Below, one piece after another: positions 1-64,000 of a stretch of DNA of 64,000 nucleotides. The translations under genes and the position numbers were made by a program. The stretch lies in the IMG/VR virus record IMGVR_UViG_3300027608_000014, positions 32,001 through 96,000 of that record; one strand, written 5' to 3'. Each line of letters begins with the position of its first letter. Position 1 is the stretch's first letter. The DNA comes from a virus. The notes under the pieces are model-generated. The model made no database searches. It saw only the letters and a list, made by a program, of their open reading frames with translations, and was not told the DNA's origin.

Positions 1-1
1 C

Positions 2-1663
2 AAGTTCCCAGTTGAATCGGTTCAGAACGCTCTCGTTACAGGTGAGACCTTCACAGTAGCGGTGACCGCTAGTGCTGCCGGTCCGATTAATCAAATCATC
101 CTGTCTGACCCTCTTGACGCTTCGATTGCAGCATCAGCGGCGATCACTACTCTGGATCTTCACATCTACAAGGAGTCCCTGCAGATTCCAGCTAGTGGAT
201 ATCCATCCGCAGGCTCTCAGGCCCTAACGACAACAGAAGAAGACTTCACCGTTACTGCCGCCCTAGAAATCACTGACTCAACTTGGGTTGACGGCGCAGG
301 CGATCTCATTCCGATCCCGGTCATCAAGGGTAACATTATCGCTCCATACGAAGCGCTATTGACTGTGGGCACAAATAGCTTTGACACCATCAGTGAGCTA
401 AGCGAAGTCGAGACCGTCCTTGGCAAGCCAATCCCAGCCAACCCGCTGGCCTATGGTGTCTACAAGGCCCTTGAGAATAGCGCCGGTCAACCAATCAACT
501 ATGTCTCTGTTTTGTCAGATGACGTCGAGGGATTCACCTCTGCCCTGATTGCCCTTGAGCAGAGCGAGGAGGCCTACTTCATCGTTCCCCTCTCCACAAG
601 TGCTGAGGTTCAGAGCCTCTACAAGGCTCACGTCTTGTCAATGTCTGGCACAACTCATCAGTTCGAGCGCGTCCTGCTTGTCAGCCGTCCGCTCTCAGCT
701 ACAGAGGTCAAGTATGGTGCCAAGACAACTGGCGGCTACTGGCAAGGGTACATCGCAGCTAACAGCGCAGGAGCGTTCAAGTTACTGACCATCCCAGACG
801 CAGACTTCCTCACAGATGGCCTAAGGGCTGGAGACTCAGTTCGTATCAACTTCAGTGTTGATCAGTATGGTGTTGAAAATTACGACACCTACGTTTTGGC
901 AAGTGTCACTGACAATCAGAATGCGGTACTAGTGTCTGGGCCAGCTGTAGCTTACGCCACATCTGGCGCCCCAAATCGTATCGACATTGTTCGCAACCTC
1001 ACCAGGACAGAGCAGGCAGAGTCACTCGCCGCAACCTCAGGTGCGTTTGATAATCGTCGAGTCTACTCAGTCTGGCCAGATCTATTGGTTGATGACGCTG
1101 GACGAGAGGTCCCAGGACACTTCTTGGCTTGCTCCATCGCTGGCCTGAAGAGCTCAGTTGCTCCTCATCAGGGCATCACAAACTACAGCCTAAATGGCTG
1201 GTCAAGTGTAGCTCGTTCTTACAGATACTTCACCCCAACACAGCTCAACGTCGCTGCCGCAGGTGGAACGTTCATCGTCACTCAGGATGCGACAGGCGGA
1301 GAGGTTTACATTCGTCATCAGATCAGCTCTGATCCGACAGATGCCAATACCGCTCAGCTGTCTATCACAACAAACCTGGACTCAATTACTAAGTTTATCC
1401 GTGGAGATCTAAAGAACTTCATCGGTAAGTACAACAGTGGCGAAAACTTCGAGAGAATTGCTCACGCAATCATCGCTCAGAAAATCTCGTACCTACAGAC
1501 CCAGACATCTACAGTAACTGCTGGGCCTCAGGTTACTAGTTTTGATGTTGCCTCACTCGTGGTTAAACAAGACCCATTGATCCGCACAACGGTCAATGCA
1601 AAAGCAAGCATCGGCCTACCATACCCAGTCGATAACTTCGACTTCGTCCTAACCGTTATCTAA
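2..1663 (+). CDS. Contractile tail sheath protein (5' truncated by window edge)
   Basis: Frame is open from position 2 through the ORF-track start at 62. C-terminal sheath-like domain (RRVYSVWPD...FLACSIAGLKS...PHQGITN...IRHQIS...LSITTNLDSI). Directly precedes a tube-sized gene and a terminator. Confidence 0.85.
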   Translation, partial: KFPVESVQNALVTGETFTVAVTASAAGPINQIILSDPLDASIAASAAITTLDLHIYKESLQIPASGYPSAGSQALTTTEEDFTVTAALEITDSTWVDGAGDLIPIPVIKGNIIAPYEALLTVGTNSFDTISELSEVETVLGKPIPANPLAYGVYKALENSAGQPINYVSVLSDDVEGFTSALIALEQSEEAYFIVPLSTSAEVQSLYKAHVLSMSGTTHQFERVLLVSRPLSATEVKYGAKTTGGYWQGYIAANSAGAFKLLTIPDADFLTDGLRAGDSVRINFSVDQYGVENYDTYVLASVTDNQNAVLVSGPAVAYATSGAPNRIDIVRNLTRTEQAESLAATSGAFDNRRVYSVWPDLLVDDAGREVPGHFLACSIAGLKSSVAPHQGITNYSLNGWSSVARSYRYFTPTQLNVAAAGGTFIVTQDATGGEVYIRHQISSDPTDANTAQLSITTNLDSITKFIRGDLKNFIGKYNSGENFERIAHAIIAQKISYLQTQTSTVTAGPQVTSFDVASLVVKQDPLIRTTVNAKASIGLPYPVDNFDFVLTVI

Positions 1664-1672
1664 TCAATCCAA

Positions 1673-2143
1673 ATGGCAACAGACATCTATAAACGCCCAG
1701 TTCGTAACGTTGGTGGAGTATTCAGTGTTGAATCTTCCCTGGCAACATTCAGCGGAGGCTCCGGTACAAGCGCCGGTATCGCCTCTCTGGTTCAACAGGT
1801 TCAGTGGAACTATCCTCGAGATGTGAAATACATCTACGAGATCGGCTCTACTGATGAATATCGAGTCCTGGGTCGTACCCGTGGATCTCTGAGCATTGGT
1901 CGAATCGTTGGCGCTAATGGCGGTAACATCGTCGATGAAGAGCTCTTTGATGCCTGTGACACAGGCGGAACCATGACAATCTCTGCAAAGGGACAGCTCT
2001 GTAATGGTAAGGGAGCTACGGTCATCTACACATTCTCAAGTCTGTTTGTTGTCGACTTTGGTGGCACTATCTCAGTTGAGGATCAAATGATTCGTGAAAA
2101 CGTCCAGCTAACCTTCTCTGGGTTGGCTAAGTCAACCAGCTAG
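1673..2143 (+). CDS. Tail tube protein
   Basis: 156 aa beta-rich protein right after the sheath, with a tube-like motif (LVQQVQWNY..DVKYIYEIGS...G..RGSLSIGRIVG). Confidence 0.75.
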   Translation: MATDIYKRPVRNVGGVFSVESSLATFSGGSGTSAGIASLVQQVQWNYPRDVKYIYEIGSTDEYRVLGRTRGSLSIGRIVGANGGNIVDEELFDACDTGGTMTISAKGQLCNGKGATVIYTFSSLFVVDFGGTISVEDQMIRENVQLTFSGLAKSTS

Positions 2144-2189
2144 GTCGTTATTTAAGGATTGCTTAGCAGTCACAATCAAGATTAACTTC

Positions 2190-2226
2190 TGGCGACGCTC
2201 GAAAAGGGGCGTCGCCATTTTTTTTT
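2190..2226 (+). terminator. Intrinsic terminator after sheath-tube genes
   Basis: TGGCGACGCTC-gaaaa-GGGGCGTCGCCA hairpin followed by 9 T. Confidence 0.85.
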
Positions 2227-4611
2227 ATGAATCTCAACTCCGCAGTTAACTCATTCGAAATCAAAGGAACAGGGCCAGATCATGGAATGGGCAATCTAAT
2301 TGCCTCAAACAACCTCGAAGGTACGTCCATTTTCCTTGGCAAGATCGACAACACCTTTCCTGCCTCAGGGTGTTGCAAAGTGAGCCTATACGGATACCTG
2401 ACGGATATTCCTTGCTACTTGCCGTCATCGGTCATGGGAGGGCTGTTTGGTGCTCGATCAATCTCCCTGCCGCCAATTGGCACTGATGTGCTAGTCTATG
2501 TATCGCCTAACAAGAAGGTTGGGTACATTCTGATGCTTATGCCGCCAACTGACTCTTCCCCAGGGTCTTCTCCAGCAGGTCAGTTGGTTACAGAGGGTGG
2601 AGTTACTGCCTACAGTGAAAATGAATCCTTTAATCAAGACGACTGGTGCGGTGGGTCAGATCTTCCCCAGGCTGGAGGGGGATCGCCAGTTGACGCGCTG
2701 TCTGGAGATGCGGGCATAATCAATGACCTAGGATGTTTCGTTGGATTGCTACGAGCAATCGCCATGCTGCGTGGAAGTGACTTAGCAAAGATTGAGGCCT
2801 TTGCTATGAATGATCGCTTGAATATTGTAGGTCACAATCTCAACATCTTTACGTCACAAGGAGAGAAAAGGACATTCAACGATCACGGTAGAATCTCAGA
2901 GGAAGAGCAGTCAGCCCTTAGACAGAAAGAGTCGCTTGGAACAGATAGTCCTTCTGGCGCATTTGAGGATAATCCAGACGCAAACATCAGAACGAAGGCC
3001 GATGAGATAGCCCTCGAGGAGAAAGAGGAGAGACAGGTTCTTAAGCCCAGATGGAAGAGATGGACTGGCTGGCTTGGTGACTTCTCCCAGTCTTTTCTGT
3101 GTAGACCGGCATCTGGAATTGGATCTCTAAATAAAGCCAGTAAACCAGACCTTGGACTATATCAGGAGTCACTAACGATATCTGGCCAGCACATTGAACG
3201 AAGCATTGTTGGTGGAGGAATACACAAGTCGTTTCAGATCGCTGTACCCAAGAAGAAGAGGGAGTACGACGATCCAGACGGAGACAAGGTTATACCTGAC
3301 GTCATCAAGTCTGACTTCCAACTCGACACGGAGCACCCAGCGGGATCCGCCGCTCAGCACAGAGACTATCTAGCTCATCTATTCAACAAGCAGCTCCCAA
3401 GTAATAGAGATGCTCTGAAAAAAGACTGGGAGACTCCTGACGAGGCTACCTGTCCAGCTCCTGGCCCGGCACCTTCAGTTCCCGGACTGGGAGAGTTCTT
3501 CCGTGAATTTCCTGAAGAGCAGGACATCATGGCCGCACAATCTGGTATCACCGATGATGCCGAACTTGGCGTCAAGAATTTTAGAGTGGGCGAGGCCTTC
3601 ATGGGAATCCTTCCTGATGGTTCTATCTTACTACGCAACGCATGGGGAGATTCTATTCAGCTGATTGCGGGTCACTGCATTGTAACGGCCAGCAAGAATA
3701 TTACGACTGCAGCCGGTGGATCTGTCATTAGCTTGGCCGGAGACGATCAAATCATCAAGGCGCGTAGGTACCTAGATATTACCACAACAGAGGGCCAGGT
3801 CCGAATTAAGGGCCAGAAGGACGTTCTGATCCATACAGAAGCTGGCGGAATGCTTCTTAGTGCGCCATATACAAATGCTAACATTGAGGACGTCGAAAAG
3901 GGCGAACTGCAAGGTTTGCGGGGTATTGTTCTGAAGTCTGAGCCAGGAGTGACTATCACATCGGATTGTGTATCACTAGTCTCAGAGAGAAGAATTGAGA
4001 TAAAGGGCGCGAACTCTAAAGTTCCACAGCTCGTGACTGACTGTGATAATCAAATTCATAGAGTAAGAAATACAGTCTCCTACCAGCTGGACAGTGAGTA
4101 TGTCGTATTCTCAGGGGGACAGATTTTGTGCACAAACGGAATCTTTACAGATGGATCATTATTTGTCAGAGAGAGTATTGCCTTTGGTGGCGGCTCTGGT
4201 CAAGTTGACAATGTAGATGACATTCCAACCATCAAGCCTAACTTCGAATTGCTCTTTACTGATGATCTGTTTGTCAGCAACATATACACCGACGAACAGA
4301 TCACTAATATCAAGTTCACATACCGTAGCACTGAGGAGTATGCCGCAACTGATGCGGTCTGGTACGAAAGTGAGTGGCAGAGGACTATGGACGGGCTAAT
4401 ATCATGGAGAGAGCCCGATATCGATGATACTTATCCATGGCCCGGAGAGGAGCACTACAAAGAAGAAAACTTTAAGAAGTCATTCATCACCTACAAAGAA
4501 GTAAATGTAGAAAAGAGTGGTAAACCTAAGAGTAGAGACATACAGTCTGACAAACACGGAGCCTTTACTGGAAATCAATTCTCTAGTTTTAAAGTGCACC
4601 CAAGTAGATAA
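2227..4611 (+). CDS. gp5/VgrG-like baseplate spike/hub protein
   Basis: N-terminal OB-fold-like segment (GARSISLPPIGTDVLV) and beta-helix-like repeats (ILPDGSILLRNAWGDSIQL...). Tail context. Confidence 0.55.
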   Translation: MNLNSAVNSFEIKGTGPDHGMGNLIASNNLEGTSIFLGKIDNTFPASGCCKVSLYGYLTDIPCYLPSSVMGGLFGARSISLPPIGTDVLVYVSPNKKVGYILMLMPPTDSSPGSSPAGQLVTEGGVTAYSENESFNQDDWCGGSDLPQAGGGSPVDALSGDAGIINDLGCFVGLLRAIAMLRGSDLAKIEAFAMNDRLNIVGHNLNIFTSQGEKRTFNDHGRISEEEQSALRQKESLGTDSPSGAFEDNPDANIRTKADEIALEEKEERQVLKPRWKRWTGWLGDFSQSFLCRPASGIGSLNKASKPDLGLYQESLTISGQHIERSIVGGGIHKSFQIAVPKKKREYDDPDGDKVIPDVIKSDFQLDTEHPAGSAAQHRDYLAHLFNKQLPSNRDALKKDWETPDEATCPAPGPAPSVPGLGEFFREFPEEQDIMAAQSGITDDAELGVKNFRVGEAFMGILPDGSILLRNAWGDSIQLIAGHCIVTASKNITTAAGGSVISLAGDDQIIKARRYLDITTTEGQVRIKGQKDVLIHTEAGGMLLSAPYTNANIEDVEKGELQGLRGIVLKSEPGVTITSDCVSLVSERRIEIKGANSKVPQLVTDCDNQIHRVRNTVSYQLDSEYVVFSGGQILCTNGIFTDGSLFVRESIAFGGGSGQVDNVDDIPTIKPNFELLFTDDLFVSNIYTDEQITNIKFTYRSTEEYAATDAVWYESEWQRTMDGLISWREPDIDDTYPWPGEEHYKEENFKKSFITYKEVNVEKSGKPKSRDIQSDKHGAFTGNQFSSFKVHPSR

Positions 4612-4612
4612 T

Positions 4613-5212
4613 ATGACCAATACACCAACTAATCCATTGCCAGATACAACCGTCGATATTGCTAAGCCACCTGAAGAAAGCTTTAACACTCTTTCTGCTG
4701 CCGAGGTCCAGTCGCTCAGGGTTATCATGCAGACTAACCGTGAAGGGCGATCCAAGACCTTCAGGGTTCCAGAGATGCTAATCACTGAGCGTGACAAAGA
4801 CCTTTTTGCTGAGTCTCTGTGTGGCGGAACCCCATTCAGGGAAGTCATCGAGAGATACAAAGGTAAACTGAAAGTCACCTTCCGAACAAAAGTAAAGTGG
4901 GAGGAAGATATGATTATTGAGCAGATCAGGAAGGACTTTGAGGACGAGTATACTCATACTGATGGTCAGTACGTAAATCGTCTAAACGTTTACAATCTAT
5001 GCTTTGAATTATGTGAGCTGGACGGCGTTCCTCAGAAGCCAATTACCAAAGGTACTGACCTTCGCAAGTATGTCGAAGAGAGCGTCCTAGAGTCCATGTT
5101 AGAGCCAAAGTTGTACATTCTGATTACACTGATGGCGCAGTTCGACGATAAGGTTTCAAGGCTCTGCAGATTAGCTACGCCGGATTTTTCGAAGTCCGAC
5201 GCCGATTCCTGA
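4613..5212 (+). CDS. Tail assembly chaperone (G-like)
   Basis: Likely ATG at 4613 just after the upstream stop. Lies upstream of the tape measure gene and ends ...TPDF over a GGATTTTT slippery run. Confidence 0.6.
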   Translation: MTNTPTNPLPDTTVDIAKPPEESFNTLSAAEVQSLRVIMQTNREGRSKTFRVPEMLITERDKDLFAESLCGGTPFREVIERYKGKLKVTFRTKVKWEEDMIIEQIRKDFEDEYTHTDGQYVNRLNVYNLCFELCELDGVPQKPITKGTDLRKYVEESVLESMLEPKLYILITLMAQFDDKVSRLCRLATPDFSKSDADS

Positions 5213-5262
5213 TTCGACAGACGGCGATTCGGACAGACAGTAGGATACCGGGGTCGGACAGA

Positions 5263-5577
5263 ATGACAGACGAGATGGAAACAGCTCGTAGGGAAATGAT
5301 TTTGTCTGGACTCGAATGGGAAAATAACCTGCGCGTCTCTCAGGCCCGATTTGATCTGTACTCTCGATCCGATGGTAGTATCGACTTCAGAATTGGAGTT
5401 TACCATGAATACATCCAGGCAGCTTTACCGTATGTTAGCTTCAACTTCGGAGATGACGATGAGAGGAGTCAGGCGTCTGAAGAGCAGAAGAGGGCTGATT
5501 TTATGAAGCAGCTCAAGTCAATCAATTGGAGCGAGGCCATGAATCATCTTCCTGTGGCGGGGACTTCTAAAGTATAA
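5263..5577 (+). CDS. Tail assembly chaperone T-like part (probably reached by -1 frameshift)
   Basis: In the -1 frame of the upstream ORF and open without stops from 5182 to 5577. Confidence 0.55.
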   Translation: MTDEMETARREMILSGLEWENNLRVSQARFDLYSRSDGSIDFRIGVYHEYIQAALPYVSFNFGDDDERSQASEEQKRADFMKQLKSINWSEAMNHLPVAGTSKV

Positions 5578-5589
5578 TAGCCCTCGATT

Positions 5590-7887
5590 ATGCCTCAAGG
5601 ATACAATCCCGGATACCAAGAAGAGCAGTTTAGCCCTTATGGTGCACCTCCATCATTTCCAAACGAAATGTTTGGGAATCCATCTCCCTCACAAAGATTC
5701 TTCCAAGACTCCAGGAACAGGGGAATGCAGTACTCACCTGGACAGGGATTTGCGCCAGCTGGCGGAATGGACATGAGTCAGTTCGGTCTGCTCGGCACGT
5801 TTGCTAACATGGCGCTTCAGAAGTCTATGGGCGGATTTCCGATTCGTCCGTTTAATGGATACGAAGGTGGAGATTCAGACTTCCTAGAGAGTAATGCACG
5901 AAGCCGGGCCATGCGCGACAACATGAGCGCCGAACTCGACAAGGGTGGTGCTTTAGGCAATAGCAATCTTGGGAAAAGCAGATTGGCTCAAACTCTTCAG
6001 GAGATGGCTGGAGTTACCTATGGAGGATCGTCCTATCAGGCGTCTAACCTCCTTGCCTCCAGGCAGGGGCGCTCACTAAGTAATAGCACTGACCCAGCAG
6101 ACCAGTATAAGGCGGCTACTAGCGCCGTCGATCAGATGCGTAGGCAATTTGGCATTGGAGGATTCGGCGACAGTGAGGAACCCGGATATATTGCGCCCAC
6201 TCACAGTTACACTCGATCGTTCGGTTTTAATCTCCAGGAGTCAGCAAATAACCTAGACAGCGGCATTCGTTATGGAAACGTCTCCGGTGGAAGACAGGGA
6301 CTCGCTGATGCCGTAAGAAATGGAGAAATTGGCGAAATGGCTGCCGCTCAGAACGCTAAGGTCAGAATGGGCAAGCAGGCCTTCGGACAGAATACTAGCG
6401 CTGATCAGATCAACCAACTGCTAGATTCAGCAATGGGCGGTCTAGCCAACGTGACCCCTGATAAAGCCACTGCATTCTTGGCTAAGATTCAAACTGCAGC
6501 TAGGGCCATGGATATCAACGCCAAGGCCTTCACTGAGTACGTCGCTATGCAGCAGGGCGTATACAAACAGATGGGTCTAGGCGGAGCGGCCTCGGCAGAT
6601 TCTATTATTGGAGCCGCACTATCCGGCCAGGCCGTAATGGATGCAGCGCAGAGCAAGGGAGGCATCGGTGGACTAAACGCCAACAAGGACGTTGCAATGG
6701 CCGCCACTGCTGCTATTGAGGCTAGGTCTCAGGGGAGTAATCTTTATAATCAGGCTCGGGCCGTTGGAGCAATTTACGACAACCTATCTCCCGCACAGAG
6801 GGCTGCGGTCAAGACGGCCAACGGAGTCTCAGTATCCACCCAGATGAGGAAGGTTGAGGCCCTACTCAATGAAGGCAAGTCAGATGAGGCCGAAGCTATA
6901 ATTCGTGATATCAAGGGTGTGTCAGGATTTGAGATGACAGATTCATTGGCCAATAACATGAATTCTGACATAGCTGCCAAGGGTAATAGGCACATAAGGC
7001 CAAATGGTCAGGGCGCCTCCTTCTCTGTCAGAGAGGATCACGTCAATCAGATCTTCGCAAGGATGGGTGGTCCCAACGCAAGTATCAAAAGTTCTGCTGA
7101 CCTTGGATCCATGCTAGCCAACGTCAAGGACTTCGGGAGCCAAAAAGAGATCGAGAAAGCCTTGATGGCTGGAGGAGTAAGCCCAGCAGAGGCAGCAGCG
7201 CTCTCAGGCCAGATGGCTACCAGCTCTGTTGACATACAGTCCCGTATGAACGGTGACGGCGAAAGAGCGATCTTCCAGGCGCAAGCTAATGAAACTAGTG
7301 TCGATGGGATCGCAAGGCGAAAAGCAGACCAGGCCAAGCGGGACAAGGAATCGAACGTGGCACTTGTCCTAAATAGGCGCATGGGAGGCATCGCTAGTGA
7401 ACTGGGCGTTAAAGATTTAATCAAATTCACCAAGGATTTTATTGATGCTGGTGGTGTGAACGGTGGCGAGGCCGCTGCTAGAGCAGCGCTCGATAAGTCC
7501 GGTGTTGTCGCTGACTCTAAGCAACTAGCTGGGTTAATGGAAAGCATGAAGCCTGGTGGAGAATTAGAGCAAGTCTCAGATAAGGCTGAAAAGGCCAGGG
7601 CAGATGCACTAGCTCAAGGAAAATCATATGTAGAGGCTGATGCGATTAAAGCTGAGATATTAGCTCAAGCTGGTGGATTGAACGACGCGGACGCTCAAGC
7701 CAAAGTAGATGATGCGTCTAGAGCAGCCGAAGAGGCGAAAAATAAATCAGAGGCAGATGGAACAAATGTCCTTTTAGATCCCCTCAAGCAAATGCTCGAG
7801 CTACTTGCGAAGATATTATATGCCATCCTCAATGGCACGGCGATGCCTGTGACACCGGAGGTAGTCCCCCAAAGCAACCATAGATGA
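5590..7887 (+). CDS. Tape measure protein
   Basis: 765 aa Ala/Gly/Gln/Met-rich helical protein following the chaperone pair. Confidence 0.7.
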   Translation: MPQGYNPGYQEEQFSPYGAPPSFPNEMFGNPSPSQRFFQDSRNRGMQYSPGQGFAPAGGMDMSQFGLLGTFANMALQKSMGGFPIRPFNGYEGGDSDFLESNARSRAMRDNMSAELDKGGALGNSNLGKSRLAQTLQEMAGVTYGGSSYQASNLLASRQGRSLSNSTDPADQYKAATSAVDQMRRQFGIGGFGDSEEPGYIAPTHSYTRSFGFNLQESANNLDSGIRYGNVSGGRQGLADAVRNGEIGEMAAAQNAKVRMGKQAFGQNTSADQINQLLDSAMGGLANVTPDKATAFLAKIQTAARAMDINAKAFTEYVAMQQGVYKQMGLGGAASADSIIGAALSGQAVMDAAQSKGGIGGLNANKDVAMAATAAIEARSQGSNLYNQARAVGAIYDNLSPAQRAAVKTANGVSVSTQMRKVEALLNEGKSDEAEAIIRDIKGVSGFEMTDSLANNMNSDIAAKGNRHIRPNGQGASFSVREDHVNQIFARMGGPNASIKSSADLGSMLANVKDFGSQKEIEKALMAGGVSPAEAAALSGQMATSSVDIQSRMNGDGERAIFQAQANETSVDGIARRKADQAKRDKESNVALVLNRRMGGIASELGVKDLIKFTKDFIDAGGVNGGEAAARAALDKSGVVADSKQLAGLMESMKPGGELEQVSDKAEKARADALAQGKSYVEADAIKAEILAQAGGLNDADAQAKVDDASRAAEEAKNKSEADGTNVLLDPLKQMLELLAKILYAILNGTAMPVTPEVVPQSNHR

Positions 7888-8050
7888 TGCGGCTAAAGCG
7901 GCCGAAGATAAGAAAAATAGATCAGAGGCAAATGAAACAGATGTCCTTTTAGATCCCCTCAAACAAATGATCAATCTACTTGCGAAGATATTATATGCCA
8001 TCCTCAATGGCACTGATATGCCTCTGACGAAGGTAAACCCCCAGCAGTAA
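7706..8050 (+). repeat. Imperfect tandem duplication (175-nt period) of the tape measure 3' end
   Basis: 7706-7880 and 7881-8050 align closely (e.g. GTCCTTTTAGATCCCCTCAA...CTACTTGCGAAGATATTATATGCCATCCTCAATGGCAC in both). Confidence 0.95.
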
Positions 8051-8055
8051 AACTT

Positions 8056-8556
8056 ATGGCCAACATTTATAGATCAACTCCTGGAGCACTAGTTAAGTCC
8101 TCCGTGCGTCAGCCTTCGTTCCTAACGGTTAGTGGACTGGATTTTGGAGACAAAATGATCGCTACTAACTTCAAGCTGGATCGAGGTCAGGACATGCAGC
8201 ACCAGAAGACATTGTCGCAAGAAATCTACTCGTACGCCTTTGGAGAGGCCATGGGACGAATTCAGGTGGGAGGCATGATATTCTTTGGAGGCTGCAATGG
8301 ACCTTCATCGGCGGGAATCTCCCGTATAAATGGATATTACAGCGGTAACAATGCGTTTGCCAAAAAATCGTCCGTTACATGTACGATTGGAGGCCAGAGT
8401 GCATTCAAGTGCTACTTAGAGAATCTATCCATTCTCGTTGAGTCATCTGCCTATAACACGGGAAGCTTCAGCCTTGGATTCTCTGTGATTCCAGCAGGAG
8501 CCAAGGGTAGTGGAGGCGGGTTGTCAACTGGTGGGTTGTCAACTGGCTCCCTATAA
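8056..8556 (+). CDS. Tail tube-like / tube initiator protein
   Basis: 166 aa after the tape measure; QHQKTLSQEIYSYAFGEAMGRIQVGG resembles tube-initiator proteins. Ends in a 15-bp duplicated GGLST. Confidence 0.5.
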   Translation: MANIYRSTPGALVKSSVRQPSFLTVSGLDFGDKMIATNFKLDRGQDMQHQKTLSQEIYSYAFGEAMGRIQVGGMIFFGGCNGPSSAGISRINGYYSGNNAFAKKSSVTCTIGGQSAFKCYLENLSILVESSAYNTGSFSLGFSVIPAGAKGSGGGLSTGGLSTGSL

Positions 8557-8568
8557 GGCAATACGAAC

Positions 8569-9327
8569 ATGGTAAATCACCTTAGGACATTACTGCTCAA
8601 CCTAGCGTCATCTCCAGATGCAGAGGGAGAAGAACTTATTGAGGCGTCGTTTATGCCCAAGACTCTGACTAAAAATCAGAGCGCTGTTCGCAACCTGATT
8701 TTTCCAGAAAAAATCAGCAGAAAGTACGGCAACTTCATCTCCACAGCGTTGACGCGCATTGTCATGAATTCACCATTTGCCAGCGACATCGACGCTCTGG
8801 ATTCACGATCACTACTCTCTGATCCTGTCAACGCAGCTCAAGAGTTCGGATCCCAGATTACTATCAACCCACTGACAAGTGCCAGCTCACTAACCGTGCG
8901 CGGACAGATACTACCAAACAATCGCAGTGGAGTATTTTCTGAGGACTGGATAATCAGCTACGCCAGCTCATCATCAGTAACCATTTTAAATCCAGCCGCT
9001 GGGATCCCAACGACTAAAACTATAACTTTTAATGAGGGATCTAGTTCTGTGTTCTCCATTAACCTGGAGGGGTCGCTAATTGGGCAGCTACTGAACGTAA
9101 GCGCCGTACCTTCTGGATTTCTAGCCACAGTCACCGCAACTCTCCCTATAAGCTACAGTATTATTGACCTAGCTAAGGACCTTCAGTTATCCAGTAGAAC
9201 AAGAAGTCTGATGTTTATCCCTAATAACGAAGCCCTGTCGCAAAAGTGCCTAGATTACTTCGAGAGCGATAGTAGGCCGGATCTTACAGTTGCAGCCGCA
9301 CTCACTGCTTACGCTTACAGCTTCTAA
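8569..9327 (+). CDS. Hypothetical virion/baseplate protein
   Basis: Closely packed ORF in the tail operon. Confidence 0.5.
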   Translation: MVNHLRTLLLNLASSPDAEGEELIEASFMPKTLTKNQSAVRNLIFPEKISRKYGNFISTALTRIVMNSPFASDIDALDSRSLLSDPVNAAQEFGSQITINPLTSASSLTVRGQILPNNRSGVFSEDWIISYASSSSVTILNPAAGIPTTKTITFNEGSSSVFSINLEGSLIGQLLNVSAVPSGFLATVTATLPISYSIIDLAKDLQLSSRTRSLMFIPNNEALSQKCLDYFESDSRPDLTVAAALTAYAYSF

Positions 9328-9329
9328 GT

Positions 9330-10802
9330 ATGGTAATTATTGGATCAGCAGGTAACTTAGTTATCCCAAGTGGAAGGCTGGTACCCAAGGGTGGTGGCAG
9401 TGGAATTCCTATCACCTCGTTTTCGGGATCTTTTGTCGTAGGATCTATTCCAACATGCAGGGTCGGAATTCCTATTGAGTTTCTCGGTGACATTCCAGAT
9501 GACGCCACCACCAAACTATACCAGGTTAAGGTGGGCTCTGCGGGCAAAGAGTACGATATTTTTACTGGTTACATCTCAGGACGAGCTGGAAGGATAACTG
9601 GACGATCGATTGAGGCTGGAGTCAGCTTGGTACACCCAGCAAGGGACATGGACACAATGAGACTGTTGGCTCCTGGAATGCACTCTCATGGTAAAATGGA
9701 TTACTCGTATACAACCAAACCAAGTGGTGACGGAAGCAAACCGGGCACGGTTAATAATTGGTACTATAGCGGTAACAGTTCGGCGCCGCTTCCAAAGCAA
9801 ATCATCGATGGAATCATTAAGACGCTGACGTTCAGAAACACTACTACCAACACCCAAGGCCTTGGAGGCGCTAGCAAGACAATAAGTTACGCTCGTACAA
9901 TTGCCCTCCTAGGATCGATCAAGTGTCTAAATGGTGCACTAACAAGGGTTCCTTTTAGGATAGAGCATTCAATCAATACTGCTGTGAACAATGAGGTGGA
10001 GGGGTCATTTCGGACTCAGTCCAGTTTGTGGAATTCTATTGTCAATATTCTTGGTCAATTCGGACTCTACGTAATCTGTGATCACAATGGAGACACACTG
10101 GTGTCAGCTGACGTAACAAACTTTGAGCCACCTGAGAAAAATTATTTTTACTCTAATCAGATTTATAGCATGGATCAGTCCTCGTCCTTTGGCAGAAACG
10201 TCAAAGAAGTTAGACTACTAAATCAAGATCACAGATCGCCAGAGGGTGGGTCGTCTGTCTCGTTGCTGGCCACCTATAGCTACCCAGATCCACCGACCGA
10301 CCCGGATGGTGGAACTGTAGTAATTAATCTGCCGCCATGGCTTAGTCCACTTAATGATGCCACCAGGATATACCCTGGAGGTGGACCTCCTATCCCGATC
10401 TCCCCAACCAACCCATCTCCGAAGCCATCTGGATCCGTTCCCAGGCCGTCTGATGCAGCCGAAGTCAGTCAGATCTACAAGGACTTCGCCCAAGCCACCT
10501 ACAATAATGAGAGGAACAAGTGGAAAAGCATGACGTTCTCTGGTCCACTACTGCCCAATGTAACCCCAGGTACCACTGTCTGGGTTCAACCGTACAGTGG
10601 CGCTATAGCCCTAAGTAAAAAAGAGATTAGAGATGCATCAACATTCTCTGGATACGTATCCTCCGTCATGCATCGTATTGATGTAGGGAGCAAATCTATG
10701 TCCACTACTCTGACCCTTAGGAATGTCAGCAATGTGACATCAGCCCTGAATATTACTTCTCATCCCATTTTTTCAGACGTTAAGGCGTTTGTGTTGGCTT
10801 GA
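9330..10802 (+). CDS. Baseplate hub-like protein (gp27/late control D-like)
   Basis: Pattern IFTGYI...; C-terminal P.VTPG...GYVSSVMHRI...TTLTL typical of hub proteins. Tail context. Confidence 0.5.
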   Translation: MVIIGSAGNLVIPSGRLVPKGGGSGIPITSFSGSFVVGSIPTCRVGIPIEFLGDIPDDATTKLYQVKVGSAGKEYDIFTGYISGRAGRITGRSIEAGVSLVHPARDMDTMRLLAPGMHSHGKMDYSYTTKPSGDGSKPGTVNNWYYSGNSSAPLPKQIIDGIIKTLTFRNTTTNTQGLGGASKTISYARTIALLGSIKCLNGALTRVPFRIEHSINTAVNNEVEGSFRTQSSLWNSIVNILGQFGLYVICDHNGDTLVSADVTNFEPPEKNYFYSNQIYSMDQSSSFGRNVKEVRLLNQDHRSPEGGSSVSLLATYSYPDPPTDPDGGTVVINLPPWLSPLNDATRIYPGGGPPIPISPTNPSPKPSGSVPRPSDAAEVSQIYKDFAQATYNNERNKWKSMTFSGPLLPNVTPGTTVWVQPYSGAIALSKKEIRDASTFSGYVSSVMHRIDVGSKSMSTTLTLRNVSNVTSALNITSHPIFSDVKAFVLA

Positions 10803-10829
10803 CTAATTCACCTCTGATAGAGTCTATCT

Positions 10830-11660
10830 GTGCCCGAGTCTCTTGAAATCGAATCTGAAGTAGATCCCGAACAGCATGCTGCCGAAGTAGGAGCCATGCC
10901 GCATCAGGACGCCCTAGGCCAGTGGCAGAATTGGAAGCGCAAGCCTGGCCCTGAGTCCATGGCTAAGGTGCTAAACTCTGTAAGGCCGATCATCAATAAA
11001 TCAGTGTCTAAGTTTCCAAAGTACAACTCAGCCATTCTTGGTGGTGAAGCTAAGCGACTGGCTATTGGGGCAATCAAGACCTTTGATCCTGAGCGTGGGG
11101 CATCACTACCAACGCACATTTACGGTCACCTAAAGTCTCTGGGAAGATTCGCCAGTGACGTTGGCCCTGCCGTTCGCAAGAGCCGTCTAGAGCGGGATCG
11201 CACATCTGAGTACCTCGGTGCTGTTCGTGATCTAACAGAGATCAACAACCGTGAACCATCAGACGATGAGCTCAGAGATCGCCTCTTAGTTGATCGTAAA
11301 ACTCTATCCAAGATGAGACTTGCAGCTAGCGGTGAGGTTGCCGAGAGTCAGCTTGATTACCTACCCAGTCAAGAAGAGGAAGATCCAAGAGTAGGTATGT
11401 GGACCAATTATGTTTATCACGACCTGGACTCAACTGGCAAGTTGATCATGGACTACAAGCTTGGACGCAATGGGCGACCAATGCTTGGGACTGAAGCGGC
11501 TGCTGCTAAACTTGGAATGAACCCAGATTATTTAAACCGTAGAGCTGGAGAGATTTCCAAGAGAATACTTGATGGCGTAAATGCATCTCAAGCGTCTAGG
11601 GCGAATCCTAAACTAGACAGAGAGCTTGGACTAGGCGAAATGGCACTAGGAGAAGAATAA
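10830..11660 (+). CDS. Phage-encoded sigma-70 family RNA polymerase sigma factor
   Basis: Region 2 AIKTFDPERGASLPTHIY, region 3 REPSDDEL, region 4 HTH-like TEAAAAKLGM. Confidence 0.8.
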   Translation: MPESLEIESEVDPEQHAAEVGAMPHQDALGQWQNWKRKPGPESMAKVLNSVRPIINKSVSKFPKYNSAILGGEAKRLAIGAIKTFDPERGASLPTHIYGHLKSLGRFASDVGPAVRKSRLERDRTSEYLGAVRDLTEINNREPSDDELRDRLLVDRKTLSKMRLAASGEVAESQLDYLPSQEEEDPRVGMWTNYVYHDLDSTGKLIMDYKLGRNGRPMLGTEAAAAKLGMNPDYLNRRAGEISKRILDGVNASQASRANPKLDRELGLGEMALGEE

Positions 11661-12040
11661 TGGCTAAAAATTCTATACAGGCAGTTCATAAGCTAATTAG
11701 CCGACTGGGAGTGTCGTTTGGCTCTAGAGGATCAGCTCTTCAGGGTAAGAGCGATGACGAGGACTTTTTCGAGAAAGAGACTTCAATGACCGAGATCTTC
11801 GATTTGTTTGATCGAAGTGAGTACGTCTTGGAACTTAAGAAGATAGATGGAAAGGTCTATCCGATTAAAGATCGAATTGCCAACAAGAGCCCGACCGAAT
11901 TTATGGCTGGCTTGGAACGTGACGTACGCGCTAGCTATTGCAGTCGACTGGATAACTATCGCTCAGCAGCTTTATCCAAGCAGATGCCCAGTGCGTTCTT
12001 CGGTAGCTATGCAGCCATGATTAGATCAGTATCATCATAA
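11660..12040 (+). CDS. Hypothetical protein
   Basis: Start overlaps the sigma factor stop (TAATG). Confidence 0.55.
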   Translation: MAKNSIQAVHKLISRLGVSFGSRGSALQGKSDDEDFFEKETSMTEIFDLFDRSEYVLELKKIDGKVYPIKDRIANKSPTEFMAGLERDVRASYCSRLDNYRSAALSKQMPSAFFGSYAAMIRSVSS

Positions 12041-12041
12041 T

Positions 12042-12506
12042 ATGGCCATCACTGGAACGTCCAAAAACTACACGGGTCGAAAAGTAGACCTAAGTCTCTA
12101 TCCTGAGCTTACCGTCAACGGTAACAAAGTGTCTGCTGGCGCTCCGTACTCTCGTGCCATAGCCGGTCCGTCAAAGGTGGCGCAAAACTTTGCTAGAATT
12201 CTACTTACACCACTCGGCAAGTATCGAGGAAATCCAGACCTTGGCAGTAACTTCATGCAGCGTATCCAGAATGGCGCGGTGAAGTACGACGTCGACCTAC
12301 TCCACTTATTCGCTGGTGAATCACTTGGCGTCATGGATTTCATGAGCAGCAACGAACCAGAATCGTCGCCTGACGATGAGCGCATCCTCTCTGTTGAGAT
12401 GACAAAGTACTCAGCAATGAGGGGATCATTCAGTATGACGGTAGAGCTAAAAACAAGAGGCGGCGATTCCGTCTTATTTCTGCTGCCTGTAGTCTGGAGT
12501 AATTAA
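12042..12506 (+). CDS. gp25-like baseplate wedge / sheath initiator
   Basis: KVAQNFARILLTPLG..P.LGS.F motif and PDDERI; precedes baseplate J. Confidence 0.7.
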   Translation: MAITGTSKNYTGRKVDLSLYPELTVNGNKVSAGAPYSRAIAGPSKVAQNFARILLTPLGKYRGNPDLGSNFMQRIQNGAVKYDVDLLHLFAGESLGVMDFMSSNEPESSPDDERILSVEMTKYSAMRGSFSMTVELKTRGGDSVLFLLPVVWSN

Positions 12507-12507
12507 T

Positions 12508-14148
12508 ATGGCCATCATCGACTCTCTCTCTTTTGTTCCAGGCATCAACCTGAACGATCTCTCCTTTACAGACGAAGAAATCGCTAGATCTGAAGCACTT
12601 ATTGCAGAGTCTATTTCTGCACGACACCCTTCACTGGACGTTTCACCAACGACCAGCCTATATGACCTACAGGCACGCCCCGGTGCCATTGAGTATCTAA
12701 ATAACCGAGCCATGAGCCTTGCTATCCAGGCGACGCAGAGCCTCAAGGGCGTGCAAGAGAACCCTGAGCTGGCTAGTAACGATGTTGTAGACGCTATTCT
12801 TTCAAATTACAGTATTACTAGAAGATCTGGAGTGGTCGCCACGGGATCGGTAAAGATCGACGTTAGTCAAGACGTCGCGTACTCAATACTGGCCACTGAA
12901 GGATTCACCTCAGCCTCTGGAGCCAAGTTTTATCCCGATGCTGACTATCTAGTAACATCTGGTCAATCTGAGGGTAACCTGCAGCTACGTCCAGCTGACT
13001 CACAGAATGACCAATTTTACTTCATTCTTCCATTGATCGCCTCAGAGGTTGGCGTGGACTCGCAACTTGCCGACAACGTAGAGCTAGTACCAGACGTTCC
13101 TGTTCCAAACTTTATTTCGGCCTACAGTTTTGGGGCATTTACTGGGGCTATCAATGAGGAGACCAATGACGAACTGATTGCTCGAATCCCTGAGGCCATC
13201 TCAGCAAAGAACCGGGTATCTAAGGTTTCTCTGTCCTCTGAACTAAGAAGCGCATTCACTTCTGTGATAGATGTAAGCGTTCAGGGGTACGGCGACGCTG
13301 CCCTGCTAAGAGGATCAGGAACGATCCTGCCGATCAAGAGCGGTGGATTTGCCGATGTGTGGGTCAGAACGTCTTTAGCGGCCGTTTCTGTTTCTACTGA
13401 CGTAATCGCTACACTCAACAGCGTTAGTGGCACGGGAAGAGGCACTTGTAGCTGCACAGTTGCTGAGACTGATCACCCTGGACACTTCTTTGTCGCTTCT
13501 GTCAGGGCATCCGAAAGAGCAGGGTTGCTTGGAACCTACGGGGTCACTAGCCAGACCAAGTCTATTACAACATCTGGCCATAAAAACGCTTCAGTGTCAC
13601 AAGGAGCCTTTGGAAAGTATCAATCTACAGAGGTAGTCTTCGTAATCGACCCAGAAGCTGGCCAGGCATTCCCAGTTGTCGGCGAGGAGTTCTCAGTGTC
13701 AGTTGAAACTATTGGAATTCCACAAATTGACAAGATCCAAGATTTTATTGATGATCCAGATACCAGGGCTGCCGGTGTGGATTACTTAGTGAGAGCTTCG
13801 GTTCCCTGTTTGGTTTGGTTGTCACCAATTACTGTCAACGCTGAAGACGGAACTGACGAGGAAGCCATCAGAACGGCAATCTTCTCTTATATCAACAACA
13901 TTCCAATGGGAGAGTCGCTATTCATTGATGGTATCGTGATGGCAATTCGCTCAGTGAGTGGAGTGAACAATGTAATTTTGCCAATCAGAGTAAACGGTAG
14001 GATCTTCTGTCCAGATGGCAGTTCGATCAACCTAACGAGTGAGAGCATCTTGACCGCTCCGTCACGCCCAGACATCCAGGTTGTCCCGAGGACTGTGGCT
14101 TTCTACGTTTCCATTGACGACATTCCGATAAGCGTTATCCTCTCCTAA
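12508..14148 (+). CDS. Baseplate J-like wedge protein
   Basis: SLYDL..RP, ATGSV, FTGAINEETNDELIARI, GGFADVWV motifs. Confidence 0.8.
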   Translation: MAIIDSLSFVPGINLNDLSFTDEEIARSEALIAESISARHPSLDVSPTTSLYDLQARPGAIEYLNNRAMSLAIQATQSLKGVQENPELASNDVVDAILSNYSITRRSGVVATGSVKIDVSQDVAYSILATEGFTSASGAKFYPDADYLVTSGQSEGNLQLRPADSQNDQFYFILPLIASEVGVDSQLADNVELVPDVPVPNFISAYSFGAFTGAINEETNDELIARIPEAISAKNRVSKVSLSSELRSAFTSVIDVSVQGYGDAALLRGSGTILPIKSGGFADVWVRTSLAAVSVSTDVIATLNSVSGTGRGTCSCTVAETDHPGHFFVASVRASERAGLLGTYGVTSQTKSITTSGHKNASVSQGAFGKYQSTEVVFVIDPEAGQAFPVVGEEFSVSVETIGIPQIDKIQDFIDDPDTRAAGVDYLVRASVPCLVWLSPITVNAEDGTDEEAIRTAIFSYINNIPMGESLFIDGIVMAIRSVSGVNNVILPIRVNGRIFCPDGSSINLTSESILTAPSRPDIQVVPRTVAFYVSIDDIPISVILS

Positions 14149-14149
14149 T

Positions 14150-15838
14150 ATGGCTGGTGATTTTACTGACGGAATCAACTTTTCCAATTATCTTTCTAGT
14201 TTCTGGTTTCAGATGTTTTCTGATCCAGAGATGGTGATCGGTATTGGTGACGCCTATGCCCGTCAGCTATCTCAACACTATCAGGACTTCGCAGAAACAG
14301 TTAACTCCGTATCAGTAAGGGACATCGATCCATTCCACACTGAGCTAGTTTATCCAATCTTCATTCGACAGTCTGAGTTCTCAGCAGGCATAAGGCCGCT
14401 TAAATTCGGAGAAAATGCCGTTTTCGGTCCACAGCCTGCAGGAAGAACGTTCAAAGAGGGCACTACTCTAGATTTTGGACGAAAGGCAGCACTGGCTCCA
14501 GTTTACTACGCCGATCTGCCGGATGACTTAGTTGATGCAGGAACGACTATTCTCAATCGACTGCACAACCCCAGCGTAATTCTGATTAATGGGTTAGACT
14601 ATGTCTTTCAGGATGGTGTCATTGTATTCAAGGAGGACATTTTTAATAACGATTTGATCGCCAAGAGGACGACGGCTACCAGCAATGGCTCAGCTGACTC
14701 AGAGATCGTGCTATGGGCAACGAACGTTCATATCGAGAAGCTCCAGCTGTATAGAAGTTTTGGCCACCTTTTCTTTGGAAAGTCAGTCAAAGGTCCAGCT
14801 CTCAAGGCGGCTCTGAAGTCAATCTTTGCTCTATATTCAGGCGGCCCATCTATCGCCAGGCTCGACAGTTTTGTGGCAGTTGCGTGCGGATTCCCTGTAA
14901 CCGCTGAAGCCTCAGAGACCGTAATGTCAATCGAGCGCCTAGGAACAGCACAGATCGTAATCACTGATAAGGCGGCATACAGCGTAACTCCCAGCTTGAC
15001 GCTCCGTGACTCTGTCATTGTCGGAGCTACACTGACCGCAGGAAGTCCATTGACCACGGCCACCGAAGTGATCGATCGGGTATCCAGCCCTCTGTGGTGG
15101 AACGGCATTGATGGAATCACAGTTGATAAGGGGCTTATGTTGGCAGGAGTGCCGCCCCTTGGATTCTTGAATCAAGAGTATCCGGTAACACTAGACGGAA
15201 CTATCTCTATTAATGGAGTTAGTCGACAGCTTTGCAGATTTTATTTGGCTGGAACTGAGTCTGGAATAGAAGCCTTCTGGGATAAAACCAAAGAGCTGGG
15301 CATTGCATCTGATGAGTTCCTTGCCGAGATCCTGTGGACAGGCGCCAATCTAGTTGATGGAAACGGTGACCCAGATTACGATCAAGACCTGTATGTCAAT
15401 CCCATGCAGATACTCAACGATCTGATCGGAGACAGCCTCATAATCGTCAAAATCAACGAAGACATTACTAGTGATGTTGCCTCTATGTTGCGACTTCTTC
15501 GTCAGACCATCCCGTCGTTCTGCACCATTATTGTCTTAATCAACATTAACATAGAGGACTCGTATTCCCTAGTCTCAGACTCCGAGACGGCCCCAGAAAT
15601 CGAACAACTGGAGTTTGTTGATGGCAGATCTTTGTTTATCAATGACACTGCCAGCTTTGACGCTACTACTCAAGGATTCTGGGAAAATCGAGACTCAGAG
15701 ACAGGAGAGTTACTCACTAAGACACCAGAGGCTATCTCCCTTGGAATCTCTCCCTCAATCCTCGTCGATACGGTTGACCTTGGGGGCGCTTCAGTTTATG
15801 CTGAAAGTGTTACAGCTCGTCTCGAACCTACCTGTTAA
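14150..15838 (+). CDS. Baseplate wedge/structural protein
   Basis: Follows baseplate J in a tightly packed operon. Confidence 0.5.
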   Translation: MAGDFTDGINFSNYLSSFWFQMFSDPEMVIGIGDAYARQLSQHYQDFAETVNSVSVRDIDPFHTELVYPIFIRQSEFSAGIRPLKFGENAVFGPQPAGRTFKEGTTLDFGRKAALAPVYYADLPDDLVDAGTTILNRLHNPSVILINGLDYVFQDGVIVFKEDIFNNDLIAKRTTATSNGSADSEIVLWATNVHIEKLQLYRSFGHLFFGKSVKGPALKAALKSIFALYSGGPSIARLDSFVAVACGFPVTAEASETVMSIERLGTAQIVITDKAAYSVTPSLTLRDSVIVGATLTAGSPLTTATEVIDRVSSPLWWNGIDGITVDKGLMLAGVPPLGFLNQEYPVTLDGTISINGVSRQLCRFYLAGTESGIEAFWDKTKELGIASDEFLAEILWTGANLVDGNGDPDYDQDLYVNPMQILNDLIGDSLIIVKINEDITSDVASMLRLLRQTIPSFCTIIVLININIEDSYSLVSDSETAPEIEQLEFVDGRSLFINDTASFDATTQGFWENRDSETGELLTKTPEAISLGISPSILVDTVDLGGASVYAESVTARLEPTC

Positions 15839-15846
15839 ATCCATTC

Positions 15847-16434
15847 ATGAACTTAGATTGCACTGTCCTCGCCGGTCATACAAACGACAAGACCGGAATA
15901 TTCTCTCCGGTATCAACCCAGCGTAATATGGTCATGTACCAGGGCGCCGACATCATTGCTTCACTTCTCAGTGGGGATCAAAGTGCCGCCCTATCTCACA
16001 TGTACTTTCATTACTCGAATGATGGTGATACCACTCCAGCCGCTCCGCCTCTAGACAGGACCATGGGCGGAAGTTGGTTTTATGACGAAGTGGATGGTGC
16101 TGATTACTATGACTGGCTTCGCGTTCCGATCATCACCGCTCCAAGACTATTTAGGTCTCCCTCCAATTCTTCTAACTATGCGGCTAATGGCATCTATTTA
16201 ACGGCCACAGCCGCAGCGTCAGAGTCAATGCACGGAGAGAGCCCGCAAGGCAATGAGTTTGGTTCCGGCGCGTCTCCCTCGCCAAGTATTGTGTTTGCTG
16301 CCGCACTAGTCTCTGCTGCGAATCCATCCTTTCCATCGCAGGACAGAATCTTTTCTCGAGTTAATCTTGTGACACCCTTGACCACTGTTGCTGGCTCCCA
16401 GCCAACCATCTTCTGGTCTGTAAGCATCTCATAA
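15847..16434 (+). CDS. Baseplate/tail-fibre attachment protein
   Basis: RNMVMYQGADIIA...IFSRV...IFW.V pattern seen in DUF3751/gp53-like fibre-base proteins. Context. Confidence 0.45.
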   Translation: MNLDCTVLAGHTNDKTGIFSPVSTQRNMVMYQGADIIASLLSGDQSAALSHMYFHYSNDGDTTPAAPPLDRTMGGSWFYDEVDGADYYDWLRVPIITAPRLFRSPSNSSNYAANGIYLTATAAASESMHGESPQGNEFGSGASPSPSIVFAAALVSAANPSFPSQDRIFSRVNLVTPLTTVAGSQPTIFWSVSIS

Positions 16435-18656
16435 TGGCAAGTCCTCAATACTGGAAAACAAGCGTCCGTCCCATTGTGGACGGCGAGAGTGTAAATGCTC
16501 AGGTTGCTAATCGAGCGATTCAGGATCAGACCTCAAGAGAGGAGTTTCTTTACGGTCAGATTCAGAACCTTAACCTAACCAGCGGTAGAGTAGTTAAGGC
16601 TGGAGTTGCAATTCACTCTAGCGCGGCACTTTATGATATTGTTTACTTTGACACTGTCTCTGAGTCGTGGGCCCCAGCACTAGCTGAGTACACTGAGGTG
16701 GACGGTGAGCCGGTCCCAACTGATCGCTCGTTCGCAACAGGGATGATACTAAGTCTCTCAGCTGGATTTGGTGATGTTCTGCTCTTTGGACAAATTCTGG
16801 TCTCAGGAACCCTGATGGACTATGCAATCGATTTTCTGGAACTCCTGGATACCGCTGAATTCTCTCTGACCCCAGGAGCATACTATCTGTCCCGTAAGAT
16901 TGCCGGTAAGATCTCCCGTGTCCCCGCCGCCCCGACTGTGCATATTGGAAACTTCAATAGCACCAACTTCTTCTTTAATCCTAATCATAAAAGCTTTCAA
17001 GAGAGTCACTTCCATTATGCCTTTGATCTAGATTCAATTCCATCGGCTAGTCAGAACTATGACGAGACAGGATGGTTTCAGTTTGTGGCTGGTGGGACAA
17101 AGTTCGTTGATTACTTCAACCGAAACACCAACACTAGCCCGCCACTGATCATTGCCACTATCAGATGGACTGGAGCGGTCGTACCAACTGACTGTAGGGT
17201 TGAAATTTATCGATCGTCGGCTGGAAGGTTCTCAGCTGTAGTTATCAGTGACGGCATTGACTATAACAATCCTCAGAGCGCTGGGGTCTACAATGACACC
17301 GTAATCACCGACCAGCTATGGCCGCAGTACGGAGAATATATCTCTATTGGTACTACCGGACTCGAAGTCGCCTTCTTGCGTAATGACGGAGTCTATGGCA
17401 GCGGAACAAGCCTCTCGGCTGATGCTGAGTCATTAATTCCAAATGCTACTGATAAGTTTAAATTCTTTCTGCCTAACGATCTACATGGCTGGACAAATGT
17501 AAACACTCTAGACATCAACTCCCCAGTAGGAGCAGTCTATCGGTACGTCATCGAGGGGCAGAAGTTACTCGATATGGCCTTTCCGCCACTACCACTCTCC
17601 AGTGCAATCATCGAGTCGAATGGAATTAGCCTGCAGCGGGGGGAGGACTTTATCATCAGCCTGGCCGGAATCTGGTGGATCCCAAGCGATGACTATGCGC
17701 CTTGGCCATCAGACTACAGAGCTGACGGTGTTGGTATGGTGGATAACAACGCTCGCTCTCTGAAGATCCACTTTTCAAGGGCCACGACTTCAAATGTCGC
17801 AGCGGGCGTTCAGAGCCTGAGGAGTAACACTCCTGCCTTGGTTATTGCCAAGTGCCCAACTGGAGAGCCCGCAGAAGATGGACCTCTAAGTATCGATCTA
17901 AATCTTAGCCTACAGGTTGATACCGATGTTACTGAATCTAAAGATCTTGCTCTTGTCGGCGTAGACGGGCTGACGTTCCTAACCGGACCAATTGTCACTG
18001 AGCTTGTGGCTGGCTCTGGAATCGCACTCGAGAGACTGTCTTCATCACTTATCCCAAACTCATCCAGGTTTACTGGTAAGGTCAGGGTCAGCAGAATGGA
18101 TGTCAATCTTGAGGGAGAAATCTCATCAATTGCCCTTCGTAACGCCAAGGAAGAAAAGGGTTCTTTCTTTCCATACGTCTCATTCCCACCACCAAGTAGA
18201 ACCGCAAGTGGCATTACAGCCAGCTTCAAGATACCAATCACAGGCGTTACCATGGGTGGCCTAACAGTCTCGACGCAAGTGCTCGGCTCAGTCAGTGCCA
18301 CTGCTGACAGAACGGCCATATTCAAGGCGGTGTATCATGCTGTCAGACCAGGATTCAATGTCGGCACCTTCGTCGAGGGAAACGCTTTCGCGGTCCAATA
18401 CTGGACAGTGCTCTTAGCCACTGGCTATTCGGCACTTAATGTTCTGAGTAATGAGGTGCAAGGTGATGAAATCACCGCGACAACCATTGCAGCTGACTAC
18501 CCATCTTCCTTGGTTGCAATAGACACAGGAGCTACCCTTAAGGATGGAGACATCATTGCTGTAACCATCACCAGAGTAACTAATGATGGAGGATCGGGTA
18601 CAGATAATTACGCTGGTGATATTGGGTTTGCCGGTCTTCGTTGGGTAATTGCATAA
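16434..18656 (+). CDS. Tail fibre-related structural protein
   Basis: N-terminal PIVDGESVNAQVANRAIQ..SR..FL is a typical fibre N-terminal anchor. Confidence 0.55.
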   Translation: MASPQYWKTSVRPIVDGESVNAQVANRAIQDQTSREEFLYGQIQNLNLTSGRVVKAGVAIHSSAALYDIVYFDTVSESWAPALAEYTEVDGEPVPTDRSFATGMILSLSAGFGDVLLFGQILVSGTLMDYAIDFLELLDTAEFSLTPGAYYLSRKIAGKISRVPAAPTVHIGNFNSTNFFFNPNHKSFQESHFHYAFDLDSIPSASQNYDETGWFQFVAGGTKFVDYFNRNTNTSPPLIIATIRWTGAVVPTDCRVEIYRSSAGRFSAVVISDGIDYNNPQSAGVYNDTVITDQLWPQYGEYISIGTTGLEVAFLRNDGVYGSGTSLSADAESLIPNATDKFKFFLPNDLHGWTNVNTLDINSPVGAVYRYVIEGQKLLDMAFPPLPLSSAIIESNGISLQRGEDFIISLAGIWWIPSDDYAPWPSDYRADGVGMVDNNARSLKIHFSRATTSNVAAGVQSLRSNTPALVIAKCPTGEPAEDGPLSIDLNLSLQVDTDVTESKDLALVGVDGLTFLTGPIVTELVAGSGIALERLSSSLIPNSSRFTGKVRVSRMDVNLEGEISSIALRNAKEEKGSFFPYVSFPPPSRTASGITASFKIPITGVTMGGLTVSTQVLGSVSATADRTAIFKAVYHAVRPGFNVGTFVEGNAFAVQYWTVLLATGYSALNVLSNEVQGDEITATTIAADYPSSLVAIDTGATLKDGDIIAVTITRVTNDGGSGTDNYAGDIGFAGLRWVIA

Positions 18657-18659
18657 TGT

Positions 18660-19571
18660 ATGGCTGGAAATTTTCAGTTTCCTGAATTCCTAGTAGCTAA
18701 TTCTGTTCGAGCCTTCCCACTATCACAGGTTGGAACCAGACTGGATACAACTGGAGTGATCAATCTGCCGGATAGCCTATTGGTATCTGCTGCTATCAAT
18801 GCGACTCCGGACTACGTCACTGGTACTTTTTACATCTCTAAGGTCATCAGTTTACCAGACCTTGTGTCGATCGATCTGTCTTTTGCTCCTTTGTCTGGAG
18901 TTGTCCGAACTATTTGCCGAATCACCGCTCCGTCAACTCACGTAGAAAACACATCATACTCCATCACTGCGTCTGGTGAGGATGAGGCCGTAACTGGATC
19001 AATCACCATTGGATCAATCGTCAATACTCAGCAAGACCTGGGAGGGGTGTTTAACTTCAGCTCAGATAGCACAGCGTTTGAGGCTGACTGCTTGTTCATT
19101 TCAGTTGCACAGGTCAAGTATCTGGAGATGTTTAATGGGGCAACTTCTCTTGGGCAATTTACTGACGTCATCAAATTGCGTGCCGGTCGAAACATCAGAC
19201 TGCGCTATGTTGGGCTGGATACCATTGCTATCGATGCCATTGATGGACTAAACCTACTAGCTCCAGATAGCTGTGAGCAGCTGCCCGCTGCTGGAGATCC
19301 AATTCTTACGATTAATGGAATTCCACCGGATGTTTCTGGAAACTTTAAGATAGAGGGCAGCGACTGTATCGATATTGTGGAGGTAACCAATGGAATCTCA
19401 ATTAAGGATACCTGTGCGTCCTCGTGCTGTAGCTGTACCGAACTGGAGGAGCTGATGAGCGCACAGAGGGAAGTAGAGGCTCAACTACAGATTATCAGAA
19501 GTCAAATTTCGTTAGTTCAGAGCAATCAGACTTCGATGATTGTAAACCTCATTGGAAACCTACCCTCCTAA
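18660..19571 (+). CDS. Cys-rich tail-associated protein, paralog 1
   Basis: N-terminal EFLVANSVRAFP, INGIPPD..GNF, CASSCCSC and a C-terminal coiled coil. Confidence 0.55.
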   Translation: MAGNFQFPEFLVANSVRAFPLSQVGTRLDTTGVINLPDSLLVSAAINATPDYVTGTFYISKVISLPDLVSIDLSFAPLSGVVRTICRITAPSTHVENTSYSITASGEDEAVTGSITIGSIVNTQQDLGGVFNFSSDSTAFEADCLFISVAQVKYLEMFNGATSLGQFTDVIKLRAGRNIRLRYVGLDTIAIDAIDGLNLLAPDSCEQLPAAGDPILTINGIPPDVSGNFKIEGSDCIDIVEVTNGISIKDTCASSCCSCTELEELMSAQREVEAQLQIIRSQISLVQSNQTSMIVNLIGNLPS

Positions 19572-19574
19572 TGT

Positions 19575-19817
19575 ATGAGCCAAATAATCTGCCATCGGTG
19601 CGGAGAGCTAAAAGACAAAAAGCTATGTTCGCCAGTCAGGGTTTGGGTTGGGGCAATTAAGGCCAAGAAGGAAAATAAGATGCACTGCCATGACTGCATG
19701 GCTGAACTTCGAGCAGAGCAAGAGGAGAACCGGGCCAAGGACTACGACGGCGAGGACTGGAAACCTGGCTACGACGCAGATGCTGATGACGAAGAAAGGT
19801 GGAAGGATGATGAGTGA
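19575..19817 (+). CDS. Small Zn-finger-like acidic protein
   Basis: CHRC...CHDC motifs and an acidic tail. Confidence 0.5.
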   Translation: MSQIICHRCGELKDKKLCSPVRVWVGAIKAKKENKMHCHDCMAELRAEQEENRAKDYDGEDWKPGYDADADDEERWKDDE

Positions 19818-19916
19818 GAGCCTATGCACTTCTTGTTCATCATATAATCTTAAAAGAAGGCAAAGCCTTTATGTGTTTGGAATAACTCACTTAAAGAGCC
19901 AGTATTATTTTAGGCC

Positions 19917-20303
19917 ATGAGGGCTAAAATCACATTGCCCAAAAGTATGAGCTGGCGTGAATTTGGAACATGTCGCTGGTGTGGACTCCAGATCCTGGGT
20001 AAAGACGGTAACATCAACAAGCGCAGACTCTGGCACCCAGAGTGCTCGGCTATCTATATGATAGCCACCCGACCAGGGTTTGCCCGAAAGGCCCTCAGGA
20101 AAAGAGACAAGAAGATTTGCGCTGTATGCGGCGTGAAGTGCAACTCAACAGATAAGCCATGGGAGGCAGATCATATTCTCCCACTCTGGAAAAGCGGCGG
20201 AAAGCATGAATTCTTTGATCTGTCTAATCTTCAAACCTTGTGCGTATCACATCATAATGCTAAAACTGTAATCGACATGATCGAATATAGAAAGTCACGC
20301 TAA
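19917..20303 (+). CDS. HNH endonuclease
   Basis: RD..CAVCG...WEADHILPL..GG.....NLQTLC..HH..K. Confidence 0.85.
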   Translation: MRAKITLPKSMSWREFGTCRWCGLQILGKDGNINKRRLWHPECSAIYMIATRPGFARKALRKRDKKICAVCGVKCNSTDKPWEADHILPLWKSGGKHEFFDLSNLQTLCVSHHNAKTVIDMIEYRKSR

Positions 20304-21784
20304 TGCCAAATACAGGTGAATATCTCAATGAGAACTCGGAGCGGTCCTATCCGTTCAGGTCGTCGACTGCCGACGCTGCCCCGATACCACTAGACTTCAT
20401 TGTTTCTCTGAGGCTGTTCCTTAGCGCCAATCAGGAAGTTAATGTGTACATCTCCGAGATTACTTATAATTCTACGGCAGATACTTACTTCTTAGAGTTT
20501 AGCAATGATGCTGGAGTGGTTCTCGATGGAACCATCGATCGGACTGACCTTGGAGCTCCACGAAAATTCAAGAAGACCGTCTTAGGAAGTGGACAGACTG
20601 TTTGCTTGTTTACACCAGGACCTCTCTGGGACGACCCCTCATGGGGCGGGGGTGGAAATTGGACTGAGAATTATACAATTGCTGATTCAGTCATTGAGAC
20701 ATCAGCCGTCTTACCAGGGCCGTCTCCATTTCGTAGAATGCTTATTGATGGAGAGAGCGATCCGCGTGGAGGAGTCTGGCCACTAGATATTTCACAATCT
20801 TTGATTGGTGGGTACAATGTTGGCCTGAGCATTGATCGGGATCAGAACACTTTTACCGATGATGGAGGGATACTGATCGAGGCCGGAGCTGGGCTCGGTC
20901 TTGGGTACTTACCGCTAGAAGAAGAGACAACGTCACTACCGATCACTAGCATTAATGGGGTTACACCTGACGAGTTTGGCAATATCAATTTAAGCGCAGA
21001 AGACTGCCTTAGAGTGTTCACTCCAGTGTTCGATGGAAGGCCAATCGACAACACGCTGCAGGTGGAAAGTGACTGTGCACCGTGCTGTCCGTGCTCTTCT
21101 TACAGCAAGATGTCTGCCTCTATTTCCAGAAGAAGCAACAATATCAGGGTTCAGTGTGAGACTCTCGCTTCGACACAGGCCGATGCGGCGATGGCCTACG
21201 CTCTGGGAATCGACTACATAACCACTCACCGTAAAAACATCATTGTCAGCCAGGGCATGATTGCTCGAGATCTCATGCTTGAGAGCGATGGCCTGATATT
21301 TACGGTGCAGAATTTAGCCGCATATCCCGCGTACGCTTATCTCTCCGTTACATTCGAGGGCGTGGTCTCTGGGGCAGTTGGAGTGGACTCGCCAATCTCA
21401 GCCGTCATCATTACTGCTCCTAGTCCTCTAATCAGCAATCCTCCGACGTTCGAAGAGGCAGTCAATGAAGACGCTAGCAATATCGCACCATTGCTAGCCA
21501 ATGGCATAGGATCACTGGTATTTCCCAAGAACATCACTACAGCAATGGGAGTGCCAGTTCGAGTTGGTTATCCAGAACAGAAGTCTGGTGTATTTCCGTT
21601 TCCATCTGGAGCCTCCTCCGTGATTCGCCTCACACTGGGAAGTGACATTAGACTGCCAGACGCCAAGGTTACACTAAGGACAGTGTCTAGATTTGGTAAG
21701 CACTTGTTCTACGGAAAGCTTGCTCACAAAATAACGGGCCATGTATCTGGCACCGGTGACGCCTCAACCCTAACGACGTATTGA
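20303..21784 (+). CDS. Cys-rich tail-associated protein, paralog 2
   Basis: EYLNENSERSYP, INGVTPDEFGNI, CAPCCPC. Confidence 0.55.
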   Translation: MPNTGEYLNENSERSYPFRSSTADAAPIPLDFIVSLRLFLSANQEVNVYISEITYNSTADTYFLEFSNDAGVVLDGTIDRTDLGAPRKFKKTVLGSGQTVCLFTPGPLWDDPSWGGGGNWTENYTIADSVIETSAVLPGPSPFRRMLIDGESDPRGGVWPLDISQSLIGGYNVGLSIDRDQNTFTDDGGILIEAGAGLGLGYLPLEEETTSLPITSINGVTPDEFGNINLSAEDCLRVFTPVFDGRPIDNTLQVESDCAPCCPCSSYSKMSASISRRSNNIRVQCETLASTQADAAMAYALGIDYITTHRKNIIVSQGMIARDLMLESDGLIFTVQNLAAYPAYAYLSVTFEGVVSGAVGVDSPISAVIITAPSPLISNPPTFEEAVNEDASNIAPLLANGIGSLVFPKNITTAMGVPVRVGYPEQKSGVFPFPSGASSVIRLTLGSDIRLPDAKVTLRTVSRFGKHLFYGKLAHKITGHVSGTGDASTLTTY

Positions 21785-21785
21785 T

Positions 21786-22628
21786 ATGGCAATTAAACAT
21801 CTAGAGTGGCTATCTAGAAACAATCTTCGATCGTTTCCTATTCGGGAGGACGCACCTAGAGTATCCACCTCGGGCTTTGCCATTCCAGACAACCTTCTCG
21901 TTGATCTTTTCCTGTGTGTTCCTGATGAGCCACAAGGGGTTTACATTAGCTCAGTCTGTCTCACGCCAAAAATTATAACTATAGTTTTTGCATCAGTGGC
22001 TACCAATATAACTCTGGCAACCGCATCTGCTTTTCCTGAGACCGAGAGGGGATTAAAAAGTAAACCCATCAATCCTTTAGTCGATGGAGTTGCGGGCTTC
22101 GTCACCTTTGGATCATTTCTCAGTGATGGATTTAAAAGTGCAGCTTCTTCTTACAGTGGCAGCAACATGTTTACTGGGTCCTGCATTATTGAGGCTAAGT
22201 GCCTCACCATGATCTCATCTTTTCCGGTATCATCGATTAGGGCCTCGGCAGCCACAAAGACCATTACTGGAGCGGCTACCGTAATTCCGGGCGGATATCT
22301 CAACATGGAGACCACTAGCGGAACGGATACTGATGACGAGATTATTACTTATGTCACACTATCACTATCGGCCTCTGACCTAAGCGCTTTTGCTCCAGCA
22401 TGCGCTACAGTCCCTGATAAGGCCTTGTGCTCCAGGCGTCCTATTTTGAGTATTAATGATGCAGTTCCTGATCTGAATGGAAACATTACTATTGAATTTA
22501 TCGATATGATTACGGAGCAGATTGTTCATATATTAAAGATTTCGCTACTGGCTACCGGTACGATCTTCTGCACCCAGGTCGAGTTGCCTGATTCGCTTGG
22601 AAGGCTGCCACCAAACTACGTTGATTAA
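21786..22628 (+). CDS. Tail-associated protein, paralog 3
   Basis: EWLSRNNLRSFP, INDAVPDLNGNI. Confidence 0.55.
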   Translation: MAIKHLEWLSRNNLRSFPIREDAPRVSTSGFAIPDNLLVDLFLCVPDEPQGVYISSVCLTPKIITIVFASVATNITLATASAFPETERGLKSKPINPLVDGVAGFVTFGSFLSDGFKSAASSYSGSNMFTGSCIIEAKCLTMISSFPVSSIRASAATKTITGAATVIPGGYLNMETTSGTDTDDEIITYVTLSLSASDLSAFAPACATVPDKALCSRRPILSINDAVPDLNGNITIEFIDMITEQIVHILKISLLATGTIFCTQVELPDSLGRLPPNYVD

Positions 22629-22630
22629 AT

Positions 22631-23374
22631 ATGAGTAATATTGTTGAATGGAGGGATGCCAACGACTCATCTAAGTATCCATTTTCTGAATCGTGCACAC
22701 TTCTGTCTTCTACCTATCAATGGAGCATTCCCGATGGACTGTTTGCAGACGCACAGATTAGGTTGCCTCACGGAGTCAATACAGCTGAGTTAATTAGCAT
22801 CGTGAGAACCGGTGGTGGAATAATGGGGACAATTGTTTCTGGAACCCAAACCATTGGAACCTTCGAGTTTACAGTGGACGACCTTGATGGAGGAGCCGTA
22901 CCCATTGTTGATGCTTTTGGAATCAACCGTGGGTTCTTAGTTGCAGGTATCAGCGCTCTCAGGGAACTTGATCAGATGCCTGAGAGCCTTATTTCCTTTG
23001 CATCTGGCAGGGCTGTCTTTGAGGGATCAGTTGTGTTTCAGTATCCAGAGACTATCCTTCAGTCTATAACCGTTTCCGATGAAACGCTTTACGGAAGAAT
23101 TGTCCTCGTTGAGGGACCTGGCATTGTAATGACCAAAGAGGGCACACAAACCATTAGAATTGATGCTATCGGTTTGATTGATGATGTCACTGATTGTGCC
23201 AGGTTACCGACAGGAGCGGCACTAAGGACCATCAACACTGTGATCCCTAATAGCCAAGGCGTGTTTGGGCTAGAAGCTGGAGGCTATTATAGACCAATGT
23301 TTCCAGAGAGCTTACGACAAATATTGAAAATTGTCCCATCTGGTAATACCCTTACCTTCTCAATTGCTAAATGA
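22631..23374 (+). CDS. Tail-associated protein, paralog 4
   Basis: EWRDANDSSKYP, INTVIPNSQG. Confidence 0.55.
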   Translation: MSNIVEWRDANDSSKYPFSESCTLLSSTYQWSIPDGLFADAQIRLPHGVNTAELISIVRTGGGIMGTIVSGTQTIGTFEFTVDDLDGGAVPIVDAFGINRGFLVAGISALRELDQMPESLISFASGRAVFEGSVVFQYPETILQSITVSDETLYGRIVLVEGPGIVMTKEGTQTIRIDAIGLIDDVTDCARLPTGAALRTINTVIPNSQGVFGLEAGGYYRPMFPESLRQILKIVPSGNTLTFSIAK

Positions 23375-24146
23375 TTGACGCCTATCTTGAATTCCTAACC
23401 GAAAACTCTCAGAGGAAATATCCTCTGTTAGAGGACTGCGTCTCAGATGCGGCCTGGCCAGACAATATACTACTAGACGTTCGGGGCTTTACTAGGGCAG
23501 CACCAGAAGGATGCTTTCTGCTGGCCTACAGTGGATCGAGCGTCACCGGAACATCCTGGGATCCAGGAGCGTCCAGCTCTTCGCTGTTCTTTGGTTTAGG
23601 CACCAATGCCATCGCCAGGGTTGATGTGCCCTTTAGTCAGTCTGAGTTTCCATACACAACTAGTGCCACTGTAGCTGACTCCAGAACTTCAGCACCACTT
23701 GCGGGTATAACTGTAACAATAAGCAAAGCTTGGCTTAATCTATCCGTCTCAGATCAAATATTATTTGGAAGCAATGCTCCTCTCGAGAATTGCACCATTG
23801 TTGATCTTCATCGTCAGCAAGTGGATCTTATTGGCGTACTTCACACGAATGATACTACAGAACTATTTGAGGGAGACGTCGTGTTGCGTGGTGGATATAA
23901 TGTTGAAGTGACACAGAACAATCAGAGAATCAACGTCAGTGCTATACCTGGTCGCGGAGAGCTGGGTGAGTATCCGGGTGATGGACCCGGAGACGAGTGT
24001 CGAGGCCTGATCTACTCGATAAGCGGAGCCTCGCCTAATGGTGCTGGAAAGATTACGTTCGTGGCAGGAAAGGGAATTAAGATCGTTAGCTTTGACAGTA
24101 CGGTTCAGATCTTTCTAGATACCATTGGAACCAAAGGAGGCTGCTC

Positions 24147-24150
<4 letters not shown>
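23371..24150 (+). CDS. Tail-associated protein, paralog 5
   Basis: [24 protein letters not shown]. Confidence 0.55.
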
Positions 24151-25751
<1,601 letters not shown>

Positions 25752-25791
25752 GTCAGCGGGCTATTGATGTATGTGTGGCGGAGTGACCACG

Positions 25792-25992
25792 GCATATGCG
25801 CTCCATGCCGAAGATTAGGTCACGGCTCGTGCTGCATTTGTAGATCACAAGCAGTAAGTTGAACTTGGGCAACTTGGCGCCGAGTACAACACGGATACCA
25901 TAAGTACTATGCCGGGCACTCGTATCATCAATCCAACCGTCACTGTCATCATAGACACAGCGCGGGCTCGGTATTTATACGTTGCGAAATGA
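25792..25992 (+). pseudogene. Possible degenerate glycosyltransferase fragment
   Basis: One frame reads AYALHAED*VTARAAFVDHKQ*VELGQLGAEYN...RIINPTVTVIIDT with two stops. It contains the INPTVTVI module also found three times in the next gene. Confidence 0.35.
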
Positions 25993-26015
25993 TCGATGCT
26001 GTATAGTGTTCCGTT

Positions 26016-27425
26016 ATGTCTAGCGATCAAGTCATCAAACCCACCGTCACCGTCATCAACCCTACCGTCACCGTCATCATGGGTACAAATACCCTGATGA
26101 ATCCGACGCTTTCCATATTGACTCCTACGATTCCTCGTCGCTCTGCGGAGTTGGTACGGCTAAGAAAGTCTATCGAAGATAGTCTGATTCACTCCGGAGT
26201 TGACCCTCAGCAGGTCGAGCATTGCATTTTGGGGGATGATGAAAAAGTCTGCAGTATCGGGGAGAAGCGAAATCAGTTGATGGATATGGCTCGAGGAAAG
26301 TATATTGCTTTTGTGGATGACGATGACGTTGTGACCCCTGAATACATCGGGCGCATACTCGAAGCCGCTGCTCTTGATCCTGATGTCATTACTTTTAAAC
26401 AGCATGCCACAATTAACGGAGTCCATGCAACAGTTGAGTTTAAGCTAGGTAATCCGAACGATGCCTTTCCGGGCGATGGCACTGTTCGTCGTAATGCTTG
26501 GCATCTTTGTGCGTGGCGTAAAACTGTTGCCATTAAAAGTCGGTTCCCTCACACCAGCTATTGGGAGGACATAAACTGGGCTAAGCCTTTGTGGCAATTA
26601 CGCAATCTTCGAGAGCAGCACATTCCGGAGACGCTCTATATTTATCGCCACGATTCTGCAACTACCTCCGTAGGTCCGCCGAAGCCCCCCATTCGAAAAC
26701 ATGTCATCAACCCCACTGTCACCGTAATCATGGACACAATCGGTGGGCATCAAGATCAAATTGGCGACACCATCAAGTCGTTTCTGGCCCAGGACTACCC
26801 ACTCTGCAGACTACTGATCTTTAATCGACATCCATCACCACTTATCATAAAAGGCCTCTCAGATGAGGCAAGGATGCGGATCGAAATTATCAATGAGCAA
26901 GATACTTACCTGCGTCCAGTGTATCAGCACATGGCAAATATGAAGGCTATCCGTACTGATTGTTGGACCATTTTAGATGACGACGACCTCCTTGAGCCAG
27001 ACCACATCTCACAACTCGTCGGATTCTGGAACACTTGCGTCGACCGCACAGCAGATCCTCTTTCTGTCAGCTCCATGAATTATATGGTCCACTATGAGGA
27101 TAGCACGCATCCGATGCACTTCCGTGGATGGGCTGTGACACTTTTTGAAAGACTCAAACCAGACGAGGTTGATCTTTGCTTTAAGCTGTTTCCGCCCGAT
27201 ATTGTGTGTGGTAGCGACACCTGGATTGCCGGGTGCTCTTACTTTGATCGGCGCGACTTCGACGGAAAACCAACGTATCATTGGGATCGCAAGGGTAACA
27301 GCCATGTCTCCCAGCACGAAACTAACCGAGGTGATACCCCTGTGGGCGTATTCGCCATTATCGAGAACTACTGGCGAATCAAAATTGCTAGTCGCGGCAT
27401 GACTCTCAATCCAGTAATTCTGTAA
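26016..27425 (+). CDS. Two-domain GT-A (GT2-like) glycosyltransferase
   Basis: LSILTPT...SIGEKRN...ARGKYIAFVDDDD...EDINW, then a second domain TVIMDT...SFLAQDYP...ILDDDD. Confidence 0.85.
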   Translation: MSSDQVIKPTVTVINPTVTVIMGTNTLMNPTLSILTPTIPRRSAELVRLRKSIEDSLIHSGVDPQQVEHCILGDDEKVCSIGEKRNQLMDMARGKYIAFVDDDDVVTPEYIGRILEAAALDPDVITFKQHATINGVHATVEFKLGNPNDAFPGDGTVRRNAWHLCAWRKTVAIKSRFPHTSYWEDINWAKPLWQLRNLREQHIPETLYIYRHDSATTSVGPPKPPIRKHVINPTVTVIMDTIGGHQDQIGDTIKSFLAQDYPLCRLLIFNRHPSPLIIKGLSDEARMRIEIINEQDTYLRPVYQHMANMKAIRTDCWTILDDDDLLEPDHISQLVGFWNTCVDRTADPLSVSSMNYMVHYEDSTHPMHFRGWAVTLFERLKPDEVDLCFKLFPPDIVCGSDTWIAGCSYFDRRDFDGKPTYHWDRKGNSHVSQHETNRGDTPVGVFAIIENYWRIKIASRGMTLNPVIL

Positions 27426-27443
27426 TTCTGTAATTCTGTAATT
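27414..27443 (+). repeat. 8-bp tandem repeat GTAATTCT (about 3.7 copies)
   Basis: gtaattct gtaattct gtaattct gtaatt spanning the glycosyltransferase stop. Confidence 0.85.
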
Positions 27444-27470
27444 TCAAGGGTATAACTTTAATTTGATACT

Positions 27471-28034
27471 ATGAGCCTAGAGCGTATTACCGCAAGACAC
27501 CCTACTGATAAAATGTCGGTTCACTCATACATTCCTATTTATGAGCGGCTGTTTGCTAAATTTAAGGAAAGCCATGGACGAGTCCTGGAGATTGGCACGT
27601 TAGACGGCGGCTCTCTACGTGCCTGGGAAGATTGGTTTACAAAAGCCAGTATCGTGGGAGTGGATATAAATCCTAAGCCACCTTACATCGAAGGACGCGA
27701 AAGGATTCATCATATCAGAGGAGACGCCTACACTGAGGAAGTTTTTCACAAACTTGAGGCCATTGGAGACTATAACATCATTATTGATGATGGTCTGCAC
27801 GAGCTCGATGCTCAATGCACCTTCTGCGCAAATTATGTAAAGCTCCTTGCTCCAGGAGGAATAGCTGCAGTTGAGGACGTCCAAGATCCTGCACATGCTA
27901 AGGCTCTATCTGCGGCAGTACCGGAAGGGTTTCATAGCGTACTGGTCGACCTTCGATATATCAAAAAAAATCGCCATGACGATCTGCTTTTTCTGATCTG
28001 GCAAAAGTCAGCCACCTTTGAGCCGACATTATGA
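27471..28034 (+). CDS. Class I SAM-dependent methyltransferase (sugar O-methyltransferase-like)
   Basis: TDK...HSY..IY, VLEIG...GGSL..W..F, GVDI, IIIDDG.H, LAPGG..VED motifs. Confidence 0.85.
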   Translation: MSLERITARHPTDKMSVHSYIPIYERLFAKFKESHGRVLEIGTLDGGSLRAWEDWFTKASIVGVDINPKPPYIEGRERIHHIRGDAYTEEVFHKLEAIGDYNIIIDDGLHELDAQCTFCANYVKLLAPGGIAAVEDVQDPAHAKALSAAVPEGFHSVLVDLRYIKKNRHDDLLFLIWQKSATFEPTL

Positions 28035-28094
28035 TTGCTCCTGCAAGCGTCATTTGAGTAGAGCAATTCTCAAATATCTGTATAATCACCAACA

Positions 28095-29516
28095 ATGAGT
28101 CCCAACCTTATCATTTCAGATGCCGTCCTGGATCTTTCTTCTTATCAGCCCACGAATGAAAAGAGTGCCCCTAGTGGATATGCGTCGTTAAACGCTAGCA
28201 GTGTCGTTCCTCCAGCAGAGCTATTCCCTAACTTCTCGGCGTCACCAGTTGGATCTTTGTGGGTTAAGGGGAGCAGCACGGCAATGGCCGTTCAGGCTGG
28301 AACGACTTTTGATACCAATGGTATCACTGCTGGTCAGGTCAGGGTTGGCTTGATCACTGGCACACAGTACGGAATCGATCAGCAGAGGGCAAGCGCACCA
28401 CTATATCTTCACAGCAGTGCGGGAAGTAATAGGGTATATATTAGCTACAACCAATTTGTCGGCGGCGCAGACTCTGGCGGAAACAACTTTACCTGGAGCG
28501 TAGGTCCAACCGGAACATTTGCACTATTGGGAGGAACATTTGGTGGCACAGTCAACATGACGACCCATCCAATCAGCAACATTACAACTGCCTCTGGATC
28601 AACACTTACTGTTAATTTTGATACAGGGGGAATTGCTTCAACCGGAACAATGGCACTTACCGGTACCGTTACTGTGCCGAATGCCCACACCGGAAGTGTT
28701 GATGGTCGTCCAGTAAACCGAGTATCTGGCGACACCCTTTACGCAAGGAAGGACACAACTAATACCTACAGTCAGGTTCAGACCTTTACTCAGAAGCCAA
28801 CCTTTACCGCTCTGCTAAATCAGAGCGACACTACCGGACTGACAGCAGCTCTAGCTGACAGACTGACAAGATCTACTGGTGGAACAATGGCAGGACCAAT
28901 CGCCATGGGATCCAATAAGATTACCGGACTTGGCGCTCCAACTGCCGCTACTCAGGATGCAGCCACAGCGACTTACGTGGAGTCGTTGTCAACAACATCC
29001 ACTGGTGGAATCCTAACCAACCTAATTGCTACCTCTCCGCTGACCAAGTCCATGGCGGGAAGTGTCACTACGATTTCGCTGCCAGTAGCGTCAAATAGTT
29101 CAGCTGGGTATCTCTCTATATCTGATTGGCAAAAATTCAATTCGACTGCCGCACTGACTACCAATCAGGCCGATGCCACCATCTTTGCGGGTCCAGTCTC
29201 TGGGGCCGACGCCTACCCCACATTTAGAGCTCTAGCGCTGACAGACTTGGCGGATTTCGCATTTACAGCAACTCAAACCTTAACGATTGGACCTGTCTCC
29301 AGCCAGTCTCATGCCGACAGTGCCAACATTTCAGTCGCAGGCGCAGCGGTCGGAAATCCGGTAATCTTAGGTCTCCCTGCTGCGCCGATCGCTGGAATCT
29401 CTTACTTTGCTTATGTCGCCTCGACAAACAATGTAAAGATCAGGGCCCTCAACATAACGGGATCATCCGTCACAGTGACGTCTGCCAGCTACACTGTAAC
29501 CGTCATTAAGACCTAA
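28095..29516 (+). CDS. Tail fibre-like protein
   Basis: EK.APSGYASL, GGTM.G.I.MGSNKITGLGAPT..DAAT..YV and PTFRAL fibre motifs. Thr/Ser/Ala-rich. Confidence 0.7.
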   Translation: MSPNLIISDAVLDLSSYQPTNEKSAPSGYASLNASSVVPPAELFPNFSASPVGSLWVKGSSTAMAVQAGTTFDTNGITAGQVRVGLITGTQYGIDQQRASAPLYLHSSAGSNRVYISYNQFVGGADSGGNNFTWSVGPTGTFALLGGTFGGTVNMTTHPISNITTASGSTLTVNFDTGGIASTGTMALTGTVTVPNAHTGSVDGRPVNRVSGDTLYARKDTTNTYSQVQTFTQKPTFTALLNQSDTTGLTAALADRLTRSTGGTMAGPIAMGSNKITGLGAPTAATQDAATATYVESLSTTSTGGILTNLIATSPLTKSMAGSVTTISLPVASNSSAGYLSISDWQKFNSTAALTTNQADATIFAGPVSGADAYPTFRALALTDLADFAFTATQTLTIGPVSSQSHADSANISVAGAAVGNPVILGLPAAPIAGISYFAYVASTNNVKIRALNITGSSVTVTSASYTVTVIKT

Positions 29517-29520
29517 TTAT

Positions 29521-30246
29521 ATGGCACTATCTACCTACGTCTGGACCAAACAGGTCACTGAGGAGGCAGCGAGCTCGACCTCAGGAAACCAGGCTGGTCA
29601 CCGACTGATTATTGAGATCATAGAGTCATCTATTATTGATGGTAATCCATTTGTTTTTCAAAGGGCAGTAGTGAGCGACGGATCAACAGACTACGAGGAT
29701 GCCTTCTACTCTGTTGCCTCTGTTGTCGATATGGCGGATCTTTCTGTAGATGATCCGGCGACAGGCTCTGTCTTCTACAGAACCAACTCAATTGATCTTT
29801 TTTTCTCGGATCTAGACTCCCTGAATGACGCCATCGTTGATATCAAAGACGCCCTAGGTTCCCTTTGTCTGGCTAATGATACAGCCATCACTCTGACGCC
29901 TGCAGTTATAGATTATTATCCAGAGGGAAGCTACGAGCGTTACTGGGGAGTCTCTGGAAATCCAACTCTAACCAATGCGGAGATCATCGCTCTGGAGCAC
30001 GAGGAAGGAACCGTAAAGGCTACAAGCAAAACTTACGACACCAACGATGCGACTCTATATCTCTATATTGCCTTCAGGGCCGCACTCGGAACTGGGACGT
30101 TTACTCTAAACGGCGCGGCCGTTTCGGGTGGAATGACACTGGCAGTTACGTCTGTGACCAATGCCAATGGATACGCTGCCTCTTACAACGTCTATCGAAC
30201 AACCGTGACCAAGACCGGATCGGCATTAGTCTTAGCTGTAACATGA
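29521..30246 (+). CDS. Hypothetical virion protein
   Basis: C-terminal YLYIAF...VTNANG...Y.VYRT beta domain. Context. Confidence 0.5.
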   Translation: MALSTYVWTKQVTEEAASSTSGNQAGHRLIIEIIESSIIDGNPFVFQRAVVSDGSTDYEDAFYSVASVVDMADLSVDDPATGSVFYRTNSIDLFFSDLDSLNDAIVDIKDALGSLCLANDTAITLTPAVIDYYPEGSYERYWGVSGNPTLTNAEIIALEHEEGTVKATSKTYDTNDATLYLYIAFRAALGTGTFTLNGAAVSGGMTLAVTSVTNANGYAASYNVYRTTVTKTGSALVLAVT

Positions 30247-30548
30247 TACTAGATCAAAACAAAGTTAGACGGCTGCTGCAGAATGCTGCATTGAGCGTGA
30301 CGATGCCAGAACTGTCTCTGTTTGTCGATCAAGCTAAGGCCGTCAAGTCTATGGTTCTCACTGGAGGTTGTCGTCCATGCCAGGAGAACGCAAAGATGAT
30401 GCCGATCGTTACAAGGGCACAGGACTTCATCTCCAGACTTTCTCCTGAAAGGATTTCAGTATTGAAGTCAATCCTTGGAGTAAGGGACAGGCTATTTTCG
30501 TACTCTCCTGGGAAACATGGCAAGCCGGGACTGGTCGAATTGAAATAG
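30243..30548 (+). CDS. Hypothetical protein (GGCRPC motif)
   Basis: ATGA overlap with the upstream stop. Confidence 0.55.
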   Translation: MILDQNKVRRLLQNAALSVTMPELSLFVDQAKAVKSMVLTGGCRPCQENAKMMPIVTRAQDFISRLSPERISVLKSILGVRDRLFSYSPGKHGKPGLVELK

Positions 30549-30613
30549 CTAAAAAAAAGCAATTTTGTTGATGACAGCCTAATCTATCTCCGATACTATC
30601 TACGCACATATAT

Positions 30614-31294
30614 ATGAAGAAACTCATCCTATCCCTTTTCACCCTAACTGCACTTTCCTTCTCTGCCCTCGGCGGTCAGAACGAGAAGTTCACGGGTACC
30701 ACCCAAATCCAAGCGGGCACTCTGACGCTCAAGCCAGGAACGACCCTCACTCTTTCCAATACAGCTTCAGCTCCGCAGCTCGATCGAGCGTTCTATCTTG
30801 GCGAACCAGCAACGTCGCTAACTATTGTTACTGCCACAGCGATTACCGCTGCTGGCACAACCTATACCGTCGCTAACCAGCCCGACGTTCCTCGTTTGCT
30901 TCAGACGGTAAGAGCTCTGACGAGTACTGCCGATACGGGTGTGATTTCAGTAACTATCGTTGGAACCGACACAACTGGCGCTGCTCTTACTGAAACAATT
31001 CTAGTGGCTACTGGTGCAACAACCACCCTTGGAACGAAAGCGTTTAAAACCGTAACGAGCGTTACTCAAGTGGGAACCAACACAGCTGTTGCTGGAGCCG
31101 ATACCGTAGCCGTTACCTGTCAGGGTGTTTATGGACTTCCAGTTATTCCAGTTGAAAACCAGACGTTTGCGATCACGACTTCCGGCAGTACTCTCGCCGC
31201 TTCTGCTGTCGTAACAAATGCCAGCGTTGCCCTTTGCACAGTTGCAGTGGCCTCCAATGGTGGTGCTAAGCTCTGGGTCCACATCGCCCGCTAA
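30614..31294 (+). CDS. Thr/Ala-rich protein with N-terminal signal peptide
   Basis: MKKLILSLFTLTALSFSALG leader; G.KAFKTVTSV motif; followed by a terminator. Confidence 0.65.
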   Translation: MKKLILSLFTLTALSFSALGGQNEKFTGTTQIQAGTLTLKPGTTLTLSNTASAPQLDRAFYLGEPATSLTIVTATAITAAGTTYTVANQPDVPRLLQTVRALTSTADTGVISVTIVGTDTTGAALTETILVATGATTTLGTKAFKTVTSVTQVGTNTAVAGADTVAVTCQGVYGLPVIPVENQTFAITTSGSTLAASAVVTNASVALCTVAVASNGGAKLWVHIAR

Positions 31295-31314
31295 GTAGTT
31301 TCCCCTCACAATCT

Positions 31315-31341
31315 ACCCGACCAGAAATGGTCGGGTTTTTT
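31315..31341 (+). terminator. Intrinsic terminator ending the structural module
   Basis: ACCCGACC-agaaat-GGTCGGGT then TTTTT. Confidence 0.85.
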
Positions 31342-31401
31342 GTTGTCGTGATGCAAAGAAGGTCCTTGCGTCGAATCGATTTCTTCGTATTCTTATGCCA
31401 C

Positions 31402-31866
31402 ATGAGAAAACCACTAACCGAAGAACAGAAAGCCAAAAATCGCATATATCGAATGGCCTACTATGAGAAAAATAAAGACCTTGAATTGGCCAGGGCAAAA
31501 GAGTACCAATCAAAAAATCGTGAGAAGCTCAATGATTACTACCGAGAGTATCATGCCAAGGATCGAGAGAAGAACAATGAGTATCATAGGCAATATCGAA
31601 AGGACAATCCTGATAAGATTGCCAGGATTGAGTTTGAGTCCAAAGCTAGAAATCCTCTGAAAGAATGGGCCAAGGATCAGTGCCAGAAGGCCGTTCGTCA
31701 GGGGCTCTTAAGTAGGCCAGATAAGTGCGATAGGTGTCCCACTGCATGCGTACCAGATGGACATCATGAAGATTACAGCAGGCCGTTGGATGTAGTGTGG
31801 CTGTGTCACACTTGTCACGCAGTTGCCGATCGATCTAGGAGGGCTAAGGAGAAAGCCACAAGGTAA
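31402..31866 (+). CDS. HNH-like endonuclease with basic helical N-terminus
   Basis: Likely ATG at 31402. RP..C..C...GHHEDYSRPLDVVWLC..CH motif. Confidence 0.75.
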   Translation: MRKPLTEEQKAKNRIYRMAYYEKNKDLELARAKEYQSKNREKLNDYYREYHAKDREKNNEYHRQYRKDNPDKIARIEFESKARNPLKEWAKDQCQKAVRQGLLSRPDKCDRCPTACVPDGHHEDYSRPLDVVWLCHTCHAVADRSRRAKEKATR

Positions 31867-31966
31867 AGATACAAGAGGTCGGAAATGATAGAATATGGGA
31901 CATAATACTTTGTATAGCATATATCTATCAGATACATGTTATACAAAAGGCCTTAGGGCCCAACAC

Positions 31967-32032
31967 ATGTCGCAAGACAAAAGTCTTCATCGAGCTGAAC
32001 GTCGAATCAGCGAGTACCTTCTTCGCGGCTAA
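31967..32032 (+). CDS. Possible 21-aa peptide MSQDKSLHRAERRISEYLLRG
   Basis: ATG after an AC-rich leader (CAACAC); too short to verify. Confidence 0.25.
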   Translation: MSQDKSLHRAERRISEYLLRG

Positions 32033-32132
32033 GCGATGATTTCTTTTCTCACCAACATACATCCGTAAGAAGCGGAAGTGTTGGCGTCGTTCCACTCACC
32101 TTTTTTTGTCGTTAGTGCGACGTTAAACATCC

Positions 32133-32216
32133 CGGTGCTTGGGCACTGTTAGCTGGGTTCAATTCCTAGCGAGGTCACTAAGCCCAAGGCGTTCAATCGA
32201 AAGATTGGGAATGATC
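32133..32216 (+). ncRNA. Pistol-like ribozyme 1 (variant with inserted T-loop hairpin)
   Basis: P1 CGGTG/CACTG. Loop CTTGGG pairs perfectly with CCCAAG (32183-88), preceded by CTAAG and followed by GCG. P3 TTCAATC/GATTGGG, junction AA, P2 GGTCA/TGATC. The AAA linker is replaced by a GCTGGG-TTCAATT-CCTAGC hairpin. Confidence 0.55.
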
Positions 32217-32249
32217 CAAACAAACACAGCCCCACAAGGGGAGGCGACG

Positions 32250-32495
32250 ATGGCCGACTCCATCGTTAGGTCAGAACGTGACCTATTCGAAGAAACCCTC
32301 ACTGCAGCCCTCAAGGGCCTGCGCCTCGGCAAGATGGCAAAGGTTCAGGTAATCGAGCTCCCCGAGGAGTTTGCCCTCGTAATTGACCGGAAGCACCTGC
32401 TCCGGTATCGGGGGGTGGGCCCAAAGGCCGTCGCGGAGTTTGTGGAAAACCTGAGCGAGAGATTGGATGGGTGCAAGGTGTTCTTCTCCACCTGA
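32250..32495 (+). CDS. Hypothetical protein (alternative in-frame start at 32211)
   Basis: ATG 32250 has a GGGGAGG Shine-Dalgarno. GC-rich codon usage. Confidence 0.55.
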   Translation: MADSIVRSERDLFEETLTAALKGLRLGKMAKVQVIELPEEFALVIDRKHLLRYRGVGPKAVAEFVENLSERLDGCKVFFST

Positions 32496-32520
32496 CACCA
32501 ACTGAAGGTTCGATCCCTTC

Positions 32521-32586
32521 CGTCGTTCGTGCGACGTTAAACAGCATACTAGGCACGAAGCGTCCACTCACTCGAGTGGGGATATG
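32521..32586 (+). ncRNA. Pistol self-cleaving ribozyme 2
   Basis: CGTCG-TTCGTG-CGACG (P1), TTAAACAG, P2 CATA, CTAGG, pseudoknot CACGAA, GCG, P3 TCCACTC/GAGTGGG, junction GA, P2' TATG. Matches the pistol layout element for element except GA in place of GU at the cut site. Confidence 0.8.
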
Positions 32587-33630
32587 ATCAAAATTATCAC
32601 AGAGACGCAGGCCCTCTTAATGGTCTGCACTCCCGAAGACCGGATTAAAGGTCTTGTCGTAGTTCACAGCGGCGTGTTCCACGCCGACGATGTGTTCTTC
32701 GTCGCCTTCCTCACGCTGGTCAGTCCCAGCATTCAGATCGTCCGGACTCGCAAGAGCGAGATCATTGAGGCGGCGGAGATCGTGGGCGATGTTGGTGGCA
32801 TCTGCGCCATCAATCAAAACCGCTACGACCACCACCAGAAGGGTGGGGCCGGTGCGCGCCTGAACGGAGTGCCCTTTGCGAGCTTCGGCTTGATCTGGTC
32901 GCACACAGGCTGGACGCTGGACCTGATCGGCACCGTGCTCAGGGGCGGCGGTCAGTACAGCGCCATCGCTCGGATAGTCGACGAGTCGCTGGTCCAGGCG
33001 ATCGACGCGTCGGACTGCGGCTTCACGTCGGCCGCCAGCGACCCTTTCGCGGATGCCACTCCGCGCTACTCGCTGAGTATGGCCATCAGCGCGTTCAATC
33101 CGGACTGGTCGGAGGACGACCAGGACTTCGACGCCGCCTTCGCCAGGGCCGTCGAATTCGCACAGATGATTCTCCGTCGAGAGATCATCAGCGCGGCGGG
33201 GCAGGTCGAAGCGACGTTGGTGGTCAAGCAGGCAATCACCGAGCAGACGGACGAGCCGGAGATCTTGATCCTCAATCGGTTCTGCCCTTGGCAGAATACG
33301 GTCCTGCGATGCGCCGACGTGGTGAAGTTCGTTGTCTTCCCTTCGGAGACTGGCGACTGGCGCGTGCAGGCAGTGCCCGTCTACTCTGGCTCGTACGAGA
33401 CCAGGATGTCCCTTCCGGCAACCTGGGCAGGCCTCCGCACGGCGAAACTCGCAGCGGCGGTTCGCGCCAGTGGCGGATCGATCGGGGACGACGAGGCGGC
33501 GTTCTGCCACGACAAGCTCTTCATCGGTGGGGCGACCACCTTTGAAGGAGCCATGCAGATGGCTCGCGCCGCCCTGCCAAAGGTTGCTGAGGTCAGCATC
33601 GATCTCACGGATCTCCGTGAGCGGGCCTAG
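32584..33630 (+). CDS. MYG1 family (DHH-like) 3'-5' RNA exonuclease
   Basis: HSGVFHADD, IVRTR, DVGG, YDHHQ, ASFGLIW, IDASD, FNP, R..LP..WAGL, FCH..FIG motifs. Confidence 0.9.
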   Translation: MIKIITETQALLMVCTPEDRIKGLVVVHSGVFHADDVFFVAFLTLVSPSIQIVRTRKSEIIEAAEIVGDVGGICAINQNRYDHHQKGGAGARLNGVPFASFGLIWSHTGWTLDLIGTVLRGGGQYSAIARIVDESLVQAIDASDCGFTSAASDPFADATPRYSLSMAISAFNPDWSEDDQDFDAAFARAVEFAQMILRREIISAAGQVEATLVVKQAITEQTDEPEILILNRFCPWQNTVLRCADVVKFVVFPSETGDWRVQAVPVYSGSYETRMSLPATWAGLRTAKLAAAVRASGGSIGDDEAAFCHDKLFIGGATTFEGAMQMARAALPKVAEVSIDLTDLRERA

Positions 33631-33687
33631 CAAGCCCGTGCAGTTATCTCCCGCCCCGAAAGGGGCGGGACACTTTCCGGGTTATCC

Positions 33688-34311
33688 ATGAACCCAGTAA
33701 TAAAATGGAAGTTGCCGAAAGGCATAGAAAGGCACACCATGACGTGTACCTCGTATATCCGGGTTAAGGGCCCCGTGAAAGCCCTCAAAGTCTGCAACTG
33801 GTGCGGCCCAGATGCAGAAGACCCGCAGCCGCAGCAGTTGTTCCTCGTGGCGGGGGAACAGGATTCGTTTGGGACAGAATGGCACGAGGTGTGCCAGGCC
33901 TGCATCGACGCTGGCAACGTCGCCTCCGAGACGGCGCTCGAGGTCCGAATCGCCAAGATGGTGGAGAAGCTCGGCAGTGAGCAGTCCGATACGGACTTCT
34001 ACGTCGCGGCGCTGGGCAGCCGCGACACGGTGGACGAGTGCGCCATCGTTCGGGGAGCGACGAACGCAGCCCATATGTTTGTCCGCTGGGAGGACATCGC
34101 CGCCAACAAGGGCGACTACCTCTACTCAGAGGCGCTCCGCATCGCCACTGACGACGACCGGAGCACCGTCGTCAGGTTCCGGAAGGACCGGGACGAGGAG
34201 GAGCGGCGGTACTGGGCCAAGCAGGATGAGCTGGAGGAGCTGGGGGAGCTGGAGGATCGAGATGCTCAGGATGAGCAGGATGAGCAGGATGAGGAAAGGG
34301 AGGAAGCATGA
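33688..34311 (+). CDS. Hypothetical protein (CxxC motifs, acidic tail)
   Basis: GC-rich ORF with QDE repeats. Confidence 0.6.
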   Translation: MNPVIKWKLPKGIERHTMTCTSYIRVKGPVKALKVCNWCGPDAEDPQPQQLFLVAGEQDSFGTEWHEVCQACIDAGNVASETALEVRIAKMVEKLGSEQSDTDFYVAALGSRDTVDECAIVRGATNAAHMFVRWEDIAANKGDYLYSEALRIATDDDRSTVVRFRKDRDEEERRYWAKQDELEELGELEDRDAQDEQDEQDEEREEA

Positions 34312-34559
34312 GCGCCTCCTACGCAACAGAGGACCTCCGCAAGCTCCTCGTCGCGATCCTCCGCAAGGAGCCGCGACAAGCCAAGATCGCCCTTATGGCG
34401 GTGACCCTCACAGGGGACACCCTCACCATAAAGGGCCAACTGGAAGACTGGATCCACTCCAGCCTCCAGGCCCTCAGCCAGAAGCGAGCTCCACGCCCGC
34501 CCTCGACTGAGCTCAAGAGGATCGCGAAAGCGCTCCTCGACCACCACTTCCCTGGTTAA
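34308..34559 (+). CDS. Hypothetical protein
   Basis: ATGA overlap and GGAGG Shine-Dalgarno. Confidence 0.55.
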   Translation: MSASYATEDLRKLLVAILRKEPRQAKIALMAVTLTGDTLTIKGQLEDWIHSSLQALSQKRAPRPPSTELKRIAKALLDHHFPG

Positions 34560-34574
34560 TAATGGGAAGGTTCG

Positions 34575-34656
34575 GGTCTGCCTTCGGGTGGTCGCCGTTG
34601 TTAGTGATTTATCCTTACGGATACTTCCTACAACGCGACCACACCGAAGGCAGACC
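34575..34656 (+). other. Long imperfect hairpin A (family of three)
   Basis: GGTCTGCCTTCGG...GTGGTCGC.GTTGT...ACAACGCGACCAC.CCGAAGGCAGACC. Confidence 0.8.
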
Positions 34657-34777
34657 AGGAGACATGGCGTGTTGGTTTCATATACCCTTTTTTAGGTATC
34701 AAAGACTTTCGGCACCTTGAGTGTCACGCAGTAGGCCCTCCCTTGGCCTAACCATATGGGATTAGAAAAACGTTACC

Positions 34778-35149
34778 ATGAAAATCATGAACGTCAGTGC
34801 AGTGTTGGTTGCGGTTGTAGGTCTCATGCTTGGTGCATGCGATAAAGACGGTGCGATTAGTACCTCGATTAAGAAAGAGGAGGTCCGACACAAGGAGGCA
34901 ACCTCCGCTGAGAAAGCGCGGCACCTCAAAGAGGTCAGGGACATTAAAAACGCTGAGGCGTGGCAGAGCCTGAAGCAGAAGATGGAAGCTGCCAAGGCCA
35001 CCGTTGCCGCTGATGGCGAGAGCCTGAAACAGAAGATGGAAGCGGCCAAGGCCACCGCCGCCGCTGAGGGCGAGAGCCTGAAACAGAAGATGGAAGCGGC
35101 CAAGGCCAAGGCCTCGCGCTGGAGCTTCACCCCCAGTGCCAACCCGTAA
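34778..35149 (+). CDS. Lipoprotein with 20-aa repeats
   Basis: Signal peptide ending in lipobox LGA-C; three copies of (E/Q)SLKQKMEAAKA (60-bp repeat). Confidence 0.7.
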   Translation: MKIMNVSAVLVAVVGLMLGACDKDGAISTSIKKEEVRHKEATSAEKARHLKEVRDIKNAEAWQSLKQKMEAAKATVAADGESLKQKMEAAKATAAAEGESLKQKMEAAKAKASRWSFTPSANP

Positions 35150-35151
35150 AT

Positions 35152-35313
35152 ATGGACGCCTCACCAAATAACAAGAAGGTCAACCGGATGACGGCCGAAG
35201 CTCTTCGGATCGCTCTCTCCGTCGCCAGTGAAACTGGCAACATCGACGAGAGAGGTCGCCCCATGTCGGCTAACGCTCGCCATCTAATGGCAGCGCTGGC
35301 GGCGAAGAGCTAA
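35152..35313 (+). CDS. Small hypothetical protein (53 aa, not in ORF track)
   Basis: MDASPNNKKVNRMTAEALRIALSVASETGNIDERGRPMSANARHLMAALAAKS, starting 2 nt after the upstream stop. Confidence 0.5.
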   Translation: MDASPNNKKVNRMTAEALRIALSVASETGNIDERGRPMSANARHLMAALAAKS

Positions 35314-35362
35314 GAGGCTCTCCAACAAATATCCAGTGGGCCGGTGCGCCCACTGCACTTTC

Positions 35363-35424
35363 CGTGTAGAGCGCAGCCCTTTTAAGGCTGAGGTTGCTGG
35401 TTCAAATCCAGTCCTACGCGACTA
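35363..35424 (+). tRNA. D-armless tRNA-Lys(UUU)-like RNA
   Basis: Acceptor CGTGTAG/CTACGCG, 4-nt linker AGCG with no D arm, anticodon arm CAGCC-CTTTTAA-GGCTG, T arm GCTGG-TTCAAAT-CCAGT. Ends ACTA rather than ACCA. Confidence 0.65.
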
Positions 35425-35690
35425 TTTATGCAACAGCAAATGTTGTTGCTTCTGGGACTTGGCCCAGAAGTACCGTCCCTGAAACGCAAAGTGCAACCCT
35501 GCGAGCGGATGCGCTCTCTGTTTCAGGAGATGAGGAATGCGGCTGCGAAAGCCTGAGGATCTACTGGGCATGGGAGCCCAGCCCTTTCGGGTGGTTGCGT
35601 TGTTAGTAACTTGTCGCAAGACATTTAACTACACAACGCAATCACTTGGAGGTAGACCGGCAATGAGGCGTGTATACTTACAGATTCCTT
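35425..35690 (+). ncRNA. Unassigned multi-hairpin structured RNA (includes hairpin B, 35586-35650)
   Basis: Several stems (CTTCTGGG/CCCAGAAG, CCTGAAAC/GTTTCAGG, CTGGGC/GCCCAG, an 18-bp stem with a GCAA apical loop) between tRNA genes; no convincing ORF. Confidence 0.5.
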
Positions 35691-35765
35691 TTCTTTACAG
35701 GTCAGCAACCTTTCCCCCAAAACCATCAGAAATCTAGAATCTCAAATTCTTCTGATTACTAATTT

Positions 35766-35842
35766 GCAGCCATAGCTCAGTCGGATAGAGCAGAAAACTT
35801 CTAATTTTCAGGTCGTTGGTTCGATCCCAACTGGCTGCACCA
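35766..35842 (+). tRNA. tRNA-Arg(UCU)
   Basis: Canonical cloverleaf GCAGCCA...TGGCTGC A CCA with anticodon loop CTTCTAA. Confidence 0.95.
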
Positions 35843-36020
35843 TTCTCTCAGTTCAGAGTTACGCCCTGAATGAAGCCCTCTCCGCAAGGGGCCATAAATC
35901 GTGAGATATCGCCTAAGCCCGATACTCCACGTCACTTTCGTCACTTAACGGTGACCCAAACAAAACAACAACCAAAACAACCAGTGCAACTAAAACAAAA
36001 ACAAGAAGTAAAAAGTAAGC

Positions 36021-36181
36021 AATGTAGCCCCTCAAAGAAGAGGCTTGTGGACGACTTCCAAACCGACAAGAATTCTATGAGCAAGATGGAGCTGGTCATT
36101 TCAATGACCGCCTTCTGCATGGTAACTGGACCCGTCTATTTTGTGATCTGGTACCTCAAGCATTTTTCATTCATTGAATAA
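36021..36181 (+). CDS. Small membrane protein (start uncertain, within ORF 35870-36181)
   Basis: Hydrophobic C-terminus MELVISMTAFCMVTGPVYFVIWYLK. The 5' part of the called ORF looks like AC-rich leader or structured RNA. Confidence 0.3.
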
Positions 36182-36225
36182 AGCAAATAACAGAACCAAA
36201 CAAACAACATAGGAGACTGCATAAC

Positions 36226-36567
36226 ATGTCAGAAACCAATGAAGGGTTAAAGGCGCTATCACTTTTGACCATGACGCTAAAGCCAGAAGCGACAGCGCCT
36301 AAGCCAGAAGCGACAGCGCCTAAGCCCAAGGCAAAACCCAAGGCAAAACCCAAGGCAAAACCCAAGGCAAAACCCAAGGCAAAACCCAAGGCAAAACCCA
36401 AGGCAAAACTGCCAAAGCGTAAGCTGAAGTTTAGGCCCAGGACGCTTACGGGGCGGTTGATTCGCCCAGTAAGGCGAGCCCTTTACTGGGCCCGCGAGTG
36501 CTGTAAAGCACTCGTAGCAGGATTACGCGGCAAAAAGTATCCGAAGAATCGGATGGAACTGCCGTAG
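36226..36567 (+). CDS. Basic histone-like protein with PKAK repeats
   Basis: Two KPEATAP repeats and seven PKAK repeats (12-bp CCCAAGGCAAAA, 36325-36408). AGGAG upstream. Confidence 0.6.
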   Translation: MSETNEGLKALSLLTMTLKPEATAPKPEATAPKPKAKPKAKPKAKPKAKPKAKPKAKPKAKLPKRKLKFRPRTLTGRLIRPVRRALYWARECCKALVAGLRGKKYPKNRMELP

Positions 36568-36596
36568 GCTTAGTGTCAGGAGGAGCTTTTTCGTTT

Positions 36597-36631
36597 ATGG
36601 CCACGGCTAGCTGGTAGCTAGCCGTGGTCAT
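36597..36631. other. 16-bp near-perfect inverted repeat
   Basis: ATGGCCACGGCTAGCT-ggt-AGCTAGCCGTGGTCAT with no U tract. Confidence 0.7.
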
Positions 36632-36648
36632 TGTCTTGCAATAATCAG

Positions 36649-36987
36649 ATGAATAAATACCCATGGGATTGTCTAGAATGCGTATATCTAGGACACCATA
36701 ACGGCGCAGACCTCTATGCCTGCCCCGGAAACAATAATAATCCAACAGTTACAGCGGTCTTCAGTACAGAGGTCGGTGACTACGTGCATAGCCCAGTCAA
36801 GAGGATCGACTCCTCAGGCATTCTCACTGTAGCCCTATCCTACGCTCGCCAGCAGGGGTACTTGGATAGCAGTGATAGGTCCACTGACCGCCTCGCCCCA
36901 TTGAACGATTTTGAAATTTTAGAAGCTAAGTATCCAGTGCCAGTTATCGGTGACGTTCCGGATTTGAATCCGGTAATCACCAACTAA
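36649..36987 (+). CDS. Hypothetical phage protein
   Basis: Likely ATG at 36649. Y..DC..C.YLG.....DLY.C motif of small phage proteins. Confidence 0.55.
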   Translation: MNKYPWDCLECVYLGHHNGADLYACPGNNNNPTVTAVFSTEVGDYVHSPVKRIDSSGILTVALSYARQQGYLDSSDRSTDRLAPLNDFEILEAKYPVPVIGDVPDLNPVITN

Positions 36988-37023
36988 GACAACCAAGACA
37001 ACCAAGACAACCAACCTAATCAA

Positions 37024-37683
37024 ATGAAAAAACAAATCGAAGAGAAACAACAAGAACAGGATCGTGCAATGATGGATAAAACTATCGCAACCTTCGAAAG
37101 ACAGATCGCCCACAAGAACGATCAGGGAAACTTCCTGATCCGTGATGGGGAAGTCACACTGGGGCGACTAGTCCTCGCCGCCGGTGATGCAATGCTCAAG
37201 GTTCAGCAAGAGCTGATTCGTATGTGGCAAACTCAAACTCGAGCTCAGGAGGACACCCTCCATAAATTTTTCGCTCCTCAGGCTTCGTCGCCCATTCGCC
37301 AATCAACTCGATTGGCTGATTTCATCGACGAGGATGCTGCTCGGTTCAGAGTTACAGCCAAGAACTATCGCGCTGCGGGCCAAACTGATCTGGCCAAGAA
37401 GGTTACCAATATGTGTATCGCATTTGATGCAATGGCTGCCGGTCTGCGGAAAAACTTCGACGAGTCTGGCAGCCTGTTTGCCAAGTACAATTTTGCTGTT
37501 CCGGCGACGAAGGAGAATCTTCAGAATGACCACAATCTCAGTCCTATCAGCAATGTTGATGATGATAAAGGAGAACCAGATCAGGACTCCCTGGACGCCT
37601 GGAAGGCGAGCCTCCATCAGGACGACGTGGTGCACAGTATCCGGGGACGGTTTGCTGAGCACGTAGCGTCTCAGGGCATCTAA
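37024..37683 (+). CDS. Hypothetical protein
   Basis: 219-aa ORF after an AC-rich leader with a 9-bp AAGACAACC x3 repeat. Confidence 0.6.
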   Translation: MKKQIEEKQQEQDRAMMDKTIATFERQIAHKNDQGNFLIRDGEVTLGRLVLAAGDAMLKVQQELIRMWQTQTRAQEDTLHKFFAPQASSPIRQSTRLADFIDEDAARFRVTAKNYRAAGQTDLAKKVTNMCIAFDAMAAGLRKNFDESGSLFAKYNFAVPATKENLQNDHNLSPISNVDDDKGEPDQDSLDAWKASLHQDDVVHSIRGRFAEHVASQGI

Positions 37684-37697
37684 TCTCATGCAGTCAA

Positions 37698-38010
37698 AGG
37701 CGTCAGCCTCCTGCCTGTAGGGTTTCGCCCATACGAAGGGAGGACAGAGGAATGGAGCCATCTTCACCCTCGAAGGCCCGGACGTAGGGAAGTGTCAAAG
37801 GATGGAATTTCCTAATGGCGTTACTTTCCGACTTAAAGTAAAGTCGGTGGTGGAGGGTGCAATAGCCGAAACGCAAGTGCGCCCCTGTAAATGCGAGATC
37901 GGCTCAACTTCACTGTTGGGTCGGTCTCGCGATTTAGGCTCACATCTTATGATCCAATGTAGGCTTCCAGAGCTGAGATTGGGAAGGGTAGTGGGTCCAA
38001 ATCGCGAGAC
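37698..38010 (+). ncRNA. Unassigned structured RNA region
   Basis: Multi-stem unit closed by GGCGTCA/TGGCGTT, plus long rods GCGAGATCGGCTCAAC/GTTGGGTCGGTCTCGC and GTCTCGCGATTT/AAATCGCGAGAC. Confidence 0.45.
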
Positions 38011-38137
38011 AAAAACTCGCTGCGCCTAAAAGGCGCTTGTTCTGCAAACTCAAATTGAAACTAAGAACGTGGCGCCCAATGGGTCTCTGCGACATCAAAG
38101 TAATATTCAAAGTTTTACAGAGCAAATTCAACAGCAG

Positions 38138-38358
38138 AGTCGAATAGCATAAAAGGATTCATTTAGCCGATCCCAACTCTAACATGATATGCGGGTTCAA
38201 TTCCCGCCCTCGGTGCTCAGCTCATCTGATCGTTTACTTAGTAACGATTCCTTTAAAATGGAAACAGGTGGGCTGAGCACCGAGGTAGCACAATGGTAGT
38301 GCGCGTGCCATGAAACTGAGGTTGGTTAATTTAGGGTCCGACAAAAGCCAGTTCGACT
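38138..38358 (+). ncRNA. Large YrlA-like (Y RNA) permuted tRNA mimic
   Basis: Terminal stem AGTCGAA/TTCGACT. Internal order is T arm (GCGGG-TTCAATT-CCCGC), closed 21-bp acceptor helix, TA, D arm (GCAC-AATGGTA-GTGC), which is the YrlA topology. Confidence 0.7.
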
Positions 38359-38378
38359 ATTCTATGAAATGAATAACG

Positions 38379-38415
38379 GGTGGGGTCAGCGGCAATGCTG
38401 ACCCCACCTAATTTT
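38379..38415 (+). terminator. Terminator-like hairpin after the YrlA-like RNA
   Basis: GGTGGGGTCAGC-ggcaat-GCTGACCCCACC then TAATTTT. Confidence 0.7.
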
Positions 38416-38462
38416 GTTAGTACTTTTATCAAGAAACTTAATGCAAGTTAAACGATAAAATC

Positions 38463-39218
38463 ATGAGTAAGAAAGCACACGAGCTGATCGCCGTTCAGGG
38501 TGACCTCACCGCAAAAACCAAAGCAATCCTTCTGGAGACCTTTAAGGCCTTCTCAGGAAAACCAGAGCTCTTCCTCGGCTCCTACAAAGCAACTAAGGCC
38601 TACAGTGCCGATCGATCGCAGGGAATCGACGCTGAGGAATTCAAGGATCTCACTACAACTGTGCCTGAGCGAATCGGCTATACTCTGGCTGTGGTCAAGG
38701 ACGAGATCAACGCACGCGCATCCTTGGATGCCACCAATTGCCTAGCCAAGGCAGATCTTATTATCGATGGAGTGGTACTCGCCACGGGCATTCCAGCGGT
38801 ATCACTCTTGCTCCTCGAGCAGCAGTGCGGTGCCTGGCTTGAGCTCTTCACATCAGCCCCAACCCTAGCGAACGGCGTCGCCTGGGAATTGGATCCCGAC
38901 AAGGGACCGGACATCTACGTCACTAAGCATCCTATTGTCAGAACGAAGACCGAAAAGGTTTCTTCTGCAGTAGTCTTGGCACCTGCCACTCAACAGCATC
39001 CGGCTCAGGTCAAGGAAGTCGTCAATGATGTTCCTGTGGCCAGCATCACGGAGACTCAGTGGAGCGGCATGGTCAGTTCTGCCTACAAACACGGCGGAGC
39101 GGAAAAGGTACAGAAGCTGAAGACAGCGGCTAAAGAAGCACGTCAGCGAGCCAACAATCAGGAAGTCGTCATCTCCACTCTCGGAGATGTAGTCTTTAAC
39201 TACCTGATGAAGAGCTAA
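38463..39218 (+). CDS. Conserved hypothetical protein (DUF7873-like, recalled similarity)
   Basis: K.HELIAV..D, F..KPELF.G, D.TN..AKAD..IDG, P...LL.LE, TKTEK...VL.PAT..HPAQV, WSG, A.KEARQRAN motifs. Confidence 0.6.
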   Translation: MSKKAHELIAVQGDLTAKTKAILLETFKAFSGKPELFLGSYKATKAYSADRSQGIDAEEFKDLTTTVPERIGYTLAVVKDEINARASLDATNCLAKADLIIDGVVLATGIPAVSLLLLEQQCGAWLELFTSAPTLANGVAWELDPDKGPDIYVTKHPIVRTKTEKVSSAVVLAPATQQHPAQVKEVVNDVPVASITETQWSGMVSSAYKHGGAEKVQKLKTAAKEARQRANNQEVVISTLGDVVFNYLMKS

Positions 39219-39400
39219 GAATTTTTAATTTTGTCTTGGGAGGAACAATGCGCCATCACGTTGAAAGCGCTTATTAAGCCCGGTGAAAGCCCGACCAGAT
39301 CTTCCGTTCCTCTCTTCCTCTTGCAGGAGCTATACTGACTATGGCTGGCAAATAACTAACCAACAACCTGGCGCCTCAGCAGACTCTGGGGCAAATTTTT

Positions 39401-39478
39401 CACGTAACAGCTCAACCTGGTAGAGCACCTGTATGCAGAACAGGACGTTGCTGGTTCAAATCCAGTCCTACGTGACCA
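39401..39478 (+). tRNA. Atypical tRNA with GCA anticodon (Cys-like)
   Basis: D arm GCTC/GAGC, anticodon arm CCTGT-ATGCAGA-ACAGG, T arm and encoded CCA. Non-canonical: C8, A32, A73 discriminator, A7-C mismatch, extra base between T and acceptor stems. Confidence 0.65.
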
Positions 39479-39534
39479 CTTTCAGTAAACCAGCAAAACC
39501 AACAAAAAAAAACAAAAACTAAAACAACAAAACA

Positions 39535-40056
39535 ATGACAACTACTGAGACCAATAAATACATCCGCCTGCTCCGGCGCCTGAAAACGCTGAACCATAGC
39601 TGGATCGAGGCGGCTGAGATACTGAAGAAAATTCGGGACGAGAGGCTGTACTTGGGAGAATACAGCTCCTTCAATCAGTTCTGCGCCTGCGAGCTGGGGA
39701 GAACCGACCTGAACATCCGCTATAAGATAAGGGCTGGGGAGATTGCTAAGGCAATCCACAGTGAGTTTGGTATCGCAATCTGTAACGACCATGCAGCTGC
39801 GTTAATTCCGCTAAGATCGGAGGAGCGTATCGCTGCCTTCAAGGAAGCGATGGCCTCGTCTGGGACAGGGATGCCGACGAAACAACAAATAAAAGAGGTA
39901 GTACAGCGAAGGGATGGCTCACCCCTGTTCTTGACTATCCATGCGTTGGTAAGAAAAGTGAAATGTCCAAAGGGGGTGTTTCTATCCCCAAAACGGTCCA
40001 AGCAGTTTGAGGAGGACCTGTTGTGGTTCATCCAGCAGTGGCTGGCAAATAACTAA
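39535..40056 (+). CDS. Putative DNA-binding protein
   Basis: L..IRDERLY..Y.SF..FC..ELG helical motif common in phage DNA-binding proteins. Confidence 0.55.
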   Translation: MTTTETNKYIRLLRRLKTLNHSWIEAAEILKKIRDERLYLGEYSSFNQFCACELGRTDLNIRYKIRAGEIAKAIHSEFGIAICNDHAAALIPLRSEERIAAFKEAMASSGTGMPTKQQIKEVVQRRDGSPLFLTIHALVRKVKCPKGVFLSPKRSKQFEEDLLWFIQQWLANN

Positions 40057-40117
40057 CCAACAAACCGGCACGTCAGCGGGCGTTGACCTTCGGGCGACTC
40101 TGGGGTACACTTTAATT

Positions 40118-40536
40118 GGGCCATAAAGGATTCGACTAATAGGTCAGATCTACAGCCACATGCAGAGGGACGACTTAGTTACCTCTTTAAACTCCTGAGA
40201 CAAAACTCAAACGCTAACGCGAATGACTCCGGCAACGGAAATGTGATCCAGGGCTACTTCGGTAGCTCTTCGGTCCGCACTCCGATGCTCGCTGCGGCCT
40301 AGTCCGCATCCGTCCTCTCTTCGACACCTGCTAAGGGAGAAGGACGACACCAGCAGGACGATGGTGGTGGATCCACTTTGGTACTGATCATACAGCAATG
40401 CTGCAGATCTGCGACTCGACCCACCTGGCAGCACATTTCCAGGGGACCTGTTAAGAGCGAATAATGAGATAAGCATGTAAACGCGGTAGAGTAAGACAGA
40501 TTAGGACCGGGCTCTCAGATGCCCGATGGTCCACCA
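40118..40536 (+). ncRNA. ssrA: tmRNA
   Basis: GGGCCAT/ATGGTCC acceptor with G3-U70, GGATTCGAC 5' motif and ACCA end. Tag ORF 40213-40302 reads ANANDSGNGNVIQGYFGSSSVRTPMLAAA. Confidence 0.9.
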
Positions 40537-40807
40537 TTTATACACTTGTCCGGTTAAAGTCCGGGCTACTCCGCCGCCCGCAAGGGCGACGGACACTTTC
40601 GCCTACTGGCATTCGTGTAAAACAGTAGGTTGCAACACAAGGCGACAGAAAAACTGATGTTTACATCAGCGGAAGCACAAGAAGAAATGAGACAATAGAT
40701 ACTCACTCCTGAAAGTGGCAAAGCTACGCTCTCGAGCCCTTTGCTAGCTCACGAGTTAAGATCGACCCGTGAGAGGTCCCTTAACTCATCTGACCACCTG
40801 TGTGGCT

Positions 40808-40848
40808 GTGCCATTACCCCCTAGCTAAGGGTGATGGCACTTTCTTTT
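40808..40848 (+). terminator. Intrinsic terminator ending the RNA cluster
   Basis: GTGCCATTACCC/GGGTGATGGCAC then TTTCTTTT. Confidence 0.8.
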
Positions 40849-40878
40849 AGTCAACCAACCAACAAAAAAAAATAACTA

Positions 40879-41124
40879 ATGTCAGCACTTTACTCGCAAG
40901 CACAGATTAAACTAACCGACGCTGAGATATTCGGGATCGTCATTGGTAAGCAGCGAAGGGAGATCGCTGCACTTGAGGCGCAGATAGACTCGCTCATCGC
41001 TCTCAGGAAGAGCGATCTTCTGGAGAAGAAGGAAATGGGTGAGAATATCGAACGACTGGAAGCGGAGATGATCAAGATCACCCATACCGCCCTCCCAAAC
41101 TTCAATACCGAGGAGCAGGGATAA
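40879..41124 (+). CDS. Small coiled-coil protein
   Basis: AC-rich leader; TAATG coupling to the next gene. Confidence 0.55.
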   Translation: MSALYSQAQIKLTDAEIFGIVIGKQRREIAALEAQIDSLIALRKSDLLEKKEMGENIERLEAEMIKITHTALPNFNTEEQG

Positions 41125-42071
41125 TGGGCGGAGGAGCATACAGTTCGGCCTCAAGAGGCGCAACCTATACCACCGCGAAAGCTACGGGCGCTTCGGTGTT
41201 CCGTCACATGGCGGATCTCAAGCAAGCAGGTAAGGCCCTTGTGGTTCACCCTCTGCTTGATCCCAGGCGTACCAACGAGGCGGGACGAGTTGTCCGCGAA
41301 AGCCGAGATAGTGACGAGCACCCCAACTCGTTACCAATCGCCATTATGCTCGACGTTACCGGCAGCATGTCGGATACGCTGAGAGTCTTCATTGACAAGC
41401 TACCCATCCTCATGAATCTTCTTGTTGATAAAATAGATATTGCCGATCCACACATCCTTTTTGGGTTTATTGGCGATGCCTACAGTGACAGAGTTCCACT
41501 TCAGGTGGGTAACTTTGAATCTGACAATCAGAAGATCGACGAGTGCTTCACGGCAGCAGTTCCTGAGGGCGGCGGGGGAGGACAGAACACTGAGTCTTAC
41601 GAGCTTGGTGCGTACTTCCTGGCGCGACACACCGAGCTGGACTCTCTTGATAAGCGGGGTAAGAAGGGGTACGTCTTCTTCACCGGAGACGAACTCCCCA
41701 AACAGTACGTGTCTCGAGGTCAGGTCAATTACCTGATTGGAGATACCCTGTTGGCGGATATTCCTATGGAGGACATCTTTGCCGAACTCAAAGAGAAGTT
41801 CAACGTGTTCTGGATATTTCCAGGACAAACGTCGAACTACTATGACGCCTCAATTAATAAGCGACTCAAAAGGCTGTTCGGAAAGGGCCTGATCAAGCTA
41901 CCCAATCCAAACGACATATGCGAAATGGTCGCAATGACCATCGCAGTCTGCGAGGGCGCCACTACGGAAGAGGCCAGAGCGGCATACCTCTCCTTTGGAG
42001 CTGATGCCAAAGGCGTAGCGGCGGCTGAGACAGCCCTAGCCCAAGTGATTAGGGAGCGAAGCTTCGCTTAG
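41124..42071 (+). CDS. Stand-alone VWA-domain protein
   Basis: MIDAS motif LDVTGSM, IGD...D..PLQ, GGGG...ESY, F.GDE. Confidence 0.8.
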   Translation: MGGGAYSSASRGATYTTAKATGASVFRHMADLKQAGKALVVHPLLDPRRTNEAGRVVRESRDSDEHPNSLPIAIMLDVTGSMSDTLRVFIDKLPILMNLLVDKIDIADPHILFGFIGDAYSDRVPLQVGNFESDNQKIDECFTAAVPEGGGGGQNTESYELGAYFLARHTELDSLDKRGKKGYVFFTGDELPKQYVSRGQVNYLIGDTLLADIPMEDIFAELKEKFNVFWIFPGQTSNYYDASINKRLKRLFGKGLIKLPNPNDICEMVAMTIAVCEGATTEEARAAYLSFGADAKGVAAAETALAQVIRERSFA

Positions 42072-42115
42072 CAATCTGGACTCCCTCCTTAGACAGGGGG
42101 GGGTCCAGATACTTT

Positions 42116-42310
42116 ATGAACAAAACACTATCACTTCTACTGCTTCTCTCACTAACGTCCTGTAGCAAGATCGCTGCAGCACAGCCCACTTTTGCAGTGG
42201 TGATTGCTCAGGGCATTACGCTCTGTGTAATATTATTACTGTCACGTCCTAAAAAAAAAAAAGAATCGAATTGTCACATCAAGCAGCCCAACAACCAATA
42301 CTTACAATGA
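42116..42310 (+). CDS. Small putative lipoprotein/membrane protein
   Basis: MNKTLSLLLLLSLTS-C lipobox-like leader plus a second hydrophobic segment. Confidence 0.45.
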   Translation: MNKTLSLLLLLSLTSCSKIAAAQPTFAVVIAQGITLCVILLLSRPKKKKESNCHIKQPNNQYLQ

Positions 42311-42558
42311 AATATACTTTAATTCACAACGGACAGCGCTACCTGATCCTAATGCAAGATGTCTACGGCATCAAAGGTCTATACAGGAGCAGAAGCTTTA
42401 TTGCGGAGATCCTGTCCAGGTTTACGCCATTCTATCAGCTGAATCCTGTCTGGGGAACCAGGTACAGGTGGCTCGCCCAACATCGGCTGGAGTTCCTGCG
42501 TAACAGTAACAGAGAGAACTCGATCTGGGATCGCACCGCTCGAAAGGAGAGAGCTTGA
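42307..42558 (+). CDS. Hypothetical protein
   Basis: Likely ATG at 42307 overlapping the upstream stop (ATGA). Confidence 0.45.
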   Translation: MKYTLIHNGQRYLILMQDVYGIKGLYRSRSFIAEILSRFTPFYQLNPVWGTRYRWLAQHRLEFLRNSNRENSIWDRTARKERA

Positions 42559-42773
42559 CCACCTTGGATGTGGTTACGGCACTGAAGAGGGGAAAACCGG
42601 GAGGCCTCTCATCTGTGGCAGAACTGCGGTGGTGCAAGCCACTAGTGTTCGCAAAGATCGATCCCGAAATCCAGATCGTAGCAAACCGGTACATCAAGAA
42701 TCGCACCAGTGATGGCGCAGGATGGTCCGTCCTAAAGAACTGGCTCTATAAAAACCCACCAGAGGTAACATGA
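42555..42773 (+). CDS. Hypothetical protein
   Basis: TTGA overlap with AGGAG upstream. Confidence 0.45.
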   Translation: MTTLDVVTALKRGKPGGLSSVAELRWCKPLVFAKIDPEIQIVANRYIKNRTSDGAGWSVLKNWLYKNPPEVT

Positions 42774-42852
42774 AAACACATGTCACAAGCAGACAATTGA
42801 GTGTGTCTGCTCCACACTTGCATCGCTCAACATATAGCAGGCCGTAGGGCCT

Positions 42853-42957
42853 GCTCCCTCGCCAACTATCCCATGGATGGTTGTGCTCGTTAGTTCAAAG
42901 AGATTTATTTTCTACGAATTAGCAGCACAACCATACATGGGTAGTTGGCGAAGGAGC
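42853..42957 (+). other. Long imperfect hairpin C upstream of nrdJ
   Basis: GCTCC.TCGCCAACTATCCCATG.ATGGTTGTGCT...AGCACAACCAT.CATGGGTAGTTGGCGA.GGAGC. Confidence 0.8.
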
Positions 42958-43059
42958 GCTGGGTTTAGTAGATACAAGTTCTTTTTCTTTAGCTATTAGA
43001 ATTTTCTAACCAATCCAGCTCGACTGGACAAGAGTTTCGGTGGAGACTATCCGCCCATT

Positions 43060-46000
43060 ATGTTCAAATCAAAAACCAAATCTAGCAAGCCCAAGGGACT
43101 AACCTTTACCAGAGAGTTTTCTTCATCACAAGTGTCTCCATATGAAGAACTTGAGTGGGAACGGCGCACCGCCGAGATCACCGATGACTCTGGCAAAACA
43201 ATTTTTAAACAGGAGAATGTCGAGGTTCCAAAGTCGTGGAGTGCACTGGCCACAAAGATTGCAGTCTCGAAGTATTTCTACGGCGACATCTCGAAGGGAA
43301 CTGACCCGAAAAAAGGTGGCCGTGAGAATTCAGTCAAACAGATGATTGGTCGAGTCACTGAGACCATGGCAGAGTGGGGCCGAAAAGACGAATACTTCGA
43401 CAGTGCCGAAAGCGCAGCAGCTTTCGAGGACGACCTCACCTGGCTGTGCCTTAATCAGTATGGCGCATTCAACTCTCCGGTGTGGTTCAACGTAGGTCTG
43501 TTTCAGAATTACGGGGTCAATGGGGGACAAGAAGGCAACTGGGTGTACAATCATAAGACCAAGGAGGCTGAGATCTGGAAGAACCAGTATGAGTATCCAC
43601 AAGGTAGCGCTTGCTTCATTCTTTCTGTTGACGATACCATGGAATCAATCATGGATCTTGCTAGAGCAGAAGCTATGCTCTTCAAATACGGCAGTGGAGC
43701 TGGCACTGATCTATCCACACTCCGCTCGACTCGCGAGAGGCTCAGTGGTGGTGGTAAGCCTTCAGGCCCGATGAGCTTCCTAAAGATCTACGATCAAGTT
43801 GCTGGGACGGTCAAGAGCGGTGGAAAGACTCGTAGGGCCGCAAAGATGAACACGCTCAAGGACTGGCACCCTGACATTGAGGAGTTCATCGAGGCCAAAT
43901 CTAAGGAAGAGAAAAAAGCCTGGGCCCTTATTGAGCAAGGTTACGATCCATCGTTCAACGGTGAGGCCTATGGGTCGGTGATGTACCAGAATGAAAATCT
44001 ATCTGTAAGAGTTAGTGATCGATTCATCGAAGACGCCCTTTGCGGTCGTCCGTGGCAAACACACAACGTGAAAGACGGAAAGGTCTGTGAGACCAAAGAT
44101 GCAAAAACTTTGCTTCGTAAGATCGCTGAGGGAACACATCTCTGTGGCGATCCTGGAATGCAGTTCGACAACACGATCCACAAGTGGCACACCTGCAAGG
44201 GCACAGATCGGCAGCACTCCACAAATCCGTGCTCCGAATATCTCTTCCTGAATAACACAGCGTGTAACCTCGCCTCCCTTAATCTGCTCAAGTTCAAGAA
44301 GTCAGATGGCTCTTTTGATGCGCTTTTGTTCCAAAAGGCCTGCCGAATCTTCATCACCGCCCAGGAAATTCTGGTCGATCGAGCTTCATATCCTACGAAG
44401 GCAATCGCAGAGAACTCTCACATCTTTAGGACTCTAGGTCTTGGCTTTGCCAACTTGGGTGCCCTGATTATGAGCTATGGATACGGCTATGATAGCGATG
44501 AAGGTCGCAATCTTGCTGGATTGATTACCTCTCTGATGACGGGAACCGCTTACGAACAGTCAGCGCTGATTGCCTGGGCAAAGAGTCCGTTTGATGGCTA
44601 TAATGATGCTAGATGCTCTGGTGTCCCAGTGCCGCTTAAGCCCAGCAATCGTGCATCTATGCTGGAGGTTATTGATCTGCACCGCACTCATGCCCATCAA
44701 CTGTCTGAGTCCGTTAAGTCAATCGGCAGCCTTTCAGAGCTAGCTGTTGCGTCTACTAGCGCTTGGAAGTCAGCCTACGTCCATGGAGCGTCATTTGGTT
44801 ACCGCAACGCCCAGGTCACCGTCCTTGCGCCCACCGGCACGATCGGCTTCCTCATGGATTGCGATACCACCGGTATTGAGCCCGACATCGCGCTGGTGAA
44901 GTACAAGTTGCTGGCTGGCGGCGGTATGCTGAAGATCGTCAATCAGACGATCGGATCGGCGCTGAATACACTGGGTTACGACGACGAGCAGATCGCTCGG
45001 ATCATTGCCCACATCGAGAGATACGATACGATCGAGAACGTGCAGGGCGAAACTCCGTTGGGACTCGGCACCGGTGCGCATTATAGTGTTAATCCCTCGG
45101 ATCGCTCCAAGTCGACCTTCCATTCCGGTCTCAATCCTGAGCACCTGCCAGTGTTCGACTGCGCTTTCAAGGCGGCCAGCGGCACCAGAAGTCTGCACTA
45201 CATGGGGCATCTTAAGATGATGGCTGCCTGTCAGCCCTTCCTGAGTGGTGCCATCTCGAAGACGGTCAATCTTCCGGAGGCTGCTACTGTAGAAGATATT
45301 ATTAACACCTACGTTGAGGGCTGGAAGTTAGGACTCAAAGCGATTGCCATCTATCGAGACGGCAGTAAGCGATCAGCTCCTCTGAGTACAAAGAGCTCGA
45401 AGACAGCAGGGGTCGTAGAAGTTATGACTGACACCATCGACTTATCCGAGATTGAGGATATGAGATCATACATCGCCAGTCTTGAATTGGCTCATGGAGC
45501 CCCAGTCAAAAAGAGACTCCCTGATACTCGATCAGCGATCAACCACAAGTTCGAGGTCGGTGGACATAAGGGTTACATTAGCGTCGGTCTCTTCGAGAGC
45601 GGCAAGCCTGGTGAAATCTTTATTTCTATGGCCAAAGAAGGATCAACCATCGGTGGACTCATGGATACTGTTGCCACGCTGACCAGCATCTCGCTGCAGT
45701 ATGGTGTGCCGCTGGAGTCTCTGGTCAGCATGTTTGCGTATCAGCGATTCGAGCCGTCAGGCTTCACCAGGAATCCTGATGTCCGCAATGCAACTTCGAT
45801 CATCGACTACGTCTTCCGCTGGCTCGGGTGCCTCTTTATTCCAGGATACAAGCAGTCTCCAGAAACTGATACTCCTGCCCTAAAGAACGAGCTCCCGCAA
45901 TTAGTGGAGTTGCTGGCTCCCCTACCGGCAGCTGAAGTAAGTCCTGTAAGACGATCTATTTACCTATCTGACCCTTGCAACAAATGCGGATCGTCAAAGG

Positions 46001-46062
46001 TGGTAAGAAGTGGTGTCTGCGGAGTGTGCACCGAATGCGGAGAATCAGCTGGATGTAGCTAA
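43060..46062 (+). CDS. nrdJ: Class II (adenosylcobalamin-dependent) ribonucleotide reductase
   Basis: AFNSPVWFN, SACFI, KSGGKTRRAAKM, NPCSE...ACNLASLN, APTGT, SGAISKTVN, YRDGSK, and a C-terminal TSCPD/Zn-ribbon domain. Confidence 0.95.
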   Translation: MFKSKTKSSKPKGLTFTREFSSSQVSPYEELEWERRTAEITDDSGKTIFKQENVEVPKSWSALATKIAVSKYFYGDISKGTDPKKGGRENSVKQMIGRVTETMAEWGRKDEYFDSAESAAAFEDDLTWLCLNQYGAFNSPVWFNVGLFQNYGVNGGQEGNWVYNHKTKEAEIWKNQYEYPQGSACFILSVDDTMESIMDLARAEAMLFKYGSGAGTDLSTLRSTRERLSGGGKPSGPMSFLKIYDQVAGTVKSGGKTRRAAKMNTLKDWHPDIEEFIEAKSKEEKKAWALIEQGYDPSFNGEAYGSVMYQNENLSVRVSDRFIEDALCGRPWQTHNVKDGKVCETKDAKTLLRKIAEGTHLCGDPGMQFDNTIHKWHTCKGTDRQHSTNPCSEYLFLNNTACNLASLNLLKFKKSDGSFDALLFQKACRIFITAQEILVDRASYPTKAIAENSHIFRTLGLGFANLGALIMSYGYGYDSDEGRNLAGLITSLMTGTAYEQSALIAWAKSPFDGYNDARCSGVPVPLKPSNRASMLEVIDLHRTHAHQLSESVKSIGSLSELAVASTSAWKSAYVHGASFGYRNAQVTVLAPTGTIGFLMDCDTTGIEPDIALVKYKLLAGGGMLKIVNQTIGSALNTLGYDDEQIARIIAHIERYDTIENVQGETPLGLGTGAHYSVNPSDRSKSTFHSGLNPEHLPVFDCAFKAASGTRSLHYMGHLKMMAACQPFLSGAISKTVNLPEAATVEDIINTYVEGWKLGLKAIAIYRDGSKRSAPLSTKSSKTAGVVEVMTDTIDLSEIEDMRSYIASLELAHGAPVKKRLPDTRSAINHKFEVGGHKGYISVGLFESGKPGEIFISMAKEGSTIGGLMDTVATLTSISLQYGVPLESLVSMFAYQRFEPSGFTRNPDVRNATSIIDYVFRWLGCLFIPGYKQSPETDTPALKNELPQLVELLAPLPAAEVSPVRRSIYLSDPCNKCGSSKVVRSGVCGVCTECGESAGCS

Positions 46063-46065
46063 TAA

Positions 46066-46563
46066 ATGCAAACATTCCTGCCCTACGAGTGCTTTGCCAG
46101 ATCCGCATCTGTTCTGGACGCGTCTCGACTCCACAATCAAATCAACGAGGCGCTGGTCGTCCTGGCCACCGCCCTTCGTTTACGTAGAATAAGTGACCTT
46201 GAATATGAACCTGTAGGTCCGAATGAAAAGCTTGGCTGGCAAAGCCACCCTGCTGTTAAGATGTGGCACGGAGCTGGAAACTGTCTTGGTTTCTATACCC
46301 TGTGTATGATGAGGGAGCTGCGTGCCAGAAATCATCCAGAGCAGCGGGTAAGAGAGGCCGATCCCGTTCGTTGGTGTCGCCTGATGGAACTTTGGAGCGA
46401 CCGAAGCGAAGAAGGCATCCGAACTCCAACATGGCTAGGAAACGCCGACTTCCACAGGAGCCATCAGAGCAATCTGATTCGCAAGTACCCGGAACACTAT
46501 ACACAGTTCTTTCCAGACGTCCCTGACAGCCTTCCTTACATTTGGCTGCCGGGATTCCACTAA
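46066..46563 (+). CDS. Pyrimidine dimer DNA glycosylase-related (MSMEG_6728-like) protein
   Basis: MQTFLPY..F..SA.VLD..RL..Q..E, GW..HPAVKMW.G, P.WLG...FH.SHQSNL.RK.P..Y...F....LPY.W. Confidence 0.85.
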   Translation: MQTFLPYECFARSASVLDASRLHNQINEALVVLATALRLRRISDLEYEPVGPNEKLGWQSHPAVKMWHGAGNCLGFYTLCMMRELRARNHPEQRVREADPVRWCRLMELWSDRSEEGIRTPTWLGNADFHRSHQSNLIRKYPEHYTQFFPDVPDSLPYIWLPGFH

Positions 46564-47426
46564 CTCGTTCCTTGCTCCTAGCTCGTGGCTACTGCTGCGA
46601 GCTAGGTTGCCGGAACTGTCCGTACAAAGAAATGAATCAGCCTGATCGGCCAATTATAGACATTGATGATCTGGATCTGATTTCAGATCCTATCGACCAT
46701 GAAGATATAACTAAAGTTTATCTTCCAAATGGACACTTAATCATTGGTTACCTGACCGCTGATACCGATGCTTGTGACCCTCTTGAGGATTGTGACGGCA
46801 TGGGCATGATTACCCATGACGTCAGACCCTACCTAAGACAATACCCCAATGGAGATGCAATTCTCTATCCTTATCATGAAGAGGCCAGAAAGAAACTTGA
46901 GTTTCAAGTCAGGTCCAGAGAACTAATCTGCACTCAAGAAGATATCGATTGCAGGATAACACTCTTGGGCGATGAGTCGGTAAGACTGATAAACGAGATT
47001 AGCTTGGAGATACGGGACAAGTTCGTAGACGACAGTCTCATGATACTACTTAGCAGTAATTACATAGGTCAATATAGAGTGGAAAGTGATAAGTCAAAAG
47101 TTACTGGAATTTTTTTACCAGACACAGAACTGATTCATCATCTAAATTCATTTCCCAAAGACCAACAAAAAACTGAGCTGCTGAGACACTGCCATACCTC
47201 ACTGGAGATGTACAATCTGTACAAAGATGGTGAGGTTTATGGGATGATCACCGAAGTGTTCGACAAGCATGGAAACTCAATCAACGACTCAGACGCCGTC
47301 TGGGGACTCCTCGGGCTTGACCACGCAAAAGAAGAACTAGCAGCATTCGTTGCTCAAAAAGAAACACTCCTCAGATCTGAATGGTCAAGGGGAGATCCAA
47401 ATCAACTACAACTAAACTTAGAATAA
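46542..47426 (+). CDS. Hypothetical protein with N-terminal DUF5522-like Cys motif
   Basis: LL.RGYCC..GCRNCPY at the N-terminus; alternative ATG at 46632. Confidence 0.55.
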   Translation: MAAGIPLTRSLLLARGYCCELGCRNCPYKEMNQPDRPIIDIDDLDLISDPIDHEDITKVYLPNGHLIIGYLTADTDACDPLEDCDGMGMITHDVRPYLRQYPNGDAILYPYHEEARKKLEFQVRSRELICTQEDIDCRITLLGDESVRLINEISLEIRDKFVDDSLMILLSSNYIGQYRVESDKSKVTGIFLPDTELIHHLNSFPKDQQKTELLRHCHTSLEMYNLYKDGEVYGMITEVFDKHGNSINDSDAVWGLLGLDHAKEELAAFVAQKETLLRSEWSRGDPNQLQLNLE

Positions 47427-47438
47427 ACTTAGAATAAA

Positions 47439-47771
47439 ATGAACAAAATAAAAATATTCGTTTCCATAGTGATATTTGCACTCGTAACTCTCGTCATTGC
47501 TCAGGAGCGTCGCCTTTACACGGCCTATCTAGCTAATACGACTAAGGCAATAGAAGCCGAGAGACAGCATTGGCATCAGATCCTAATCGATCAAGACTTT
47601 GCCCATTACGATGGTAAGACCGGCAAATGGCTCCTTTATACCAAAGAGGAGTTCTTGATGGATCATCAGATCGCCCTGGCATCAGTGTCTAGGAATGAGC
47701 TGTTTCCTCTGCCTGGACCAGAACAGCCAGTAATTGTTCCTGTGTCCCCAATCAAGTCCAAAAAGAAATGA
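47439..47771 (+). CDS. Hypothetical membrane-anchored protein
   Basis: N-terminal hydrophobic helix. Confidence 0.55.
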   Translation: MNKIKIFVSIVIFALVTLVIAQERRLYTAYLANTTKAIEAERQHWHQILIDQDFAHYDGKTGKWLLYTKEEFLMDHQIALASVSRNELFPLPGPEQPVIVPVSPIKSKKK

Positions 47772-47863
47772 GCATTTCAAGCCGGTCTTTGATCTGTCGT
47801 CGAGCCCTACATTAAAGAAAATGCCTACAGCACCTTCCTTGGCACAACCATTGGCTAACTAAT

Positions 47864-48997
47864 ATGAAACCAGAAAGCTTGACTCTATATTACAAAGATG
47901 GATCTTCTGATAAGGTATACTTTGCCACTCTAGAAAAACAGATGGCCGTTGGGACCCACAGTTGGGTGGTCAACTTTGCCTACGGTCGTCGCGGGTCCAC
48001 TATGACCACAGGGACAAAGACCCAGGCCCCAGTTGACTACACTGCTGCCAAGAAGATCTACGACAAGGCGATCAAAGACAAGACCGCCAAGGGGTATACA
48101 GTCGGAAAGGATGGAACTCCGTTCCAGTTCACCGACAAGGAATCCAGAGACTCCGGACTGCACCCACAGCTTCTTAACTCTATCGATGACGCCAGACTGG
48201 CTGAACTGATGAAGGACGATGAGTGGTGCATGCAGGAGAAGATGGACGGTCGTCGATGCATGATCCGAAAGACTGGTGATGTGGTTGAGGGCGTCAATCG
48301 CCTGGGCCTCACCATTGGACTGCCTCAGCCGATTGTCGATGATGCCAAGAAGATCGATCGTGACTTCGTCATTGACGGAGAAACCATTGGTGACGAATTC
48401 TATGTCTTCGACGCCATTGAGATCGATGGATTAAGTGTAAAAGACTTCCCGTACTTCTCGAGACGAACCGGACTAGGCAACCTCTTGGAGATCGACACAG
48501 AGAGTCGACTCAATCATATCATCATGGTTGAAAGCGCCACTAGCACCAAATCCAAGAAAATAATGTTTGAACTTCTCAGCAACAAGAACAAAGAGGGTGT
48601 GGTCTTTAAGCGACTGGACTCTCTGTACGTCTCTGGACGACCATCAAGTGGCGGCAACCAGCTGAAGTATAAGTTCGTTGAGGACGCCTCCTGTGTGGTG
48701 ATCAGAGTGAATGACAAGCGCAGCGTGGCGCTTGGAGTATTTGAGTCAGAGGAAGATATTCCTAAAATGAAACTCCTGGATGTGGGCAACACAACTATTC
48801 CTCCTAACCACGATATCCCCAAAGTTGGAGACGTGGTGTCAGTTAGGTATCTCTATGCCTACCGAGGCGGTAGTCTCTATCAGCCTGTTTATCAGGGAGC
48901 TAGAGACGATCAGACCATCGCTGAGTGTAGCATTAAACAACTCAAATACAGACCAGAACAACAAGAACATGTTAACCCGCTTCTGGCTAAAGATTAA
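47864..48997 (+). CDS. WGR-domain ATP-dependent DNA ligase
   Basis: N-terminal WGR-like domain (SDKVY...YGRRG...K..KGY), motif I QEKMDGRR, IDGE, FD, EGVVFK, LKYK, and an OB fold ending P.Y.G.RDD. Confidence 0.85.
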   Translation: MKPESLTLYYKDGSSDKVYFATLEKQMAVGTHSWVVNFAYGRRGSTMTTGTKTQAPVDYTAAKKIYDKAIKDKTAKGYTVGKDGTPFQFTDKESRDSGLHPQLLNSIDDARLAELMKDDEWCMQEKMDGRRCMIRKTGDVVEGVNRLGLTIGLPQPIVDDAKKIDRDFVIDGETIGDEFYVFDAIEIDGLSVKDFPYFSRRTGLGNLLEIDTESRLNHIIMVESATSTKSKKIMFELLSNKNKEGVVFKRLDSLYVSGRPSSGGNQLKYKFVEDASCVVIRVNDKRSVALGVFESEEDIPKMKLLDVGNTTIPPNHDIPKVGDVVSVRYLYAYRGGSLYQPVYQGARDDQTIAECSIKQLKYRPEQQEHVNPLLAKD

Positions 48998-49105
48998 ATA
49001 TAGAAGTCGCTACTGGTGGTACAGAGCTATCAAGTTTGTGGGGTTCTGTCCCCATTGCTGGTCAACCCTCAATTACACCTCAATAGGAAGACCTCCATGT
49101 CCAGT

Positions 49106-49300
49106 ATGTCACTAATCAAACGTAATCAACTGATCATCAAGCATCTAGCTGCCTTTGCCTCTGTTTGTATCGCTGGAGGACTGGCCGTGTACAGCCTGGA
49201 CGCATGGATGGCTTTTCTGTGGGCAGCGGTGATCATAACCCTCACGACCAACCACACCCCACAAGATGAACGAGATAAAGAGGCCCCGAAGAGCAACTAA
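49106..49300 (+). CDS. Small membrane protein
   Basis: Two hydrophobic segments; start uncertain within ORF 49016-49300. Confidence 0.4.
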   Translation: MSLIKRNQLIIKHLAAFASVCIAGGLAVYSLDAWMAFLWAAVIITLTTNHTPQDERDKEAPKSN

Positions 49301-49321
49301 TCAAAAGCGTCTCTATAACCA

Positions 49322-49834
49322 ATGGTAACTCTCAAGGACGTTGATGATCTAGTCTCTAAGCTAAACGGCCTGACGGTCCCACTGGCAAAAGAAAGGCCAC
49401 TGTCGGCAATTGAACGATTAAGGGAACAACTAGACGAAACCATATCAGAGCGGGGATCTCGATTGAGGACTATGGCTCCATGGATTTTCAGGCAGAATCC
49501 GAGGGCCATGGCTCAACCAATCTTATTTATTCGTAGTGACAAAGGGACCGTAAGGTCCCCTTTTCAGCCATATCCAGAGTTTGCCATTAAGGTAGATAAA
49601 AATGGAAGGGCGATAATTAAGAAGCCAGCCAGATCTAGTCTTCCTGGCTATGCCAGGGAGTACTATCAGTTGAACAAAGAAGTAATTTCAGAAAAAAGAA
49701 GAAAAAAGAAATTAGAAAAACAGGCGTCTTTGGATCACTTCCGATCCATGAGCGCCATAACCAAACTAAATGAAACAGATGAACCAAGCACTATTACTAT
49801 TGCCCAAACAGACCAAACAGCAACTCTACGATGA
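49322..49834 (+). CDS. Hypothetical protein
   Basis: ORF with a basic REYYQLNKE..EKRRKK segment. Confidence 0.5.
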   Translation: MVTLKDVDDLVSKLNGLTVPLAKERPLSAIERLREQLDETISERGSRLRTMAPWIFRQNPRAMAQPILFIRSDKGTVRSPFQPYPEFAIKVDKNGRAIIKKPARSSLPGYAREYYQLNKEVISEKRRKKKLEKQASLDHFRSMSAITKLNETDEPSTITIAQTDQTATLR

Positions 49835-50384
49835 GTTGGGCACTTCACACTCCGGAGTAGGCCACCAAATGGTTGATACGGCTCAGATCGTCGTTGCGCT
49901 AATGGATGACCATGGAGTTACAGTCGCTGAGATCTCAGAGATCAAGGGGATCCCGGAATACATCCTGAGCAATTATGAAAAAATAGGTCGCGGACAGTTG
50001 GCTCCTTATCTCTTGGTTAGTGACTATGAGGCCGCTGATCCCCTTAAGCGACTGTGCTACTCAGAACAGACTCGACTTGAGAATGAGCCTGTTGATGTTC
50101 TCATTCAGGGGCCAGATGGACCGGCTTCTATCCAAATCAGAGTTCAGGATCTAACTCGCTCTCAGTGCAAGCAAGTCTTTGATAAGACTCGCGTTCGAAG
50201 TCTTGACGCTCAACAGGCGTTCATTGAAAGCAATCGTCGCAAGCCTCACGCCCCTTCTAAGCCAATCGGTGGAAAGATTACTTACGAGATCAATAGAGAC
50301 GGTACCGTTACGTTCCACAAAGGCTACACGGCAACCAAAGTTGAGCTCCAAAAGATCCTCACCGCTATCTGCCTAAGAGGATAA
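49770..50384 (+). CDS. Hypothetical protein (possible HTH)
   Basis: 204-aa ORF; TVAEISEIKGIPE resembles an HTH. Confidence 0.55.
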   Translation: MKQMNQALLLLPKQTKQQLYDELGTSHSGVGHQMVDTAQIVVALMDDHGVTVAEISEIKGIPEYILSNYEKIGRGQLAPYLLVSDYEAADPLKRLCYSEQTRLENEPVDVLIQGPDGPASIQIRVQDLTRSQCKQVFDKTRVRSLDAQQAFIESNRRKPHAPSKPIGGKITYEINRDGTVTFHKGYTATKVELQKILTAICLRG

Positions 50385-51083
50385 CTGGCCAACCATCTCC
50401 CTGAGATGATCTGGAGTCACAAACGGCAGGAGCGAGATCTGCTTGAATAGTAACAAGCTGGTCTCTTCCATGACCTGCTCAACCACGGCACGATGAGCTG
50501 TATCAGTGTCGATCTCCTGATGGAGGTCGGCTTTCGAGTCCGATCCTCGATACACGCTCGGCATATGAGCCCACTCCAAGATCTTTGGTGGCTTAACGAA
50601 TCCCTGCTCATGAAGGATCAACCCAACGTATCGCTTTACCTCATCAGAGAAGGTTCCAGGTGTACTGTCATTCAGCATGACTTCCATCAGACCTATAGCG
50701 ACCTCCTCTACGATCATAGGATCTGAAAGATTCATGACGTCACTTCCACCAGCCAATGTTTGACAGATAACGGTAAAGGCAGACCAGTCTCTATAGAATG
50801 AGTCGCTAATCAGGGCTGAGACCAGAGCATGGATCTTGTCGAGGTTATCAGGGGGGATCAGCACCTGGAAGGCATCCTCGATCTCCAGGTCTAGAGTTTC
50901 TGACTCCCACTCCATAAACTCTTCGCCCCACTTGTTGTAGCAAATGAGAAACAAAGGCGTAGCCATAGACCCCTCATTCAAAAGGATCTGACGAACTCTG
51001 ACATCATCTGGATGGTCGCTAGGCATTACTTTAGTTCTGGATTTTTCTTTACCAGTCTGAGCTTGATTTCTTCGTAGTCCCAA
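50373..51083 (-). CDS. Conserved hypothetical protein, probable virion-assembly gene
   Basis: Acidic ORF (GEEF.EWE.ETL...DKIHA...FY.DW..F) in the minus-strand block with the terminase; likely start at ATG 51026. Confidence 0.55.
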   Translation of the reverse strand: MGLRRNQAQTGKEKSRTKVMPSDHPDDVRVRQILLNEGSMATPLFLICYNKWGEEFMEWESETLDLEIEDAFQVLIPPDNLDKIHALVSALISDSFYRDWSAFTVICQTLAGGSDVMNLSDPMIVEEVAIGLMEVMLNDSTPGTFSDEVKRYVGLILHEQGFVKPPKILEWAHMPSVYRGSDSKADLHQEIDTDTAHRAVVEQVMEETSLLLFKQISLLPFVTPDHLREMVGQLSS

Positions 51084-51373
51084 GGGTGGCCCAATGCCGT
51101 CAGATCTGAAAAGATTTGGATGGTATCATCGGACCCTTTAGTTAAACCTGACTTGTAGGTGCTGTCGATAACGATCGGCGGCTTAGTCCCACTTCTTTCT
51201 GCCACAATCTTAATTGGATATGCTGCCTCTGAATCGCTAACTAGCTCCACTGTAACCCAAATAGATCCAATCCAGACAAAGGCTAATACTAACACAAAGA
51301 GCGCAGTCTTAAGTGGACGCCAATTGATACTTTTAACAAACCGACCTTTATCGTCTCTCTTGAAACCATTCAT
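51026..51373 (-). CDS. Membrane protein with RDxxGRF motif
   Basis: KRDDKGRFVK followed by one transmembrane helix. Confidence 0.5.
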   Translation of the reverse strand: MNGFKRDDKGRFVKSINWRPLKTALFVLVLAFVWIGSIWVTVELVSDSEAAYPIKIVAERSGTKPPIVIDSTYKSGLTKGSDDTIQIFSDLTALGHPWDYEEIKLRLVKKNPELK

Positions 51374-51679
51374 ATGAAAAGTCTAAATAAGAAATCCGCT
51401 AAAAAGAAGCCCGCTAAAAAGAAGCCCACTAAGCTCGACTGGAAGTTAAAGTTATTGCAGCTCCTAAAATGTGTTGGTGAATCCGGAGGAACACTGTTCG
51501 AGGCTAATTGGGAAAGTTATGGGGTCTCCAGGCTTGAAGCCTTGATAATTATTGAGGCTTTCGAGAAACAGTACCCCGAGCTTACGCAAGAACCTGATTC
51601 AGCTGACGAGCCTTCTCGTCATCCAGATCAGCAAGGGAGCGAAGATCAGCCACCTTGTTCCCTAGGATCTCATCAATAA
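51374..51679 (+). CDS. Hypothetical basic protein
   Basis: KKPAKKKP N-terminus. Divergent back-to-back start and 3' overlap with a minus-strand gene. Confidence 0.35.
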   Translation: MKSLNKKSAKKKPAKKKPTKLDWKLKLLQLLKCVGESGGTLFEANWESYGVSRLEALIIIEAFEKQYPELTQEPDSADEPSRHPDQQGSEDQPPCSLGSHQ

Positions 51680-52550
51680 TTTTACCGCTCGACCGAAGAT
51701 CTATCAGCTTGTGAACAACATGACCGATCTTCACAGTAGCCGTCTTGTCTTCGTATTCGGACAGTGATGTGTTGAATACGGAGCCATGTGGATCTTCCAG
51801 TCTAGAGCCATAAAACTTAGTGAGACCATGCTGAGTGTCAAAGCTATCAATAAACTCAGCCACCTTCATGGCCTCCTCTGGGGTTGCAGCAGCAGCGTTA
51901 CCCAGGGCAGCAATCTTAGACAGGAACTCCTGAACGTCTCTTTGTTCGTGGAGAAACGTAGCTCTAGTCTCCAGTTGAGCCTGAAGTTTTTCAAGGTCAA
52001 CATGAGCATTACCAGCAAACTTACTGATCGACTCTGGCAGATCAGCTCCAAGGTCTGAGGCGATCTTACTCAGGTTCTCAGCAATCTCTGTTCTCTCGTT
52101 GAACTCATAGGACATCTTGGTTTGTTCGAACGAGCTGACGGCGTCATTGAGAGCCTCAAGGCCAGAGCCAGAGAAGCTGGCGCTCTTAGTTTCAAAGTCC
52201 CAGATGCTCGGACTGGCTACCTTGCTGGTTAGCTCGAAGCGTTTCTTGGCCAATTCAATTACAGCGTTGACGGAGTCTTCAATTCCAAAAACTTTACTTG
52301 CTGTCTTGATCTGTTCGTCAATCTTCTGGTCGCAGGCCGTCTTTCCGTGTAGGTAGGCGGCGCTAAGATAAACATCTGAAGGAGTGTGAATTGGAAACTG
52401 ACGACTAATTGGATCTGCAAAGGCATAATCTGGCAGTGCATCAATACCTTCTTCGGTTTCGTACTCTGCATTTTTCACAAAGTCCGGGACTGGAGTGGAG
52501 TGCATTAGTTTGACTAGGAAGGCACCTTGGTCTTGATAGAAATCGCTCAT
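51582..52550 (-). CDS. Probable head-associated protein rich in K-x-A motifs
   Basis: LPD.AFADP..R.FPIH motif and 11 K-x-A sites. Confidence 0.55.
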   Translation of the reverse strand: MSDFYQDQGAFLVKLMHSTPVPDFVKNAEYETEEGIDALPDYAFADPISRQFPIHTPSDVYLSAAYLHGKTACDQKIDEQIKTASKVFGIEDSVNAVIELAKKRFELTSKVASPSIWDFETKSASFSGSGLEALNDAVSSFEQTKMSYEFNERTEIAENLSKIASDLGADLPESISKFAGNAHVDLEKLQAQLETRATFLHEQRDVQEFLSKIAALGNAAAATPEEAMKVAEFIDSFDTQHGLTKFYGSRLEDPHGSVFNTSLSEYEDKTATVKIGHVVHKLIDLRSSGKIIDEILGNKVADLRSLADLDDEKARQLNQVLA

Positions 52551-53399
52551 AGGTGTAGAGAATACCCTGTGAAGACAAGATTCGCAATCAAAAGAAAAGC
52601 CAAGGATAAAAAGAAGCGCCTAGGAGAATACCAAGCAAAACTCATGAGAAAGAGGCGAAAAATTTCTGCCTGGGAAAAGATCTCTTATGTCGACTTTTTA
52701 ATGCTTACTGCCATTGGAGACATCTCTCCAGAGGAGGCTCACGACTTCTTGCATAAGAGATACTTCGGCAGAGAGATCTTCAATGCCAAAATTGGGCAGC
52801 TAGCTTCGCTGTACTCTGGGTTTGAAGACCTACCGGTAGAGGGCAATCTGCCTGAGTCTACTAGGCCCGCCATCCTCAGTAAATGGTCCTTCAGCCGGAA
52901 GATTGCCCACTTTAAGGGACCAAAGATCCCAGTACCTGAGTGCAGAATAGGACACGCAGAATCCTTTAAGATAATAAAAGAGTTGATAGATAAAAATTTT
53001 TGCAAGTTCAGGATTCTTGAGTTTGCTATCGCAGTGCTGAAGATTGAGCCTATCTACATCATCACAATACTCAATAGGATGCGACCACAGACCCCCGCCT
53101 ACATTTCTACCAGAAGGTATGAGATGCTTAAGCGGGAGGAAACCTTTCAGAGATTTTATCGAGAGGGGAGAAGATATCACGCTATTGCACTATCAGAGGG
53201 GCGTATCAAGTCAGGCAGTGGAGATCGAGCCCTATTTGATCAGAAGTCAATGGATGGCCTCCTTCCTGGATTTTTATCTAACTGCGTAAAGCTACTGAAA
53301 TATCCGTATTACATAACTAACCTGATAATGGTGGACGGTCGATGGTTCATCGACATCTATCTCTCTTCAGGTTCACCACAAATCACCGTCAAACTATAA
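52527..53399 (+). CDS. Hypothetical basic protein (start uncertain)
   Basis: 290-aa ORF. Confidence 0.5.
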   Translation: MVLIEIAHRCREYPVKTRFAIKRKAKDKKKRLGEYQAKLMRKRRKISAWEKISYVDFLMLTAIGDISPEEAHDFLHKRYFGREIFNAKIGQLASLYSGFEDLPVEGNLPESTRPAILSKWSFSRKIAHFKGPKIPVPECRIGHAESFKIIKELIDKNFCKFRILEFAIAVLKIEPIYIITILNRMRPQTPAYISTRRYEMLKREETFQRFYREGRRYHAIALSEGRIKSGSGDRALFDQKSMDGLLPGFLSNCVKLLKYPYYITNLIMVDGRWFIDIYLSSGSPQITVKL

Positions 53400-53407
53400 A
53401 TATTCAA

Positions 53408-54466
53408 ATGAACGAACCCGTATTCTCATCATCCGTCTGCTCCGAAGCCTCAGCCTGGCCGTCTTGCCCGAACTGTAAAAGCAGGGAAGTTTTATCGCGT
53501 GGCCTGGTGCTAAAGTGTTTATCATGCACGCACTCTGGGCCGATTGTTTCAAAGTCCCCCGTTCTGCGTTTTCTTAGGTCATACAATGCAGTTCGACCAA
53601 CCATCCCATGCGCCATTCACTGTGGTCCTTTTCCACAGAGCGTTGATGACGAATTTGGAGACATCCTGATCGAGAGATGCTCGGAGCTGTTTCACGAGCA
53701 ACTTTTTGAGCGTGAGATCTTTAAGGCTAAAGAGCTGTTTCGTAAGAATGGTGACTTTCCAGCAGTGGCCCTCACCGTTACCGTCCATGGCAGCCAGCCT
53801 AGCGTCCTCAAGCTGTCTCCACCGATCTGCGACTCCGTAGAGCAAGCGCGACTGCTTCTGGCGGACCAGGTAAAGGACATGAGTGCAGTGGCTGTGATCT
53901 TCAATCACAAATACTCTGGCAATATAGACTTCATGAGTGAAACTCAGAGCGATAATCAGGACAGCTTCCTGGTCGTCAACCTTCACTCTTATGGCAGTCG
54001 ATCTATCGCTGGCTATGTATCGCCAGAATGTGACGGGCTCAAGTGGGACCACCTGAACGCTCCGAGGCAGATCATCTGGCAACCCATTGACTGGGACATT
54101 ATCAGTAGCGACGGAGTGTCCGAGGTCATTCGTTACGCCTCAGCTATCCTTGTGGATGGCGACGTTAGTCTGACAATGGTGGTGGCAGAGAGCATGGATG
54201 GGGCTCCAGTAAGAGCTCAAATCAGCTTTCGAGATCCAGTCCAATGTACGACCACTGAGATCAAGAACATCAAGGCCGCAACTTCTGAAGATGCAATCCT
54301 TAAGATGAAGGGTAAGTACAAGGCCCTAATCGAACAGATTAAGACCTTGTCAGCCGACTCGATCGCTCTCTCCTTTGAAAAGGAGTGGGGACTCGAATGT
54401 AATCACTTCTCTATCATTCATCAGATCAAGGCGCTGGTCAGTAACAAAGGAGGAAAAATTGAGTAG
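53408..54466 (+). CDS. Hypothetical protein with N-terminal Zn ribbon
   Basis: Likely ATG at 53408; CPNC...CLSC. Confidence 0.55.
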   Translation: MNEPVFSSSVCSEASAWPSCPNCKSREVLSRGLVLKCLSCTHSGPIVSKSPVLRFLRSYNAVRPTIPCAIHCGPFPQSVDDEFGDILIERCSELFHEQLFEREIFKAKELFRKNGDFPAVALTVTVHGSQPSVLKLSPPICDSVEQARLLLADQVKDMSAVAVIFNHKYSGNIDFMSETQSDNQDSFLVVNLHSYGSRSIAGYVSPECDGLKWDHLNAPRQIIWQPIDWDIISSDGVSEVIRYASAILVDGDVSLTMVVAESMDGAPVRAQISFRDPVQCTTTEIKNIKAATSEDAILKMKGKYKALIEQIKTLSADSIALSFEKEWGLECNHFSIIHQIKALVSNKGGKIE

Positions 54467-54473
54467 CCTAGTC

Positions 54474-56276
54474 CTACTCTTCTCCAATCAGCTCGGCCAT
54501 TCCACGATTGACTGAGCTGTTTGGCGCCAATCCACACAGGCCAGGAAGATCTATATGGGCGGTGGCACACATCACCAAGAGGGCATATCCAAGAGCATGC
54601 AGAAAGTCATCAGCTTTGGATGGAATGCGGGCGTAACGGCGAATCGTGCCATTGGGGGTATCAACTTCCTCAATGGCAACCGCCATCAAATCCTTGCTGA
54701 ACTCCTCAAACCAGGTTCCGGATGGAAATTTCAGTAGGCCGGTGACAATCAGAGTGTAGACGCAAAAGAGTAGAGTGGATCGATCCACAGTGAAGACATT
54801 GAATCTTCCGCTACTGTGACTAAAGAACTTCTTCTGAGCACCATAGAGAACAGAGGCACAGGGAACGCCAGTAGCTCCAGACAAAGTCTTGTTTTGGAGC
54901 GGGCCGACAAAAGCTCCGTCCGCACCCATACAAGATAGTTTTGATCCGCAGATTCTTTTCATCATTGCTGCCAGTGGCAGCGGTTGTTCCTCTGGTCTAA
55001 GTCCCAGCGGACGTACAGCTCCAAGGACGTGAAACTCTCCAGAACTATGTCTGCCAAGCGCAACACCAATCGTAAAACTGACGATTTCTGATCCGCCCCA
55101 GTCGGCTCCACCAGATGCATGAGTATACTCAGCCATATTTGGTGGATTCCCCTCAGAGTAAGGAAGGCTAGATGCTCTTCGTAACTGATCGGGAGTTAGC
55201 GGCCTGGATCCACCCTCAGTACTTAGACCAAGAATCTCTTGATCAAAGCGCGATGGGCTCCAGGCACCAATACCAGCAATGCGGGAGTAAATGTTTCTGT
55301 GGTAGGCCCTATAGTGCTCGGGCGTATCAACTCGAGCTCGATCGGAAATAAAAATCTGCGGAACGTGGAATCCCTGGAATGTACCCTCCCGCTCCGGATA
55401 GGCTGGCTCCCACCACCCATGGCCGACATCTAGAAGCTTGGGATTAGCATCAGTGGAGCATTTACTGCAGCCGATGCCCGCCCTCTGGATCATCTTCCTG
55501 GACTCCTCTGCCGTAGGAATATTATCATGGGAGCAATACTTGCACCTAACATGCCAGGTGTTCTGTGAGCTCTCCAGCCACAGCGTCTCGATGGTGTTCT
55601 CGATTCCACGAGCCGTTCCAGTGTAGGTTTCCCATCCGAACTCCACGTTCGCGCTCGAACACTGAAGCACCTGAGGAATCAGCTCGAAGTCCATATCTTG
55701 AACCTCGTCAAAGTAGGTAGCACAGATATTCGGGATTCCGAGAGCCTGACCAGCATTGGCGAAGCAGGACACTCCATAGTAGTGTCCACCAGAGACATAC
55801 GTCTTCTCACAGACGTTCTGAACGCAATGGCGATCGATGATGTTCCATGGAACAGCACAGCTACGAGCTAGTGGATCCAGATACGTATGGCTTAAACGCT
55901 GGGTGTAGAGACTCAAAGGAGAACAGTACAGAGCGTTGAAGTCCTGACGATAAATCATGTTCATCAGAATACTAGCGGCAACCGACAAGCTCTTACCAAG
56001 CTGTCTGGCGCAGCGATAGACACAACGCTCTGCAGTTCTCGTTCTGCTGAACATGGGCCTGAACATCGGCCTTCGATGTTTGACATCCAGAGGCTCGCGC
56101 CCTAAACGCAAGGTCATAGGCAGAAGATCGTCAAACGGCAGGACGCCAATAAGATAGGCCATCTCCTCCTTAGAGATGTTTCCTCCTGACAGTTTCCGCT
56201 TAATTATTTCTGCAACTCTTGTGTCTATGCCCTCGAGACCCGGTATTTCCTGAATCATTAGTAGACCATAGCCCAC
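54474..56276 (-). CDS. Terminase large subunit
   Basis: Walker A ARQLGKS, Walker B YFDEVQD, coupling GT, two CxxC pairs, RNase H-like GADWGG, C-terminal DDFLHA. Confidence 0.85.
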   Translation of the reverse strand: MGYGLLMIQEIPGLEGIDTRVAEIIKRKLSGGNISKEEMAYLIGVLPFDDLLPMTLRLGREPLDVKHRRPMFRPMFSRTRTAERCVYRCARQLGKSLSVAASILMNMIYRQDFNALYCSPLSLYTQRLSHTYLDPLARSCAVPWNIIDRHCVQNVCEKTYVSGGHYYGVSCFANAGQALGIPNICATYFDEVQDMDFELIPQVLQCSSANVEFGWETYTGTARGIENTIETLWLESSQNTWHVRCKYCSHDNIPTAEESRKMIQRAGIGCSKCSTDANPKLLDVGHGWWEPAYPEREGTFQGFHVPQIFISDRARVDTPEHYRAYHRNIYSRIAGIGAWSPSRFDQEILGLSTEGGSRPLTPDQLRRASSLPYSEGNPPNMAEYTHASGGADWGGSEIVSFTIGVALGRHSSGEFHVLGAVRPLGLRPEEQPLPLAAMMKRICGSKLSCMGADGAFVGPLQNKTLSGATGVPCASVLYGAQKKFFSHSSGRFNVFTVDRSTLLFCVYTLIVTGLLKFPSGTWFEEFSKDLMAVAIEEVDTPNGTIRRYARIPSKADDFLHALGYALLVMCATAHIDLPGLCGLAPNSSVNRGMAELIGEE

Positions 56277-56317
56277 CGCTTACAAATCAACAAACCTTTT
56301 ATAGAACTAGAACAAAC

Positions 56318-56653
56318 ATGAAGACTAACATCACGAATATCTCCGAAGGCGGGGACTTTGAAGTAATCAGTGGGGAACACCTCATCTGCACCTGCGGAAC
56401 GAAAGAGAGTGCTCAGTGCATCAAGGACGCCATCGAGGCGCTGGAGTCTGTCTCCCGCGACTGTCAGATGGCCCTGAATGGCGATTGGGACAGGGGCGAC
56501 GATGGCTTTGAGGCCACGCTGCAAAACGTCAATCTGGCCCTGCTGGGGCTCGGTGTGACTCCGCCGGTCGAAGAGAAGCAGGCAGACTTTCGTGGCGAAC
56601 TGATCAAGGAGTTCAAGGCTCGCTTTGTCAAGATCGATCCCAAAGGGTCCTGA
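56318..56653 (+). CDS. Hypothetical protein
   Basis: Likely ATG at 56318 after an AC-rich leader; DCQMAL.GDWD..DDGF. Confidence 0.55.
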   Translation: MKTNITNISEGGDFEVISGEHLICTCGTKESAQCIKDAIEALESVSRDCQMALNGDWDRGDDGFEATLQNVNLALLGLGVTPPVEEKQADFRGELIKEFKARFVKIDPKGS

Positions 56654-56766
56654 CCCTAGAATCAGCCAATTTCGTTTCGTCGCCGAAACAGAAACCCAAT
56701 AGCGCTGGGCAGGAACCAACATTGTTTGCAAAGCAAACTTACCCTGGAAGTCGCCAACAGAACATT

Positions 56767-56964
56767 ATGTCTAGGATCCAAATTCCCGTCGAAAAGTTTC
56801 GCAACCGCGAAGAATGTATTCGGTCCCTTATGGGGGCAGGAGAAATCATCAACGACGCATTACTTATGCCGGTGAGAATGTCTAGGGAGGCTGCTGCTCG
56901 CAAGAGCCAGCCCTCCTATATCGAAAACCTACGCAGCGGAGCAAAAGCCGATTGCTTTCTGTAG
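56767..56964 (+). CDS. Small hypothetical protein
   Basis: Likely ATG at 56767, followed by a hairpin at 56985-57012. Confidence 0.45.
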   Translation: MSRIQIPVEKFRNREECIRSLMGAGEIINDALLMPVRMSREAAARKSQPSYIENLRSGAKADCFL

Positions 56965-57046
56965 GTTTTCATTGAGAACCAACGTCCCTGCTCAGCTCCG
57001 GCTGGGCAGGGATTCCCATTTCACAAAAAACTGATAAGATATATTA

Positions 57047-57193
57047 ATGTCCACAACGAACAGAAAATCAGCTCGCAAGTACAAGTCTCAAAAGGCTGGT
57101 ATCCCAGAGAAACCCCTCTCACGATTCCAGCCTGGCGCTGGTAAGCATCTCAAGGCCAAACAAACTGCTAAACAAAAAGCTGAACAATCATGA
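57047..57193 (+). CDS. Small basic protein (48 aa, not in ORF track)
   Basis: MSTTNRKSARKYKSQKAGIPEKPLSRFQPGAGKHLKAKQTAKQKAEQS, with ATGA coupling to the next ORF. Confidence 0.5.
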   Translation: MSTTNRKSARKYKSQKAGIPEKPLSRFQPGAGKHLKAKQTAKQKAEQS

Positions 57194-57414
57194 ATACCCT
57201 AATTCAAGTCGGAATAGCCATAGCCCTGGTCATTACGTACTTTCACCAAAAAGTCCTGGAGTCCAAGATCAAAGCCAGAAATAGGCCATCTCCTACAAAG
57301 GTTCGTCTTGAGAGACAAGAAAGGCCTGTAATTGATCTCGTTGCTATCGGCGAAGGCGATCGATATGGTAGCTATGAGGGTCGTCCCCAGAGGGCCACTC
57401 GCTATGAGCATTGA
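57190..57414 (+). CDS. Small membrane-anchored protein
   Basis: N-terminal hydrophobic helix. Confidence 0.5.
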   Translation: MNTLIQVGIAIALVITYFHQKVLESKIKARNRPSPTKVRLERQERPVIDLVAIGEGDRYGSYEGRPQRATRYEH

Positions 57415-57497
57415 TGCATCTTCACTATTTTTATTGTGCGAGCTAGCGCTCACTGTATTTTTGATTGATAGACATCTAGATCAAATGAAAGTTATCT

Positions 57498-57716
57498 ATG
57501 AAAACTGACGGAGCTCTACCGATCGCCTTAGGACTGGGTCTGCTTATGGCCTATTTAGACGGTAAGGGCAACTCTGCCCTGCTCTGGATCATTTTGATGT
57601 TTGTTGGCACTCCAGCGTTTTACACGCTAGTCGTTTCTCGATCGTCTATAAGTGAGGTCGCAAAATGGTTGCTGACAGCAGCTTACATCTTTGGAGTGAC
57701 TGCGCTTTTCATCTAA
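57498..57716 (+). CDS. Small multi-pass membrane protein
   Basis: Three hydrophobic segments. Confidence 0.5.
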   Translation: MKTDGALPIALGLGLLMAYLDGKGNSALLWIILMFVGTPAFYTLVVSRSSISEVAKWLLTAAYIFGVTALFI

Positions 57717-57829
57717 CATGACATTGCAAATATATGGATGAATCAGAATCTAAAGGATCACCTTCATTGCCAGAGTCATCACCCGCACAGGCAGAGTGGT
57801 CAGAGAAATTGACGAGATAGAAGTTTTTT

Positions 57830-58150
57830 ATGATTATTAATCAAATAGCCTGGATCTTTTTTTTCCTAATCGTGGCACCACTAGGCGCCGCCACCATGGC
57901 AAAGATAATTGTTGAAGAAGAGATCTTCTCTCACCCAAGAGCCTGGATTGAGGCGTATTGCTGGCCAATGTTCTCTTACATGGTCAATTGCGAAAGGTGC
58001 ATTGTGCACTGGACTATGGCCTTAATTACATTGCTAGGGTACAGTGCCTGGGATAAGATCACCTTCTGCGACAGTTGGGTGGCGGCATTGATTTGCTGGG
58101 CTGCGGCGACACGCCTGGCTATACGATTCTGGCTTCGTAATGATACATGA
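57830..58150 (+). CDS. DUF1360-like membrane protein
   Basis: IV.EEIF..PR.W...MVNC..C..HW pattern. Confidence 0.55.
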   Translation: MIINQIAWIFFFLIVAPLGAATMAKIIVEEEIFSHPRAWIEAYCWPMFSYMVNCERCIVHWTMALITLLGYSAWDKITFCDSWVAALICWAAATRLAIRFWLRNDT

Positions 58151-58647
58151 TCTCAATCACAGAAATTCAAGAGCATCGCGGAGTAACCGTGTTAGAAAGC
58201 GAGCCAGGGGAGTTTCACTTCTCTGTTCAGGCTCATGGTATCAGTGGCGGCCTGGCAACTACTATTCCACTAGATGTTGTCTGTCCAGTAGTTGGCCAAA
58301 ACCTGCTTCTCCTTAGGGCAACAATAACGCCGCCTGATGGAGTTGCCTGTCCAGATTCTTGGACGACAAACAGCATTGAGTCCACCATCCAGAGTGCTAT
58401 CAATACATTTAGAAGAATTCAAAAATGTAAAGATGATGAAGAGGCAAAAAGGACAAAGAAGGCTAGTAAGATAGATAGAGAAGTTCGTTTTCGCATGGCC
58501 TTATCTCAGGCGGTCAGCGAATGGATGAGCGCAAGTGAGTATTTTACCCTGTCAGAATATCTGGCTATCTGCGGCGAGGTATTTTCGTCCGCTACCCAAA
58601 ATGTCAACAATCATCGAACCAACGAGTCCAGCGACCCCAGCTCCTAA
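58147..58647 (+). CDS. Hypothetical protein
   Basis: ATGA overlap with the upstream gene. Confidence 0.5.
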   Translation: MISITEIQEHRGVTVLESEPGEFHFSVQAHGISGGLATTIPLDVVCPVVGQNLLLLRATITPPDGVACPDSWTTNSIESTIQSAINTFRRIQKCKDDEEAKRTKKASKIDREVRFRMALSQAVSEWMSASEYFTLSEYLAICGEVFSSATQNVNNHRTNESSDPSS

Positions 58648-58951
58648 TCGGGAATCAGTAGAAGTTTTACAGCAACAGTTAGCAACTCTTATTGGTCCAA
58701 TTGCGGACCAGTTCATCGACAGCGGTGAGGCCCTCCTTATTGGTGTCGTATGTATTTCAGCTAACGGAGGTAGACGATCCATCCTCTACGTTCCAGGGGT
58801 CAATGAGGATATGACCATGGAACAGAAAGTTATTGCGGAAGAAGGCAGGGCCGTTGGACAGTTCCAAGCGGCTATTCAGTTTGGTAAATTACACGCAGCG
58901 CTTAGTGACGTCACAAATCAAGCACTTCGGACCTCTGTCCGACCAAGATAA
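58601..58951 (+). CDS. Hypothetical protein
   Basis: Likely ATG at 58601. Confidence 0.5.
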   Translation: MSTIIEPTSPATPAPNRESVEVLQQQLATLIGPIADQFIDSGEALLIGVVCISANGGRRSILYVPGVNEDMTMEQKVIAEEGRAVGQFQAAIQFGKLHAALSDVTNQALRTSVRPR

Positions 58952-58953
58952 CA

Positions 58954-60735
58954 ATGAAGCCAAAAACAAAAGTAGAAAGTAAATCGATTCTGTTGCCGCT
59001 AGCTTTGTCTAGTACTCCGCTTGTCTGGGTAGTAACTACAGAGGAATACAGAATGCTTAAGAAAGAACAGAGCGCTCTTCTTAATCAAAAGGCGGCGACG
59101 CAGGTGTTTCGCTACGATGCACTAGATGTCCTCAAGGAGGCTCTGATTACAAAGTCTGACGGGACCACGGAGGGTGGAAGATCTGCTCAGTTCGGTCACT
59201 GTCTTGAGGCGATCAACTGGTTCTCTAGACGTAATCCAGAGCCGGACACCCCTGAAGCGATGAGCAGCCTAACCGCTCAATTTGGCAGCAATGCCAATTA
59301 CGCACCTGCAGGTTCGGTCCTAGTTTTGTTTGATGTTCCAGCCAGGATTGAACATAAGAACGGTAGTAAGTGGACTGACGCTCTGATTAACCGCACAATC
59401 AAAAACGCTGTCGGCGATCTGATTGATGAGCAGAAGATGATTGTTCTAGTGTCTCACACGCTGGATGTTCCGCAAGAGCTGGAGCACATCGCTGTGGTGG
59501 TTGAGCACTCACTGCCTACCTATGAAGAACTATCGAACCTGGTGAGAAAAGCCTGGAAGTATCTAGGTGATGAAAATGAGGATGGAAGTAGAGAGCCAAT
59601 GCCTGCAATCAGTGACGAGGATCTGGAGCTTACGGTCAACCTGATCTCTGGCATGAGAGAGTGGGAGGCTGATAATATCTTGGCTCGCTCGGTCTATACC
59701 AATAAGACGAACCTCCGAAAGGATCCAACTATCCCCAAGATGTTTGACATTCCTACTATTCGTAAGGAAAAGGTTAAGTCGATTCGCAAAAACTCTTCTC
59801 TTGAGATTATTGAACCTCCGGGCTCTCTGGATCAAGTAGGTGGACTTGCTGAAATTAAGGCCTGGGCTGAAGAAGCCAAAGACCTATTTGGCAAAGCAGC
59901 AGCGGGTGACGGAATCAAATGTCCCAAAGGTATTGTTCTCTTTGGCCCCGGTGGAACAGGCAAGACCTACACTATCTCCTGCCTTGGCAGTTTTCTTCAG
60001 CGCACAGTTCTGCGCTGGGATGTCGGTGCTAGTAAGGGTCGATATGTTGGTCAGACTGAGGAGCAGACCAGAAACGTCTTTAGGGACGCTAAGGCTCAGG
60101 CTCCCTGCATTCTGTTCATCGATGAGGCTGGTAAGCTCTTTGCTGACGCTAAGGGTGCCGGATCTGGTCTGGACGGTGGCGTGAACCAAGGGATGTACGC
60201 ATCTCTACTTACGTTCATGCAGGAAAACGATGGAGGAGTCTTGATTGCAATGGCTTGTAATGAAGACATCATGAACTTCCCCGCACCCGCTCTCAGAGGT
60301 GGCCGCATTGACAATGTCTTCTTCGTCGATCTTCCCACACAGGAAGAGGTAAAGGATATCCTTAGAATCCACATTAAGAAAAGAGGATGGGACCCAGCGA
60401 GCCCAGAAATCGACATCGAGAAAGTGGCAACCTCACTGGCTGAGTATACTCCGTCTGAGATTGAACTGGTAATCAATAAGGCTCTGATCCACAAGTTTAA
60501 GACTAGTGGTCCACGCCCTGCTGAGCTAAAGACTGAGAATCTGCTGGTTGCTATCTCAAAGGTGATTCCGATGACTCGAACTAATAAGCTTGAAGTTGAT
60601 TCACTTAGGGCTTGGGCGGTAGAGCGCGGGTATACAGTCGGTACGGCACAGCCCAAAGCAATAGTACGTAAAGCAGCCGGTCGAAGGATTGGCAGCTCTC
60701 TCTCGGCAATTGCCGATGAATCAGACGAGATGTGA
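58954..60735 (+). CDS. Ycf46-like AAA+ ATPase
   Basis: Degenerate N-terminal AAA (T.EE.R...P.EL...LP), then VGGL..IK.W, Walker A GPGGTGKT, YVGQTE, Walker B LFIDE, R.GRID..FFVDLP, LRAWA. Confidence 0.85.
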   Translation: MKPKTKVESKSILLPLALSSTPLVWVVTTEEYRMLKKEQSALLNQKAATQVFRYDALDVLKEALITKSDGTTEGGRSAQFGHCLEAINWFSRRNPEPDTPEAMSSLTAQFGSNANYAPAGSVLVLFDVPARIEHKNGSKWTDALINRTIKNAVGDLIDEQKMIVLVSHTLDVPQELEHIAVVVEHSLPTYEELSNLVRKAWKYLGDENEDGSREPMPAISDEDLELTVNLISGMREWEADNILARSVYTNKTNLRKDPTIPKMFDIPTIRKEKVKSIRKNSSLEIIEPPGSLDQVGGLAEIKAWAEEAKDLFGKAAAGDGIKCPKGIVLFGPGGTGKTYTISCLGSFLQRTVLRWDVGASKGRYVGQTEEQTRNVFRDAKAQAPCILFIDEAGKLFADAKGAGSGLDGGVNQGMYASLLTFMQENDGGVLIAMACNEDIMNFPAPALRGGRIDNVFFVDLPTQEEVKDILRIHIKKRGWDPASPEIDIEKVATSLAEYTPSEIELVINKALIHKFKTSGPRPAELKTENLLVAISKVIPMTRTNKLEVDSLRAWAVERGYTVGTAQPKAIVRKAAGRRIGSSLSAIADESDEM

Positions 60736-60824
60736 TATTAAACTTGTCTTGAAAGTTCTTTGCGCAATATAGCGCATGTCAGAGTTAGTATTTTTATCAG
60801 TTCAAGAAAAAAAAATACAACACA

Positions 60825-61223
60825 ATGTCACACCTTGTTCGTCAAGTAAACCAAGCGGGAGTTGAAATCAAATCCCTAGACCTTTTGTCCTCTGCCTGCA
60901 AGAAGCTTGGCATGACTCTTCACCAGGATCGTAAGGTTGCTCACTACTATGGATCTTCCTCAGCCGCCTGTGATGCGGTGATTGAGATCCCAGGCTGCAA
61001 GTCTGAGATCGCAGTCAAGAAGAATGCCGATGGCACCTATGGTGTTGAGGCTGATCATTATTATGCCGAAGTAACAAAAGCACTAGGTAAAAATAGCGAC
61101 AGTCTTTTTCAAAGATATCGCGCAGAAGAGCTGATCAAGCAGGCTCGATACGATCGCTGGAGCGTCGAGTCTGAGACCTTTAATCCCCAGACTCAGGAAC
61201 TGGAAATCCGCTTTAAGCGCTAA
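60825..61223 (+). CDS. DUF1257 (Ycf35-like) protein
   Basis: MSH......EIK.L..L..AC..LG...Y...AD.Y.....L.Q.Y pattern, directly after the Ycf46-like ATPase. Confidence 0.75.
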   Translation: MSHLVRQVNQAGVEIKSLDLLSSACKKLGMTLHQDRKVAHYYGSSSAACDAVIEIPGCKSEIAVKKNADGTYGVEADHYYAEVTKALGKNSDSLFQRYRAEELIKQARYDRWSVESETFNPQTQELEIRFKR

Positions 61224-61319
61224 TGGTCTGGGGCTGGGTGAGTCCATCCAGCCCCATGATCGTGCTTAGGTCATCGAAAATTACCAAAGAAGTTTCATCT
61301 CAATCATCAATAAAATAAT

Positions 61320-61523
61320 ATGTCAGAAGAATCCATTACTATTACCCTGGGCCCTGGAGCCCGTAGCAGCAAGTCCGAAACTAAAGGCTTTTTCGGAGGC
61401 GCCTGTAAGACGGCCCTAGCCGCATTCAGCCGACTCTTGGGCACTGTAGAATCTAGCAAGAACACTGCTGAGTTCTACCAGGAAGAAGCCTGCCAGCGCC
61501 AGGAGCAGCTAGCTGGTAAATAG
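61320..61523 (+). CDS. DUF2997 family protein
   Basis: I.IT...G....ETKGF.G.AC......LG.......T.EFY. Confidence 0.75.
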   Translation: MSEESITITLGPGARSSKSETKGFFGGACKTALAAFSRLLGTVESSKNTAEFYQEEACQRQEQLAGK

Positions 61524-61543
61524 TCTAGGTCACTAACTACTTG

Positions 61544-61581
61544 GGGCTTGGGAGCATTGCTGCTCCCAAGCCCTTTTTTTT
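61544..61581 (+). terminator. Intrinsic terminator
   Basis: GGGCTTGGGAGCA-ttgc-TGCTCCCAAGCCC then 8 T. Confidence 0.9.
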
Positions 61582-61755
61582 ATGCAAGTCATACACCGAA
61601 CTTACAACACCTCACAAGAGGCCAAAGCATTTTTAGACGGCATTGAGTTTGTCAACGACTCCAGTGTCATGGCCTGGATCAGCAATGTCGACAATTGCGT
61701 TGTCGTCATCGCAGACGAGGACGACAGAGATGACGAGCCTGCCAGTGAAAATTAA
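61582..61755 (+). CDS. Small acidic protein (57 aa, not in ORF track)
   Basis: MQVIHRTYNTSQEAKAFLDGIEFVNDSSV...DEDDRDDEPASEN. Confidence 0.55.
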   Translation: MQVIHRTYNTSQEAKAFLDGIEFVNDSSVMAWISNVDNCVVVIADEDDRDDEPASEN

Positions 61756-61784
61756 TTTAGCGCCTTCAAAGAATAAACATTATC

Positions 61785-62063
61785 ATGACAAATCAAGAAG
61801 AAACATTCACCACATTTGTGTCCACAACAGGGGACCTTGCATATCTTCACAAGGAAGCTTTTGACATGGAGGGCTTTGGGCCAAAGATCGTCACTAGAGC
61901 CAGTGAGGTTGAGTTTGATGGCCCCAGCCAAGAGTGGTTTGCCAGGCTCAACGACGGCAAAGAGATTGCTCGGGATAAATCACGGGACGTAGTTCTTGCT
62001 AAAGAGCGGGAGATCATCGACATGATGCTTGCTCATGGAGAGATCATTCCCGGTGTCGACTAA
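61785..62063 (+). CDS. Conserved small protein of DUF1257/DUF2997 neighbourhoods
   Basis: G...L..E.FD...G....RAS.VE.....W......R...L..E pattern. Confidence 0.6.
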   Translation: MTNQEETFTTFVSTTGDLAYLHKEAFDMEGFGPKIVTRASEVEFDGPSQEWFARLNDGKEIARDKSRDVVLAKEREIIDMMLAHGEIIPGVD

Positions 62064-62973
62064 ATCCAAAGTTAAGTCTGTGGATCCAACTAAGCCCAAA
62101 CGCTTTGGACCTTCAGATTACAAATCAGTCATCAGGTCTTGGCTAAAACATGAATACCTCTGCGCCAGGACTAGGCCCTGTAATGGCTTGGATGGAATAA
62201 GGATTAATAACGGCAGAATGTTCTATAAAGAAAATACTATTTTTTCCTACACTGACTTCTGGCCCATTGCTCGCATTATCAATAAGCACACCGTACTTAT
62301 AGTAGACGGTGACATACACAATCGAGTCCTAACCCCGATGACTAAGTATCATCTGCGTATGGTCATAGATCACTGCAAGGCTGCAAAGAAAAGAATCCTT
62401 TATGCTCCCTACCCAGTCGCTAGTCATGGTACCAACGTTGATTGTATGGTTTCCTACATCAACTCAGCCATTAATCGCCTGAGGGTCCAAAAGGAGCACC
62501 GCTCGAACAGGGTGACATTTGAAGACCAGGTTACAATGTACGATTCTTGTGCAGGTGATAGGCAGACATATGTGACAAGAAAAAGTGATCTGTCACGGCT
62601 TACAGGGCACATTACAAATCTCTATGCTTATGTAAAATACTTTAAGCTTCGTAAGTCACATGCCGCTCTGCTGTTGAATCTAATGGATAAACATCAAACT
62701 CCAAAGGAAATGGCGCAGAAGAACCTTAGGTCCATTGTCTGCCAGAGATTAAATAATATAGCCGACAGAAGAGAGCGACTGAGGATTGCAAAAAACACAA
62801 AGGCTAAGCAAAAAAGGAAAAGACAAAAGTGGATCAATGAAAAGAAGTTCTATAAGGAGCAGAACTGGCGAATAAGAAAAATCAGTGAGCCCGAGGACAC
62901 TGCGGAAGATCTTTGCGACCAACCTACAAGATTGGTTACACTCAACAGGAGGCCTAAAAACCTATACACATAA
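62029..62973 (+). CDS. Hypothetical basic protein
   Basis: 314-aa ORF; start uncertain. Confidence 0.5.
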   Translation: MLMERSFPVSTKSKVKSVDPTKPKRFGPSDYKSVIRSWLKHEYLCARTRPCNGLDGIRINNGRMFYKENTIFSYTDFWPIARIINKHTVLIVDGDIHNRVLTPMTKYHLRMVIDHCKAAKKRILYAPYPVASHGTNVDCMVSYINSAINRLRVQKEHRSNRVTFEDQVTMYDSCAGDRQTYVTRKSDLSRLTGHITNLYAYVKYFKLRKSHAALLLNLMDKHQTPKEMAQKNLRSIVCQRLNNIADRRERLRIAKNTKAKQKRKRQKWINEKKFYKEQNWRIRKISEPEDTAEDLCDQPTRLVTLNRRPKNLYT

Positions 62974-63998
62974 TGGAAACATCTATCTCAATTACATCAG
63001 ACATTCTCGAACAGGCCCTTCTACTCAATGTTGAAACCGGCATGTGGTCAGGTAAGACATCACAGGATGCCGCTGACCTTGAGGCCCAAGGAGCAAACTC
63101 TCAGGATGAAATTTTTACAAAGGGGCAAAAGCTCCTGGTTCCCAAGACAGCTCTCGAGCCCTTTGCTCGGATCAAGAATCGAATCGTTCAGTATCTTCGT
63201 CGGGAAGCCCGACACTTTTATATCAAGAGTACCTGGGTTGTAGCTCGCGACGCTCGTGAGAAGGTCAGTACTGAAATGGCCAAGTTTGAGGCTGACTGGA
63301 ATGATATCGGAGAACGATTCATCCAGAACCTTCCTCAGTACAAGGCCACAATGCTAGCTATCTACAGAGAGAAGTATCCAACACTGGTAGATCGAATTGA
63401 GGCTCAGTACCCAACGGATGAAACTATCAGAGCTAAGTGCCGACTCCACTGGACATTTGGCGCCTGGCAGATGGCTCAAATCGAAGATGCTGCTGCCGAG
63501 GTCGAAGAGCGTTTTCGCGCTAGAGCTAATTCCTATCTGAGCCAGCTGGAACAAGAAGTCTACGTCTCCTCTGTCGAGGCGGCAGTCGCTATGGCCAAGG
63601 GTATGGGAACCAAGACTGGTGAGATCAGTGATAAAAAGATTGCTAAGTTCAGGTCACTGATCAATCGTATTCGGCAAGACAACGTCTCGTTTTTGAATAG
63701 TGATCGCATTCAGTCGTTCCTCTCAAGTGTTGACGATAACATGCTCAACGTCAATAACTGGCAGACTGAAGGTGAGGCTAAACAGAGAGTAAAGGAGATC
63801 CTCGAGACCTACATCGCAGATGCTTCACTGACCGCTGAGGCTGCAGCTATCGCCAGCGCCTATGTCAGACGTGTGAGTGATGCCACTGAAACCGAAGTCG
63901 AAGAGGAAGAAGACGGTGGCGTTACACAGATTAGACGAGTAAAGGCACAGGGCGCTAATGTCGAAGCTGAAGACGCTGAGGGCGAGACTCAAGAATAA
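62973..63998 (+). CDS. DUF3150-like protein
   Basis: LL.V...W.G......DL......G.K.L.P..L.PF..I...L, I.A.YP motifs. Confidence 0.65.
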   Translation: METSISITSDILEQALLLNVETGMWSGKTSQDAADLEAQGANSQDEIFTKGQKLLVPKTALEPFARIKNRIVQYLRREARHFYIKSTWVVARDAREKVSTEMAKFEADWNDIGERFIQNLPQYKATMLAIYREKYPTLVDRIEAQYPTDETIRAKCRLHWTFGAWQMAQIEDAAAEVEERFRARANSYLSQLEQEVYVSSVEAAVAMAKGMGTKTGEISDKKIAKFRSLINRIRQDNVSFLNSDRIQSFLSSVDDNMLNVNNWQTEGEAKQRVKEILETYIADASLTAEAAAIASAYVRRVSDATETEVEEEEDGGVTQIRRVKAQGANVEAEDAEGETQE

Positions 63999-64000
63999 TG

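Follow-up and report, generated by a model that had tools for sequence, protein, structure and literature searches.

An uncultured freshwater phage encodes, beside a gene of the DUF7873 protein family, an RNA of about 390 nt (~38021-38410, plus strand) that matches a family of structured RNAs found next to DUF7873 genes in phages and bacteria. Positions are those of the window, the whole 64-kb stretch of DNA analysed, which comes from a viral record of 148.9 kb (~75% complete). Our best explanation is that this element belongs to a widespread, DUF7873-coupled family of non-coding RNAs of the YrlA type and is putatively bound by DUF7873 as a particle; we put the chances of this reading at about even. 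As a narrower statement, gene neighborhoods give good support to the view that the RNA and DUF7873 are functional partners.

A sequence-only reading of the window had described a structured non-coding block of 770 nt with several folded domains, followed by a DUF7873-like gene. The description of the block as non-coding and folded was borne out. No credible gene is present in 37684-38462, where the open reading frames reach just 57 to 75 aa and have no Pfam matches, and independent gene callers placed nothing in the equivalent stretch of near-identical contigs. The plus strand folds at -303.9 kcal/mol versus -227 kcal/mol for shuffled sequences (z -13.2; minus strand, z -6.6), and each half is structured separately (z -6.0 for 37684-38036 and z -9.0 for 38037-38415). 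The block fits no Rfam family at the gathering cut-off or at E<=10, where only hairpin noise was returned; specifically, the GOLLD, ROOL, and alpha, beta, and cyano tmRNA models do not match it. The RNA has no BLAST matches among 50,697 phage records, and a convincing promoter was not found on the plus strand of the block. The features of the block and the adjoining gene are as follows.

37684-38020, plus strand: 5' structured extension with strong hairpins, one of 16 bp at ~37893-37935
38021-38076, plus strand: hexamer-track region, from direct sequence reading, with a small hairpin at 38021-38035
38138-38190, plus strand: 5' strand of the rod, anticodon-stem equivalent, and variable loop, from constrained and free folds and model alignment
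38191-38302, plus strand: permuted tRNA-like head, from the covariance model (46.9 bits)
38191-38207, plus strand: T-arm
38208-38228 paired with 38265-38285, plus strand: closed acceptor helix, 21 bp
38208-38214, plus strand: 3' acceptor strand
38215-38278, plus strand: extension of the acceptor helix and two capping hairpins
38279-38285, plus strand: 5' acceptor strand
38286-38287, plus strand: U8-A9
38288-38302, plus strand: D-arm
38303-38377, plus strand: 3' strand of the rod, with an internal-loop motif (38309-38321) and a GAAA-containing linker (38365-38372)
38378-38416, plus strand: terminal G+C-rich hairpin of 13-14 bp (stem-loop 38378-38409) and U-run, from a terminator scan
38463-39218, plus strand: DUF7873 gene, 251 aa (Pfam PF25283, E 2e-57)

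The earlier proposal that the whole 770-nt block is the RNA of the system holds in part. Only ~38021-38410 matches the DUF7873-linked family, while the 5' extension has no relatives in Rfam (E<=10), in the phage BLAST search, or in L008, and these ~340 nt may be lineage-specific or a distinct RNA. L008 and L099 (a 993-nt contig) are the close relatives of the window locus; a metagenome scan for other members of the lineage returned only near-identical copies and distant loci. The RNA region is under constraint, with strain variation below that of its flanks: a near-identical contig has 3 mismatches in 779 nt of the RNA region versus ~31 differences in 2,657 nt of flanking sequence. Two of the four strain SNPs lie inside predicted helices and pairing is retained in both, at 37984 (U-A to U.G) and at 38271, where G>A replaces a G.U pair in the acceptor extension by A-U. 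The locus is a tRNA/tmRNA island that also contains two further, defective tRNA-like elements.

Within the block, 38181-38309 forms a single circularly permuted tRNA-like domain, which substantiates the tRNA mimic of the sequence-only reading. The head runs from the T-arm through an acceptor-like stem to the D-arm and ends at the anticodon-stem position, and its sequence contains the elbow-forming residues U8, A14, G18-G19, A21, R15-Y48, and the T-loop. A pattern scan of both strands of the window finds the permuted head once, and the covariance model has one match in the whole record (E 1e-10). Two heads are frequent in cellular loci and occur in few phage loci; here a record search with filters off did not recover a second tandem head, the runner-up scoring 2.9 bits. 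Most relatives encode N-CCA, and the DUF7873-linked RNAs mostly have exactly 7 acceptor pairs, N-CCA, and a spacer, as does L008, which retains G-CCA. Where the relatives carry N-C-C-A, the window acceptor reads G-C-U-C, and its helix is continuous over 21 bp. The 3' end of the head lies 161 nt from the start of DUF7873. The window is an atypical member of the family, with the RNA upstream of the gene, one head, and a closed, CCA-less acceptor. Since the head is closed and lacks CCA, an RNase P-type cut is unlikely in this phage, and because the window has neither an encoded CCA nor a clear repeat track nor a second head, the traits of the family may be only partly valid here.

The sequences on either side of the head pair into a long rod, which is also present in 11 other family members. 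In constrained and free folds alike, 38138-38145 pairs with 38351-38358, and the rod reaches the head, where the anticodon-stem equivalent has 4 bp (38183-38186) and the variable loop 4 nt (38187-38190). The 3' strand of the rod is conserved in L099, whose DUF7873 protein is 74% identical, and recognizable in L008 (56%). An A/C-rich run at 38311, which had been pointed out from the sequence, indeed falls within a family-enriched motif located 13-18 nt 3' of the D-arm in 26 of 65 family loci versus 12.5% of controls. A local Ro-type bulged hairpin at 38333-38358 was rejected as a candidate, since all folds pair this segment long-range with 38138-38160.

The other A/C-rich, hexamer-like run that had been reported lies 5' of the rod. 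The family pattern here is a covarying closing helix that surrounds tandem hexamers, and at the equivalent position U-N-A runs of at least four units are 15-fold enriched (1.48/kb versus 0.10/kb). In the window, GGCGC at 38031-38035 has an alternative pairing with 38072-38076 that would enclose six-base repeats at 38044-38067, and we tentatively match 38021-38076 to the 5' helix of the family around its repeat track. U-N-A does recur with a six-base period, at 38050, 38056, and 38062 (three units, 38050-38064). However, three-unit runs of this kind occur at chance level in the window (~27 per strand), so the periodicity noted earlier is meaningful only through the family.

The hairpin at 38378-38416 is an intrinsic terminator and, at the same time, an element conserved in the family. 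Its apical loop, GGCAAU, is identical in the window, L099, and L008, and the stems differ by compensatory changes. The loop fits the family type purine-GG-N-W-A-U, and a similar hairpin with a related loop is found in 45 of 65 family loci versus 26 of 256 control windows. With a strong terminator between the RNA and DUF7873, co-transcription of the two is not obvious. Structured RNA, terminator, and gene in this order could also be read as a cis-acting leader or attenuator of DUF7873 in this phage, given that the terminator hairpin lies 50-90 nt 5' of the DUF7873 start in the window, L099, and L008. We consider this very unlikely. Gene order is reversed in those three loci, all of which retain the adjacency; the RNA is 3' of the gene, and so is no leader, in the cellular loci as well as in 68 of 70 other loci from phages, and a plain attenuator does not need a conserved apical loop.

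The linkage of RNA and gene was assessed in loci picked by DUF7873 protein similarity alone, with the phage counts limited to the 80 viral loci, out of 190, that matched best. Beside DUF7873, the gene strand was searched with the permuted-domain covariance model at a threshold of >=39 bits. Of 70 phage loci, 68 have a match of at least 39 bits that adjoins DUF7873 on the same strand, and a same-strand permuted domain is found beside the gene in 30 to 35 of 40 loci from bacteria and metagenome-assembled genomes (30 at >=39 bits). On the gene strand 79 of 85 loci match, and on the opposite strand none do. These counts give strong support to the earlier, unverified suggestion that the protein family co-occurs with tRNA-like RNAs, and the neighboring RNA is conserved among homologous genes from phages, cyanobacteria, myxobacteria, and other bacteria. 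Among 36 relatives, 20 of 21 pairs vary on both sides, and the covariation score is 0.763, compared with 0.221 for shuffled sequences and <=0.226 with slid partners; because the T, acceptor, and D pairing was imposed by selection, only the variety of pair types is evidential. Adjacency across phage and cellular loci that survives reversal of gene order is the ground on which the functional partnership of RNA and protein has good support. The same data bear on the idea that the element is functionless, the remains of tRNA genes that were duplicated in tandem and are decaying. Defective tRNA-like neighbors in the island would suit this idea, and junctions of tandem tRNAs do match the covariance model, weakly, at 20 to 35 bits. 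However, the acceptor strands are complementary and covary across relatives, a conserved rod substitutes for the anticodon stem, phages, cyanobacteria, and myxobacteria alike retain the element next to the same protein family, and it varies less within the population than its flanks, all of which makes decay hardly credible.

The product of the adjoining gene, previously called DUF7873-like, is a clear member of that family, matching PF25283 over residues 3-250 with 195 bits (cut-off, 27), and 135 homologues were collected. We found no paper that names DUF7873, and PHROGs and PADLOC gave no match. The AF2 model (pLDDT 92) has no Foldseek matches in the PDB at E<=0.001, and a sequence profile search of the PDB was also negative. 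The best VIA-align match is 3kdq_A (Z 9.6, rmsd 7.2 A over 148 residues), a protein whose function is likewise unknown, and the remainder are generic helical matches; neither this search nor Foldseek against the PDB found a recognizable RNA-binding fold or domain. ESM Atlas matches are limited to DUF7873 itself and unnamed phage clusters. A predicted homodimer scores 0.70, versus 0.02 for the best of three controls, with >=98% of contacts shared among runs and a partner pLDDT of >=87. This mark is reached by 20 of 30 solved proteins that pair with the same chain and by 1 of 23 single-chain proteins, and the prediction supports, rather than shows, binding of DUF7873 as two copies.

Adjacency demonstrates a functional link, not binding, and RNA and protein might share a pathway while forming no stable particle: DUF7873 could process or modify the RNA or be regulated by it, or the RNA could be a substrate mimic or decoy. 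The conserved polar residues of DUF7873 (H6, E7, E25, N92, H179, Q182, R227, R229, and N231) could equally be an active site, and the protein is near neutral, not basic (pI 6.45). However, no catalytic fold or family is recognized in it, and the analogy with Ro60, which in the same genomes is encoded next to its Y RNAs, favors a binding partner. We therefore regard a shared pathway of this type as rather unlikely, although it deserves some weight.

In the particle that we favor, the 5' and 3' parts of the RNA would form the rod, the tip of which would fold as a tRNA that has no anticodon loop. DUF7873, probably homodimeric, would bind this RNA in a particle analogous to Ro60-Y RNA, most likely at the repeat track or at the conserved terminal-loop hairpin. 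Through its tRNA-shaped head, the particle could then be offered to factors that handle tRNAs, for example RNase P, the CCA-adding enzyme, modification enzymes, or nucleases. Since the module is located in phage tRNA/tmRNA islands and mobile elements, a role in RNA surveillance or repair, or in shielding the translation apparatus during infection, would be expected. In this phage the closed, CCA-less head would mimic a tRNA in shape alone and would not give a processed RNA of two pieces. A fuller version of this model, to which we give somewhat less than an even chance, has DUF7873 dimers and the RNA as a second, Ro60-independent Y-RNA-like particle of mainly phages and mobile elements, with the head engaging host machinery that handles or attacks tRNAs and the repeat track and terminal loop serving as docking sites.

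To our knowledge, Y RNAs are known solely as partners of Ro60. If the model is true, tRNA-shaped scaffold RNAs are a more general device than has been thought, the conserved orphan family DUF7873 gains a function, and a new player enters the contest between phages and hosts over tRNAs and translation. Cultivable carriers exist among phages of Rhizobium, Klebsiella, and Vibrio, such as RHph_TM16 and RHph_Y65, KpLz-2_45, and K479, respectively, and among Nostoc strains, and the natural variants that the window brings out (closed versus CCA head, one versus two heads, and reversed order) mark dispensable features.

Among known systems, the two-piece tmRNAs of alpha- and betaproteobacteria and cyanobacteria resemble the DUF7873-linked RNAs in that the T-arm and 3' acceptor strand precede the 5' acceptor strand and a long helix takes the place of the anticodon stem. 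In line with this gene order and with the N-CCA of most relatives, the element could be a tagging RNA whose six-base repeats form a short frame, and one repeat frame does alternate hydrophobic and polar codons and begins with a G-N-N codon. We find this barely plausible. The G3.U70 alanine identity pair is present in none of the members examined (position 3-70 of the window acceptor is C-G), the ends of the frame are unrelated among the close relatives L067, L087, L090, and L091, and the family differs from two-piece tmRNA in having no conserved tag frame or pseudoknot series and in possessing a full D-arm. The window copy, with its closed acceptor, is not called by ARAGORN or the Rfam tmRNA models, and a standard tmRNA is already encoded by the same phage, at 40118-40536. 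Another tRNA-like RNA partnered by a protein other than Ro60 is the one associated with Band-7 proteins. That RNA reportedly resembles an authentic, unpermuted tRNA and occurs in RNA-repair contexts, a description that sets it apart from the present case, and Pfam shows no Band-7 match in DUF7873.

The likeness is greatest to YrlA RNAs, which are bound by Ro60 and modified by TruB and DusA. In YrlA (RF02553), the 5' and 3' parts also pair into a stem with a tRNA-shaped far end (T-arm, acceptor-like, and D-arm), the T-arm (model positions 31-47) precedes the D-arm (64-81), and the RNA shares its strand with an adjoining dedicated protein gene, a Ro60/TROVE gene that would be expected within ~4 kb of a YrlA RNA. 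Closed (Salmonella-like) and 7-bp, CCA-bearing (M. smegmatis-like) acceptors both exist among YrlA RNAs (PMC4201824; bioRxiv 10.1101/312249), as they do among the DUF7873-linked RNAs. In M. smegmatis, YrlA with its 7-bp acceptor is cleaved by RNase P and gains CCA (PMC4201824); most DUF7873-linked RNAs share this layout, which would permit an RNase P cut and a CCA end, whereas in the window RNA CCA is replaced and the helix is 21 bp long. The relatives match RF02553 over its full length but below threshold (33-47 bits, E 2e-7 to 2e-3), and the window gives only fragments of 9.7-12.7 bits (gathering threshold, 69 bits).

With a topology equal to that of YrlA (PMC4201824), the element could be an ordinary Y RNA for a host Ro60 or an unsampled phage Ro60, DUF7873 being a mere frequent neighbor in tRNA islands. 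Consistent with this, TROVE and DUF7873 genes lie 5.5 kb apart in the Rhizobium phage Y65, and the record analyzed, which has no TROVE match in its 148.9 kb, is ~75% complete, so that Ro60 elsewhere in the phage is possible. However, TROVE is also missing from 4 of 5 other DUF7873 phage records, from 48 of a further 50 (among them 18 of the 19 with >=90% completeness), and from two whole bacterial genomes that bear the RNA-DUF7873 pair, and Ro60 is present in only ~5% of bacteria (PMC4201824). Three cyanobacterial genomes have Ro60 with its own Y RNAs at one locus and DUF7873 with the tRNA-mimic RNA at another; the covariance model also detects the canonical Y RNAs immediately 5' of Ro60 in these genomes. 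The putative Ro60 contact GNCGAAN0-1G, which YrlA RNAs have near the 5' end, is absent from 37684-38462 and is not enriched in the 5' strands of the family (5 of 65 versus 6.2% of control windows). Together these observations make an ordinary YrlA RNA very unlikely.

The DUF7873-linked RNAs differ from YrlA in their protein neighbor, in the lack of Ro60 in most carriers, in the size of the family core (~390 nt in the window versus 114 positions in the Rfam model), and in two elements of their own, the track of six-base repeats and the hairpin with the conserved terminal loop. The word undescribed, used in the sequence-only reading for the ribonucleoprotein, fits a family that is unnamed, although it overstates the novelty of an RNA related to YrlA-type Y RNAs. 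The YrlA class is the closest known relative, and the DUF7873-linked RNA is not wholly new in kind; its pairing with DUF7873 in phages and bacteria is probably an undescribed RNA-protein unit, a Ro60-free relative of the Y RNAs.

A 219-aa ORF stops at 37683 and the next gene starts at 38463; no credible coding sequence lies between them, as the sequence-only reading had it. The intervening block (37684-38462) folds with a z-score of -13.2 on the + strand and -6.6 on the - strand, and each half folds independently, bearing out the folded domains described there. The proposed tRNA mimic is a permuted head in which the T-arm and the 3' acceptor strand come first. This strand pairs with the 5' acceptor strand over a 50-nt capped insert, and U8-A9 and a canonical D-arm follow, with every tRNA-elbow residue present. 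A strict pattern for this layout has one match in the 64-kb window, both strands scanned. The assignment of the adjoining gene to DUF7873 (Pfam PF25283) was likewise upheld.

Features of the RNA block and its neighbouring gene
38191-38207, + strand: T-arm, read from the sequence, with the 3' acceptor strand immediately after
38378-38416, + strand: terminal 13-14-bp hairpin plus U-run, at the 3' end of the block
38463-39218, + strand: DUF7873 gene, E 2e-57

The sequence-only reading suggested that DUF7873 co-occurs with tRNA-like RNAs, and the flanks of homologous genes agree. Protein similarity was the sole criterion for gathering loci: 75 phage records (tblastn), the best-matching 80 of 190 viral loci in IMG/VR, and 41 from bacterial and archaeal assemblies, with L099 (74% identity) and L008 (56% identity), which are nearest to the window protein, added to these. 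The first four annotated phages have an unannotated gap adjoining DUF7873, within or beside tRNA arrays, and all four gaps contain a permuted tRNA-like element. A pattern scan was positive on the gene strand in 79 of 85 loci and on the opposite strand in none. A covariance model made from 36 permuted elements gives a score of 39 bits or more adjacent to the gene in 68 of 70 non-redundant phage loci (from the best-matching viral loci); of the other two, one is truncated and one reaches 34 bits. Among 40 cellular loci, where two tandem heads are usual, 30 reach 39 bits or more and 35 reach 33 bits or more. By the same model, the element of the window has 46.9 bits and that of L008 52.8, compared with 20-35 bits for tandem-tRNA junctions. 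Two-sided changes occur in the acceptor, T, D, and anticodon-stem helices alike; since acceptor, T, and D pairing was imposed by element selection, only the diversity of pair types counts as evidence for these three. A functional tie between this RNA family and DUF7873 is very likely. That the block is instead a cis leader, a tmRNA-like tagger, or a tRNA relic is in each case contradicted by at least one test in this analysis.

A typical family RNA begins shortly past the DUF7873 stop codon, with a short helix of covarying pairs around tandem six-base repeats (U-N-A every six bases; runs of at least four are enriched 15-fold). Sequence ahead of the T-arm pairs with sequence after the D-arm in a long rod; within it are the counterpart of an anticodon stem (4-5 bp) and a normal variable loop. 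In the head, the acceptor comprises exactly seven pairs, with N-CCA and a 9-95-nt spacer after them. A G+C-rich terminal hairpin with a conserved apical loop is present in 45 of 65 loci versus 26 of 256 controls. Several phages have a bona fide tRNA 3' of the permuted head; those listed below carry anticodons UCU and UGU and, as they lie between the head and the conserved terminal hairpin, probably share its transcript.

tRNAs between permuted head and terminal hairpin, all above the Rfam threshold
L067, 3516-3588
L051, 3576-3644
L001, 5204-5274

The window copy has the family rod (38138-38190 paired with 38303-38358), head, post-D-arm internal-loop motif, and terminal hairpin, whose loop is identical in the window, L099, and L008 and whose stem differs among them by compensatory changes. 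Four SNPs in near-identical environmental contigs agree with the fold (two in loops, one G.U to A-U, one U-A to U.G), and polymorphism is lower in the RNA than in its flanks. Positions 38021-38410 are almost certainly a member of the family. The copy is atypical in gene order, with the RNA upstream of DUF7873 (also in L099 and L008), in having one head only, and in the replacement of CCA and the extension of the acceptor as a 21-bp helix. The suggested hexamer runs hold for the family; the three units in the window are at chance level by themselves. Of the proposed 770-nt RNA, it is the core that matches the family. The roughly 340 structured nucleotides 5' of it (37684-38020; z -6) have no relative in any search, match nothing in Rfam, lack a second tRNA-like head, and may be a separate RNA terminating at a small terminator-like hairpin (38022-38036).

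The DUF7873 model is confident (pLDDT 92), with long helices and two sheets, and had no informative match in the PDB or Atlas; PHROGs and PADLOC returned nothing. The protein is near neutral (pI 6.45). A predicted homodimer scored 0.70 (best of three controls, 0.02), a mark that, among proteins of solved structure, 20 of 30 one-chain pairs and 1 of 23 single chains attain. At least 98% of contacts are shared between runs, and the partner pLDDT is 87 or higher. The modelling supports, but does not establish, pairing of two DUF7873 copies; the two heads usual in the RNAs of cellular loci would suit a dimer. By analogy with Ro60-Y RNA, the simplest reading is that DUF7873 and the tRNA-mimic RNA would form a stable particle, to which we give about an even chance; alternatively, the two could act in a shared pathway without binding. 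In a single case (L136, a Trueperaceae MAG; 46-1308, +), an HD phosphohydrolase fused to a P-loop kinase (AAA_33) is encoded just upstream of DUF7873, a pair typical of RNA end-healing enzymes. Other neighbours are anecdotal (a serine recombinase, a phage protein).

Nearly all genes are on the + strand, and the block lies in an RNA-rich island (32000-43000) that includes a tRNA-Arg.

Other elements between 32000 and 43000
32521-32586, + strand: pistol ribozyme, 49 bits against a threshold of 34.5
34565-34666, + strand: long near-perfect hairpin (~100 nt), weak microRNA-model match, 28.6 bits
35355-35425, + strand: defective tRNA-like element, anticodon arm UUU, without 5' acceptor strand
39400-39478, + strand: defective tRNA-like element with D, anticodon (GCA), and T arms, perfect 6-7-bp acceptor, and CCA
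40118-40536, + strand: standard one-piece tmRNA, Rfam 66 bits against a threshold of 47
42853-42957, - strand: long near-perfect hairpin (~100 nt), weak microRNA-model match, 34.2 bits

The start of a 348-aa ORF adjoins the ribozyme. The tmRNA has an unusually long tag frame (about 29 codons) with Ala as first codon and a hydrophobic, Ala-rich tail at its end, and the A/C-rich stretch ahead of its resume codon looks like the repeat track of the DUF7873-linked RNAs. The two defective elements are paralogous, with identical T-arm and 3' strand. The GCA element, 180 nt past the DUF7873 stop, occupies the site of the permuted RNA in most relatives; ARAGORN rejects it owing to one surplus base ahead of the D-stem and two more that separate T-stem and acceptor.

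Our literature search found no paper naming DUF7873 or describing a phage RNA with this kind of permuted tRNA-like fold. A Ro-independent tRNA-like RNA was reportedly put forward in 2016. The nearest known system is YrlA, a Y RNA class (Rfam RF02553) whose hallmark is the order T-arm, acceptor, D-arm, with both RNA ends at the anticodon position, and the family RNA shares this layout. In Mycobacterium smegmatis YrlA, the acceptor consists of seven pairs; RNase P cleaves this RNA, and CCA is added to it (PMC4201824). The Rfam YrlA model aligns to several family members over its full length at sub-threshold scores (33-47 bits versus 69), with no full-length match on the window copy. However, the link to Ro60 that defines YrlA is not shared by the DUF7873-linked RNAs. 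No TROVE gene is present in the window record (an uncultured virus; 148.9 kb, about 75% complete), and one was found in 1 of 5 further records (Rhizobium phage Y65 only) and in 2 of 50 further DUF7873 phage records (1 of 19 among those at least 90% complete). The window RNA lacks the putative Ro60-contact motif, which shows no enrichment in the family either. Partnership of the RNA with a host Ro60 is also contradicted by at least one test. Rhizobium phage RHph_Y65 (L002) is among the few phages with both proteins, its TROVE/Ro60-like gene (139762-140505) lying about 5.5 kb downstream of DUF7873 in the same tRNA array.

Three cyanobacterial genomes carry the most weight here; they have three tandem permuted modules, canonical Y RNAs, directly upstream of the Ro60 gene.

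Ro60/TROVE with three tandem modules
G052 (Nostoc carneum), 1310888-1312662
G053 (Calothrix brevissima), 5310301-5312703
G055 (Cylindrospermum sp.), 2972406-2974138

The same three genomes also encode DUF7873 at a distant locus, immediately followed by one or two modules of its own; in two other genomes, the DUF7873 pair is the only one. The separate loci in the three cyanobacteria indicate that Ro60 and DUF7873 each keep their own tRNA-mimic RNA.
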